Below are positions 1-64,000 of a stretch of DNA of 64,000 bases, in pieces. The notes beneath the pieces were generated by a model that had not been told where the DNA came from, made no database searches, and saw only the letters and a list, made by a program, of their open reading frames with translations. Each line of letters starts with the position of its first letter. The stretch's first letter is position 1. This stretch comes from Phoronis australis (lineage: Eukaryota; Animalia; Phoronida): positions 162,204 through 226,203 of the forward strand of contig NMRA01000134.1 of assembly GCA_002633005.1 (NCBI GenBank). Reading direction: 5' to 3'. A program made the position numbers and the translations under genes.

Positions 1-2701
1 GCCCCCGTTATGGTATCCTAGGTCCGCCACGGCATTATACACATGTCGGCCTATGTTTAGCAGAGTGACAATGCACTGATGGCGAAAGCAAATTAATTTA
101 GTCAAAATTTAAAATTCAAGCTCATGAGACGGCCATTAAAATTTCTTTCAGTTTCAAAACCTGCATAGGGATATGTCTTGTTCACTGAAAGTGGTTATAA
201 ACCTTTGTACCATTGAAGAAATTTTCTTTTGGTTTGATAACTTACCTCTATGAAATTGTTCTCAATTTGCTCCTTACTTTGATGAGAAGTGATTTTTGAT
301 CTTCAAAACAACTGACGATTCATTGTTGTTCAAAAACAAGTTGAAGGAATAAAATGACCCACCGTGACATGTCAACTTGGAGGGCCTGATCTCAATCAAT
401 GATAAACTGTCAGTTCTTGTCACTCCCAGGAATCACACTTGTCTTGACTGAGGAACACTTTGAGACCAATTTCATCTAAATCAAAAGTTCGTTTTTGTGC
501 TGGATGGTAGACTGATAGGGATGTACTTGTCTTTTAGTGATCTATGAGAAAAGTTTTCTCAGAATTTTGTAAAACTGTAATTGTGCAAGTAGTACTTGTT
601 GTGTAAATGTATCCATTTGGGAATAAACAGGAGAAATGTATGTTCTTTTATTCGGAAAACTTCCTGCAAAATCAGCACTCCTTTTAAAGCTCCATACAAG
701 GTCTTGGGGTGGTTTGGGGCGGAACTCTTTTGTTTTGTTTTATTTTTTTAATACTACAAGTTAGCGTTCCTAATTTAATACAAATGATTAAACCATGTAC
801 CAAATACCAGTAAGTCAAAAAACAATAGCCAATAGTCGCTTCAAGAAACGGGCCTCTGCTCTAGCTTATAATTTCAAATCTTACTTTAAAATGTTGGTCA
901 TTTTTTTCGTTTTACTTGGTTGGTGATATTATGGTTTAAGCAGATGAGTATCCAATTCGAGTTCGCACTTGATGACATCGAGATTCGAATTACAAAATTG
1001 CAAGAAATTCGAGATTTCCGGAGTGAAAACTTGATGCTGGGAGCAACACAATCATCCACAATATATGCAAGCACAGACATGTAACAACAATTTTGAGTAG
1101 GTAGTTTATTAGAACGGAAAGTGACAAAAATATTTTCGAGTAAAAAGATTAGACCTCGGGCCATGGAAACGTAACCTAATTAATAACGTTGGTTTTATGT
1201 CCAAAATCTACTTCCGATCGCTTTCTACTTTCAGAAAATGTATGAATTATAAATATTTAGAGATGTGTGGCAAATTACGTACACTTGGTCATAAAAGTTA
1301 ACGTGTCTTGTAAACACCAACAGAGGCGTCTCTCCGAGAATCCAGGCGTCGTATGCTGAGGAGCTTAGGAGTCTGCTTCTATGCTCAATCACTCTTGTGT
1401 TGTTACAGCGCTACTGGGATTGGATATTTTATATTGGGCTCCAGAGTAATTAACCCCTATGTTTGTGCTTTGAAATCCAAATTTGGAGTCGAACCGTCAG
1501 CATCTATGCTTGCGAATGCTTTTATGTGATATCGAAGATTTGAAAGGTTGCCTAAGTATCTTGCTTGGTACAAAAGAGTTTTGTCCGGTGTCCCTTTCAG
1601 TGTAGTTAATCCCAAAATCAAACATCAAATTAAAGTCCCTCATGTTTGAGTCCCTTTCGAATTGCATGTTGACTTTTCCTCACACATATACAGTCCTGTG
1701 GACGTAGTAACTGGCATGTTGACTAATCCTTGCATATACATAGTCCTTTACATGTACGTAGTGAATGTTTTAGTCTCGAGACACGGGAAGTATGCAACGG
1801 AAAGGATTCCACTCGTTAGTTCTTTAGCTGACCACAATCATACTAACTTACAATTTCAAGCTTCAATGCGACTTGACTGAGTGGTTTAAATCTTCAGGAC
1901 GTCTAAGGACACTGACAAACGTGGCCTAAAAAGGTAAGTGAACAATGATAAAATGTTAGTTTCCTATTAAATTTTCTCACAGAAATACACAAAACTTGGA
2001 AATCCCCTATACTGTTGTGATCAAATACATTCAACCTAATTTCGTGTTAGGCTGGTGTCCTGTTAAAGTCATATGATCCGTTTGTAGACGTTTTAAAAAC
2101 ATCGTGAATCTGCATAAAAACCATTGAAACATAATCTCTGACACTTAATTAGAATTTTTCGTTAAGTATGGTAAAATTCAGTGATGGAGTCAGCAGTACT
2201 CAGTACGGTGATGCCACATCGCCACTTCTTGCAATCCAGGTGTCATGGGATTGAGTAGATGAGCTTCCAGCCAGATGAGGAAGCATAATTTAAAAGCAAG
2301 TAAGCGCTATAACATCCCACTGAAAATCCCTCTACCTAAATAGAAACAAATTTGGCATGATAAGCACTTGTTAATTGTCAAAAAGCTTTTCCAGTTGACA
2401 AGATTGTGTGAAACGGCGCTGAGTGACGCATCATGTTGTAGGTCTGGGCCTTCTTCTGCACGGCGGTCGATTGCAAATGACAGTTTTCGTTCATAATTTC
2501 TTTCCGACTACCATCTTTCTTATGTAAGCTACATACTTATTAAGGGTAAGTGCCCGTCAGATTTGAAAAGACTACTTAATTGACCAATTTCGAAGTCGTA
2601 TTATCCTCAAATTAAGTGATTGAATTGATTTACAGGTGCCTGCATATGTGAAAGGAAAATTTGATTATCGAGAGGTTTCTTGAGAAAACAGAAAAATTAA
2701 T

Positions 2702-3655
2702 ATGGAAGATAGTGAAAGTGAATATGACAGTGATTATAAAGAGTTTATTGAAGGTAATTTTAATTATTTTTTAATTTAAATTGCTTCTATGCATTCTCTG
2801 TACAATGCCGACGTGGTATTGCTGTGAATTTCTTTGAAGCTTCGCTTTATCGTCGACAGGGCAAAGAAATGTGTTCATCCTTTCACGACAGTGATCAGGA
2901 AAGTAAATTACCGGGTATTGTGCACTTTTTTCTTATTGTTGGAAATAATTGAGTTGTATTTCGAGGCAATGTCATTATCCATGAGGCTGTTAGTATGCAA
3001 TATATTCACTTTTACCCAGGTCACGTAGTTTTTCAGACCCCATAATGTGATGATGAGCTTTCCTCTTTGACCACTGAACTTGTGGACACTATGGAATTAC
3101 CGTGTGTTCAAAGCTTCAACCGCATATTTCACGGCTTCCTCACAACTCAGGAAGGAAACAGCGTGCTCATGTCTGTGCACCCGAATTGCCGCGAGTCATA
3201 TTTTGTTAGCCACACAGGAATTTCCGTTGATTTTACTGTATTTGAATATTTCAGAACTTGATCAAAAGTTGTCTTCAATTACCGTTGGTGAAAATTTTGA
3301 AAGGTACCTCGATCCGCGCTTCGTTGATCCTGAACTGAGAATGTCACCAAATTGTGAACAACATGAGGACTGGATGAAGAACGCTCAGGACGAGATCAAT
3401 CAGAGACAAAACGACTTTGAAATGTGGAGGGAAGGATTTAGAATGCGTAAACGAGATGCTCGGCGTAGATGGGACAAATTAAAACTAGGCAAAGCCAAAA
3501 ACGATTTGTCAAAACTGACGAAGGATGCTAAAAATCTTCAGTCTATGGGTCAAAGAAAAACAAAGGAAATTAGAAAGACTATGAACTCCAATTTATTACA
3601 AGTCCAACGGAGTACTAAAGGAAAAAAGACTAAGACTCGGATAAAAGAAAGTTGA
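2702..3655 (+). CDS. Putative two-coding-exon orphan gene (2702-2753 + 3255-3655), ~150 aa, acidic N-terminus and basic, probably helical C-terminus
   Basis: ATG at 2702 gives MEDSESEYDSDYKEFIE, then a phase-1 donor AAG|GTAATT at 2753/2754. Acceptor TTTCAG|AA at 3254/3255 restores the frame of ORF 3080..3655 (ELDQKLSS...RIKES*). A possible 5'UTR intron lies at 2546 (GTAAGT) to 2635 (TTTACAG). No known domain recognised. Confidence 0.45.
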
Positions 3656-4504
3656 ATTTATGTTTGTCTATCTACATTTGTTAGTTATCAATTAGAATTT
3701 TAATGAAGTTTAGGTTATCGAATGATTCCATCTTAGCACGTTATAGTGCACATTGTGTTTTTCGTCAGCGGCGGCCATTTTACTGAAAGAATCTCCGAAA
3801 TAAGCTACCAACCGAAGTAACTGGCTCAGTTAGTTAAAGCAAAAAAATTATCAAGAAGTTATTCAAGCTGACATGTTGTGGGCGGAAAGCTGACAGGCCT
3901 ACGGGTACTGCCCTTCAAGATAAGTTATTTTTACTACCTTGCACTATTTTAGTGGAATCTTTCACTGTTCCCGACAAGGTAACAAAATTATAGAAAATTT
4001 AACGTGGCTTCCGCAAACTTAGACAACCTCCTTCGACCGGAAGAAAAGTCTTTGAAGAAGCACAGACGCAGACACAGTGGTCACTAACCATGGATAACGG
4101 CTCGTGAACAACGTTCGAAATANCCGGTGCCCGTGGATTTGCGGCCTGGCAAGTAACTTTTAAAAGTTAACTTGGCACCCGGGGGCCAGTAAGTTTTCAA
4201 ACTGGCCCGGCGGCCAGCACATTTATTTGCTGATGTTCGAACACTGGCTCGCGAAAGGATCATACCAGCCGCTGATGTCACATACAACATGTGGACCCGT
4301 CTGCTTTGTGCCGAGAAAGTTTCAGCAGATTCAACAATGTTAGTGCAGTTGATCGAGCCTTTTTAGTCTCCAATGCCAAGCTGCACGAAACAGGCCCAAG
4401 CAGGGACTTAACTATGTGCCCTAAATTTTCAGCGCACTCGTAAACTTTGTTTACTCACTAATGCTATATGAGCGCGCTCATTCGATACACTAGTCAATAT
4501 TCGG

Positions 4505-4529
4505 TATATATATATATATATATATATAT

Positions 4530-4565
<36 letters not shown>
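4505..4565. repeat. Compound (TA)n(TG)n microsatellite
   Basis: Directly visible; ends at a single-N join at 4566. Confidence 0.95.
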
Positions 4566-5235
4566 NATCAGATGTCATCTATGACACCGTGCAAAAGTTA
4601 GAGTTGTATGGAAGTAGTGCTGATATATTTTACACTAGATTTTATTTTGTTACTTGATCTCTTATGATTATTTTCACATGTGTTGAAATTCAGTTATTCC
4701 TCGTGGTAGAAATTTGTAACATTTGCATTTTTTGTATTCATTTATGATGTTCATTTCGTGCTAAGTGATGTTGCTGTTTTCACAACAGTCTCTTATTGCA
4801 TGCAAACACGTCATATGAACTGGCTAAATCTTCCATTCTAGTAATTTACTATTTAAATCTGAACACTGCTATTTAAAGCAGCATTGGTGGCATTTCGTAT
4901 GTTTATCGTTATAAAAAATAAAGTTTTGAATAAAAATTACTCATTTGTTTTTTTTTTTCTGGCTACTATATGAACTCCTGTTTTTTGTTGCTGGAAAGTC
5001 CATTCCATATTATTTACTTGTACATTTACCAGCGCAATCCGTTTTGAAACCAAACTTTACACTACATAACTGGATTTAGGCTTCCCTTTCGCACACGATA
5101 AAAATGGCATTGACATGTCGTTTTCAGTTCCTGAAATCCTTAGCCATTTCTGATACCTACTACCGATTCAGGAATGATAAAATTTCGTTCCATATTATTT
5201 ATCTGTACACGCACAATCTGTTTTGAAACCAAACA

Positions 5236-5363
5236 CAGGGGCAGATCCAGGTTTTATTTAAAAAAGGGGTCCAAGTCAACAATTCGAAAATTCTAGATTT
5301 TACATATTTAAAATCAAGGGAAAAAGGGATCCGAAACTCTTTGACCCCCCTGGATCCGCCTAT
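5236..5363. mobile_element. Short non-autonomous element with CAGGGGCRGATCCAG...GGATCCGCC termini; related copies at 32085-32246, 36337-36498, 16296-16425 (partial) and probably 1-31
   Basis: Terminal inverted motif. The 5236 and 32085 copies share an internal GGTCCAAGT.AACAATT.GAAA.TTCTAGATTT core. The 16296 and 36337 copies share CCCCGAACTGCCAAATGGAATCTGGGAGAATTT. Confidence 0.7.
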
Positions 5364-5872
5364 CAATCCTTGACGGTACGCTGCATAGATGGATATAGGG
5401 GGTCCGGGGGGCCCGGGCTCTCTCATCCTGCACACAATAAAAATAGGGCTGACCTTTCGTTTTCAGGGATCTCATGAGGGTTGTCCTACAAAAATTGACG
5501 TCATGCCCCTCGCAAGGCTATTATGAAGGTTTATCCTTCAGAAACTGAGGTCGGGGCCCCCATCATCTTAACTCAACGGATCCGTCTATTGGTACGAGTT
5601 CTTTTTTTTAATAAATGTGATACCTTCAACACAGCATAAATTAAAAACAGCAATATAATGTTAAAAAGATCTAGTACAACCTTAACCTAGCAGCATCTCA
5701 TGAAGTGCTCTATGTGCAATAATTTCAGAATTCATTTTTTAGCAAAATACATGACCGGCTGCTTCTTGTTGCACTCCTAGGAATGAACATAATCATTCCG
5801 GGATAAATCTTCCTCATTAGGGCTTGCAAATCGTACTACAGACCACGAAACTTTAAGTGACTGCTTTTTACA

Positions 5873-6052
5873 TTTCTGGCCGCAAACCCGTTTTCAACAC
5901 CCTGTTGGACACTGGTTTTTTCAGAAAATTCGTTCGAAAACAGCATTTGTGATATCTAGGTCACACTGTTTGTGACCTCCGCTATCGGCAAACAAGGGAA
6001 CTGAATTATGCTCTCCACAGATTTGATTTGAAAATGGGTTTGGGCTCAAAAA
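5873..6052. mobile_element. MITE-like imperfect inverted repeat
   Basis: CAAACCCGTTTTCAA (~5883) is inverted relative to TTGAAAATGGGTTTG (~6028). Confidence 0.4.
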
Positions 6053-7080
6053 TTGCCTTCCAGGCGATTGGCTGTGTACCATCAACATGGGCAAACTTCA
6101 AACTTCAATGGACACAGAAAAATCATCACCAATCTTTCCAATATTCAGCATAATGAATCCTTAGATCTATGTTTTTCTCGCTAGCTATCGGTAAATTGCA
6201 GAGTTGTCTCCCCTAAATCAAAATTCCTCGGAAAACCCCTTCTGCGCATGCGCACTGCCCATGTCAGATATTTCTGGCGTTGCAATTGTGCTGTGAAAAT
6301 AAAAAGCAACACAAACACGGCCTTTACGGAATCATCCAAAGTCTCGCACATTTCGGTCACTTCTAATGTACGAGAATCACCCGCGACTGCTTCGTCAGCA
6401 TTACTTTATCAACATTCTTATAATCTGCCAATCCAGGTTCGATGCGCCCTCATCCATGAAACACTGAGTAATACGGATTGTTTTTTTAAATCGCACGCGA
6501 ATGAAGCTCGACTTGACCGGTACAAAACCGGAGATGTGTTTACACTCATTTTAGCATTAATTGTCGGACCACCAAACTCTTTGTTAGTTCGAGATTAAGT
6601 CATTGAAAAATTCCAAAACTAACAAAATGCACACGATCTCGAGAACACACGGGATAGCCACCAACTGGGGAATCCTGTTAAGAGTCGCCGCAGATGGAAA
6701 GCAGCGAGCTCACCTGCGTGCCTCAAGTGAACGATAAATGAGCTGACAGCCCACGCCTAGGCGAGTTCCTGAAATTGTCGCCATTTTCACACCAGGACAC
6801 GAGTAGTCTCCTCAGCTACCGTTCATTAATTTAAGCAGGTAGCTCAGCTCGCCGACTTGGCCCTTTTACACCAGTTTCGCAGTACAGGATTTGTTCCAAC
6901 AAGTGTCCATTTACCCCTTCTCAATGATGCGGATTCAGTTGAACCAATATTCCAGGGTCCTGGAGACTTAGCCTCAGAAGTATTAAGTTGCCCCTTACCA
7001 TCTGTTTGTTAACAATAGGTACAGCCAACTTCTACTACTTGGAAGAAACTGACAAGCAAAGTCACAAGGTAATCAACAAG

Positions 7081-7086
7081 TTTATT
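7081..7086 (-). promoter_or_regulatory. Candidate polyadenylation signal (AATAAA) of the SDR gene
   Basis: TTTATT on the plus strand about 1.17 kb downstream of the stop at 8250; the assignment is inferred. Confidence 0.35.
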
Positions 7087-8249
7087 TGAAATAAAGAGTG
7101 TCGAGTATATAGACATATATTCATAAGTACACATCAATCTGAGAGAACACAACATCTAGTGATCAATAATTGCACACTGGCAGTCATCAATTCCATAAAT
7201 TAAACTAGCACTCCACAAGGAACTGCCACCTACCATCCTATGGCGAGCATCACTCAGAAATCTTGGTTGGCAAAAACGTGTGGGTGGAACCAGTGTTTAA
7301 CACACAGTATGCTTTTCAAGCGTTATGGGCAATCACAAGGGTATTTTTTCACCATAGCTTTAACTCAATTTTCTGAGGAAGCATTACTTTTTTTTCACCA
7401 TAGCCACTCCATTTTCTGAGGAAGCATTAAATATCTCAATTAACAATATTGATCTGGGTGAAATATCTCATTTTCCCTGCATCTGTTAAATAATGTAAAA
7501 TAAACTACACATCATAAAAATTGTAACAATCATTTCAATAAATCATTTTAAAGCTTCAACTCAACTCTGAGCATTTCACTCCATTACTGTCACCTTTTCA
7601 GGTCTTTTCCTTTCACAAGTTTCCAACAGAGCATTCTGGGAAGACTTGTCCTCAAAAGTATCTAATGCTTCTTACACTCATCAACAACTGGTCTGGTTCA
7701 GGAAAAAACACTTATTAACAAAGAACTAGAGTTTTACCAATAACATAAATGAAGACAGTTGTGTCCAGTTCATTCTAAGAAGTTATATCAATGGCACAAT
7801 CCACACCTCAGAAGCCCTTTTGACAAACAGTTATAGCCATAGCTTGAAATTAGTCAGCTGATTCATTTAACAAGTTGAACAGTGGACATTAATTATTTCA
7901 AAAAACGAAACTTAGTCTTCAAGTTCTTCAAAACTTTACAGTGACTGAGCAAAGAGCCACCAAACTTGGCTGCAAGATCCACTCAAAAAGCGACCAATCA
8001 TATCGCTTGGAAGTTTGAAGTTTACTTGAAATATGCTGAGATTGGTCAATTTTTGAGTTGCGTTTTTGAGCCTTGGTTGACCAAGGGTCACATAACCAGG
8101 TAAACAAAAACACAACTTTTTATCAAAATGAAACCACTTGAGGCATAGCTGGAAAGTTGGGCCCGGGGTACAAGACTACAGGACTTCCTGCTTGGTCACT
8201 GCTCATAAATGTCATGAGGCAATACTAGACAACAAACATTTAAAGGTAT

Positions 8250-8355
8250 CTAGGCCTCGGCAGGCAGACCCGTCCACTCCAGGCTCAACCTCCACAATTT
8301 CTCTGCGTCCTCTTCATTTCGAGCCAGCTGAGTGGGTTGTCTCACTTTACAGTCC
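8250..8355 (-). CDS. SDR exon 6 ([34 protein letters not shown])
   Basis: TTTACAG| acceptor; typical RDH-family C-terminus; TAG stop. Confidence 0.92.
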
Positions 8356-11300
8356 CTGTAAAGACAAACACTCCAAACTACCAAAGTTTTCATACCAGCA
8401 AGCTACTTTAAATCTTTATTTGACCTTGTTGTTAATTCATCAAGCCAACAGTTGCATAGCATGACCCAGCCAGTTATTCTCTCAGTTATGAAAAATTACA
8501 ATTTTTTCCCTTGTCACACTTTGTCTGTGGAATTACGTGACTAGACTTACTAGCAGTCAGATTGACCCCTATGGGTTGACCTCTATGGATTAAATCAACA
8601 TTGAGTGAACATGCAGATAATACAATAGGTTTGTGAAGTGTTGAAATGCACCCATGTCAGGACTGCAGGGCTACTCAAAACATGCCTCGCAGCTTTCCAC
8701 GCCTAGGTTAGAAAAAAATTTCACCCCAAACACACTATTCTGGGCATTGGCAAATACATCAGCAAATAGTGTGAAAGACCATCAGTTATGACAAGGCTGG
8801 CCAACTCATCTTAGTTTGGGCCAGTCGACATTAATCTCGAGTAATGCTTTAATTTGTTTTCATAGTAAAAAACAAATGTTATCATAGCAAGAAACAGTTT
8901 GTTGGAGTAAGTCAACCTATTGATTTCCATGAGCAGAATGTAGGCAGCGAAGGAATGGTCTTTAAGCAGAAGTCAATGAAAGGATGGAATATCAGACTCC
9001 ATGGAACCTCGTAACATTACACAGCAGTATCAGACTCCATGGAACCTCATAGCATTACACAGCAGTATCAGACTCCATGGAACCTCATAGCATTACACAG
9101 CAGTATCAGAACGCTGGCACACCCATCTACCTGTCCCACTTCAAAAATAGACATTTAACATAAGTTGAATGAAATAAAGGTTTTCGTGTTGAAATATCAC
9201 AAGTGCATGAACTGTAGACCATGCCCTGAATGCATGAATTTTGATACAAGGCTTCAATTTTAAGTGGAAATACCGTCAGAAGATTTCCCACTTGCACCAG
9301 TTACATCGCAGCAAAATTATGATCTTGAATATGAGGTTAAAGTCATCAAATTTGTCTGGGGTTGGATTCACCTACACCGTGGTGGAAAATATGAACAAAC
9401 TTTGACAGAAGTTATTATGAACTTACTGAAAGTAGCTTCCTGTGTCTTTGACAACGTCAGGGGAAATGGAGCAGAAGATCTGTGTCTCTGCCCCCCTCTC
9501 TACGGACTTGGAGAATAGGCGGATAAAAAACGTGAGAATGGAACTTGTATGCTGCACTAAGTTTGTCTTTACGACACCAGGATGAACAGCATATGTTGTC
9601 ACTTCAGTTCCTAATAGACAAAACAAAAAGGTACATTAGCCACTAGCACCACCAGGTGATAAGATCCATAACTATCCTATTTGTTAAGCTTGCATTGAAC
9701 ACCAGTAATAGGTACATGGCCAGTGTCTAAGGTAAAAGTAAGCCTGGGGATGGTTGAACACTCTCACCTGGTATGCATAAGAGAATGAGTTGCTAATAAG
9801 CACGAGGAACACAGAGGCCGACTGGAGCGGGCACTAAAGTCTTACATATTACTATCACCTAAAATGCAAACTTTGTCTTCATTCTAACAAAAAATTTCAC
9901 CATATCCTAACATTTATGCAGCATAGTAGTGAATAAAAATGTTTAAAATTTGAAACACTTCCTATAGACAGATGGTTCACTTGGTGGTTTGACAAACATT
10001 AGGGCTTCGTATTGAGGCTCAAGATTTGATCGACAGGATGCATATCATAAACAAAGTGGGCGTGTTCAAAAAGCACTGATTTTCATATGTATTTGTAGAA
10101 TTTATTTAAAATCCTTGCATACTTCATTGATTGCATTGCCCATATTTTTAAAATGGCATTTTTTGAGAAATAGGGGTTTATGTGACCTTAAATGTGAAAG
10201 TGGTTGTTCTTTGAATACATCATCCTGGCAGCGTCCTCCTCCTGTTGACAAATTTGGAGAAAATAAATAAATAACACAGTGCTCTTGCACAAACATGTTT
10301 TGACAAGACTTGACCATCAGCAGTCTCTCAAGGGCTGAATCATTCAGAAATTCCCAGTAAATGTACTTCAGAACTCTTGATAGTTGTGTCATTACCTTGC
10401 AGTCTCTTGTTCAAGGCCTTGGTAAACAGAATATTTGCCAACTTGCTCTGTCCATACGCCGTCCATCCACCGTATCCTCCCTTCTCGTACTGAAGGTCAT
10501 CCCAATTCATCTTACCCACTGAAGTAGTGAGAACAATCTTATTAGTAAAATGCTTAATTAAAGATAGACTTCTTTATTACTTCAAAGATATACTACCATG
10601 GATAAACACTCAAAAATTAACACGCTGTAGAGTTGCAAGAGGTAAGACGTAACTATATTGCAAGTACAAGTACTAGGTGGAGTTTAAACACAACTGGATT
10701 ATGTGAACATTGAAAACCTTTGAAATCTGGCACTTCTTCGTTTTCTGCTGAAGACAGTGTCTACAGATGACATAGAAGATGTACATTTCTCAGACAAATG
10801 GGGGCCTTTGACACATTCTTTTCTCAATCGCTTTTGAACTCCTCAACTTCAAAAACAAGAGCAACGCGGAGCATTGAAATGTGCTCACAAATGCACTGCA
10901 CATGGTGTGCTTCTAGGGATGTTTATTTGTAACATAAAAAGACGGCACAAAATACGTTGAATCCATCCGAAAATGGGAACATGCCATCATTTCTTTAATA
11001 AAAAGCTATTTACCAAATTTCGTAAAAATCTGTCAATGGAAAAAAATGAAATTGCCACTACCGGTCACAGCGTTCGTCGGATCCATCTGAAAGTCGTCGT
11101 CATCTGTAGTTAATTTCATATGAATACACTTACTACATATAATAAAGATTCTGCAGTGGTTTTAGGAGATACAGCTATGAGCACACAACAAAATAAAGCT
11201 GCCACTAGGAGGTGCCAATGTAGTCAAAGTCGTCATCGTCAATCGTTGTCTTCACACTGAGAACATGTATGCCAATTTTCAAAATCTTCCTTAGAATGGT

Positions 11301-14300
11301 TTGGTTGATTAAGGGGCGGACACCAAAAAACAGACTCAAAAACAGCAAAAATGCCCCCTAGGTGGTGCAAAATACATTGAATCCATCTGAAAACGAGAGG
11401 ATAGAGTAACCTCGATAACAGATGCCTACATGCAAATTTTTATGAAAATCCATTGAGGACCTTTGAAGATACAGAGGTAAATGTAAAAAACTAAAATTGC
11501 CAGTAGGGGGCACACTGGTAGTAGGATCCACCTGAAAGTTTGCTCATGCCGTCCCACCTATGAAAGGAACACACATGCAAAATTTCGTGAACATACATCA
11601 AAGGGTTTTGGACAGACGCATGTCACCGACCGGACACCGATGACGGCATAATATGTCCACAATAAATATGTGGGCGCATAACACTCACTAGGCAGTACTG
11701 CAAAGCAATGCTATTCACTTACTTTCATGCGCTGAAGAGGAAAGATTAACAATTCTGCTGGGCGCTGACTTTTTCACCAAATCCAGGAGAAGATGTGTCA
11801 ATAAGAAGTGTCCTACATGATTCACTCCAAGTTGCATCTCAAACCCATCCTCTGTTAACTTTCTCTCAGGTATATTCATCACACCTGTGGAAAATAATAC
11901 AAATATGCATCATACCGCTCACGTGGGGCTCCAAATTATGTAACGCACATCACATTACAACAAGCAGTTTGACATTCACTAGGTGGCAGCAGTGAAAAAG
12001 ACGTTTGGACAGTATTAACTCAGGGACTCATTAAAGGATCTTCAGTAAGCTGATGAAAACAACTTTCTATACTCAACTCACTTAGATAGCACAGTATTAG
12101 TGACGCCACCTAGTGAGTTACAAAGTTGCTGTTGTCATGGCAACAATCAATGTTCTGAGACTTAAGGGGGTGTGCTACAGTTTACGAGAATGTAAGTAGT
12201 AATTGGCTTAGACTCTCATTCTAAGGTGTTATAAGTTTAGTAATACATTACTAACTTAAAACACATTTGAATATGATTTTTTAAAAATAACATACCGGTA
12301 TTATTCAATTTCCAAAATGTTGATTTTTGTGCTAACACAATTAACATCAGTCACGCTCTCATTTGCTTTGTCCATTCTTCAAAGGGTTTCACAATAACTG
12401 TCAACAGGGTGCAAACCACAAGCTACAACTGACTGAAAATGGGCCGTTTTCTCCTGAACAAAAAAAAAACTACCTAATTTCACAATTTACCGTAATCAAC
12501 AAACTTGGAAAAAAATGAGGCAGAAACAAAAAAACAACACAAACACACACACAAAAAAGGAGCTGTCATAATAGCTTTAACAGCGCGAAAACCACCCTGG
12601 CTAGGCAAATGGCCAAAAATCAACATTGGGGTTTCTGTCAGTTCAAGGAATGCAATTATCAAATTTGATGATGGTCATTTTATTTGCACACATGGCGTGA
12701 TCCTTCCAGGCAGATGTTTATTGATTGTCTAGACACCTCAAGTGCAGCAAAGTTTACACAACTCTATCTGGACTATGGCAGAATCGCATTGATATCTAAC
12801 AGGACTACTATAGTGTTGTATTGATAACTGACTGGACTGTAGCAGAATTGCATTAATAATTGACTGAACTACTGCAGTGTTGTATTGAAAATTCACTGGA
12901 CTACTGAAGAGTACCATTGATAACTGACTGGACTGTAGCAGAAATACATTGATAACTGACTGGACTATTGCTGAGTTGCATTGGTAACTGACTGGACTAT
13001 TGCAGAATACCACTGACAACTAACTGGACTACTGCTGTGTTGTATTGAACACTGACTAAACTGTAGCAGAATTGCATTGAAAACTGACTTGACTACTGCA
13101 GAGTACCATTGATACCTGATTGGATTAATGCAGAATTGCATTGATATCTAGCTCAGTAGACTATTGCAGTGTTGGGGCAATTCCACTTATGACGGACGTA
13201 CAATCACAAAACATTTTTATCAATTGTGAAAAAATGCTAATTAACGGGAAAATAATTAATACATCAATTGTTAGGTTTTATCGATAGCTTTCAAAGCATG
13301 TACTAGTATCAACTTTTCTCCTATCTATTTACCTGACTGAGAAAATTGCCTTTAAAGGTGTATGACGGACGTACACAGAGAATTTGAATGTTCTCTAGAA
13401 ATTTAACTTTTCAATATATTTGATTAAAGATATAAAACAAACTCCTAAAATCCTCACTGCCCTTCGAAGATGGCAAGCAATATAGATGGGAATGAGAGTG
13501 ATGACCATTTTTTATTAACACGTGTTGGTTATCAAGAAAATTGTTTTTATGCGTTACGTAGAATACTAATTCCAAACTAATAAGTGAATGTAACTGTCAA
13601 AACATAAAATGTGAAATAAAGTTTAAAACATTACTAACAATTATTGTAATAAGAATGCATTTTAATTATTTGTTTTTTAAATTAGGACTTGTCCTCAGCT
13701 TGTACAAACTTATTCTCTGGGCCATGTTGTTCATGGTTCTGATGTAGTGAAGGTAATGTTTTGAAAGTATTAGTAACAGTACTTCAATATCTTCTTATAA
13801 CAAAGTGTGAAGCAGACAGTTGGTTCAGCATGGTTTAGTTGACAGCAGCAACTTATGGCATTCATATTTTGATTCAAAACACCATGCTGTCTTCCAGTGT
13901 GATAACAAGACATTAAATTACATTATATTTAGGATTATGATTTAGGAATATGTGGAGCTAATAAACTTATCACATGCTGGTGTTTATTTAGTGATCAGCA
14001 TGCTTAGCTTTTCATCCAGATTTTTAACTCATGCCTTCTTTTCAATTTTAAAGAGAGGCACTAAATAATGTCACGTCACGGTTCACGCGGGTAAAATTAT
14101 GAATTTCCACAGTGACATTTTTAGAGTCAGAGAATATTCCGGCACACATTTAATATTCTTCTCGCTAGTGCATCCTGTTCTTCCCGTGGTCTCCAACAAT
14201 TTCCTCTTTCATTTCTAAACACCGATTTAACCTGCTCAAAGCTCAACAGAAAAAAAATTAATCTTATTCTTAAAAAGATTGTGAGATCAAAGTTCTTGTT

Positions 14301-16568
14301 TTGACAAAGATATGTAAGATAAGATGATGTAATCCTTTGCTATGAAACCATTTCATACAAGCCACCCAAGACACTCAAAAACACAACAAGAGTGACTACA
14401 GTCAATGACGGTGTGACAAAAATGCTCAATAAAGTAAGTCACAGGTTGCTACCACTTAAAAATGCCCAGCATTGGATTTTTCAACACAAAACATAGCATA
14501 GCATAGCATAGCATAGCATAGCATACATAGCACGGGTCAGAGCAGAAATAACACATCCAAAAGCTAAGCATTTATTTACAAACACGGGGTAGCAACATCA
14601 AAACAATAAGTTCGTTAAATTAACATTTTGTTTATTTTACATTTTATAATACGTCTCAACTGTCTGATTTCAACGAGATGAATTATACTAAGAATAACTA
14701 GATAACACTTTTCAGCAAATACTTTTGAAATTGAAAAAGTCCAGTGCATCTAGTTTAAACCTGTAGCAACTACTTTACTTCATTTTAAAACAGTCTTTGT
14801 AATATTTAATCATTTTTAGGTTCTTAGGTGTGAGATACGTTTTATCTGTTGCAAGTTTAGAAAGTAAAGACCTAAGATTATTAATATTAGCTGAAAAATT
14901 GTAATTTAAAGGCTGTGACAGATGTACGTGACAGAAATTTGCCCTATGTCTGTCACACAATTTCTGACATAACGTATAATCCCTGGGATCTAAAATTTTA
15001 GTCAATAGTATTCAGTACAAAGTTCAAAGCGAATCTGAAATTATTTTAATTTTGATTGAAAACTTTTAACGTAACTAAACCTTTAGCACTTTTTGTGACA
15101 GACGTATGGCACCATGATATCCAGGAGTTGACCTTTGACCCCAAGAGGTCGATGATGTCCAAAGTTGTAATGTTATTTTGTATAAAGCTAGGGCTTCATG
15201 TGATAGCACAAATTTGATAATATAGTGAAATACCCATAATTAGTTTGTTTATGAAAATAATTAACAACACACATGAAAATCGAGCTAATTTTTTAGGGTC
15301 AAGTGACCCCTAAAAATAGGTCCATTTAGGCAAAAAATTAAAAGTTGTGGGGCAGTCATATATGGGTAATGAAACTAGAGAGACTGGGTTTTCAAATGAG
15401 ACCAGAAAAGTAAGTATAGTAACAATTTTATTTTTTGTCTCTAGGTTGACCTTTTCATGGCATTGCACATTGATAACTGACTGGATTATTGCAGAATGGC
15501 ATTGATAACTGACTAAACTGTTGCAGAATTGCATTGAAAACTGACTTGACTATTGCACAGTACCATTTATACCTGATAGGACTAATATAGAATGGCATAG
15601 ATAACTAATTAAGACTATTGCAATGTTTCATTGTTAGCCGACTGAAAAGTACCATTGACAACTGCATACACCAAAATCGTCAAGTGTATGATCTTCCCCT
15701 GTTGAAAATAAGACTGCGCAATTCAACTGGCGAGTCACCCATCAGTAATAAATAAAACAGCAAAATCAATTAAAAAATATCACAACAAAATTTGCTAAAT
15801 TAACAGACAAGAAATTCAAGATTTGTTCATAGAATTTACCTGCATTGTTCATAAGAACGTCCAGTCTCTCTTCAGTTTGATTGATTCTCTCGGCAAATTC
15901 TCGCACAGACTTGAGTGAGCCCAAGTCGACAAGTTGTAATACAACATTGTCATTACCAGACTGTTTCTTCACGTCGTCGACCGCCTCTTGGCCTCTTGTT
16001 TGGTCTCGACAGGCCAGAATTACACGAGCACCTGGTATGCAAACAACAATGTTATGCAAATCAAAAGCCCTTAAATAGATTTCATTTTAGCACGTATCAA
16101 TTCCCTCAGTCGGTGTTTAATAATCATCAGTTATCAGAGAATTTCTTCAAACCATCCTTGGTGCTTAATATTCGATTAATAGGGAATTCCCCCCAGCCTA
16201 GGGTCTAAGGCCACAGTTCAGGCCTTTGTTGAACTGTCAAAGGAGGACTGATGCGTGGGCTTTTTGAGGACGCCAGATTCCATTTGGCTGGCTAGGGGCA
16301 GGGCAGAGTTTTAGCCAGGCCGAGGATTTTGCCCGTCAGACATTCGCATCCCCGAACTGCCAAATGGAATCTGGGAGAATTTTAGGGGGGCTATGGTCCC
16401 CTTGGCCCCCTCGAAGTCCGCCACTGATTAGGCCTACAACTGATTCGTTTACTCATACTTACCTCTTTGAGCCAAATCCACAGCTGACTGCTTTCCAAGG
16501 CCTATGTTCCCTCCTGTGATGAGAACAGTTTTCCCGTCCATTTTGATATCTTGTACACTCTTGAACAT
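8250..16568 (-). CDS. Retinol dehydrogenase 11/12/13/14-like classical SDR, 6 coding exons, 873 nt / 290 aa
   Basis: Exons 16568-16463, 16031-15840, 11884-11723, 10518-10396, 9610-9427, 8355-8250, all GT-AG with consistent phases (1,1,1,1,2). Motifs: [45 protein letters not shown] (YxxxK), [14 protein letters not shown]. Confidence 0.95.
8990..9110. repeat. 38-bp tandem repeat, ~3.2 copies
   Basis: Unit TATCAGACTCCATGGAACCTCRTARCATTACACAGCAG, with no unique spacers. Confidence 0.95.
9427..9610 (-). CDS. SDR exon 5 ([17 protein letters not shown]...GAETQIFCS...GSYF)
   Basis: Lies within ORF 9423..9626; ATTAG| acceptor and |GTAAGT donor. Confidence 0.95.
10396..10518 (-). CDS. SDR exon 4 with catalytic YxxxK ([13 protein letters not shown])
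   Basis: Manual translation; TTCAG| acceptor and |GTAATG donor. Confidence 0.95.
10854..11681. mobile_element. Helentron-associated (HINE/pearl-like) non-autonomous element in SDR intron 3
   Basis: Starts AACAAGAG and ends with hairpin CCACA...TGTGG followed by GCGCATAA. Degenerate ~150-bp internal repeats (GAATCCATC.GAAAA, CAAATTT..TGAAAATC, AAATTGCCA.TA). The architecture matches HINE-type elements; family assignment is inferred. Confidence 0.6.
11723..11884 (-). CDS. SDR exon 3 ([29 protein letters not shown]...NLSSSAHE)
   Basis: Manual translation; CACAG| acceptor and |GTAAGT donor. Confidence 0.95.
11950..12140. mobile_element. MITE-like inverted repeat with CACTAGGTGGC in both arms
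   Basis: CATTACAACAAGCAGTTTGACATTCACTAGGTGGC is inverted relative to GCCACCTAGTGAGTTACAAAGTTGCTGTTGTCATG. Confidence 0.55.
12770..15665. repeat. ~33-bp minisatellite array (12770-13174 and 15469-15665) split by an insertion
   Basis: Degenerate units GACTGGACTAYTGCAGARTTGCATTGATAACT on both sides of 13175-15468. Confidence 0.85.
13175..15468. mobile_element. ~2.3-kb non-autonomous DNA transposon (possibly Sola-like) in SDR intron 2
   Basis: Imperfect TIR GGGCAATTCCA / TGGCATTGCAC, with GTTG/ATTG flanks as a degenerate 4-bp TSD. Internal TGACRGAYGTA motif recurs; (CATAG)n at ~14491-14530. Superfamily uncertain. Confidence 0.55.
15840..16031 (-). CDS. SDR exon 2 (ARVILACRD...LDVLMNNA)
   Basis: Lies within ORF 15766..16059; CCAG| acceptor and |GTAAAT donor. 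Confidence 0.95.
16463..16568 (-). CDS. SDR exon 1 ([35 protein letters not shown])
   Basis: GCCAAGATG start context, Rossmann TGxxxGxG motif, donor G|GTAAGT. Confidence 0.9.
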
Positions 16569-19070
16569 CTTGGCAAAGACAGCTTTTGGCCAGCTGAAAA
16601 GGAGTCTGAAAATGCCGGACGAAGCCGTGGCAAGTAGATGTTACGTGGCAAATCGTGGGACCTCAAAACTGCCTTGTCACGCTGCAAAGCTCACTCGACT
16701 GAACACTGAACTAGGCCTACCTGTCAAAGAGAATTTCCCCGATTGGCTGTGTAAATTAGGTCAATCGTTGACCGACTGGCCCATTTTAACGCGAAAGTTC
16801 AGCCGACCGGGGGTCAACAGAATCAGGAACACTAAGCCTGTCTCACGGCAACAAATTTTGTACAACTTCCAGGCCCTAAGCCAGGGCTGGGGGACCGAGG
16901 TTCAATCGAACCCCCTCCGTATATCTGTTACGCATAGGATTTAGACGAACAACAATAGGCCTACCAACAAAATTGCTGTAGGCCTACTGGCACTATTAAG
17001 TAACCCGTTCAAGTAGTGCTAATATTCAGTAACTAAACTTGGCAAATTTGGGTTCTGAATCCAAGTGCTTTATGTAATCACTTGGGCCGTAGCCTACCGG
17101 GCGACCAACTTCGCCAAGTGACCATGAGTTTGTGTACTAGATGACAGGTTCGTGTATACTGCAGACGACAATTAGATAAGGATTTCATGCAATCATCACT
17201 GACATAGACTTCTCTGCCACCACGCCCTCTTAAAACAGTACCATGGGCTTAAAATGCATCCTTGCCAGACACCGGTTTGCAACCAAAATATGAAGTAGTG
17301 TGACCATGAATTTTGACATAAACCTCAACACCCCATGGTAAATTTTGTCAAACAAGATACACAGCATTGACTACGGTCAGAAGATGTGATGGACTAAGTA
17401 CGGGTAGATCACAAATTGCCTAGAATAGACTTTTTTAATACAAAACATGTAGCTTTGCGGGCGAGAGCACAAATAACACGTTGATTCTATCAGAACAGAC
17501 ATAGTGATATGTGTTCCTTTTGGAACTCTACATAGGAAATTAAGAAGTTTTTGTATGAATATTTTTCCTTTAATAATGTTCCAAAAACCAAGATTAAGTT
17601 TAGAGACATTGAAGACAAACACAAGAACAATCAATAACTTCATAAATTAACATAGTGTTGTATGTTCACTAGAATGTGAGCAGAGTGCCGCGAGATAAGT
17701 TGAATTCCACTAAGAATAAAAAGAGCACAATGTACAAGCGTTACTTTTCAGCAAATACCTGTTTATATAGTGTGAAAGCTCGATGCATTTAGTTAAAATC
17801 AGTATAACAAGGTCTTAATTTTCTATGAACTCTCACGGTAACACTTAATTATAGAGTATGGGAACGCTTAAGAGTGGATTAAATTGATGTCTGGTTTTAG
17901 CCTCAGTTTAGATTAGGTTTTGTAATGGCTATCCAGTTGTATAAGGAGAATAGTGTCATAAAAACGCGCGCAGTTTTAAATTTTTGCACTTTAAAATGCA
18001 AATTTAAGGCAAATTTCTGAATTAACGAGCGTCACCTACCTCATGGTGAAATTTAAAACCTCATTTTGCAATGCTCATATCACTAATTGTTTAAGAGGCA
18101 AAAAATAATTGCAGTTCCAACTCTAATATAAGGAAGCTCGCGCGCGTCCCCAGCCTCTTCTCCCATCCAACTGCTTCTCGGTGGATGCTCCCTTAGCCTA
18201 GATAGTGATACCCGTCTAGATGTTTTTCCACCTTCGTGTCCCCTCTTCTTGGAGTCCTCCGAAACCGCGGCCCAAGCCTAGTAATACATATACCTCTACC
18301 CGTCAACCATTTCCAGGTTGACGTCTGCAACCAAACATACAACAAAAATTGTGTCCTCCCACACAGTCATACGTCGCCATACAAGACACAACAGAACCAA
18401 GGAACTATAACGGAACTAAAGCAAAGAAATGTCCGTTCGATTGCACTCACGCTGTCTCGTTCGCTCACGCCAACTTTCTGTGCTTACCTGGACATGCACA
18501 CTAGGAAGTTGAAAGGACTCTACCGGCAGAGTACCTGTATGTGTATGTTTGTGAAATCACTGTTGTCTTTGTCTTATGTCTTTGAGCCACGCAGCTTGAA
18601 ATCGATCGAGACGTGCGTATGGCTGTTTACAAGACATTTCAAGACGTTGGACATGCAACTAGGGATTAGCGGAATGTACGCTTGGAATATACGTCAGGCA
18701 GTATAATTGTAACTTCAATGCATTAATGCAAACGAGTGAATGAGAGAAAGAACTTCTCGGTGATTGTGACCGAATCAAATTGTTTTATCGTATCGAAGTT
18801 TGTAGTTGCTTCATTTAGAACTAGGCAACCTTAGTGGTCGTGTAGTTATATTGCTACTGCCTGTATGTATATTGCGTTTGAATATGGACCACAGGCCTTT
18901 GTGCTTCAAGGGATCTTCTTTACTGGTATCTGATGTGAATTATGTCAATTATGCGATAACGTCACGTGACTAGTACTCGGCTCACATGAGTGGTGAAAAA
19001 GGTGGCAGTTTCATTGGCCACTAGGGAAAACGCTGACGTTTTGGTCAGACAGACGAGCTGTCCGCAAAGG

Positions 19071-19473
19071 TATCGTTGGCCAAATGGCGAACGTTACGCA
19101 CGTAAATTACCTGCGTAAATTAATTCTTGTTAGTGAGGTAAAATGATTAATAACGGCGTCAATTAAATATTTGTGGCGCAAATTAACTTTTAACGGCGTA
19201 AAGTAATTGTTTGCGGCGTAAACTTAAGTTAATTTACGTGCATAAGTTACGCACGTAAATAATTAATTTACGTGTATAAATACGACCGTAAATAACTACT
19301 TTACGCCCTTAAAAATTACTTTACGCCGCACATAATCACTTCACGTTTGTTCAGAGTTAATTTACGCCGCAAATAATTAGTTTGCGCCGTTAACAATTAA
19401 TTCACCTCACTAACAAGAATTAATTTACGCACGTAATTTACGTGCGTAACGTTCACTCATTTGGCTAACGATA
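19071..19473. mobile_element. Foldback MITE with TA at both ends and long TIRs rich in TTTACG/CGTAAA submotifs
   Basis: TATCGTTGGCCAAATGGCGAACGTTACGCACGTAAATTAC is inverted relative to GTAATTTACGTGCGTAACGTTCACTCATTTGGCTAACGATA; nearly the whole element is palindromic. Confidence 0.85.
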
Positions 19474-20438
19474 CGAAGGGTAATTTTCGCCAATGGTTTG
19501 TCCGTTTCCTCAACACTCGAGTCGTTTTCAAGCGAAAATTGGTGTCATAACACGTTCACCTGTGCCATAAATTGATTGATGTGACGTTAGGGGGCTGGGT
19601 TTTGTCTTTTCTTCACTCTGTCGAAAAACCATATGCAAAGAATGAAAAGTTTTGAGCCATTTCACATCAAAAGCACACTCAGAAACTTTATTTTGTGTTG
19701 TATTTTTGTCCCGTTCACTCAGGTTGACTAAAAAATGGGGTTACAAACACAAAACTGACACTTTTCACCCCCAAACTACCACTTCCACGCCGATGCGTGA
19801 CATATGCCAACACTACATTCTGAAAGAAAATTTCCTACAAGTTCCAAAAATGTAGTCCAAAAGTGCTGTCAACCTACTAGAATTCTGGCATGTTTCAGGG
19901 CTACCTGAAATCGCAGCCGATTCCTCAATCTCTACCCATCAGTGCACAAATGCATCAGGGTCACGCCATCTAGAAGGAAAGGGCATCTGCCGCAGAATAA
20001 GTGGTATTTTTTCATTCCTATCATGTTCACTGAACAAACCAGACTCACTGAGCCTACATGCGCCGCCTATACCTCAAGACAGGCCGGTCCCAAAAAAAAT
20101 TGCCCCATCCATAGACTTTATATTTTGGCATTACAAATTGGCCTAACTGTTAAGTGCCACCATAGAACAAATGCCTCGACCGTACCCCTGCGCATTGTGT
20201 CCTCGCTCGCTGCGACAAAAATCAAGCCAAAATCACGTGCTCTTATTGAAAATACACGGCAACATCTCACAGACTTACCCCAGAACAAAGTTCCTGGAAT
20301 GAGTTGTCAGGACAACTTGCACAACCTGGTACACTTGCCACAACTTAGCCTTCTTATTCCCCATGCCACACCACCAGTGGCCTTCAAAAAACGTAATACA
20401 TTTTCCTCACAGTCAGCTGTACGTGTGTGTGGAATTAT

Positions 20439-20656
20439 GATGGGCCATTGGGGGAACTTGCCGCCGTAAAATTACGCTCGTAATTACGAATCATTATGCT
20501 GTTAATTATGACGGCGTAAAACTACGCTCGTAAATCCTTACCGCGACATCTTCCCTATTTTATTTACGCGCGTAATTTATATGTCGACATTTTCCCAATT
20601 TGAATATAAAAGTGCGAGCGTAATTTTACGGCGACACTTCAACCCAACGGCCCATC
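20439..20656. mobile_element. MITE
   Basis: GATGGGCCATTGGG...CCGTAAAATTACGCTCG is inverted relative to CGAGCGTAATTTTACGG...CCCAACGGCCCATC. Confidence 0.75.
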
Positions 20657-21401
20657 TAGACGCGTTTGCATTTAACGTGTAGCCGAAACTCGCTACTAAA
20701 CGCGTGTAATATTCCAAATGCACTGCTCGCCATTCGCTCGGGTGATTTCGCATGGTCTAGGGTGATCTCGCTTTTCTAGCAAGCACTTGCTCAACGCAAC
20801 GCAGCCGAAGCTCGACGCTTAAAATGACAAGCCAGTGTATTCCTAATCTCCAGCAATGAGTAACGATTTCCCTCCAGGGCAGCAATCACCTCCACACTGA
20901 ATGAAGAACAAGCAGAGAACAGCCCCTGATATTGTTTATATACCAGAAAGATGCGATCATTGCGGCACAGTGAGGGTTGTTTTGGTGGTTTGAGACGTGC
21001 GTCCTTTACCCCCAGTTGTCCATACAACTCGCCCGGGCCGAATTCGAAGCGTTGGTCAAGCATCCCGATTTAGCAGATTTCAGTGCGGGGTTGTCGAATT
21101 TGAAACAAACATGTACCACAGAGCATTATTGTGTTTCAGAAATTTAATGTCAAGTCTGTGGTAAAATCAAACGATAGTCAAAAACACAGTGCTGCTTGAA
21201 GATAAAAAACGAAATGATGTCGTGTTGAAATAACATCACCTGGAACAACTTAGTTTTGTTAAGTTTCGTTTTATCAGTGAAGTTCAAAGTTAAAATGAAG
21301 AGGAAAGATCTACTGTCCATCAGGTAATAAAATTTATTGAAGAAAAATGGTAATGGTTTTAAGACGCTCCAATGGCTTCACTGTCTTTCACAGATAGTTC
21401 G

Positions 21402-21526
21402 AAAGTGATAGACTTGGGGTACACGTCATCAAAGTGATAGACCTGGGGTACACGTCATAAAAGTGATAGACCTGGGGTACACGTCATAAAAGTGATAGAC
21501 CTGGGGTACACGTCATAAAAGTGATA
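21402..21526. repeat. 29-bp tandem repeat, ~4.3 copies
   Basis: Unit AAAGTGATAGACCTGGGGTACACGTCATA, near-identical and without spacers. Confidence 0.95.
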
Positions 21527-21795
21527 CAAGACAGAAATTCGGTCTTATGCTCCAAACAACTATTTTTGAAAAATAATTAAATCTCACTTTAGCAAAAGAG
21601 CAAAGTCTCTGAGGATATACAGAGAATATAAACAACTGTTAAATACTGAGATAATTTCCTTAAATTATTTCTAGACCGTGCCGATACGCTCATAATTACT
21701 TAGCTAATCCTTTATCCACCAATTGGGAAACGGGAGCGTAAACCAAATTTTTGTCTCTAAATCTCAAGTCATTTTTTATGAAACCGGCCTCTGTG

Positions 21796-22227
21796 GCCGG
21801 TTGCATGAAACAGTCTCAAATAGGAACTCGACTAAGATCCCTAAGTCTTTTTGCGTATTTGTGTCTTTATGGACTCACAGATGCAATTTGTTTCTATCAT
21901 TTCATCCTTATTAAGAGCTCCCCTTTGATTAATGACATTTTCTAATAATAGAATTAAAAATGAGCCCAGAGTTCATTGGAAATAAACAGGGACTCAAACC
22001 TTAAATTGGGGGTGTTGCATGAAAAGATACCTAAATATTTTCGACAATATTGACAATTCAACGTAGAATTCACTCTCGACTTGTATCAAAGTCAAAAGTT
22101 GACTTAGTAATGAAATTAAAACAATTCAAGAAAGGAGAATCGATGTTTACACAAGTACAAAAATACTCAGAAGATTTAGGGAACTTAGTTGAGTCCCTAT
22201 TTGGGACTGTTTCATGCAACCGGGCAC
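21796..22227. mobile_element. MITE (probably PIF/Harbinger-type), flanked by two diverged copies of a ~200-bp direct repeat (21532-21745, 22270-22470); related decayed copy at ~32050-32530
   Basis: TIR CCGGTTGCATGAAACAGTCTCAAATAGGAACTCGACTAAGATCCCTAAGTCTT versus AAGATTTAGGGAACTTAGTTGAGTCCCTATTTGGGACTGTTTCATGCAACCGG. Confidence 0.75.
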
Positions 22228-23750
22228 AAGCGTCTGCTTCATGAAATAAGACTTGATACTTTCTTAAGTCAGAAACTTGGTCTTACGCTCCACATTACTA
22301 TTTCAGAAAAATAATTAAAACTCATTTGAGCAAAAATGTAAAGTCACTGAAAATGTTCACACGACTGCTAGTTACTGAGATAAGTTCTGTGAAATTACTT
22401 CTAGACTATGGTGCGCTTATGACAACTTGGCTAAACCTTAAACAATTGTGAAGTGGGAGCGCTGAGAACAAATTTCTGAGTCATTTTCGTGGCACAGAAC
22501 CCAGGGCCCAGTGTCTAGTCGGTCCATTCGAAATGATTTTTCGCATTTTAAGTTTTATTTGTACAAACTCAAGATAAGTGTTTTGTTTTGCTCTGCTCGA
22601 GTATGTTATGGTTTATACAGACGAGTGTCTAGTTCAAATTGGCACTTGACGACCTGTCCAGATTCGAACTACGAACTCAAGTAAAACTCGAGATTTCGAG
22701 TCGGCTCAAACTTATAGCGCTAATGCTGGTTTCATCAAGTGCAAGCCACGATTAGAAAGCCATTCATGCAAATCATAATGCACTCGTGTATAAATGTAGA
22801 GCGGAAAATATCAAAAATAATTTCGATTTCGAGTACAAAGATTAGACACCAGGCCCAGATGTCCGGCCTGTGATATATCTGAGATGGGCTTCGTTCCGCA
22901 GACCCAAAACAACCAAGAGAAAAGGTAGAATGAGCACGTGCCTCGCTTGTAAATTCATGGCAATATCTCGCGAGATTCTTGTGTCTACGGAACGCAGTCA
23001 AAGGGCCCGTGTGTTGACACTTAAATACATGCAAATAGGATTACCTCCCTTGCTACACCCATAAATGATGACGTTAGCAATGACGAATTAAACGAAACTC
23101 CTCCTGTTACATTTCTTAGATAACATTCACAACTTTGCAACAGCTAGTACATAAACAGTTTCTCACTAACATGTTAACAAAAGTGGGCGTACCAAAATTC
23201 TGAAAAGAATAATAAAAATATCTTGACATCAATACTACAAAAGTTTGTGCAGTGCTCGGAAACTGCGGTTTTTCACAAACTCAGTCTTGTACGCTTTTTT
23301 TCTTGCAGTCTGTTCCCTGGCTAGCCGTGAGAAAATTCATATGTAATAAATATCAAGACTGCAGGTCGCGACCTCTGTTGTGCGATCAAAACTTGCATGG
23401 GTGGGAATGAACAAAGCATGTGTTTCACTAAAAAGTCGTCATTGAACCTTTTTAACTTACGCCGTAACTTAAGATTTAAGTCGGCGTTTCAATTAATAGC
23501 TTAAATGTTGCTGAAGTTATTTCTTCACATAAAACTTGTTTCAAATTTCAGAAGCCACCGTGGAAATCAGTGTTGCGTCCCGTAGACTAGATATAAGAGC
23601 GGGAATAAAACTGTAATGTGACCACGTGCTTTTCATGTTATGCATGACAATACCTCCCAAAGTCTCGCGGTAATACGAGTTTCTTGGGTCTACAGAACGC
23701 AGGCCAAACCTGTATGACCAAAAGAGTTTTTAGGTGCTTTAATTAATGAA

Positions 23751-25147
23751 TCAGACTCCAAGTCCATGAACATAGAGCAAACAACAAAGCTTATATCCAT
23801 ACCTACAAACAAACAAGCACAAAAAGGTTGTGAAGGCAATATTCCCAACGGAAGCAAGGCACTGTCCTATTTACCTGCCGATGAAATTAGCTTGGTCACA
23901 GTCCGAGTTATCTCGTTTGACGTTTCTTCGCAAAAAGAAACCAGTCTTCAAAGAATCATCGCTACAGTTTCCTGAATTGTCAGTAACCCATAAAAAGGGT
24001 TACTGGCTTGAACAATGTTACGTTTTCCAACAATGTTTCCACTTGCTATTGATGCCCATAACTTCGCGAGTGTTGGCTTATGTCGTAAACGATCCCGTGC
24101 ACAGACGTCACGTGACCCTACTGTTCACACGGTGTCCACCACGCAAAATCACACGAGCATGTGTCTAAGCTGAATACGAGGCCGTGAGGACACAAATAAC
24201 GTTGTGTCTTTGTGCGGTGACCTTTGTACAGAACTTTCTCTTTTCTTATGAATTCTCTGCAGTTTGTCCGTGACACTATCGTGTAAATACTACGTGAATT
24301 GTGACAACAAGTACCCTCATCTAAGCACGATTCTGAAAGAAAAATATTGGCCGAATTATTAGGAATGGCAAGGGAATCTTGAATGTCGTAAAAGAGTGGC
24401 GGCTCAACTACAATTTTCGAAGCTATGACGACGGCGATGCTTTTCCTTTATCTTTTTTCTTGTCGTGTCTTATGGCAAGAGTAATGAAAAGCATTTGGCA
24501 ATATGAATATTGAAAATGAGGACTTTGACCCATGTCTTATCCGGATTGACATTGAATCGTTTTAAGAGCAGAAAAAGGCTTATACACTTATTCATGTATA
24601 CTTTTAACATTTGATATTGTGCATGTGTCACAATTATCAAATGACCACTAAAAACAGTTAAAAAATCTTTATTTCTCCACTTCAACAAGTTATCAATTTA
24701 TTGGCCCAACATGACAACACTCACTGTCTCCCCCGGCCTCATGCAACATTAACTTATTGGCCCCACGCAATAGTGACGTTATTATAACTAACTGCCCCCA
24801 GATAACGACTGCACGTTTTTATAACTTATTGGCCACAAACAACAAAATACATCATGACCTATCGGTTGTGTGGTCTATAAACTTGAAGATGCCATGTGCA
24901 CGTTGGATCCGTTTGGTTTTTTTCAAACCGGTTAGGTTAGATTCTTCTACGACTTCTGTTGGAGAACTGTTCCACTTGATTTGACTCGCATATGACTAAC
25001 TGTTAAAAACTTACTTTTTCGTCCCATACTCCATCTCTGCCTGTAGTGAGCTGAACTCTCGTTTCCAGTCGGTTTTGTTGCGCACAAACTCAAAATAAAT
25101 AGCATAACAACCATCACCGCGGCGGTGACTTTTAGACAAGTCGACAT
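23751..25147 (-). CDS. Putative neuropeptide/peptide-hormone precursor, 3 coding exons (25147-25015, 23971-23875, 23802-23751), 93 aa
   Basis: Spliced product MSTCLKVTAAVMVVMLFILSLCATKPTGNESSAHYRQRWSMG-RKR-NCSDDSLKTGFFL-RR-NV-KR-DNSDCDQANFIGRYGYKLCCLLYVHGLGV*. It has a hydrophobic signal peptide and a Gly + RKR site. Donors are GTAAGT and GTAAAT; acceptors are TTCAG and TTTGTTTGTAG. Only the phase-correct frame of exon 2 is stop-free. Confidence 0.65.
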
Positions 25148-25433
25148 TGTAATATTTCAAATTCATGTGTTTTGGCCACTTGGGCTTTGCAATTTCCTGA
25201 TCGAACACTTCGTTGACAACCTTTGTGGTATCCTATAAGATCATAAGATTTATTCAAGTCCTGTTCAGCTTGTCCGACGTTCTGCGGTATATGCAGCTGT
25301 TGTTTACCGCGGATGGACTTTTTATAGGACTCCAGCTTTTCGGGTACCGGTAATGTTATACTTAAAGAACACAGTCCCGACGCGTAACCAGAAACCCGTC
25401 GGACACACCCATAATGCAGTACCGTTTGGGACG

Positions 25434-25490
25434 CTCGCCGGTTCCCTACGTGCCGCTAGGTGGTAGCCGGGCACGTAGGGAACCAGCGAG
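25434..25490. mobile_element. 57-bp hairpin micro-element with 9-bp TSD (TTTGGGACG)
   Basis: Stem CTCGCCGGTTCCCTACGTGCC / GGCACGTAGGGAACCAGCGAG; the same 9-mer lies on both flanks. Confidence 0.85.
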
Positions 25491-26379
25491 TTTGGGACGA
25501 TCATCGTCTGATGTCAAACATCTGTGTCGTTTGGCAGTTGGCCTGAATGGCGGAAAGATATCAAGAAAACTCATCCACGGCTTGAAACTATCCGCAGAGT
25601 TTTGCTTTAGTTTTTCATGCCATTAGACATTTCCTTCTTCGAAATGCAATGAAATATTTTATGAATGTGTAAGACAGATAAGCCTGTCCCCTGCGGTCCC
25701 TATGACTCTGATACGACTGGTACATGTTTTGACGGTTTCAATTCGAAGCAGACCTATCTCTAAATGGTTTTCCTAGACCAACTGAAATTTTTTATTACGT
25801 CATACCATGTTGAGGTCTGCCCCATCACTCTGTTCAAATTACCATCTGGACCAAGTTTATGTCTTCAGTCGTTAATAGTTATTGCCTTTTCCGGGGGCGT
25901 GTACTGTCTGACGAAATCTCGACAAACAAGAGGCTAAAGAATATTTTTAGCATCGCCTTGCTACGTCATACGAAATGTAATATAGGCTTGGTTCATACGG
26001 CATTAAATGACTGTTTCTGTTTTAAAAGTTCGGCGCTAAAGGCTTCTTACCAAAACGACCACACCACTAAGGCTTGTCACAAAAATGAAATGAAAGTGGA
26101 TAACACTGGTCCCATTTTGCTGGTTGTCTTTAGTGGTCAGTGGTTTTTCAAAACTATACGCGTCAAATAGAGGATATAAAAGAAGAGAGCCCCCGGTTTT
26201 TATAGCATTGCCTTGTGTTGACTTCTTCCAGATGCAAGCTGTGGATGGCTGTAAATTAGCCTATTTACAGACACTAAAAGAACGTGCTGCCTAACTGGTG
26301 TTGTGTAACAGTCAGTGTGGTCACAGCCCCTGGTATTGACTTTGAAATTACCATCTGTAAAAGATGGTAAGTCCGACTA

Positions 26380-28110
26380 TAACCGTAGGGCGTATTTAGA
26401 CATTATGTATGACGCCATTCACTACCCGTTAACACGCTTATTTTTGACGGAATTCAAATTTGAACGCTTTTTGCGACAATATCCAAATTTTAATGTGTCT
26501 GACGCAAAGTTGGGAAGTGAAAAAATATTGAAGCACCTTCCGAAACCTTCTAGTACCTGTAACCAGAAACACATCATTTCTTCCCTCTGGCTACGTCCTC
26601 GTACAGATATGGCCAACATGCTTTAAAGCTTCTAACTTTTACTGCTCATAAAAACTAAATATTTGGAAATCATGTATATCTTCCTTTTCTGCTATACTGT
26701 AGCACATTTTCCAGTCTTACTATACAGGAACATTAGGGACTCCCATAACGCATGTTTTGGAACTAAACTGAGACTCCCTGCATTGTGAGCAATAAACAAG
26801 ATAAACTGATGACAATCACAACCTTCGGTGGTATCACTGAAAGTTTTCATAAATGGCTCAAGTTCACAGCTTATCCTCAATTAACTGAGAAAAAAATCTG
26901 TACGCAAATCGTGCTGTCGAGCGATTCTTATAATTAGAAGAACGCACGACATGAAAGTGGTTTTTAAAACTGCCCCAAAAGACATTATGGTGCTAACAGT
27001 AGCAGTTCTGAGCGAAGCAATTCCAAGAACGGATGATGTTGCTACAAAGACAGAAAAACGTTGCGAACTTTCTGTCCTATATTTCACGACCGCACTGCTG
27101 ATAAGACAACAGACTTTCTGAGAACGGAAGTTATTTTGTAATGCAGTGACGTCAAATGACAGACTGCTAATTCAACTACAATATCTTTCAAAAGTGCTCT
27201 ATAAGTGACCATGAGACCTGTCGAATGTACTATGAATTAACCATTCACACATTTCGTATTCTTCACAAAACACGCAGACCCTTGTAGTCTCCGCGGTGAT
27301 CAAGGTTCTTTTCTGGAACAAGGGGTTCCACACAGATTTAATTTATCGCTGCTAATATTTTGTATTTTGGTATTTGCCTACTACAGCCGTTACAGCCGCC
27401 TATAGAAAGTTTGCTCTGACAAAAATGGTTTACTGAAAAGCCACCTCTAATTAAATTAATGATTGAAATCCTTTTCAAAAATGATTAATTTCGTTGTAAT
27501 ATATCAGTTTTATGTTTTTAACGATTTTTTACTCATTTCCTTACGTCGGCGTAAGAAAGCGTTTTATGGATTTGGGGTACCTCAAGTGTTAGAATTTTGG
27601 CTTCTACACAATACGTTTCACCGCCTAGTTTCTCTTTTAAGCTTCATTTTGACGCCCATCGCATATTCTATGAAACGAGAAAAATATGGGGAAGCCGACT
27701 TGCGTTCAAACAGCGTCACAAAAGAATGCACAATTCGACCTTCTCAAGAGCGCGCCAATTTCAAATTCACGATTACCCCGCAGCATTTCACTTGATGGCG
27801 CTTGTGAGATTGTGCTGTGTTTGTGAAATAAGCTCAGTTGTTGGGTAAAATCTGAAACGAGAAGTTTTTATAATAAATTCGAAATTTCTGTTTGTGGAGG
27901 ACGGTATCAGATAGATCTGAAACGCCTTTGTCCTGAAAGTAGGAAAACATATTGTTACACTGGCCACGTTTTAGAAATGTAGAGCTGATTTTAGGAATCA
28001 TATAGGAAAATATCACTTCCACGGATACTTCTCAGGTTTATCCAACACTCTGTTGTCATAAATGCAGCCCACAGCGCAGCAGTAATACTTCGTTGACAAT
28101 GGAAGGTCGA
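26380..28110 (-). pseudogene. Highly decayed THAP-type DNA transposase remnant
   Basis: YCCAVGC..DN (THAP-like N-terminus) in ORF 28013..28219; downstream fragments are only weakly suggestive. Confidence 0.3.
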
Positions 28111-31100
28111 ATGCAGTTAATGTAGTAGATAAAAGCTTGAAAAAAGCAAAGCACCTACAAATAACATGAGAAACTGAAATAGCGCGGAAACGATAACTGC
28201 TTGACGGATGTTGCAGCATTGTGGGTAACTAACGCGAGACTGAAGAGTACGGCTCTCAAGTTCACAGTGCTACGAAAGGTAGCACTGTGGAATGTTGTTT
28301 ACCATGGCTTCTCATTGGTTAAAGTAATGAAACCGACGCCAACATTCAGTCACTCCCATTGGTTGAAATCTGGGAAACCCCTTTCAGTTTATTCTTACGT
28401 TTTATGGCGACCACCTTTGACTTGAATCAGTTGCAATTTATTAAAACGGGCAGTGGTGGAAGTAAACAAAATCAAGGAAACCCCGATCCCGTGGCTAAGC
28501 CCAATAAATACAGTGCATTGAAGACGTGTGCAAGTGGTGGCGATGTGATCGATAAACTTCTGAAGAAGCATGCGCATCGATGCCCACACACAGAATTCCG
28601 TGTGTCGTTCATCATTTTTCCACAGCACCACTTTTCAGTATAGATGTCGCTGTGTCAGAGGGTAGTGAAACTCCAGTAGCACGAAAACGAGGCAGCAAAT
28701 GTGCCTGACGGATGTTTACGGCATTGTGGGTAAATACAGCGAGATTCAAGTGCAGCCTCGTCGGCTTAGTCATTTCATGAAGCTTGGTTATGGGAAATCA
28801 AATGGGTCAGAATTCTGACACATTTTAAGGAAATCGCCGGAATATCACCAGTTATACTAACTTTGAAATTTTCTGCAGTATAATATAAAAGTGAAAACTA
28901 ACTGTATATTGGAGTAATTTAGGTCTAAGCTATTACAAAAATGATGTAATTTGATTCGAAAACAGATTCATTTCTATGATACTATTACCGGTAATAAAAA
29001 ATTGGAAATAAGTACGGGACAGCCTTTGCTTCAAACAATAACCAAAACAATACATTCTGCCTCATGAATGGCAGCAACAACACCTGTGAAACTAATTAAA
29101 ATCTGCCTTTGTTTTAATGACGTCAAAGCAGCGGCCAATCATTGTGCAGAAGCCTCAAATGGTTAAACCGATCAGCGCCATCTTGAGACCTGGGGACGAG
29201 GCTATATTCGAGAGTTGCTGTGTAATCCGGAACGGCCCTATTCTACAAATTTTCGTGGGCAGAAACAAATAAGCACTCCATCTCAACCGACAGCAGTTTT
29301 TAAAGCACCATGACCAGGAAGTGTGCAGTCTATATAAAAGAGTAGAAAAAGAGACAAAAGTCCACTAAAAAGGCAGGAACTACATAACTTCGGCGAATGC
29401 ACAATTCATATCTCTTAACGTACCCCGTTTTTATTTTTATTTTTTGTATTTAGTAAAAGGTCCACATTCTCAAAAATTCGAGCTCCCCCATTTTCTAGTC
29501 TGGGTGCGCGCATGGATGTGACTGTAATCCTACAACTGTGAAACGTGTGTACCCACACGAAATAACGAAGTGTCGTGTTTTGCTTTTGTTCATCGTTTCA
29601 AGTTGAAAACGATACGCGTGGACGGCAGCATTGTAGCACTTGTCGGTGCTCATGGAGAAATAATGTCGACGTCATAACCTTTCTATATCTTGCGGTCTAC
29701 TGGTGCGGTTCGTGAGGGAGGAAGATAAACTGGTCTGATGGAGTGTTGTAATCATAACAACGGGACCAGGAGAAATGGCCCCCTGTCACGGTGTTCAGAC
29801 TGAGAAGCCCGTATAAAAACCCTCCGCCAAAACAAAACTGTCAACGATATGTCGTATTTCACATCTGTTTTTGATGTGGAGCTTGGGGAATATTTTTAGA
29901 ACTTCACACGTGACTTCGCCGTTGGCATGCTGAGCGAACTGCCAATCATTTCGTGAGCTCGAAGTTCTCACGAAACATCAACAGACCTTCGCGTTCCGTT
30001 ACTTGAAACAAAAAAGGTATGCGTTCGCTTTTTCTAAAATAACATTAGAATCACAGGATGAATATTTTTCAATTCTGTTTCTCTGTCTTTCGCAGGTGCC
30101 AGAACAAGGGAGGTATTTGTAAAGTCAGTCTTCTCTTTTATAAATTCCCAAACGTACTGACACTCGCATTTATTGAAACAACGAAGATAAAAGTTACTTT
30201 TAACGCTAAAAATTCAGTCGTAAATTGTTCCATCATCAATGGGCGTTTTCTTCAAAATAGCTATCGGACCACACCATCCAAATTTCCCGCTCTTTGACAC
30301 GGCCAAATTCAGATATATTATTCTAATTTCCCACGCGATATTTTCCCGGTCCATTAAAAACAAAAACGGGACGTTTCATGTTTTTTGCGGCACCCACAAT
30401 TTCTCATTCAACTATAAAAAAAAAATCGCGGTTGGGCATTTTTGGGTGTTACATCTCCCGTTCGACAAAAAACGCTGTCGGTACGTCTTTGTGTGTTGTA
30501 GCGAACATTCGCTCGCAGTACGTTTTGGCTGACCCAGAAGTCCCGCTTTTTATCCAGCATTCCTACTTTTCAATCCATTTGTTCCGTTTTTCGTTCTTGA
30601 ATGTTGATCGTGACAACTATACAGCTGGTGTTTAAGAACCATTGTCTCTTTTATGAATATTGCTGTTTTCCAAAGTTCATTTTCTTTTGTAACAATCGTA
30701 AAAACGTGTTCCAACATCCAATGCTGTCTTGTTTATGGTAATGAAAACTACATTTATCAGCATCACCAGCTTTTACGTTCTGAGGAAGAGTTTATTTATA
30801 AACTGCAACCAATGTGAGGAGCTATCCATATTACATTTCAGAGCTACGTGATAGATGCTTGCCCATTTTTATCTATCAGAAAACCTTTATCTGCAAATTT
30901 CGGATAGATACTTGGAGTTGTTTATCGCGTTTTTCGTAAATGTAACTGCATTCTGAATTTTTGATAGATAATGTAAATGGCACCAAAGGTCCACTTAATC
31001 CTAATATATAAAGATGTATAATTTTATCAATGCCTCACTAAATTATCCACATCAAGTGCGAGGGATCCATATTCTTTGTCTTTATAGGGCAGAATGTTTT

Positions 31101-32639
31101 GAATCAATCCACAATGACATAACCAGTCATTTATATAACATCTCTGGTCCATTTCCTTTTTATGTTATTATTACACACACTCAGTTATTTTTCCCATTTT
31201 GATGACATTCTTGGTTTTTGACATTAAAAATATTGGTAAACCAGTCAAGTATGCGAAATGATAATTACTTGTTTTTAACATTAAAAAATAGTGGTAACCC
31301 AGTCAAGTATGCGAAATGATAATTACTTACCAATTGAATTATTTATCTTTTGCTTCTGGTCCAATAAGTTAACAAGACTAATCTCATTAGTCGCCGCCAT
31401 TATTACGTCATGGACCGTGGCGACACCTAGCGGCGTATGTGCGCCGACGAGGTACGCGAGGTCGGTCGACTACCATGGCCGATTTTAGTTTGTAAAATTC
31501 AACATTGTGAAAGGCCTTTCTTTAAAATATTGAGAAAAAATATGAGCAGTGTATTGGAAAAATACACATAGGCAAAATATAGGGTAAATCAAGAAACATT
31601 TGGGCAACAAAAGATGATATAAATTACGAGAAATACATATCATAAGCAAGAGGCTGACTCAGTGATCAGAGGTGAGCAGGTGAGAGATGACTGGAGAGTC
31701 GGCAGGTAAAAAACCTGTAGGATTTTGTCCCGGGAGGTCAGGGAAGTAATAAACATAAGATAAAGTTGCTGAAGAAGAGGTAGGAGCAAAAACGGGGGGG
31801 CCCCTCAACCAAAAGGTTGGAGGCAGAGATAGCTTTCTGCCTTCCCAACATTCCATGTGTTAATATCAATTAATTAAGAATTGATAATTAAAACTTTCAA
31901 CACACAAACTTTAAAAATAAAATTGAAAAATTAACAGACTCTCCTCCCGCAGCCAATGTCCAAAAACTGCCCTCTTACGCCATCCAAACACGGGTTCAGA
32001 TCTTTGTTTCGAAAATTCACACCTCACTACATTCTACATTCAAGCACGCTGTTACATGAATCAGTCCCAAATAGCGACTCAAGAAGGGCGGGTCCAGGAT
32101 TTTTTGAAAAGAAGGGGGGATCGGATTAAAGATTTTTCAAAAAGGGTGGTCCAAGTAAACAATTTGAAATTTCTAGATTTAATATCACTAAAATAAAAGG
32201 AAAATAGGGAATCCGGACCCCTTTGACTCCACATGAATCCGCCTGTGATCAACTGAGTTGCCTAAATCTTTTGCAAATTTGTTTCTTTCTTTACTCACAG
32301 TTGATACAGTTTTCTATCATTTTATCTTTACTACGAGCTCCTCTTTGGACTTATGACTTCTTCTAATAATACAACTAAAACAGCGACCTTGATTCAGTCA
32401 AATATTTAGGGAATTAATCCTTCAATTAGGGGCGTTACATGAAAAGTTCCCTGCTTGTTTTCAACAATATAGAAAACTCACAACTACGCGGTAGATTTAG
32501 GAAACATGGCACAGTCGCTATTTGGGACTGTCTACGTTTCACTCTCGACACGTGGTGAGACCTCGTCCACTCCACGAGTCTTTTCACATAGAAGCAAGCC
32601 CATTCTGTACAATTCATCATTTTCCGTGCGATGTTATAA

Positions 32640-33305
32640 TGCACATTTATCCCATACTCGTTGAATCAGTCTAGTGCAATACGGCCATGTAATAATGTTT
32701 TCCGTATTCACCTCCCGCACTACTTCAACAGTGACCTCTGACATGAAAAGAAAAAGATATGCCAATGTCGCCTCGACGTCGTTAGCCGGTTCGATCATCA
32801 AACTTTCCGAAAATAGTATAAAGTAATACAATTGCAGCAGGGTAAATAGCACTCAACATGCAATCAAGTCCCAATCGTAACATCTGGGACAGGACTGTTA
32901 ATTATATGACAATTCTGTCTCAGTTTTCAATATTATATCGTCTGCAACTCAGGCGCCGGATTCCAAGGTAACTATAATATCAAATATTGTTGTTATTAAC
33001 TATTTTCGGGAGATGTTACACGTTCAATCCACAATTACCATTGTTTTCATCTTTGTTATCTCTCTTCAAGTGATAAATCGTTACATTTAAAACCCTTTCT
33101 TTTGCAAGAGAAAACTTGCAACCTAACGCGCACGTACATACACATAGGATGTGATCCGCCATGTGAACAGACTGTTCACGTGGCGGATCATATCCTATAT
33201 GTGTGTACTTGCGTGTTAGGTTGCAAGTTTTCTCTAGTAAAAGAAAGGGTTTTAAATGTAACGATTTATTACTTGAAAAGAGATAAAAAAGATGAAAGCA
33301 ACGGT
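32640..33305. mobile_element. Dispersed element X (second copy 38602-38810 + 40471-40765) ending in a ~260-bp palindrome centred at 33170
   Basis: 32640-33170 aligns by eye to the 38.6-40.8 kb copy. 33040-33300 is an imperfect palindrome (...GATCCGCCATGTGAACAG A CTGTTCACGTGGCGGATC...). Confidence 0.8.
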
Positions 33306-33679
33306 CGCTGTACCTAATATCGAGTATGTGTTTTTACTGACAGTTGTTTGCTCACAGCCTTCCCTCGACACTCCCTCACTGAGCGTAAAATCTGCTTTTC
33401 GCGATAGTCCGTACCTCAAATTCCGCGAATCAACGGTTGTGTGGTCAATACGGGGGAAATATTTGTATTACTGTTTCCGTTCCAGAAGCTAAGAAACGAA
33501 AATATACCTAGAAAACGAAGATGAAATGACACACTGCTGCACAACTGTTCAGCTAATATTAAACTTTTATATTACCGAACTTTTATTATTATTAAATGGT
33601 TCACTGTTTTAACTTGTAATATGTTTCACAAACTAAAATTCTTATGAATCTATTATGAAATGAAACTTTACAAGTTATT

Positions 33680-33725
33680 CACACACACGCACGCACGTAC
33701 ACGCACACGCACACCCACACACATA
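33680..33725. repeat. (CA)/(CACG) microsatellite
   Basis: Directly visible. Confidence 0.85.
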
Positions 33726-35158
33726 CATATAATATCATTTACCAAGCCAAAGAGCATGGCAACAAGACATCGCTGCGATGCAAATAAGTACATTTACATG
33801 GGATAAACAGTTGTTCTACATAAATATGAATACTATACTGAGTCAACGTATCTGGAATATATTTCATCTGGTAGTAGTCGATACGATGTGGCAGTAGCAT
33901 TCCTATGTAACCTATTTGTACATATGTGTGTGTGCCTGTGCGTGTGTGTAGTAGTGTACACGATAAGGACGAACTTCGTATCGAACGAGCATGCACAGAA
34001 AACAACGCGGAAATCGACATTTAGTGAGTCCGCTCAAAAATTTCAACAAAGGGAGAACTTACGAAAATGAGAGGCAGAAAAAGTTATCAAAAGCAGAAAA
34101 CATGTGCGCCTCCGGGGGGTGTGGGCTCGAACGAGCCCCCATTTGGCGATGAGGCCAAAAAGGTCCACCTCAGGGAAACAAAAAGTCCGAGAAAACTAGA
34201 CAAAAGTTCACTAAAAAGGCGCAGACGTACAGTAAAGATGGTACCCCGTTTTTTAGTCCTCCCGCTTTTTTGCTTTTGTTTTAGTAAGAGGTCCACATCG
34301 CCACATCGTCAGGAATTCGAGCCCCCATATTAAAGGCTGGGTGCGCTCATGGAAATGTGGCTTGTCGTAGCCAATACTCAACTTGTTGCATTTTATGCCT
34401 GATATTAGAAGATAATGTCATTCCTTTTCCGACTGGTTACATGTGGGGTATCCTTGGTACAAAATTGAATAAATATGATTGACGTTAGTCTTCATACACC
34501 TGGTTGGGTGGCAACATAGATTATAGACATCAGATTCGCAACTACGACAGTTTCTTGCGTAGTATCCTAGACTGAGGCGCCACTCTCTTAAATTACCAAT
34601 TTCAGTTTCCGGTTCATGTGACGGGAAATTCTCGCATCTATTTTATTGTCCAGTATAACGAAAAAAAATCGGCATTGAAACGCTGTTCAAAGTCTTCCAA
34701 TAGTAGAACTGTTGGTATCGTGAGCATTTTGACAATGCCACTGGTCATGTAACTGCAAAATTCAAACTTCAGTGCCCATTGATTTTGTCGTCTGCTTGCA
34801 CAATAGTACATACTTAGGGCCTACTTCGGACAGTTTGGGATTCAAAGTTCACGTACTGAGCAAATTTCAGAAATATATTAATTTTGTTCGGATTAATAAC
34901 GTAGAAAATATATCTGAAACTAAATAAGGCGATCCAGATCCTCCCAAGGATACTATTGTTTCATGAAATGAAGAATATAAATCGGTAAATAAAACAACAA
35001 GAATGGATCAACTGAAATTTGAAATTTTCGGAGGTAACAACTTCCTTTATCAACAAAAACAGAAATAAAGTAAAATCAAACACAAAATGACAATTGACAT
35101 ATAAGATATGGTGTAATGAAAATGATACATTTTTGCGTAAAAAATTCAATGACATATT

Positions 35159-35986
35159 TTAAGAAGTTTTTATGTTCAATCCATGAGGTTCTATTGTATT
35201 CAGTTTGTCTATCCAATATTGTTCTCTTTTAAGTCTGTGAGGGGTACTGGGGTGTTGGAGTTTTTCTATTATTTGTACAGAAAGATCTTGAATATTATGG
35301 TTTTTGGAATTGAAATGATTACCTATAGTATCAGAAATGTTTTTATGTATTATGTTAAATCTATGATTACGAAACCGAGTTTGTAGATTATGTTGAGTTT
35401 GTCCTACGTATTGGATAGAACATTTTTTACAAGTTATAAGGTAAATAATATTGTTGGTGGTGCAATCAGAATAATGTTTTATTTCAAAGTTTTCATTGGT
35501 TTGGGAAGACTGGAAAAAAGTGCTATCGTTGATGAAGTTACACATTTTACACCTAGTTTTGTTACATTGTGTGTTGCCAATAGGTTTGTCAGTTTGGTGT
35601 ATATTGTCGATATTAGCTTTAACTAAATAATTTTTTAGATTTTTACATTTTCTCCAAGAAATTATAGGGGGATGAGGAAATAGGTTTTTCATTTGAGGGG
35701 AAATATGCAGTGTAGAAAGATGTTTTTTGAAGACGTGGCTAATTCCGTTTAAACATGGATTGAACATAGTTATGAAAGGTATTCTATTAGTAGTATTGCC
35801 TTTAGTTTTAGTTCTTAAAGATTCATTTCGAGTAATTGAGCGGACTTTGTCAAACTGTTTGTGTATAAGATGTAAGGGGAAATGACGTTGAATTAGATAG
35901 TACTTGAGTTCTTTTAAACGGTTATTAAAGGAAGTTTCTTCTGAACAAATGCGTCGAATTCTTAGGGCAAGGCTATATGGAAGGAT
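35159..35986 (-). mobile_element. 5'-truncated Penelope-like retroelement: RT C-terminal region plus GIY-YIG endonuclease, reading frame still open
   Basis: LPYSLALRIRRICS...RIPFITMFNP...CNKTRCKMC...NIIYLITCKKCSIQYVGQT...RFRNH...HF...REQYWIDKLNTIEPHGLN, which are hallmark Penelope EN motifs. Confidence 0.92.
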
Positions 35987-37392
35987 TAAAAAATGCGCCT
36001 CTGCAACGATTTCACTGGTCTAACTTCCGTAAACATTCTGAAGTGAGCAGTTCTTTTGGGAAGTGTTAAGTGGCCCTTAAAAGGGCCGTTGGTTGTATTG
36101 TGCATGAGCCTTAGGTAAAGTGTGAATAATTCAACATAAATCACACAGTATACCGTTCTCACTCAAGTACTGAAGGTCCTCTTGATTCAAGTTTTCATCA
36201 GGGAAGGTTGGATGAGAACAAAGAAGACGACAATATCGATGTAGATGTGGTTACCATTCACCAACGTTGTCACGAACCCTGTCTCGTTCAGTTCTTGTTC
36301 CTGAATCCACAAGTAATCCTGAACCGTAGGGAAAAACAGGGGCAGATCCAGGATTTTGAGTTAGGGGGAGACAGGGCAGAGTATTAGCCAGGATTTTGTC
36401 CTTCACACATTCTCACCCCCGAACTGCCAAATGGAATCTGGGAGAATTTAAGGGGAGGTGGGCATGGCCCCCTCGGCCCCCCTCTAAATCCGCCACTGAA
36501 AAAGACAGACAATAAAATTCGAAAATCGTCGCTTTCGTTCTATTCCGTGTTGCTTTCACCAGATTAACATTCTTCTCCAACATCCACCTACCAAAATCAA
36601 CGTTCTAATCCATTTTTAAGAAAGGTGTGCACTGTTTTCGTCTCTTGTTGATAGTGCTTAATTTTTGTTTTTACAATGCATTAATGGTGTTGAATGCATT
36701 TAGATGAACTGGCCTCATTGAGTTGAACAGAAACACTATAAAGTTCTTAAAATAGATAGAGCAACAACAGGACTCACTAAGAATTAGTTACTTACGGAGG
36801 GAAAATGATAGGCCTAGTCACTGTGCACGTGTGCACTGAACGTTTTGTATCTTATTTTTATTTGGACAATCTTTTGATACAGCAAATTTCCTTATTTATG
36901 CCCATCCTGATTTGAACGCAACTTAAGCTTCTTGGGTTCTATCATATTGGGGTTGGCATAGGGACCCACATGGTGCTTACTCGAATGGGCTTCATTTTTA
37001 TTAGCGTAGGTCCAGTAAATAAACAAAGTGGATGATTATCCTCTCCGGGATTTCATCATTAGCATTTTTTGCTGGGTGCTCAAGTTTTCACTGATTTTCA
37101 CATTTGTGTTTCGCTGAACGTCCAGTTCTGTGGTGTTATTTATACCAGACCAAACTTAAAAAAGAGACCCTTGTTTAAACCAGGAGCTGCATAGGGTGTA
37201 ATATGCGTTGCAAATTTTAATAAAAATGGACCTGTCTAGCAAACTACGGTAAATTCATAAAAGATTACGTGCAGTGCGACTGAAGTTCATACACAGTAAA
37301 ATTCTGGACTTCCAACCACTTGATCTGAATTGACATCTCAAATGTGAGTATGTAAACTGCTGTTAAAGTGCGAGATATGATTTTGAGTAGGC

Positions 37393-37990
37393 CAGGGCCC
37401 AGTTGCATAAAAGTTATACGCCGTATAGCAACAATGACGTTGCATTATCACGCGTCACGTTGTTATTGTTGAACAATGCACCTGAAGTCATGCAACAATC
37501 AAACTTATCCAGCGGATAACTTTTGAAGCTTTATGCAACTCAGCCCAGGTGGTTATTTCTGGAGTATTAATGTGATCTTTATTGATGTTAAGGCTCTACG
37601 AGCGTTCGATTTATTTGTACACGGATGTGAATTCGTCGGCGAAGTCGGTGATCCAAACAGGTTCGTATCCAGGATTTTGAGTCGGGGGGATCCTGACGAA
37701 ATCTCTGCATTCTGCTGAGACAGTAACCGCCTGGTCAGGGCCAGCGAAGATGACTCATTTGGTTTATTCGCTCACTTTACTATGGCTGAAGTTCCTCGTA
37801 AGGACAAGAGTTCATAAATCAGTTAGCGGATAATTTTCGTCAAAAAATTTACCTGGGCCCAGTTGCATAAATGTTATACGCCATATAGCAACAATGACAT
37901 CACGCGCTACGTTGCTGTTGTTGAACAATGAACCTGACGTCATGCAACAATCCAGCGGATAATTTTGAAGCTTTATGCAACCCAGCCAAG
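37393..37990. mobile_element. Two copies of a ~140-150-bp MITE (37393-37548, 37853-37990), Harbinger-like with CWG-type flanks
   Basis: Both read GGGCCCAGTTGCATAAA...TTTATGCAACYCAGCC and share internal sequence. Confidence 0.8.
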
Positions 37991-38357
37991 ATAATTTTTA
38001 TCAAAAAGGAGTACAGAACAATGAATATTTTAAGACAGGATTAAGTACCATCCGAGGCCCTAATCCTAAAGTCGGCAATGCCCTAAAGTCGTTAATCATC
38101 TCGTTTCCGCTTCGGGAAGGTCACGCGACATCTAGCGTTCAAGTTTCCACCGTTCGTCTGCTTACGATTTTCAAGAGTATCGGGACCATAGACATCCAGT
38201 ATTAAGATATCTATGATCGGGACACCTAGCTGCTTATAATGCAAAACAAAACAGTGAGAGTTTGTTTTCAAAAATGATACTTAAAACAGCATATTTTACT
38301 AATGCAGTTTCTTGGGCATTTTCAAAACATGTTTTTTAAACCAACCATCGTTCAGAT

Positions 38358-38414
38358 CTCGCTGGTTCCCTGTGAGCCGCTAGGTGGTCGGTAGGCAAGT
38401 AGGGAAACAGCGAG
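38358..38414. mobile_element. Second copy of the 57-bp hairpin micro-element, with 10-bp TSD (TCGTTCAGAT)
   Basis: CTCGCTGGTTCCCT...CCGCTAGGTGGT...AGGGAAACAGCGAG with identical 10-mer flanks. Confidence 0.85.
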
Positions 38415-38814
38415 TCGTTCAGATCTGATATAAAACGAAATCTTGGGGTTGCTAAAGCAACATGTCCCAGGGTCGACTACAATTTGTAAGGCCAAATGAA
38501 CTTAACAGACACATACTTTATGCTGGGTCCTTATCGTTCCTTAAAGCACGCTGACTCACAAAAGGCGTCACTGTACACATTTGTGCTATCCGAAACATAA
38601 TAATTTATCCCATACGCGTTGAATCAGTCGAGGGAAATACGGCCATGTAATAATGTTTTCCGTATTCACCTACCGCACTACTTCAACAGCGACCTCTGAC
38701 ATGGAAAGTTCAAAAGGTAGGTCAATGTCGATTGAACGTCGATAGCTGGTTCGATCATCAAACTTTCGGAAAATAGTAACGCAATTGCAACAGTGTGAGT
38801 AACAGTACACTTAA

Positions 38815-40466
38815 AGGAGCATGCCACCCAGATCGAGTAGTTCTACTCCATAACAACACGTACGGTTGCGTTACCTGACAACTGACGGCAGACGGAGGTG
38901 TTGAAATTATCAATGACGTCATCGGTTTCACACGCAGTCTGTTCAGCAGTTCACAACACGGGTTACTGGTGTCAGCTTATCGCTTGAAGTCATCGTTTAA
39001 CACCAATAAATCATCAAACTTCGATGTAAAACCATTAAAAATACACCGAATTCTTAAAAAAACGTGTTGTTTTATTTCGCTCTTACGGATTAATTGGTAT
39101 TTGAACACACCGTAGCCTACAAAGTTCGGCAGGCCAATAAGGTCCGTAGCAGGAGTTTGGGGTGTGTTCGGAGATAATTTCGAAGTATTTTCCGTGAGAT
39201 ACAGACAAGAGACCCTAGATCTGTGTTGTTTAGACTTGTGATTTTTTGAGTTCTAAACACAAAACGCTTGCTATCCTAGCCAGTGGCTCCAGGAGCCTGA
39301 CGATCACTAGGCGCGTCGTGGCCGGCCGGATTCATGTGACTCCGCGTTATCCCGACCAGTGGCTCGGAAACTGATCAGACATCACGAACATAAACCAGCC
39401 AAAGTTCAGTGGAAACTAATCTTCCAGTTAAGAAAATACTGTACTAGTGAGCCAAGTAATGTGCACGTGATTATGTTGGGGAATTAGCCACGAAACTGCA
39501 AATCTACTTACTCGTCAGGGGCTGCGAATTCAGGTTCCGCTTTGGCCACAGCACTGTCAGGGCATTGACAATCATTATTTGAGTAATGTAAATGTAAATA
39601 AAGATTCCCCTAACACCTGGGAGTGGGATGGAAATCGAGTTATTTCACAACAATTTCTGCCAGCAAACACTAAATTAGCATGGGCTCACACGGCCTCGGT
39701 GTCCGGTCAATAGTTTTATTGCACGTAAAGCCGGTAACGCATAGATTTATTCATTGCTGGCTTCTCAAATCATTTGCTCTCACGAAAACTCCAAAGGCAT
39801 TGCAAATTGCATCTAATGAGACATACTTTGTTTCAGTTTTATATAAATATTGGTTAGGGTGAGAATAATTCATTTTGAAATAGAACGCTCAGTAATAAAC
39901 GCCAACATGGCAACTCACAATCCCGACTTAGGACGAGCTAGAGCTCATCAGTCCCGACTTCGCAGGTGAATCGTTAAGTTTTGCAGGCTATCAATTCGAA
40001 CAGGAATACAGTGATGAAGAGATACTACAGAGGCGCAGTGAACAAGCTCAGACAACGGAACGTATGGAGTTTTTTGGTAAGCCGGCATTCGTGAGGCACT
40101 GTCGACGTCTGCAGGCCACAGCCACGGAGATGTTTCACGGCCTCATACTTGCTATTTACAGCGTACACTTCATTCTTCACGACCATGAGCCACTTCCTAA
40201 GCATTTCGGACTCTCGAGGACGTAAAAAAACGATATACCCGCTTTCCTCGCAGCTGCTTAGTTCGGACAAGCGGGAACGATACACCGCAACATAGCGGCA
40301 TTCACTCTGCATATGAACCGCTGACGTCGCTAGCGTCGTTTCTCACCTTCCTCACAGGTTAACGCGACAGCTCTTGGCAAGGTAAGGTCGACCGTATGCG
40401 AGGCGATGTGGATATAGACCGATTAAGACGGCAAAAAAGACTAATTAAATCGGGTGGCATTCTCCT
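38815..40466. mobile_element. Internally deleted Kolobok-type DNA transposon with TTAA TSD
   Basis: TTAA|AGGAGCATGCCACCCAGAT ... ATCGGGTGGCATTCTCCT|TTAA. The empty site is visible in the paralogous element X (~32850). THAP-like remnant on the minus strand (~40130-40295) and a YQFEQEYSDEE remnant on the plus strand (~39985-40050). Confidence 0.85.
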
Positions 40467-41063
40467 TTAACATGCAATCAGGTCTCAGTCGTAACATCCA
40501 GAGCAGGTATACGACAGTTGTGTCTGTTTTCAATTGATAATACTAATTATGTCGTCTGCAACTCAGGCGCCGATTTCTCGGTAACTACAATATGAAATAT
40601 AGGAGATGTTACAAGTTAAATGCTCAGTTACTGTTGCTTTCATCTTTTTTAGCTCTTTTCAAGTAATAAATCGTTACATTTAAAACCGTTTCTTTTACTA
40701 GAGAAAACTTGCAACCCAACACGCAAGTACATGGATATAGGCTGTGATCCGCCACGTGAAAAGTCTGAGTGAACTATTTGGAAAATCTGGCGAACAAAAT
40801 TAAAGAAACTTAGGAACTTGGTGCCTATGGGATATAAATACAAAATGTACCTCGATTGCCGTTGATGAAGTAATATCCCACGAGACATTATTCCGCGTAT
40901 CGACGGAGACCGAAGTATATGTGCACTTTTACACAAATTCTGTATGCATTTTTACTCTGTATTTTACCCGTTGATACAGAAACATGGCAAAAACACAGAA
41001 TGTAAGCAAACAGGAGCACAGAATAAGAATGAAACAGTTCATAAAAACATTTATTTATTACAG

Positions 41064-42872
41064 AAGCCTGTAAAAAACAAGACAGAAAGCTGAGACAGTA
41101 TGATGTAGGCAGTCTACTTGAGGCATACGATAAAGTACTACGTGAGGATGGCATGTCCATTAACTCAGCAGCTGCAAATTACAATGTTCCATACCAAACG
41201 TTGAGAGATCGAGTAAGTGGGACGATAGAGCCAGAATGCGTCACAATGGGTGTGTCTCCAATCTTCGATGTGCATCACGAAGCCTTAATTGTAAAACATA
41301 TAAAAAGAAATGTCGAGACTTGGGTATGGGTGCAAAAGGCAAGAAGTCGGCGTTATGGTAACGGAGTGGTCAATCTAGCATGGAATAAGGAAGCCAAGAG
41401 AGTCCCTTTCCATTACGTGGTTTAGAGGGTTTGTAAAGCGCTTGCCAGAGGTGAGAGTTGTTGAGCTAAAGGGTCTACAATATGCGAGAGCAAAGTCTGC
41501 AAGTCAAGTGAATATTGACAAATATTTTGAAGTGCTGCATTCTGCTTTGGTGAAGTATGGTTTGGAAGTCAAAGCATATAAAGTATTTAATGTGGATGAA
41601 AAGGGTGTGACCACCAATTACAAGCCTCCACACATTTTCGCCTGCAGCAGAATGAAGTGTGCCCCTCAAGTGGTCACATCTGTGAGATCCGTGACCACAA
41701 CGGTATTGGGATGTGGCAGTGCAGCTAGCCAGGCGATCATCCCATTCTTTGTCTTTAAGGGCAAAAGATTCAGTTCAGATCTGCAAGATTCTTCTCCAGG
41801 GGCAACTGGAACACTCACAGATAGCGGATGGTCAAACTCTGAAGTCTTTCTCAAGTGGCTAGAAGATCACTTTGCGAAGTTTGTCCCAGGTGGCCTTCAG
41901 GAGCCCGTTCTACTGTTACTTGATGGCCACAAGTCACACACGGATATAAATGTAATAGAACGGGCGAAGAACTACAGCATTGCGAATCTAACTCTGCCAG
42001 CAAACACATCACACACTACAACCACTTGATGTTGGGTGTTATGGACCAGTGGGGGACGCGTGTAGCAATTTGTGCGGTGAAAGGGCCGGAATTACTCGCT
42101 TTGAACTTTGTTCCAAGGCAAGCAAAGCCTACATGATACGTTGTCTCCTGAAAATCTTCAATCGGTTTTCCGAAAGTCCGGAATATACCCGTTTGACAAT
42201 ACCGTTGTCCCCCCTGAAAGGATCACTCCATCCACAGCATTCCATGCGACTATTGGTAGAAGTGAGGTTGAAAATGATTTTTTTAGTAAACGGTTGCATA
42301 GGTGTACAGAAGAGAAGAGACCATTGTCAAGTGACTAAGTCCGTTCAAGCAGTTCTGCAAGTTTGTCTTGTAAGGTGCTGACAGAGAATGTAGAAATGCT
42401 GAAAAAGAAAAAAAGAACACAATGAAGGCACAGGTGACAAAAAGGCAAAGGTGACAAAAAAGGCACAAGAGACAAAAAAGAAACAGGTGATAAAAAGTCA
42501 AAGGTGACTACAAAGGCATGTGGAGATAAGAACAGCAACAAAAGTCAAGTTCAGAAGCCACGAAACGATAATGAACTAGGTCCATCAGGATTAAAGCCAT
42601 CACACGCTTCACATTTCGAAAGTGACAGAGCTGAGGACTCGGACACGGGGGATGAGGACAGTTGCTGCGTCTGGAACAAGTGGTCACCACTGCAACTACG
42701 CCAATGTGCGTCTCTTGTGATCATTAATTGGGGAAAATGTGAATTCCAAGACTGCAGCCACTGGACTCACCTAAGGTTTTGCTGTGAGGTGACAGCACTA
42801 AGGCGACACGACAGATTTGTTTGCCCCTGTCATAGCGTGCCATGCCATCAAAGCCAGCTCCAAGAAGAGTAA
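41064..42872 (+). pseudogene. Decayed pogo/Tigger-like transposase (psq-type HTH, CENP-B-type HTH, DDE_1, C-terminal PHD-like finger)
   Basis: SINSAAANYNVPYQTLRDRVSG; VFNVDEKG; SGWSNSEVFLKWL; LLLLDGHKSH; LPANTSH; W.KC...C.HWTHL.C....F.CPC. Several frameshifts and stops. Probable TIR remnants GAGGCCCTAA(..)AGTCG at 38054 and CGACTTTAGGGCCTC at 43201-43215. Confidence 0.9.
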
Positions 42873-43969
42873 CGAGTTATAACTAGGATCGGCTGTGCTT
42901 AACATGTTGAAAACTTAATAAGTTTAATGACTGTTGTAGTTTTAAATTTAAATCTCAAATAAAACATTACGTATTTTATCTATTAAACATCTAGTAAGCT
43001 ATTTATTTATTGTATTTAAAAGAGATTGACCAAAAGAAAGATTATTGTTGGTTACTTCATGTTAACTGGTCTAATTAAAACCGGATAATTAACAACTGAA
43101 AATGGTCTTTTTGTTACCTAAACTTGTTGTTAACAAATATCACAATTTTGATTGGTCATATTCTGTTTTCCCGTCTAGAAGAAAGAGGGCGACACGGTCA
43201 CGACTTTAGGGCCTCAAAAAAAAGAAAAAAAAAACGGCCGGCGCTTTCAAATGTCTTGCAAAAGCTTAGCCAGCCAGCTAGCTGTATGAAGACTATCGTC
43301 AAAATACAGCCAGGTACCTCTGTGTGTTTTTCTTCCATAGACCCCGAAATTGCACACAGCCAGGGTAGTTCTGCTCGTCAACTCGCCGTGAAACCTGTAT
43401 CAACATGCAGAGCTAAAGACCAAACGGGGTGCACGCAAAATCTGGGAATCAAACGACACTCACCTTGCCCGTTAGAGCCGTTTAAAAGTGGAAAACAATC
43501 TAATAAACGTCATTTTCTTGCGTAATCCTCCGCCTTTTCTGACAAAGAAAAGTTATGTCGTCGTTTTGAAAACAGTTCGCTGCATGGTGACACGCGCACG
43601 CGCCATTTCCTAAATTTTTGCGACATCTTTCGGGAGATGAGGATAGCTTGGCAGCAGCAAAATTTCTTCTGAAATTCGGTTTTTCGGTATCAATTAGTTG
43701 TGACGTGTACGCAACCTCGAGAAAGAACAACAGCTGATTGAAGAATCGGCGAAAAAATAAACTGGCCAATAGGTGACGCAATATTTCATGGCGCCGAAAG
43801 CCGACGCAGAAGATCGCTACACAACTTTAGCAGCAGAATCAACAGTAGAACACCAATTTTTCCGATACTAGAAAATAATTATATTTACTCAAATAAGTGT
43901 AGTTTTTAATGACACTAATTTTGTGTCATATTTTATCTAGTCATTTTTTACCCACATCGGTGCAAAGCT

Positions 43970-46443
43970 ATAGACTCTATTCACGCGGCGGCCATTAAGA
44001 TCCAAAGCGAGGCTCACTGCGATAAACAAAGCGAAAGTAGACATTGCGTGAGTTAAATAGCCGGTCTTACGAGTCCAACCTGGATATTAAATTTTAATGA
44101 TGTGTCGACAATTAACCACAGAGACGCAGAAAATTACATTAGAGAACAAGTTAAGGCGCCAAAGAGTTGTCTGACGAAAGGGTTTAATTTTTTTCAGAAA
44201 ACTAGGTTCGAAACATGAAAAGTAAATATGACCAAATTGCTGCGATCGTAGTGTTACGGATTAGGTATTATGCTGAATGCAGGGTTACGTTTTTTCTTGT
44301 AAATTGTTGATCAAAATATTTTCTACGCGGACCAGGTCATCTGCTCGTATTGTTGACGAGTTGAAGACANTTTTTCAGTTAGGGGGGCAGGGCACAGGAA
44401 TAAGCAGCATTTCGGCAGATGCGCACGCCCAGCTTAAACTCTGGGGATGCAGGGGTCTTGAATTCTTGGGTTTGCGGACCTGTTGACTAAAAAAAAACGG
44501 TAACGGGATTCATTCAGCGCATATGCGTTGTTTATTCACCCCCCAAGACCCGCCCTGGTTGAGCCTGCTAGTCAGCAATTCGCACCCGAACTCAAAATGG
44601 GATCTGATACAATTTTAGGCCCCCCCCCCAAATCCGTAGTCATGAAAACACAGCCTGGCTGGCCTATTCTCCGGTCGTTACGGGAACAACTGACCGACAT
44701 GCGACAAAATATGATCTAACTTTTCGAAAACATTTATAAATTTTACACGGACATATTTTGCATCGTCGCGGCAACGACCCAACGCTTCTGAATCTCAACG
44801 TCTGTAGAGATTGTGAAGCAGACAGTTGCATGTCCGTATTTTTTCTAGCCGTTCGCGGAACAACTTAACACGGTCTGAAACACCTGACAGAACTATGCCG
44901 ATAAGCTAACAGAGCATCGTAGCGAGCCTCGTTTTGGAATGCGCCTCCTGTCGGCATGAATAAGGTCTATAGACTCAATTCACGCCCACAGGAGGTGCGT
45001 TCCAAAACGAGGCTCGCTACGATAGCTCTGTTTGCTTATCGGCATAGTTGTATTTCAGTCCGCGTTGCTCCGCGAACAGCTAGAAAAAATACGGACACTC
45101 AACTGTCTGCTTTACAATCCCTAAAGACGTTGAGATTCGGAAGCGTTGGGTCGTTGCCATACGCCGCGACGAAGCAAAATATGTCCGTGTAAAATTTGTA
45201 AATGTTTTCGAAAAGTCAGATCAATTTTTGTCGCATCTCGGTTGCCAAGCATCATAGTAACGACCGGAGAATGGGCCAGCCAGGCTGTGTTTTCATGACT
45301 ACGGGTGGAAACATTATAATTTTTCTTTCCAAAAATGACAGGGCCCTCAATCCCTCGAATTTGGGGCCCAATAGCGGCCCTATTCCCCTCTCAAAAATAT
45401 CGCGAAATTCCCTCCAAGAGGCATAAAAATCATCCCCTAGTGAAAAATTCTCTCTGACTTCACATCACCTGTAACCACACAGGTGACAATTTTTAAGAGC
45501 ACAAAAGGCTACTTTAAATTGAGACAGAGTTTATGAGAGCTTGCAACAGGGCGGGGGTGCTATTGATGTTGATCGGGAGGTAGATTGTTCCCCTCACTCG
45601 GCGAAAAAATCCCCTCTCAGTAGGCACTGGCACCTTTCCCCTCGGATGAACGAGGCTCCTGGAGAAACATGATAACTATGATTGCTTTGTCCAGTTAATT
45701 GAAATAGAGTTCTAAAACGATGCTTTGGACGAACGAATGTGTTTTAATTTTAAAATTCAACTTGGGCCAGATTGATATTTGAAACCTAACACATAAAATA
45801 GATTTAAGAATTATTACAACCAAGAAGCAGAATTGATGATCAAATAATTTTTATTTTCAATTACGAGCCTGGTTTTTTATTTTGATAAAAATATATTTAA
45901 TAACATCAATTGTTCTTTCAGATCAATGACAAATCAACTGTTAGTCCCAGTGAATGCATACCTCACCTGGATCAGGCTATGCTTGATAAACAAATTAAAC
46001 CAGATGTGACTAATTGCACACGACAGCCACCACTGTCGAATACGTCTTCAACTCGCCAAGAATACGAGCAGATGACCTGGTTCGTGTAGAAAGTAATTTG
46101 ATCAACAATTTACAAGAAAAAACGTAACCCTGCATTCAGCATAATACCTAGTCCGTAACACTACGATCGCCTCAATTTGGTCATATTTACTTTTCATGTT
46201 TCGAACCTAGTTTTCCGAAAAAATAAACCCTTTCGTTTGGCAACTCTTTGGCGCCTTAGCTTGTTCTCTAATGTAATTTTTTACGTCTCTGTGGTTCATT
46301 GTCGACACATTATTAAAATTTAATGTCCAGGCTGGACTCGAAAGACGGCCGACTATTTAACTCACGCAATGTCAACTTCCGCTTAGTTTATCACAGTGAG
46401 CCTCGCTTTGGCTTTTAATGTCCGCCGCGTGAATTGGGTCTAT
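43970..46443. mobile_element. Two inverted, end-to-end copies of a non-autonomous ISL2EU-like element joined at GTCTATAGAC (44966-44975)
   Basis: 43970-44369 is inverted relative to 46043-46443, and 44634-44969 is inverted relative to 44972-45304. All four termini read AGAC...TTCAYGC next to TA. THAP remnant FTIPKDVEIRKRWVVAIRRD at ~45111-45170. Confidence 0.8.
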
Positions 46444-47654
46444 ATATTTAGTATACAGCTTTGTACCAAGGGCAGGCTAGCAAAACTCTGCCAATGGATT
46501 GAAACTGTCAGAACAGTTTAGCATTTGTGAGGACTTATGTTTACTACGACACATAATCAGTTACTGAAAGAGATCGGCTTAGTGCTTACGTTCACGACTA
46601 AGTCCTCGGTGTGTAGTACCAGAGCTTAAAAAACATGTAGGCCTATCATCAAAATGCCTTGAACAAATGAATGAAGTGTTCTTGTTGAAAGAAATGCCCT
46701 TCACATTTACGCAGGAATGAGCTTTTCCTCCCAAAGCAGATTGTAAGGTCTGCGGACGCTATGAAAACTTAATTCTTTACATTTTGCCTATGTGGCCGAA
46801 CACCCGACCACACAACCATGATTAGCAGACGACGTACTTGCCGGATGTAAAACTTGCTAACTTTGCCAGGTGTCGCTAGTGAATAATGACGTCACGGGTT
46901 CAGCGTAAGATCACAGATTTCGTCCATTAAAAATATACGGATTTGGCGGTCCACGTACTAAAGTGTTTGGTGGCAATATATAGGGATAATCTGGCCGCGG
47001 TCAAAAATAATGCGCTAGTGTTGGCTTACGAAGTAAATGCACGCGACGTCATATCTCAGCTCTGACGCAGTAAGCACGAGCCAACTGACGAAAGAAAATG
47101 GCAGTCGAGGAACAGTTTTCAGCAGCTGCTGCTGAAGCTTCATTAAGTTTTATGGCAATGTTGCAAGAGGCCGGTATGTTTGGTAATATTAATTATGATT
47201 TACGTGCTTTAGTTTCGCTGGCCTACGTGCCAATACACCAAGGGATGCAGACTAGGCAGCCACGATAGGCGCCATGATTTAGCAGAAAGTGCGAATTTAT
47301 TACATACGTCTACGCAACAATGCACATGCCTATGAAATAGAGAGATAATACGTGTATTAACTAATATAACAATTAGTGAAATGCAATAAAAACACAGTTG
47401 GTCAAACCATAGACTATAGTACATGGACAGCCAACTCCGTATATTTTCAATGGACAAGAAGACATGACGCCTTACTAGGCAACATCAGTTAGCTATTGCG
47501 TTATTTTGCGAGGCGAGAAAGGCTTGACATATTATTTTCTTGGTTATACCTGATGTTAGCACGACATATTCGGGCACTGAATAATATGTACATGTATACG
47601 GTTCGATTGCCTTACTACTATCAATAAAGTTAATACATCAAGCAAACGGTTCGT

Positions 47655-47912
47655 GCAATGTATCAGAACTAGTTCATAACACCAGACATTAGTAGAATGT
47701 ATCAAAGTTGTCTCTGTTAACATCAGACGTTGGTGCAATGTATCAAACCTGTTTTGATAACACCGGACGTTTTCATAATGTATCGTAACTGTCTTTATCA
47801 ACACCATACGTTGGTACAGTAAATCAAAACTAGATGTTGGCATAATGTGTTAAAACTGCCTTGATAACATCAGACGGTGGTACAATGCATCAAAACTCTC
47901 CATAACACCCTA
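47655..47912. repeat. Degenerate ~40-bp minisatellite
   Basis: Units AATGTATCAAAACTGT...ATAACAYCAGACGTTGGTRC. Confidence 0.8.
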
Positions 47913-48239
47913 CATTGCGATGCTCAGGAAAAAATTCAGCTGCTTACAAAATAAATGTATTCATGAAAAATATTGTTTTTAAATAAGAACACCTGCGCAG
48001 TCGGTTGGACAGAGTATGATTGTTTAACTTACACATGCTAAAAGTTTAGATTTTCGTATTTTATGTTTCATTTGTCACTGTAATATTTTGAATATATATG
48101 TAAGCAACAGACCATTCATGATTCTTTTTAGTGCAAATGCAAGACCCAATTGACAATCAGGTAGTCGGTGAAAGCATTGAAAAAAATGTTACCTCTGGCG
48201 CTAGAATGCGAGAAATATCTCCCTCAGGTAGTATAAATT

Positions 48240-48302
48240 CATACATACGTACACACATAGATACGTACATACATATATACAGTGTACATACATACATGTA
48301 CA
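48240..48302. repeat. (CATA)/(TA)-rich microsatellite
   Basis: Directly visible. Confidence 0.8.
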
Positions 48303-51149
48303 AACTACTCAAAGTAAGTATATACTTCTGTTTTTCGCTCTTAACATCCAAAAAATCGAAATAATGTACATAATTCTTGTATGTATGATTTGAATTTGAA
48401 ATTCCTAACGATTTGATGTAAATATTAGGAATTTTAGCTATTCTGTGCGTTGACACAGTTTAATGAAAATCCGCTAGTCTGAAAACGAAAGTAAAAAAAT
48501 GGATGAATTAGGGAGAGGTTCACTGCTCCAGAAAGACCTGAAATGGATATCAAAAAATAAGTTGTCACGTAGTTTCCCTTGCACTGACGAAAGCATTCGT
48601 TTTCTACCATTAAAAAGTATTGAATGGTCACTTGAGTTCAAGTGGCAGGATTTTTTGGGTTGGCAATCTCCGTCAAAGTCGATGGCTTTTTGAAACTCAT
48701 TACATTTGCTAATTTACATGATGCATTATTGGTGTTTTTACAGAAGTTAAGTCATATGGTTGAAAGTTTTAGACACACCGAGTTTTTCGACAAAATACTC
48801 GTTTTTACGGTTCATGTGTCCTACACTCTTCTCAAGTTTATGACATGGGCAAAACCTCTTGGAAATTTCGTCAAAATCCCACGGCAAGCCTCGAGACTCT
48901 ATGCTATTGTGATCCTATGAAAGGCGTTCTTAACAGTCGTCTTGAGTTTTCAACTTTGAGCCGCGGGATCCCTCGTAGCAGCAATTTCTGATAGAATCTA
49001 TGGAATCAAAAAAATCTACTTGACACGTTACAAAATTGGCTGAAACTTTACAAGTGGATTCATATCCACCTCAAACGACACCAACCAACATAATACACTC
49101 ATTGAATTCTCTGCCCATTTTCGGTATACCTTTTGAAATTTTTATTTGAAACATGGGAAGATTTCAGTTTAAAAATTACCTCTTTTGGTAACAGGACTAA
49201 TCCGTGTAGATTAGGGACTGGTATTCGTTACGGTTTGGGCATGTATAATATTCATCCCCCAGTCCAAAAATATAGTTTTCGAAGAAATGAAATTCGCCCC
49301 CTTCATGGGGTACTAGTTTTGACGTACCACCGAATTTAAGTACAAATCTCAAACTAAGTTGTTGGTAAGGATATGCCAAGCTGTAACAAAGTGACTTCTA
49401 AAATTTGTAGACGATGAATACGACATTAAAAGTAAACACTCTGGTCTTTTTTATTTCATGCTTAAAATTCAATTGAAAATGCGCATTTTTGTTCGTCAAG
49501 CACCAGGTACTTGTTGTAATTACTCAGTAACATAAAATACAAAGAGTGACTGAAAGTTTTTAATTGACATTAGAAACATTACTTAGCGGGAAGGCTTATC
49601 TTGTTTACAGTTTCTTTGCTCTCAGACTGATTGATTTTATCAGAGTTATCATCAGACTTTGTGTAAACGATAATTTCAGCAAGTGACACCCTGTGGTGCT
49701 TTAGTAGAAGAACTTCCTTTTTATGTGGAAATATAGCTGGTGTTGAGAGCAGTTTTAAAAGGTGTTCTCCATGAAAATACTGTCGTGAAGAGATATTTAT
49801 CGAACTGTAATGTGAGTGAGCCAATTTTTAATATGAACTCTATCCTGGCTAAAGTGGGCGTGTTTGGGATATTACTCGGTGCCGGGGTTTCTGCCCCGAA
49901 TGCATTTGGAACATCTGCACTTCCATCGGCTTCTTGTGAAGAGAGCTGGCCACGGAAAAAACTTCTAACGAAATTGAGTCTAGGTGGGCACTAAACAAAG
50001 GCTAACGAAGCTCCAGATTTACTCAGGACGAAAGCGTTCTTGACGGAAGGTTTGCACCTGGACATAAAACTGATGTCAAGTGTACCCCTGAGTGTTATAC
50101 ACGCAGACTTCGCTGTGTGAATATAACCGCGTTCTATAATTTGTTGAGGGACAGAAAGGGGAAACAACTCGCTCCCCACCCCCACCCCCACGATGCACTT
50201 TCTTGGGCTTCCAATAGTTCCAAAACCTAAATTAAATAGTACCTTCGAATATACTTAACGTAAACAAATCGGGATCTTTGGGCTGCTGTGTAATCACTAT
50301 ATCTAAGTAGCAAAATTGTGCAAGGTATACTCAGCAAGTGTGCATATTAACCACTAAGCTGGCAGAAGACTAAACTTTTAACTTGACGTATGTACTAAAC
50401 TAACCCAATACCACCAAATCACACTGCTTTCATATCCCCACACGCTCAGTATATCATTTGCTTCCTTTCTCCTTGAAAATGGCCAAAATCAGCCCGTTGA
50501 AAATTTGCAAAATTCTCAATTTTTGAAAAGCCAGTACTTAAATAGTAAAATGTCTATCTTAAGTATCAAATGTGTTTCTGGATCTTAAGGCCAGATACAT
50601 TCACAGAAAAAAATCCTAGCTATTCCTAACTTTTGAGATCTCTTTTAAGAGATCTATTAAAATATAGTCTTGCAAATTTGACAGCTTCTTTGCTGAAATA
50701 AATATCTAAAAAGCCATTATTTTTTCCAAGATCAGCACAAAAACGAGCCTTGTGTCAGAAAAATCAACGGTGACTTATTACATATCTAGGATAGTCCAAG
50801 TCCTCAAAGTTTCAGGAAAATATGTGACGGTCGATGAAGAAACAACCGTAGGTGCTCTCTGAAATTGTTACTGAAACCAGTCATTTTTGAACTTTCGTTT
50901 TCTGACTAGCAAATTTTCGTAAAACCGTGTTTCCTCACCTTAAAACAAAAACCAACACATGCACGTATGATTTCATGCTCTCGATTTCCTGGAAATTAGC
51001 TACGAATAACAGGTGATGCACTTATTCTTTTGAGTAGTTGGTTGTAGTTCGGTAGCAGTCCGTCGTTATTTAACGCGAACTTCGTTGAAAACACGTCATT
51101 TAGTTAATATTCAACACCTTTTGAATAACATTTTGGCGGGAACCCGAGG

Positions 51150-51332
51150 CCGGATTCCAGCCCGCTTCGCTAGAGTTTCGAGCCGTCAACTTAAAGATAC
51201 TATGTCTCATTAAATTGTGAACATACAAATGAAGTACTAGTCTACAAACAACCTCGGGTCTTCCGGTGTGCCGGAAACCATCCGAGAACCAGTTGCCATT
51301 ACAATCTCGCAAAAGTCTCATTTTGTGAGACT
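51150..51332 (-). repeat. Dispersed repeat; inverted copy at ~62158-62330
   Basis: Shared CACACCGGAAG...GGTTGTTTGTA.ACTAGTACTTCATTTG.ATGT.CACAATTTAATGAGACA.AGTATCTTTAAGT. Confidence 0.8.
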
Positions 51333-52905
51333 ATTTTATGTAAATGAGTGTAGATAGGTTTATTTCATGTAACAGGCCTCTGGCCCACATTACAAATGCA
51401 AATGAGTACGGTAATATGTCATCGTTACCCTAAAAACATGGCACAATTTTTATTGTCTGTTCATTTAACTATCAAATAACGATTACGTAATATTTGGTAT
51501 GGCTAGGTTTTCTATATGTTCCCACTTGTTTTACAGTGTAACAGTTCTGGTGTTTTTTTAAACCGCAATTTATTTACAAACTGTTTCTTTTCATGATTAT
51601 ACTTGTATACGCAGTTCTCCAGGAAGTCACAAGGTGGCGCTTGCTACAAATTTAGATATTTAACAATTTATTGCATCCATAGTAGATTGTGAAAGAGTTT
51701 CGGATACTAAATTAAGTACAATTTTTAGTGTGTTGGACTTATGCAATCTCCCTAATGCTGATATTTTACTTATTGTGAAGTTTTTTAGGTTATCTCAAAC
51801 ATTAGTTAGTGACCTTTCAACTCATAACAAAAAACAAGTAGTACAAGTACATATTTTCTTAAAAAAAGATCAGAAATTATTGAATTATGGTTTTATTTAT
51901 GTGCCATCATCATTATAATGTAGCCTCCTTTTAAGTCAAAATTCTATTTTTAAGAAAGGTACATTCGATAGCAAAATTAAACCTAGGTTAATTTTAATGG
52001 AACCCTTTCTAAACGAAAACATAATTTACCTAAGCAATGCTGATAGGAGTTTCAAATTAACTCGCAAAACGTAGATTTTTTGTAAAAAATATCAGTTGTA
52101 TTCTTCTATCTTACGGTACGCAAAAACTAGGCGTTTAATAGGAAAATCCAAACATTGTTTTTTAGATTGATGAATGAATATTAAGTGCTAGTCCACGAGA
52201 GCACCAGCCATGAGCGGCAAGGTGGGGGTCAGCCGATTTTCACCAGATTTGGCACATAGGTAGTCCTATGGGATCTATAAACAGCGGTAAAATATTTCCT
52301 CAAAATATTGCGTTTTTCTAAAGNTTGTAAAAAATATCAGTTGTATTCTTCTATCTTACGGTACGCAAAAACTAGGCGTTTAATAGGAAAATCCAAACAT
52401 CGTTTTTTAGATTGATGAATGAATATTAAATCTGGAAAGTTTCAATGAAATTCACTCTAACTGTTTTAAAGAACTCCTGTTCTCAAGCTCAAATTAAGTC
52501 GATTTGCCGAAGCTGAGAAAAAGCAAAAAACATGTCGAGTCTTCAAAATCTAACTGTTATCGTTTAATTATTCGCTGAAAACCTGTTTTAGGTCAATATA
52601 ACCTATACATACCTTAACCGTGTTCGCAATTTCAACATCAACTCGCAATTTGGGGTGCGTAATTAACTTAATTATCACTAAAACGTTTTAATTTTGTTAC
52701 TATGTGTCTAGTGTAACTAGGACAAAGGCAGGGTCAGTTATATAGGGCAAGTTACCTGCAAACGTCTGGTATAACGATGCCAGTCCTGTCATCATGTGGA
52801 AGTCCTCATTACTTGGCTGTTTTGGCGCTCTTTGCAATGCTCTTTCAGCCAGGTAAGCCATGTCACCCACCACTCTATTCCCCCCCTCTCTCACTCTCTC
52901 TCTCT

Positions 52906-53433
52906 NNNNNNNNNNNNNNNNNNNNNNNNNNNNNNNNNNNNNNNNNNNNNNNNNNNNNNNNNNNNNNNNNNNNNNNNNNNNNNNNNNNNNNNNNNNNNNN
53001 NNNNNNNNNNNNNNNNNNNNNNNNNNNNNNNNNNNNNNNNNNNNNNNNNNNNNNNNNNNNNNNNNNNNNNNNNNNNNNNNNNNNNNNNNNNNNNNNNNNN
53101 NNNNNNNNNNNNNNNNNNNNNNNNNNNNNNNNNNNNNNNNNNNNNNNNNNNNNNNNNNNNNNNNNNNNNNNNNNNNNNNNNNNNNNNNNNNNNNNNNNNN
53201 NNNNNNNNNNNNNNNNNNNNNNNNNNNNNNNNNNNNNNNNNNNNNNNNNNNNNNNNNNNNNNNNNNNNNNNNNNNNNNNNNNNNNNNNNNNNNNNNNNNN
53301 NNNNNNNNNNNNNNNNNNNNNNNNNNNNNNNNNNNNNNNNNNNNNNNNNNNNNNNNNNNNNNNNNNNNNNNNNNNNNNNNNNNNNNNNNNNNNNNNNNNN
53401 NNNNNNNNNNNNNNNNNNNNNNNNNNNNNNNNN
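52906..53433. other. Assembly gap (528 N)
   Basis: N run preceded by (CT)n. Confidence 1.
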
Positions 53434-54184
53434 TGATTTAAAGTTCATATACCGATTCACTTAGATTTGAGTAATTTTGACTAGTTTCTTAGAGTGACTA
53501 TTGTTAACAGTTTAATTTAGATTCGGTTTTATATAATATTGTCATGTATTTAGAGTATTTTGTGTATTTTCATAGATTTACAGTTCTCACACGGTTCTCA
53601 CAAGGATTCAAAGTTCTCACTGAGGTTCCAAGTGGAATTAGTAAATAAAATCATCTCGTCAAACTCGGACTTTGATTTTGTCTGTCCAACGCAGAACATT
53701 ACAGTAAATAGAAATCTTCCCGCGAGGACGGGGACAGTAAATAGAAATCTTCCCGTGAGGACGGGGGATAGCAAAATTGACTTCCCGTGTAGACGGAAGT
53801 AAGAAGAAGAAGTCTAAGAAGAAGATTCGTGACGAAGAAAACAAGGCCTACCTGTTTCTACATCCTGCTTGTGTGGGGTGATTCACAACAGTGTGCACTA
53901 CAGTGGACAGAGGTCAAACCATCCCTTCAGACTAAGGGGACAGTGATTGGAAACAGCTGGTATTAGGACAGTAATACCACTACGTTATATAACTGTATTT
54001 TGATTTGAGTTCAGTGAACCTAAATAAAAATGGAAGCTGCAAGAAAAGCTCGTTCAAATGCCAAGAGTTTATTCACAAGACAATGTGGACACATGAAACA
54101 ATTAGTTGCAAGAAAAGAAGCTGTCACAGAAGAAGACAAAGATAAGTTGAATTTNGATTTTGAGTTCAGTGAACCTAAATAAAA

Positions 54185-56120
54185 ATGGAAGCTGCAAGGA
54201 AAGCTCGTTCAAATGCCAAGAGACTATTCACAAGACAATGTGGACACATGAAACAATTAGTTGCAAGAAAAGAAGCAGTCACAGAAGAAGACAAAGATAA
54301 GTTGAATTTTTTGTTTCATGAATTTGATGTCAGCAATTTAAAGTATAGGGCTTTTATAGAAAGTGATGATGAGCTTTTAGAAGAATGTGAAGAGTATTTT
54401 ATGGATGAAGAATCCAAGTACATAGATACTTTAACTAGAGTTAATGAGTATTTAGATAAGTCTAACTCAGTAACTGAAACTCCCATAGAGAAACATGAGA
54501 GTTTAACCAAAGAAGAGGTAATGGGTCTTGTAAATTTACCCAAGGTCACACTAGACAAATTTGATGGTAATCCGGCCAAGTATCACACTTTTGTAGCCAT
54601 TTTTGATCAAAACGTAGCAAGCGTCGTGAAGGACGGCGATGCCAAATTAACAAGACTCCTCCAGTATACCACCGGAGCGGCCAAAGAAAGCATTCAGAAA
54701 TGCGCATTGGTCGGCGGTAAAGAAGGTTTCGAACTGGCCCGTGAGATCCTGCACTCACGGTATGGTGACAACCATAAAGTAGCAGACAGATTGATGACTG
54801 ACGTCAAAAAGGGTGGCCAGATAAGGTCATCGGCTGACCTCCAGCGTTTTGCGGATGACCTTGAAAATACCTATCTGATATTAGATAAGTTAGAGAAACT
54901 CCCTGAGATTGACACACAGGCGAGCATTTTAGAAATCATAAGCAGGCTTCAGCCCTTCATTCAGCAAAAGTGGCGAAAAAGGGCTCTCAGTTTAAAGCGA
55001 GAGGAAGACCGCTACCCCAAATTTTCAGAATTTGTGAAGTTTGTTAGTCAAATGGCAACTGATCAGAATGACCCCATATACGGAAAACATCCGTCTGCCG
55101 GTCATAGCCATAAGCAATTCAATGATGTTCCCAAAAGATCTTCCTATTTAAATACTAATGTAAAGGTGGGTCAGTCGCAAAAGATAAGAAAATGTCCTGA
55201 TTGTTCGCAGCCCCATCCACTGTGGCGCTGTGAACAATTTAAGAATAAAACGCCTTCAGAACGCCAAGTTGTGGTTGAAAGGGCTAAACTTTGTCGAAAT
55301 TGCCTTTTTGACAACCATAATTTAGAAAATTGCCAATAAACGTCTTTTTGTCACAAACAAGGCTGCGTAGAGAAACATTCATACTTACTTCATGATAAAA
55401 AAGATAGCACTCCCCCTAATGTGACCAATAATGGAATCCGGGTGGCTGACCATGGCATATATCTGCCAATTGTCCCGGTTCGGGTGAACAATGCGTACTC
55501 TACCTTCGCCCTTTTAGACACCGGGTCTTCAGGCAGCTTCTGCACCAGGAGTCTTGTTGAGAAATTGAAGCTGCTGACCACAAAACTTACATATACATTG
55601 AATACGATTGATGCCCTCGACCAAGAGCGGCGCTCTATGCAAACTGCGTGCCGCTTGACATCCCAAGACGGTGCAAACGACTTATCTATTTCTCATGTTT
55701 ATGTGGCAGAGGAGATACCAACCGACACGCCTGCTATTGACTTAGAAGCATACAACCACCTAAAAGATTTGCAAATTGTTCAAGGAAGAGTTGAAATCCT
55801 AATTGGCCAAGATAATTGTGAGGCCCTTATCCCACTGGAAGTCAGAAAGAGTAGGAAAAATGAGCCCTTTGCAGTCCGCACTATGTTTGGTTGGTGCCTT
55901 AATGGTCCAAGAGGTGGCGCTGTTAGCAGAAAGGTGATTTCCCATTTTGTTACTGGCGTCAAACCGAAAGTTTTTTCTGAATCATCTGAATTTTTCGCGA
56001 CGGACGATGGGACTGATGCTTTGGATGCCACGGGTCCATCCGTCAACGATGAGAAGGTGTTTGAGGTCAAAGATGATGACCCTGAAGTTAAACATCAAGT
56101 CACTTCGCATGTGGAAGTGC
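54185..56120 (+). pseudogene. BEL gag-protease region with one in-frame stop (55337-55339)
   Basis: ORFs 54185..55339 and 55421..56179 share a frame; read-through gives the third knuckle CHKQGCVEKHSYLLH. Confidence 0.9.
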
Positions 56121-56121
56121 A

Positions 56122-57546
56122 GTGTCTATGCCTGTTCCAAGAAAGGCAGTTATTAGAGAACATCCTCTTAAGCAACTGAGTGAATATTACTCAGACTGGC
56201 AGCGACTGAAAAGGGCAGTCGCATGGCTGATTAAAATCAAGAAGTCATTGAAAGCGAAAAGCAAGTTCACGAAACTAACCGTTTCAGACATGCAATCAGC
56301 AGAAGAAGAAATTCTGAAATTTGCACAACAAAATTTGAAAACAAATAGCGAAAATGTTCGCCAACTAAATCCTTACGTTGATGAAAATGGCATCATACGT
56401 GTTGGAGGTAGGACTAGCAAAGCTGGTACCAATAACAAAAATCAAATCATTGTCCCAAGCGGACACATTGCAAATATATTGATTCGCCATATACATGAAA
56501 CGAATCACATGGGATGTGAATACACCTTGGAAAACATAAGAGAAATGTATTGGATTCGCAGAAAAGATGTTAAATCTATCTTACGCAGATGCATTATTTG
56601 TCGTAACGTTAATGGCAGATCATGTCAACAGAAAATGGGAGAACACCCAGAGACCCGACTTGCAGCAGATGATAAACCCTTCACACATACTGGTGTTGAC
56701 TGTTTTGGTTCTTTTTTAATCAAAAGGGGACGCTCTGAATTGAAACGGTATGGATGTGTATTCACATGGATGTGTCGTACACATTGAAGTTTTGGAAACA
56801 CTCGATACTGATTCGTTCATAAATGCATTGAGGAGATTCATTGCAAGAAGAGGTCAACCAAAGTCTATAACTTCTGACAACGGTGGAAATTTTGTCAGTG
56901 GCAATAAGGAACTTGCCAAAGGTCTAAAAGAATTAGACGACATGAGGATACAAAATTCCTTGCTACAAAATAACATTGAATGGAAATTCAACCCACCTCA
57001 TGCAAGCCATCACGGCGGTGTTTGGGAAAGACAAATTAGATCGATTAGAAAAGTTTTGATAACTTTATTGGGTGAACAAAAATTGAATGATGAAACTTTG
57101 ACTACACTCTTGTGTGAAGTTGAAAGCATACTGAATAACAGACCAACAAAGATGATATGCAAGCACTTAGACCAAATCATCTTTTAATGATGAAAGAAGG
57201 TCCATCATTGCCACCCTGTGCCTCAGAGAGGAATGATATTCATAGACGTCGTTGGCGTCAAGTTCAGTACATGGTCCAACTTTTCTGGAGAAGATGGCTT
57301 AAACAGTACCTTCCCGAATTGCAACGGCGTCACAAGTGGCTACAAATTACCCCAAATGTCTCAGTAGGTGATTTAGTCTTACTCATTGAGGACAATGTCC
57401 CAAGAAATCTTTGGCCTCTGGGTAGGGTTGTTGAAGTTAATCCTGGTATTGATGGCTTAGACCGCTCAGTAAAGGTTAAAACCAGAAATACTCTTCTTAT
57501 AAGACCCATTACCCAGTTAGTGATGCTTGAAGGAAAACTTTATTGA
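56122..57546 (+). pseudogene. BEL integrase plus C-terminal domain, frameshifted near 56770 and 57150
   Basis: ORFs 56122..56787, 56750..57187 and 57157..57546 carry consecutive integrase motifs. Confidence 0.9.
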
Positions 57547-57654
57547 GAAGTTATTTTGTCAAGAAAGAATTGATAATAGTTATAGATTTCTAAGGTTAAA
57601 TACCATCTTTTGAAGTATATAGATTAAATTTAGGGGTAAATTTAAGGCCGGGAG

Positions 57655-58568
57655 TGTAACATTTTTGATGAAAAATGTTAGAATTATGTAACGATTAATC
57701 GATAATTAAATTTATGAACAACTGTGTTAATTAATAACAGTTAACTATTTTGAAAGTCACAAATATTCTAGAACAGGACTTGTTATTGTAAACAACTTGT
57801 TGTGGTAAACTTGAGTATTGCGCAATTTCTTCAGAAAAGCTTTAGTTCTGTTAAGTTCTCAGTGCAGTTCTGACAAACAGGATACGGTCATCAAAACATG
57901 TTTTGGAGTGGTCAACTTTAGGTGGGCTGATTCTAAGAAACACCCACACTGATGTACTTATGCCTTGACCAGTGTCCATATGATGCTTAGTCATATCTTA
58001 GAGTATAAATATTTCTGGAGCAAACATAAGCGTCATTCTCAAAAGAAAAAGTTAGGAGACGAGGAAGCTCAGTAACTTTGGAGAATCAAGTATTTTAGGC
58101 AGATCACCGAGTCTGTAGAGTTTCAAGGAGTGTATTCAGTCACTGACAAGGATCATACTGATACACAAAACAAGAATTGGATGTTCATGCGTGGATAAGA
58201 TCAAAGGGAGCAATTTCTGTAAGTCTCATTAGAGTTTATGAACTATGAAATGTTCTAAGATATAATACGTTTTAAGATAAATGTTGGTTTGGTAAATGTG
58301 ATTTAAGGTTCATATGCCCATTCAGTTAGATTTGAGTAATTTTGACTAGTTTCTTAGAGTGACTATTGTTAACAGTTTAATTTAGATTCGGTTTTATATA
58401 ATATTGTCATGTATTTAGAGTATTTTGTGTATTTTCATAGATTTACAGTTCTCACACGGTTCTCACAAGGATTCAAAGTTCTCACTGAGGTTCCAAGTGG
58501 AATTAGTAAATAAAATCATCTCGTCAAACTCGGACTTTGATTTTGTCTGTCCAACGCAGAACATTACA
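57655..58568 (+). repeat. 3' LTR of the BEL element
   Basis: TGTAAC...ATTACA; AATAAA at ~58509; the last ~240 bp are identical to 53461-53703. Confidence 0.92.
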
Positions 58569-58599
58569 CTCATTCTTCAAATTTGTCACATATGTCTTT

Positions 58600-59130
58600 T
58601 TTAGATTGTGAATCCGCTGTGTATATTTGACTTTGAACCAGTTTAGAAAAGTGATTAATTCTTTTCCAGCTAAACCTACTTGTGGTCATAATGGCATATC
58701 CATGAAAATAATAAAATGTCTAAGTAATCTATTGATTGAACTATTGTGTGTGTCTTTAACCAGTCCATTTTCAACCAAATTTTCCAGACAACATGAAAAT
58801 CGCCAAGGTTATTCCTGTACTTAAAAACGGGGACCTGTTGTTTTTAAATAATTTCAGGCCTATCTGTGTTCATCCCTGCTTTTCTAAGATTTTTGAAAAA
58901 CGTATTTATAACCAACTTTACGATTATTTTCAATCTAATGGCTCGCTACATCCTGTCCAGTATGATTTTCGTGGGGGCACTCTGCAGAACTGGCTTTAGC
59001 TGAAATTATGGATAGAATTATCAAGGCTATCGAAAATAATAAATTACCTCTGGCCATTCTAATTGATCTTTCCAAAGCTTTCGATTCTTTCAGTTATTCA
59101 ATTTTACTCGACAAACTTCTATATTATTGT
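58600..59130 (+). mobile_element. Decayed CR1/L2-type LINE reverse transcriptase fragment
   Basis: CGHNGIS; KIAKVIPVLKNGD...NFRPI...FSKIFEK; QYDFR; IDLSKAFD...ILLDKL. Confidence 0.88.
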
Positions 59131-60480
59131 TGCAACCTCTTGTCTCGACTTTGGTTTGTTCTTGACTTCTTCAACCATCACCCTTGCGAAAACTTTCAGT
59201 ACCTGGTTGTGTCGGTAGAGTAAGCATCACAAGTTTGTGTGGAATTGAGTCGTGTGGATTTGCAAGGTCTAGAAATAACGCCACCAAGTCTCTCTTATTC
59301 TCCCTTGCTTTGATGATCTGGGTCAGCACATCTATGTGTTGCAATCATATACTCAGTTATTCTCCATGCCACAAATACCAAGAATGTCTTCCCTTCTAAT
59401 TTAACAGCGAGATGGTCCTGAACTGTTACAACTCATCAGTATTTTCTTGCATTGGAATAAAGCATCCTTCTGTCTTGTAAAAAATATTCCGCTAGCCGTC
59501 CTCTCCTCCACAACACTCTCAAGAGTTCCCACAATGTCCTTGCTAACATAAGACAGCACTTGTACAGTTTGTATGGCACTCCGTATGGCCCATGTGCTGA
59601 AGAAACCTTTGCTTTCCTTATTTTCTGTGACACCTCTGCCCAAATTTGCTGGCTCACTTCAAACTCTGTTGTTGTTTCCTCCGCCTTTGTAAGCTTTCAA
59701 GCTCTCCTCAAATCCACGTCTCTTCTCGGGTGGCTGCTTATGTCCATCAGAAGTTTCTCTACCTGAACCTTTTCACAATCTTGTCACCCGAACCCTTTCT
59801 TACCCTGTAATCTTGACACAAACTGGAAAGGGTTTGGTGTGAATTGGTCTCTCTTGGTACCAAAACGTTCAAGCTCGTCCTAGACTCTTTAGCCTTTCTC
59901 TCAAATTGTGTCTTAGCTCCGCTATCTCTTCTTGTTCTTCCAATCCTGCTATTTGAAATCTCCTTCTCAGTTGTTTCAGGTCACGTCTGATCTCTGTTAT
60001 CTCTGTCTCTGCTTATTTTCTAGTGTAAAATAGGTGACATCCTTTGACCTCTTCCACACCGTAGCAGTCTACTCCTACGTTTTTAAATGTAAGTTGTTAA
60101 TCACCTTCCTATCAACGCCACCATCACAGGAAGTATCCAAGATCTTCAGTAGGTCGTCCTCAAGGGATTGCCATTCCTTCTTGTTGTTACTGGTTGGCCA
60201 CTTGACTCTTACTCTTCTTTCCTTCATGTCTGCTTCCTGGTCTCCAAGTATTTCTCCCTCTGAAGCTGCTTTTCTGTTACCGTAGTCATCACCACAACTT
60301 CTAATCGACAGCCCATTTTTCCCTGATGGATCTTCAGTCCCTTCTGGTTCTTGCACATTTTGCCGCAGTGATGCTGCAACTCACGTCCATTTTTGCTGGT
60401 GAGCTGATTCGTTGTTTAGATCCTTCTGTAACGATGCTCCTTGTGACTCGTCTCTGGCCTGGTGATGATGCTGTAGAACA
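59130..60480 (-). mobile_element. Decayed HERO-type (R2-group) non-LTR retrotransposon fragment
   Basis: RVKWPTSNNKKEWQSLEDDL; SAHGPYGVPYKLYK...LWELLRVLW; LFLDLANPHDSIPHKLV (~59230-59290), resembling the HERO WLDLANAYGSIPHKL motif. Confidence 0.8.
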
Positions 60481-62372
60481 TGATTTAGTGACAGGTCTCA
60501 TTCCGGCAAATGTAATCGTTGTCTGTCAACAGTTCATTGTGATACACGCTACGCGCCGGGAGACGTATGTCAAGAAACCATTTACGAAACGAACAATACA
60601 AAACGCGTCGGTGGTTAAGGATACGTGTGCCTCTGTCTCAATAAATTTATTTTTTTTTAAATCTTTCTTTTATTCATGGCATAATATGTGAGGATTTCAA
60701 ATGTATTTCGCTTTACTCTTACAACTGTATTTTTGTATATTTAAAATCGTCGCATTTTGAAGCCCTGGCACGTGAAGCTTGTTTACCTGTGTTGTGTCAA
60801 TCTGATTTCGCGTCAAGTTTGTCCCTCAATGCAAAGCCCTATTGTTTATCAGTAGACAGGCCCATACCTCAACAGGCCATTTCATTCGTGGTCAGCTGCA
60901 ATGTCGCCCAGTATATTATTCATTGTTGATAATCGATTTCTTCGAAAAGAGGGGACGGATTCTCTCGGTGTTTGAATTTTCAGACAGCACGACCATTCAA
61001 TACGAATACCGTGTCTCAGATTTTAGATTAAAGGTTTCATTTTATGTTTGATTTAGAATTAAGAGTAACGGTGTTTTTGACATAGCGATTGCAAATAAGG
61101 ATATTTTTAAGATTAAAAAACGGTTCGCTTTATTCAAAATCCAAGACAGGGTTTTGGAGTAAATTTGCCAAAGCTTTGTTGTCCAAGGTCTTAATAATGA
61201 AGGTTAAAGGATAAATTCGTTATTTATGTACCTTTCAAAAACAAAACTTTTTCACCCAAAACACAGACTAACGGGACCACAACAATGTCACAATTTGGAT
61301 GACAGATGAATTCGTTTCGACTTCCACTTTCAGGAACTATATACTTTCATGGGTTGACAGTGGCTAGTTCAGATATTTTAGTAATATAGCATAGCAATTT
61401 GAGGTACACGTAACCTAAAGCACGACATCAAATTAATGAATTTGGGTGTAAATTTATCTTTTCTTACAACTTGCTGTGTTCGTGAGCAATAAGTCAAAGA
61501 GGCGGTGCGGCGACTCCGACTCGAAGCATTCATTCTCAATAGTCGTTTGCACACACTCACGATCAAAACGACGTTTTGTGTTTGTGTTCCGCGGTATCTT
61601 TCTATGCTATGTACACATCGTTGACTCAATATAATGGCGATTCGGTGAATGAAAGGACTGACGGTGCATACAGAAGTAGGCCTACTCTGCCTGGAGTGAG
61701 ATTCGATTTGAGTGACCTCGGATAACTGGGATAAATAGCAAACAAATTTCCACGCGACTGAAGGCGGTTCTGCTAAATCTTTTTTCTCGTTACAATGTAG
61801 ATATTTTGTTCCGCGAGAATGAAGATAAGGTATTTTTACCGGGCCAATTTTTTGTGAATAAGATTTGAGGTATCCTTAAAAATGCCGACTCTTTAAAGCA
61901 AGCGACACCCTTTGACTTCCTGGAGAACTGTGTGTACAAGTGTAATCCGGAAAAGAAACAAATTGTAAATAAACTGCGGTTTTAAAGGAAACACCACAAC
62001 TGACACACTTAAAAACAAGTTTGAACTCATAGAAAATCCTAGTAATTCCAAATATTACGCAATCGTTATTTGATAATGAAACGAACAAATAATAAACGCT
62101 GTACCATGTTTTATTAGGGTAACGATGACATATTATCAAACTCATTTACATAGAAATAGTCTCGCAAAACTAGACTTTCACGATTGTGATGGTAACTGGT
62201 TCTTCGATGGTTTCCAGCACACCGGAAGTCCAGGGTTGTTTGTAAACTAGTACTTCATTTGCATGTGCACAATTTAATGAGACAAAGTATCTTTAAGTGA
62301 AGTGGCCGGACTATCTTGGAAGCCGGGTGACTTCAACAGAAGTCGGTTCTCCAATGCTAATAATACAAAATC

Positions 62373-63005
62373 GTGCTTGAGTTTGAATACCAGCGTTTTC
62401 CGTTTTCAGCAAATGAGTATGTTTGCGAATGCTTGAAGCGTTTTACTAACAAAACGAGCTACAAGAGACATAAGCGAGAGAAACACGGAGAGCGTTACCC
62501 ATTCAGCTGCTGCCTCTGCCCAGAAGTCTTCCACACCACGTGCAGTCTCGAAGACCACGAGAGAGTGCGACACAATGCTCCAAAGTTGAAGTGTCAACAC
62601 TGTCCGAAGACATTTGCCAGTGCTAGGGGATTGAGTGAACACTTACACAGCCATACGCCAACCAAGTACAACTGTAACGAGTGTAGTAGAAGCTTTGACA
62701 ACAGAGCCTATCTCCGTAGACATGTTGCATCGCATCAGCGCGTGGAATGTCCAGTTTGCTCCAAGTCGTACTCCAGGCCTCAGCATTTGAAAGAACATAT
62801 TTCGGCAGCCCACTCTTCGAAGTTATTTGGATGTCCCATGTGCCCATTTGAGACGCGTCACGAGCGTTCTATAACACGACATATTAGCAGGCACACTCGG
62901 ACTAAAAAGCATGTTATTTCTAAAGTGGGCAGGAAAACAGCCGCAGAGAGTACCTCGCTCCACAACAGAGTACATGCAAAGACAACACTAAATCTACCGC
63001 CATAA
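62373..63005 (+). CDS. C2H2 zinc-finger protein (six fingers); probably a terminal exon starting at 62411
   Basis: Five CxxC...HxxxH/HxxxxH fingers plus a first CxC-type finger, in an intact frame. Acceptor-like CCGTTTTCAG at 62401-62410. The upstream exon was not identified. Confidence 0.8.
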   Translation: MLEFEYQRFPFSANEYVCECLKRFTNKTSYKRHKREKHGERYPFSCCLCPEVFHTTCSLEDHERVRHNAPKLKCQHCPKTFASARGLSEHLHSHTPTKYNCNECSRSFDNRAYLRRHVASHQRVECPVCSKSYSRPQHLKEHISAAHSSKLFGCPMCPFETRHERSITRHISRHTRTKKHVISKVGRKTAAESTSLHNRVHAKTTLNLPP

Positions 63006-63566
63006 CAATTCTCCCACTTATGACCAAATAAGCTTTGGTGTCAATATTAAATTATGCACAGTTTATATTGAGTGCATATTACATTTACGCCAGATATGTC
63101 GCACTAGTTTTAGCGCCCAACCCCTGCTAAGTAGGGCACTATACAAATGGTTGTTTTATAGTGACAAAGAATTTCTTGATATTTCGGGCGTTGCGGAGTT
63201 TTAGTAGCTTGTATCAACGTTAGGCTTTTGAATAGAAAATAGAGAGTTTCGGCTACACGTGGACGACCGCATTTGAACCTGTAGGGCGAAGCTCTATTAC
63301 ACACCTGGCATACATCCTGGCTGGTGTATGCGTGTAAAAAACGACATGTAATATTCTGCTGCATTACAGGTGATGACAGAAAGATCCAAGCATTTAGCAG
63401 AATTTGAGTTCCACGATATAAAAGAAGGGCGTGCTTTCGAAACGGAAGTATCTTGCCGGCCTCTGTTGCCAGTGCATGAGTCGGCCATGCTTAAGGCTAC
63501 TTGTTATGACTGGTCAGTTGTAGTAATGCAGTTCTCTAGATATTTTGTTGTTGACACGTGATGCAA

Positions 63567-63640
63567 TGACACTAGATTGACAGTTCTTGTTTTGCTGTGG
63601 CACTGACACTAGACTGACAGTACTTGTTTCGCTGTGGCAT
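63567..63640. repeat. Tandem duplication of a 37-bp unit
   Basis: TGACACTAGAYTGACAGTWCTTGTTTYGCTGTGGCA, two copies. Confidence 0.85.
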
Positions 63641-64000
63641 CTAAAACAATTTCCTCGTTTGTATTATACCTTCGAGAATAAAATATCATGTGCCTGTTTC
63701 AGTCGGTTCAAAACTATACCCGTTCTTCTAGTAGAACCAAGTATAGTCAAGTAGTTGCATCTTAAAAACTTCTTCTTTCAAAATATTTCAAATAAGAATC
63801 ATAATTGTAATGATGGCACAGTCTCACTGCGTTTCTTGCAAACATTCAGCCATCGACAGCCGTAAAAAGATGTAACGAAATCCCAGTGCTCCATTTAAGG
63901 TGCTTCTTGGCATAACCTGATTATTTTATAAGCCAGGGTACAAGAATGAAATATGCACTTGAAAATACGAAGTACGGTGGATATGAAACGAAAATTGTGG

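Follow-up and report, generated by a model that had tools for sequence, protein, structure and literature searches.

The locus examined here is a real, spliced two-exon animal gene, transcribed from the minus strand of the window (the whole 64,000-nucleotide stretch of DNA analysed, to which all positions refer). Its product of 115 amino acids is composed of a signal-like segment, the stretch TKPTGNESSAHYRQRWSM (residues 24-41), Gly42, the basic cluster Arg-Lys-Lys (43-45) and a 70-residue domain with eight cysteines. We put forward, with a probability of about one half, that it is a convertase-cut precursor of a CBM14-type module which also frees an amidatable peptide. According to this proposal, the 115-residue chain is likely secreted and a convertase would probably cut it at G-R-K-K. 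The cut would free, as main product, a cationic disulfide-bonded module of 70 residues with a predicted CBM14 fold, and the 18-residue N-terminal peptide, should it pass through granules containing PAM, would be amidated. The module would most likely bind chitin or another extracellular polymer, with a putative role in matrix or defence.

Gene Structure and Transcription

Four RNA data sets under one species label (X1-X4) were placed on the locus. Joints were sought in 23000-26200 and listed from three reads upward, and differences from 1 read in 100. X1 consists of contigs, whose RNA origin is a guess, and the reads used amount to about 18-19% of each raw-read run. The only joint listed, 24332/25015, bounds a 682-nt GT-AG intron and is found in three of the four data sets, with a contig depth of 89.5 in X1, 12 reads from 10 starts in X2 and 14 reads from 13 starts in X4. 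It is absent from the listing of X3, where cover is thin and falls in the UTR only. Depth is 0 across 24391-24925 in all four runs. First mates over 23000-25350 all lie on the plus strand, thus indicating minus-strand RNA, as in the usual stranded library. Exon 1 contributes 133 coding nucleotides, and so the intron is of phase 1; it falls within the basic cluster, at the border between peptide and domain (table 1).

Table 1. Features of the gene and its predicted product, in window positions.
Feature	Position	Strand	Basis
TATA-like box TATAAAA	25320..25326	-	sequence; some 50 nt upstream of the furthest 5' base observed in transcripts; function presumed
Exon 1	25015..25276	-	X1 contig 25015-25276; stranded X2 and X4 reads; 5' end is the furthest contig base, true start may be further up
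Likely signal peptide, residues 1-23, cut after C22 or A23	25079..25147	-	hydropathy, -3/-1 rule
Predicted 18-aa peptide TKPTGNESSAHYRQRWSM	25025..25078	-	translation; release and amidation putative
Gly42 (possible amide donor), Arg43, Lys44, first base of Lys45	25015..25024	-	translation; codon 45 split by phase-1 intron
Intron, 682 nt, GT-AG (GTAAGT ... TTTTTCTTTCAG)	24333..25014	-	X2 and X4 junction reads, X1 contig; zero depth inside
Exon 2, coding part: rest of Lys45, 70-aa 8-Cys CBM14/peritrophin-A-like domain (24330-24121; fold predicted), stop	24118..24332	-	
3' UTR, about 1.6-1.7 kb	22447..24117	-	X1 contigs 22447-23564 and 23583-24332; stranded X2-X4 reads bridge the gap at 23573

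A preliminary description of this DNA had reported a minus-strand ORF (25147..24947) with a hydrophobic N-terminus and the ending ...HYRQRWSM-G-R-K, which is indeed present in the sequence, and a GTAAGT donor after 25015, which is real, of phase 1 and used in the RNA of X1, X2 and X4. Its central idea is right, that of a concealed gene which is spliced and encodes a probably secreted precursor; the second and third exons that it proposed fall in the 3' UTR. In effect, the RNA joins donor 25015 to 24332 instead of to the acceptor at 23971. The acceptor at 24332 has 14 pyrimidines in 19 nt, against 10 at 23971, and opens the Cys-rich frame. The 72-bp intron placed at 23874..23803 is flanked by GT and AG motifs, but depth shows no dip there (X4 depth is 19 at 23829 and 17 at 23853) and no joint for it is listed in the four runs. 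One X1 contig is unbroken over 23583-24332 and a second spans 22447-23564. Since contigs run uninterrupted through both proposed exons and the 72-nt intron, 23971-23751 is 3' UTR. The further RR and KR sites and the two Cys ascribed to the precursor therefore belong to untranslated sequence, and the true second exon with its eight Cys had been overlooked. Joining 23971 does yield an open frame and G-RKR, as described, but this is not diagnostic because many other AGs give open frames too. The arrangement of peptide, Gly and basic residues after a signal-like segment persists, with the peptide lying wholly in the true exon 1, although the cluster reads G-R-K-K and not G-RKR. As for the RNA junctions that had been singled out for checking, spliced reads occur at donor 25015, and neither 25015/23971 nor 23875/23802 is listed in any of the four runs.

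Could the three-exon form be a minor isoform? The AG at 23971 is plausible, with a branch-like TTACTGAC, GT and AG motifs stand around 23874-23803, and less than one fifth of each raw run was read. Nevertheless, both regions are read through, neither junction is listed in the four runs, and in the X1 contig the three-exon frame is interrupted by a stop at codon 59, in addition to missense changes at codons 48 and 80 (X4 has a missense change at codon 81). We thus consider such an isoform very improbable. The case illustrates how a plausible splice model drawn by eye can choose the wrong exon, with the true one sitting inside the supposed intron.

Genomic Surroundings

Two upstream ATGs lie in the 5' UTR (25244 and 25166, minus strand), the one opening a three-codon ORF and the other an ORF that extends over the main start in a different frame; the overlapping ORF has C at -3 and the main ATG has A. 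Some 110 nt upstream of the TATA-like box, at 25434-25490, is a 21-nt inverted repeat, 95% complementary, with a 15-nt loop. Since reads and contigs from numerous other loci match 25434-25470 in both orientations, we regard it as a hairpin element present in many copies, perhaps the end of a small transposon. The 3' UTR contains AATAAA at 22559; the 3' end of the gene is approximate, with repeats beginning near there. The region 21500-22970, at and past the 3' end, is rich in repeats and many reads fit it partially, and a 29-nt tandem array occupies 21402-21526. A tblastn search with the gene found no paralogue in the 64-kb window (best E other than the gene itself, 0.51), and Rfam gave 0 matches over 21000-27000.

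The nearest other host-like coding piece found is a short-chain dehydrogenase exon or fragment at 15769-16086 (minus; adh_short, E 1e-7). A GIY-YIG endonuclease ORF at 35159-36019 (minus; E 8e-9) is presumably the remnant of a Penelope-type retroelement. At 41045-42872 (plus), pieces of HTH_psq and DDE_1 lie in different frames ahead of a tail rich in Cys and His, and mark by their sequence a broken pogo-like DNA transposon. The stretch 54179-57546 (plus) begins with a tandem 155-nt duplication and holds DUF1759, aspartyl protease, integrase and DUF5641 spread over several broken frames, and the interval from protease to integrase lacks a reverse transcriptase match; we take it to be a decayed BEL/Pao-like retrotransposon. 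Finally, a C2H2 zinc-finger array ORF lies at 62364-63005 (plus; E 8e-19).

Predicted Precursor Protein and Sequence Variation

Residues 1-22 or 1-23 form a likely signal peptide, as predicted from a 7-residue hydropathy peak of 3.6 at L16, Lys6 and small residues at -3/-1. The unmodified peptide TKPTGNESSAHYRQRWSM has a mass of 2136 Da and a pI of about 10, and carries an N-E-S N-glycosylation sequon at Asn29 and, towards its end, a high share of His, Tyr, Arg and Trp. The 70-residue domain has a pI of 8.5 and Cys at positions 47, 53, 54, 69, 92, 103, 105 and 113.

Four coding substitutions were observed, two of them synonymous and the others N68D and E114D; both substitutions in peptide codons are synonymous. 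The sole coding indel is an in-frame loss of 3 nt in the signal segment (about 25119), carried by the X1 contig and by 16 of 16 X4 reads but by 0 of 3 X2 reads, and is a length polymorphism. All these alleles respect the 115-residue frame. Substitution density shows a weak contrast, both in one contig (coding 1/215 versus UTR 14/535, p 0.043) and when pooled (4/348 versus 22/1118).

A Predicted CBM14-Type Domain

Several lines of comparison, each with a modest score and all pointing in the same direction, predict a CBM14/peritrophin-A-type fold for the 70-residue domain. The best Pfam match is CBM_14 (PF01607; E 0.0038, profile positions 9-53 of 53), whose 17.8 bits fall short of the 22.1-bit gathering threshold of Pfam; at E up to 5 the only other row is a weak phospholipase A2 match, and neurophysin is absent. 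The canonical spacing of six Cys, C2-x5-C3, is not found, as there is no Cys six residues after C69: the third canonical Cys is missing, a variant that the domain has in common with its relatives in Bugula. Across six aligned domains (ours and five relatives) six Cys, Y61, F72, P93-G95-L96 and F98 are invariant. A profile compared with PDB sequences retrieved five at E up to 10, all of them bearing CBM14-type domains (best E 0.00025), and exon 2 alone had 0 matches in PDB sequences. In the Atlas, the four rows listed are all named chitin-binding type-2 (best 0.88, a lead only), and exon 1 gave no usable match there.

The structure model built from the alignment of relatives has a pLDDT of 81, against 46 for a single-sequence fold. 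It shows the distorted beta-sandwich of CBM14, towards which it leans because the alignment behind it consists of CBM14-like relatives. With this model the top five Foldseek rows are Avr4 chains, which are CBM14 folds (best E 0.12, none reaching 0.001). VIA ranked CBM14 folds in the top seven places among 48,161 chains, with Z from 5.8 to 3.6, the best being a modest value below 8; these are Avr4 (twice; 6BN0, 4Z4A), EHEP (8IN3), Der p 23, Blo t 12, tachycitin (1DQC) and the CBM14 module of CHIT1. Over 43-60 aligned residues (rmsd 2.6-3.7 A), these stand-alone proteins share with our model the predicted fold and an aromatic residue after Cys-Asp; they differ in their Cys set, and identity is 14-22%. 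An exposed aromatic follows the penultimate Cys in CHIT1 (Trp465) and tachycitin (Trp55); our protein has C105-D106-F107 at this place, with W109 and W110 nearby, hence an aromatic that is Phe rather than Trp. Phe107 aligns with a Trp in tachycitin and a Tyr in CfAvr4, and the available part of PMC4844120 describes Trp465 of CHIT1, at the matching site, as important for chitin binding. EHEP and Der p 23 have the CBM14 fold without binding chitin, according to the portion available of 10.1101/2023.06.04.543649. Tachycitin is a small CBM14-fold effector of 73 residues, amidated at the end of its domain (PMC10608444, accessible sections), whereas in our protein the Gly-basic signal stands ahead of the domain.

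Relatives of the Domain

Protein, representative, profile and metagenome searches returned no orthologue. Against 5.8 billion proteins, exon 2 had no candidate of 38-123 residues and two of 124-2000 residues, none at E 0.1. Seven matches at E up to 0.001 were found among 1.84 billion representatives, five of them multi-domain proteins with CBM14-like repeats; representatives P0006 and P0009 were dropped as apparent chance matches driven by repeats. In the profile search 14 of 55 candidates matched, all Bugula-type, a partly circular outcome given the Bugula domains in the profile. Of the 198 pattern matches in metagenome contigs, none could be confirmed. With a degenerate DNA motif that encodes the end of the peptide, 117 loci came up in 44 of 64 collection parts, and at E up to 1 neither the domain nor exon 1 was detected at any of them.

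The nearest named relatives are chitin-binding type-2 proteins of the bryozoan Bugula neritina (e.g., KAF6038495.1 and KAF6034999.1) that represent a variant of CBM14 which lacks the third canonical Cys and has C-x-C close to its end. They share with our sequence six Cys in register, the motifs Y-x7-C-x2-F, CPxGLxF and C-x-C, and a secreted layout. In contrast, identity is 27-38%, they often have two domains and no Gly-dibasic before the domain, and our protein has a 6-residue insertion and another N-terminal arrangement, with Cys47 and Cys53. Expansion of the variant (P0003, P0007, P0008, P0010-P0025) is seen in Bugula neritina and also in records of JGI, ENA and Logan, with named matches from Bugula neritina only. 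The variant seems under-annotated, as 10 of the 14 profile matches carry no precomputed Pfam label. Five Bugula relatives (P0011, P0014, P0017, P0018, P0023) seem, judging by eye, to have a signal segment; in none of them does a Gly-dibasic precede the domain, and thus the domain family does not carry this motif as a rule. The resemblance to Bugula is at most a hint of a lophotrochozoan animal.

These relatives bring up an alternative scenario, that of a single-domain secreted chitin-binding protein of matrix, cuticle, shell or gut lining which is never cut, residues 24-46 serving as a basic linker and G-RKK being due to chance. The build of the nearest named Bugula proteins (signal segment, linker, one or two domains, no Gly-dibasic before the domain) agrees with it, and both the sequon and the weak basic site fit a linker. 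However, three basic residues abut the domain, with Gly before them and Arg at P6 and P8, and relatives at 27-38% identity say little about the linker of our protein; we deem this scenario unlikely.

The Putative Cleavage and Amidation Site

Residues before the domain form a 23-residue linker. A Gly-dibasic arises there in 3.4% of cases when the mature chain is shuffled and in 12% when only the linker is, and shuffled linkers show some dibasic pair 45% of the time. As the locus was chosen for the Gly-dibasic, this evidence is modest. Convertases cut less well at RK and KK than at KR or RR, and the furin motif R-X-K/R-R is absent at the cluster. Arg at P6 and P8, here Arg36 and Arg38 relative to Arg43, favours convertase cleavage. 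The N-E-S sequon looks more like part of a pro-region or linker.

The convertase-cut CBM14-type precursor draws support from the single joint seen in three of four runs, from coding changes that respect the frame, from CBM_14 as best Pfam match, from the position of the intron at the peptide/domain border, and from the existence of small effectors with a CBM14 fold. It is weakened by the poor RK and KK sites, by the 45% chance of a dibasic pair, by Pfam, VIA and Foldseek scores below threshold, by the missing third Cys, by CBM14-fold proteins that do not bind chitin and by the weak density contrast.

Comparison with Known Peptide Families

The reverse emphasis is also conceivable: a neuropeptide or hormone precursor in which the amidated peptide, as 18 residues or trimmed (e.g., pQRWSM-amide), is the signal and the CBM14-like domain its companion. 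The succession of signal peptide, single peptide, Gly-basic site and Cys-rich domain parallels that of vasotocin/neurophysin and NG-peptide precursors, as far as the available text of PMC8557429 describes them; here the Cys-rich domain is CBM14-like, with neurophysin unmatched at E up to 5, and the peptide has no Cys ring. Further points in its favour are the rarity of the Gly-dibasic in mature-chain shuffles and its absence from the five signal-bearing Bugula relatives, the His, Tyr, Arg and Trp of the peptide end, the synonymous nature of both peptide-codon substitutions, and a 3' UTR about five times the coding length. Against it stand the lack of an orthologue in the searches made, the higher frequency of the motif in linker-only shuffles of a locus picked for that motif, a weak RKK site and a sequon reminiscent of a pro-region or linker. 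In addition, the searched supplements of four neuropeptide catalogues held no match to the peptide: RWSMG is absent from those of PMC8557429, PMC6425005 and PMC3890597 (the latter two partially covered), and RWS from that of PMC8398477. Overall, we find this emphasis possible, if rather doubtful.

The likeness to GnRH/corazonin peptides suggested in the preliminary description breaks down on intron phase and on the register of Arg-Trp, the only element in common. In the accessible text of PMC10321317 the first intron of deuterostome GnRH/corazonin genes is of phase 0; ours is of phase 1, and a phase stated for deuterostome genes may not be a protostome rule. The starfish corazonin ArCRZ, HNTFTMGGQNRWKAG-NH2, and amphioxus GnRH/CRZ (PMC4923880 and PMC10321317, available parts) do resemble our sequence in having one peptide directly behind the signal peptide, in lacking an N-terminal Gln and in an Arg-Trp pair near the C-terminus. 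Yet ArCRZ keeps RWxxG in the mature peptide (PMC4923880, same parts), whereas in ours the Gly would be consumed to give RWSM-amide, with Arg-Trp, by eye, one residue nearer the amide. Because of the phase-1 first intron and the consumed Gly of RWxxG, we do not file the gene under GnRH/corazonin. The lack of Gln at peptide position 1, remarked upon earlier, is correct, and some true members of the family lack it as well.

Prohormone-4, in the sections available of PMC8398477, similarly carries short peptides ahead of a borrowed extracellular module, there an LDL-receptor class A; our protein has another module and no long Cys-free tail, and no sequence likeness was seen. The iPTH/PXXXamide family was rejected, as our peptide has Arg and not Pro at -4 and no Ser-Asp near the N-terminus (PMC7224569, in part), and so were, from the parts of their descriptions available, the oyster GRWRN, GSWN and GWE precursors, on sequence or layout. 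The layout of amidated peptide plus CBM14 does not appear in the portions searched of PMC7224569, PMC11359391, PMC6523705, PMC10888236 and PMC11335235. A search of full-text literature retrieved no neuropeptide precursor paired with a chitin-binding domain, within a scope mostly outside subscription journals, where a described family could hide.

Implications

If the peptide is not made, or is made but not active, the gene would add one further divergent small secreted CBM14-like protein. A tentative proposal, which we view with some doubt, is that ...HYRQRWSM-amide represents a new invertebrate neuropeptide family for which a CBM14 domain was recruited as companion, comparable to neurophysin with vasopressin, or else that a signal peptide and a chitin-binding effector are released together, coupling signalling with matrix building or defence. 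If the peptide is both made and active, the combination of an amidated peptide and a CBM14 domain would be an additional precursor design, and the peptide a candidate ligand for orphan receptors. In that case, since pipelines would label such precursors as chitin-binding only, families of this kind may escape neuropeptide catalogues.
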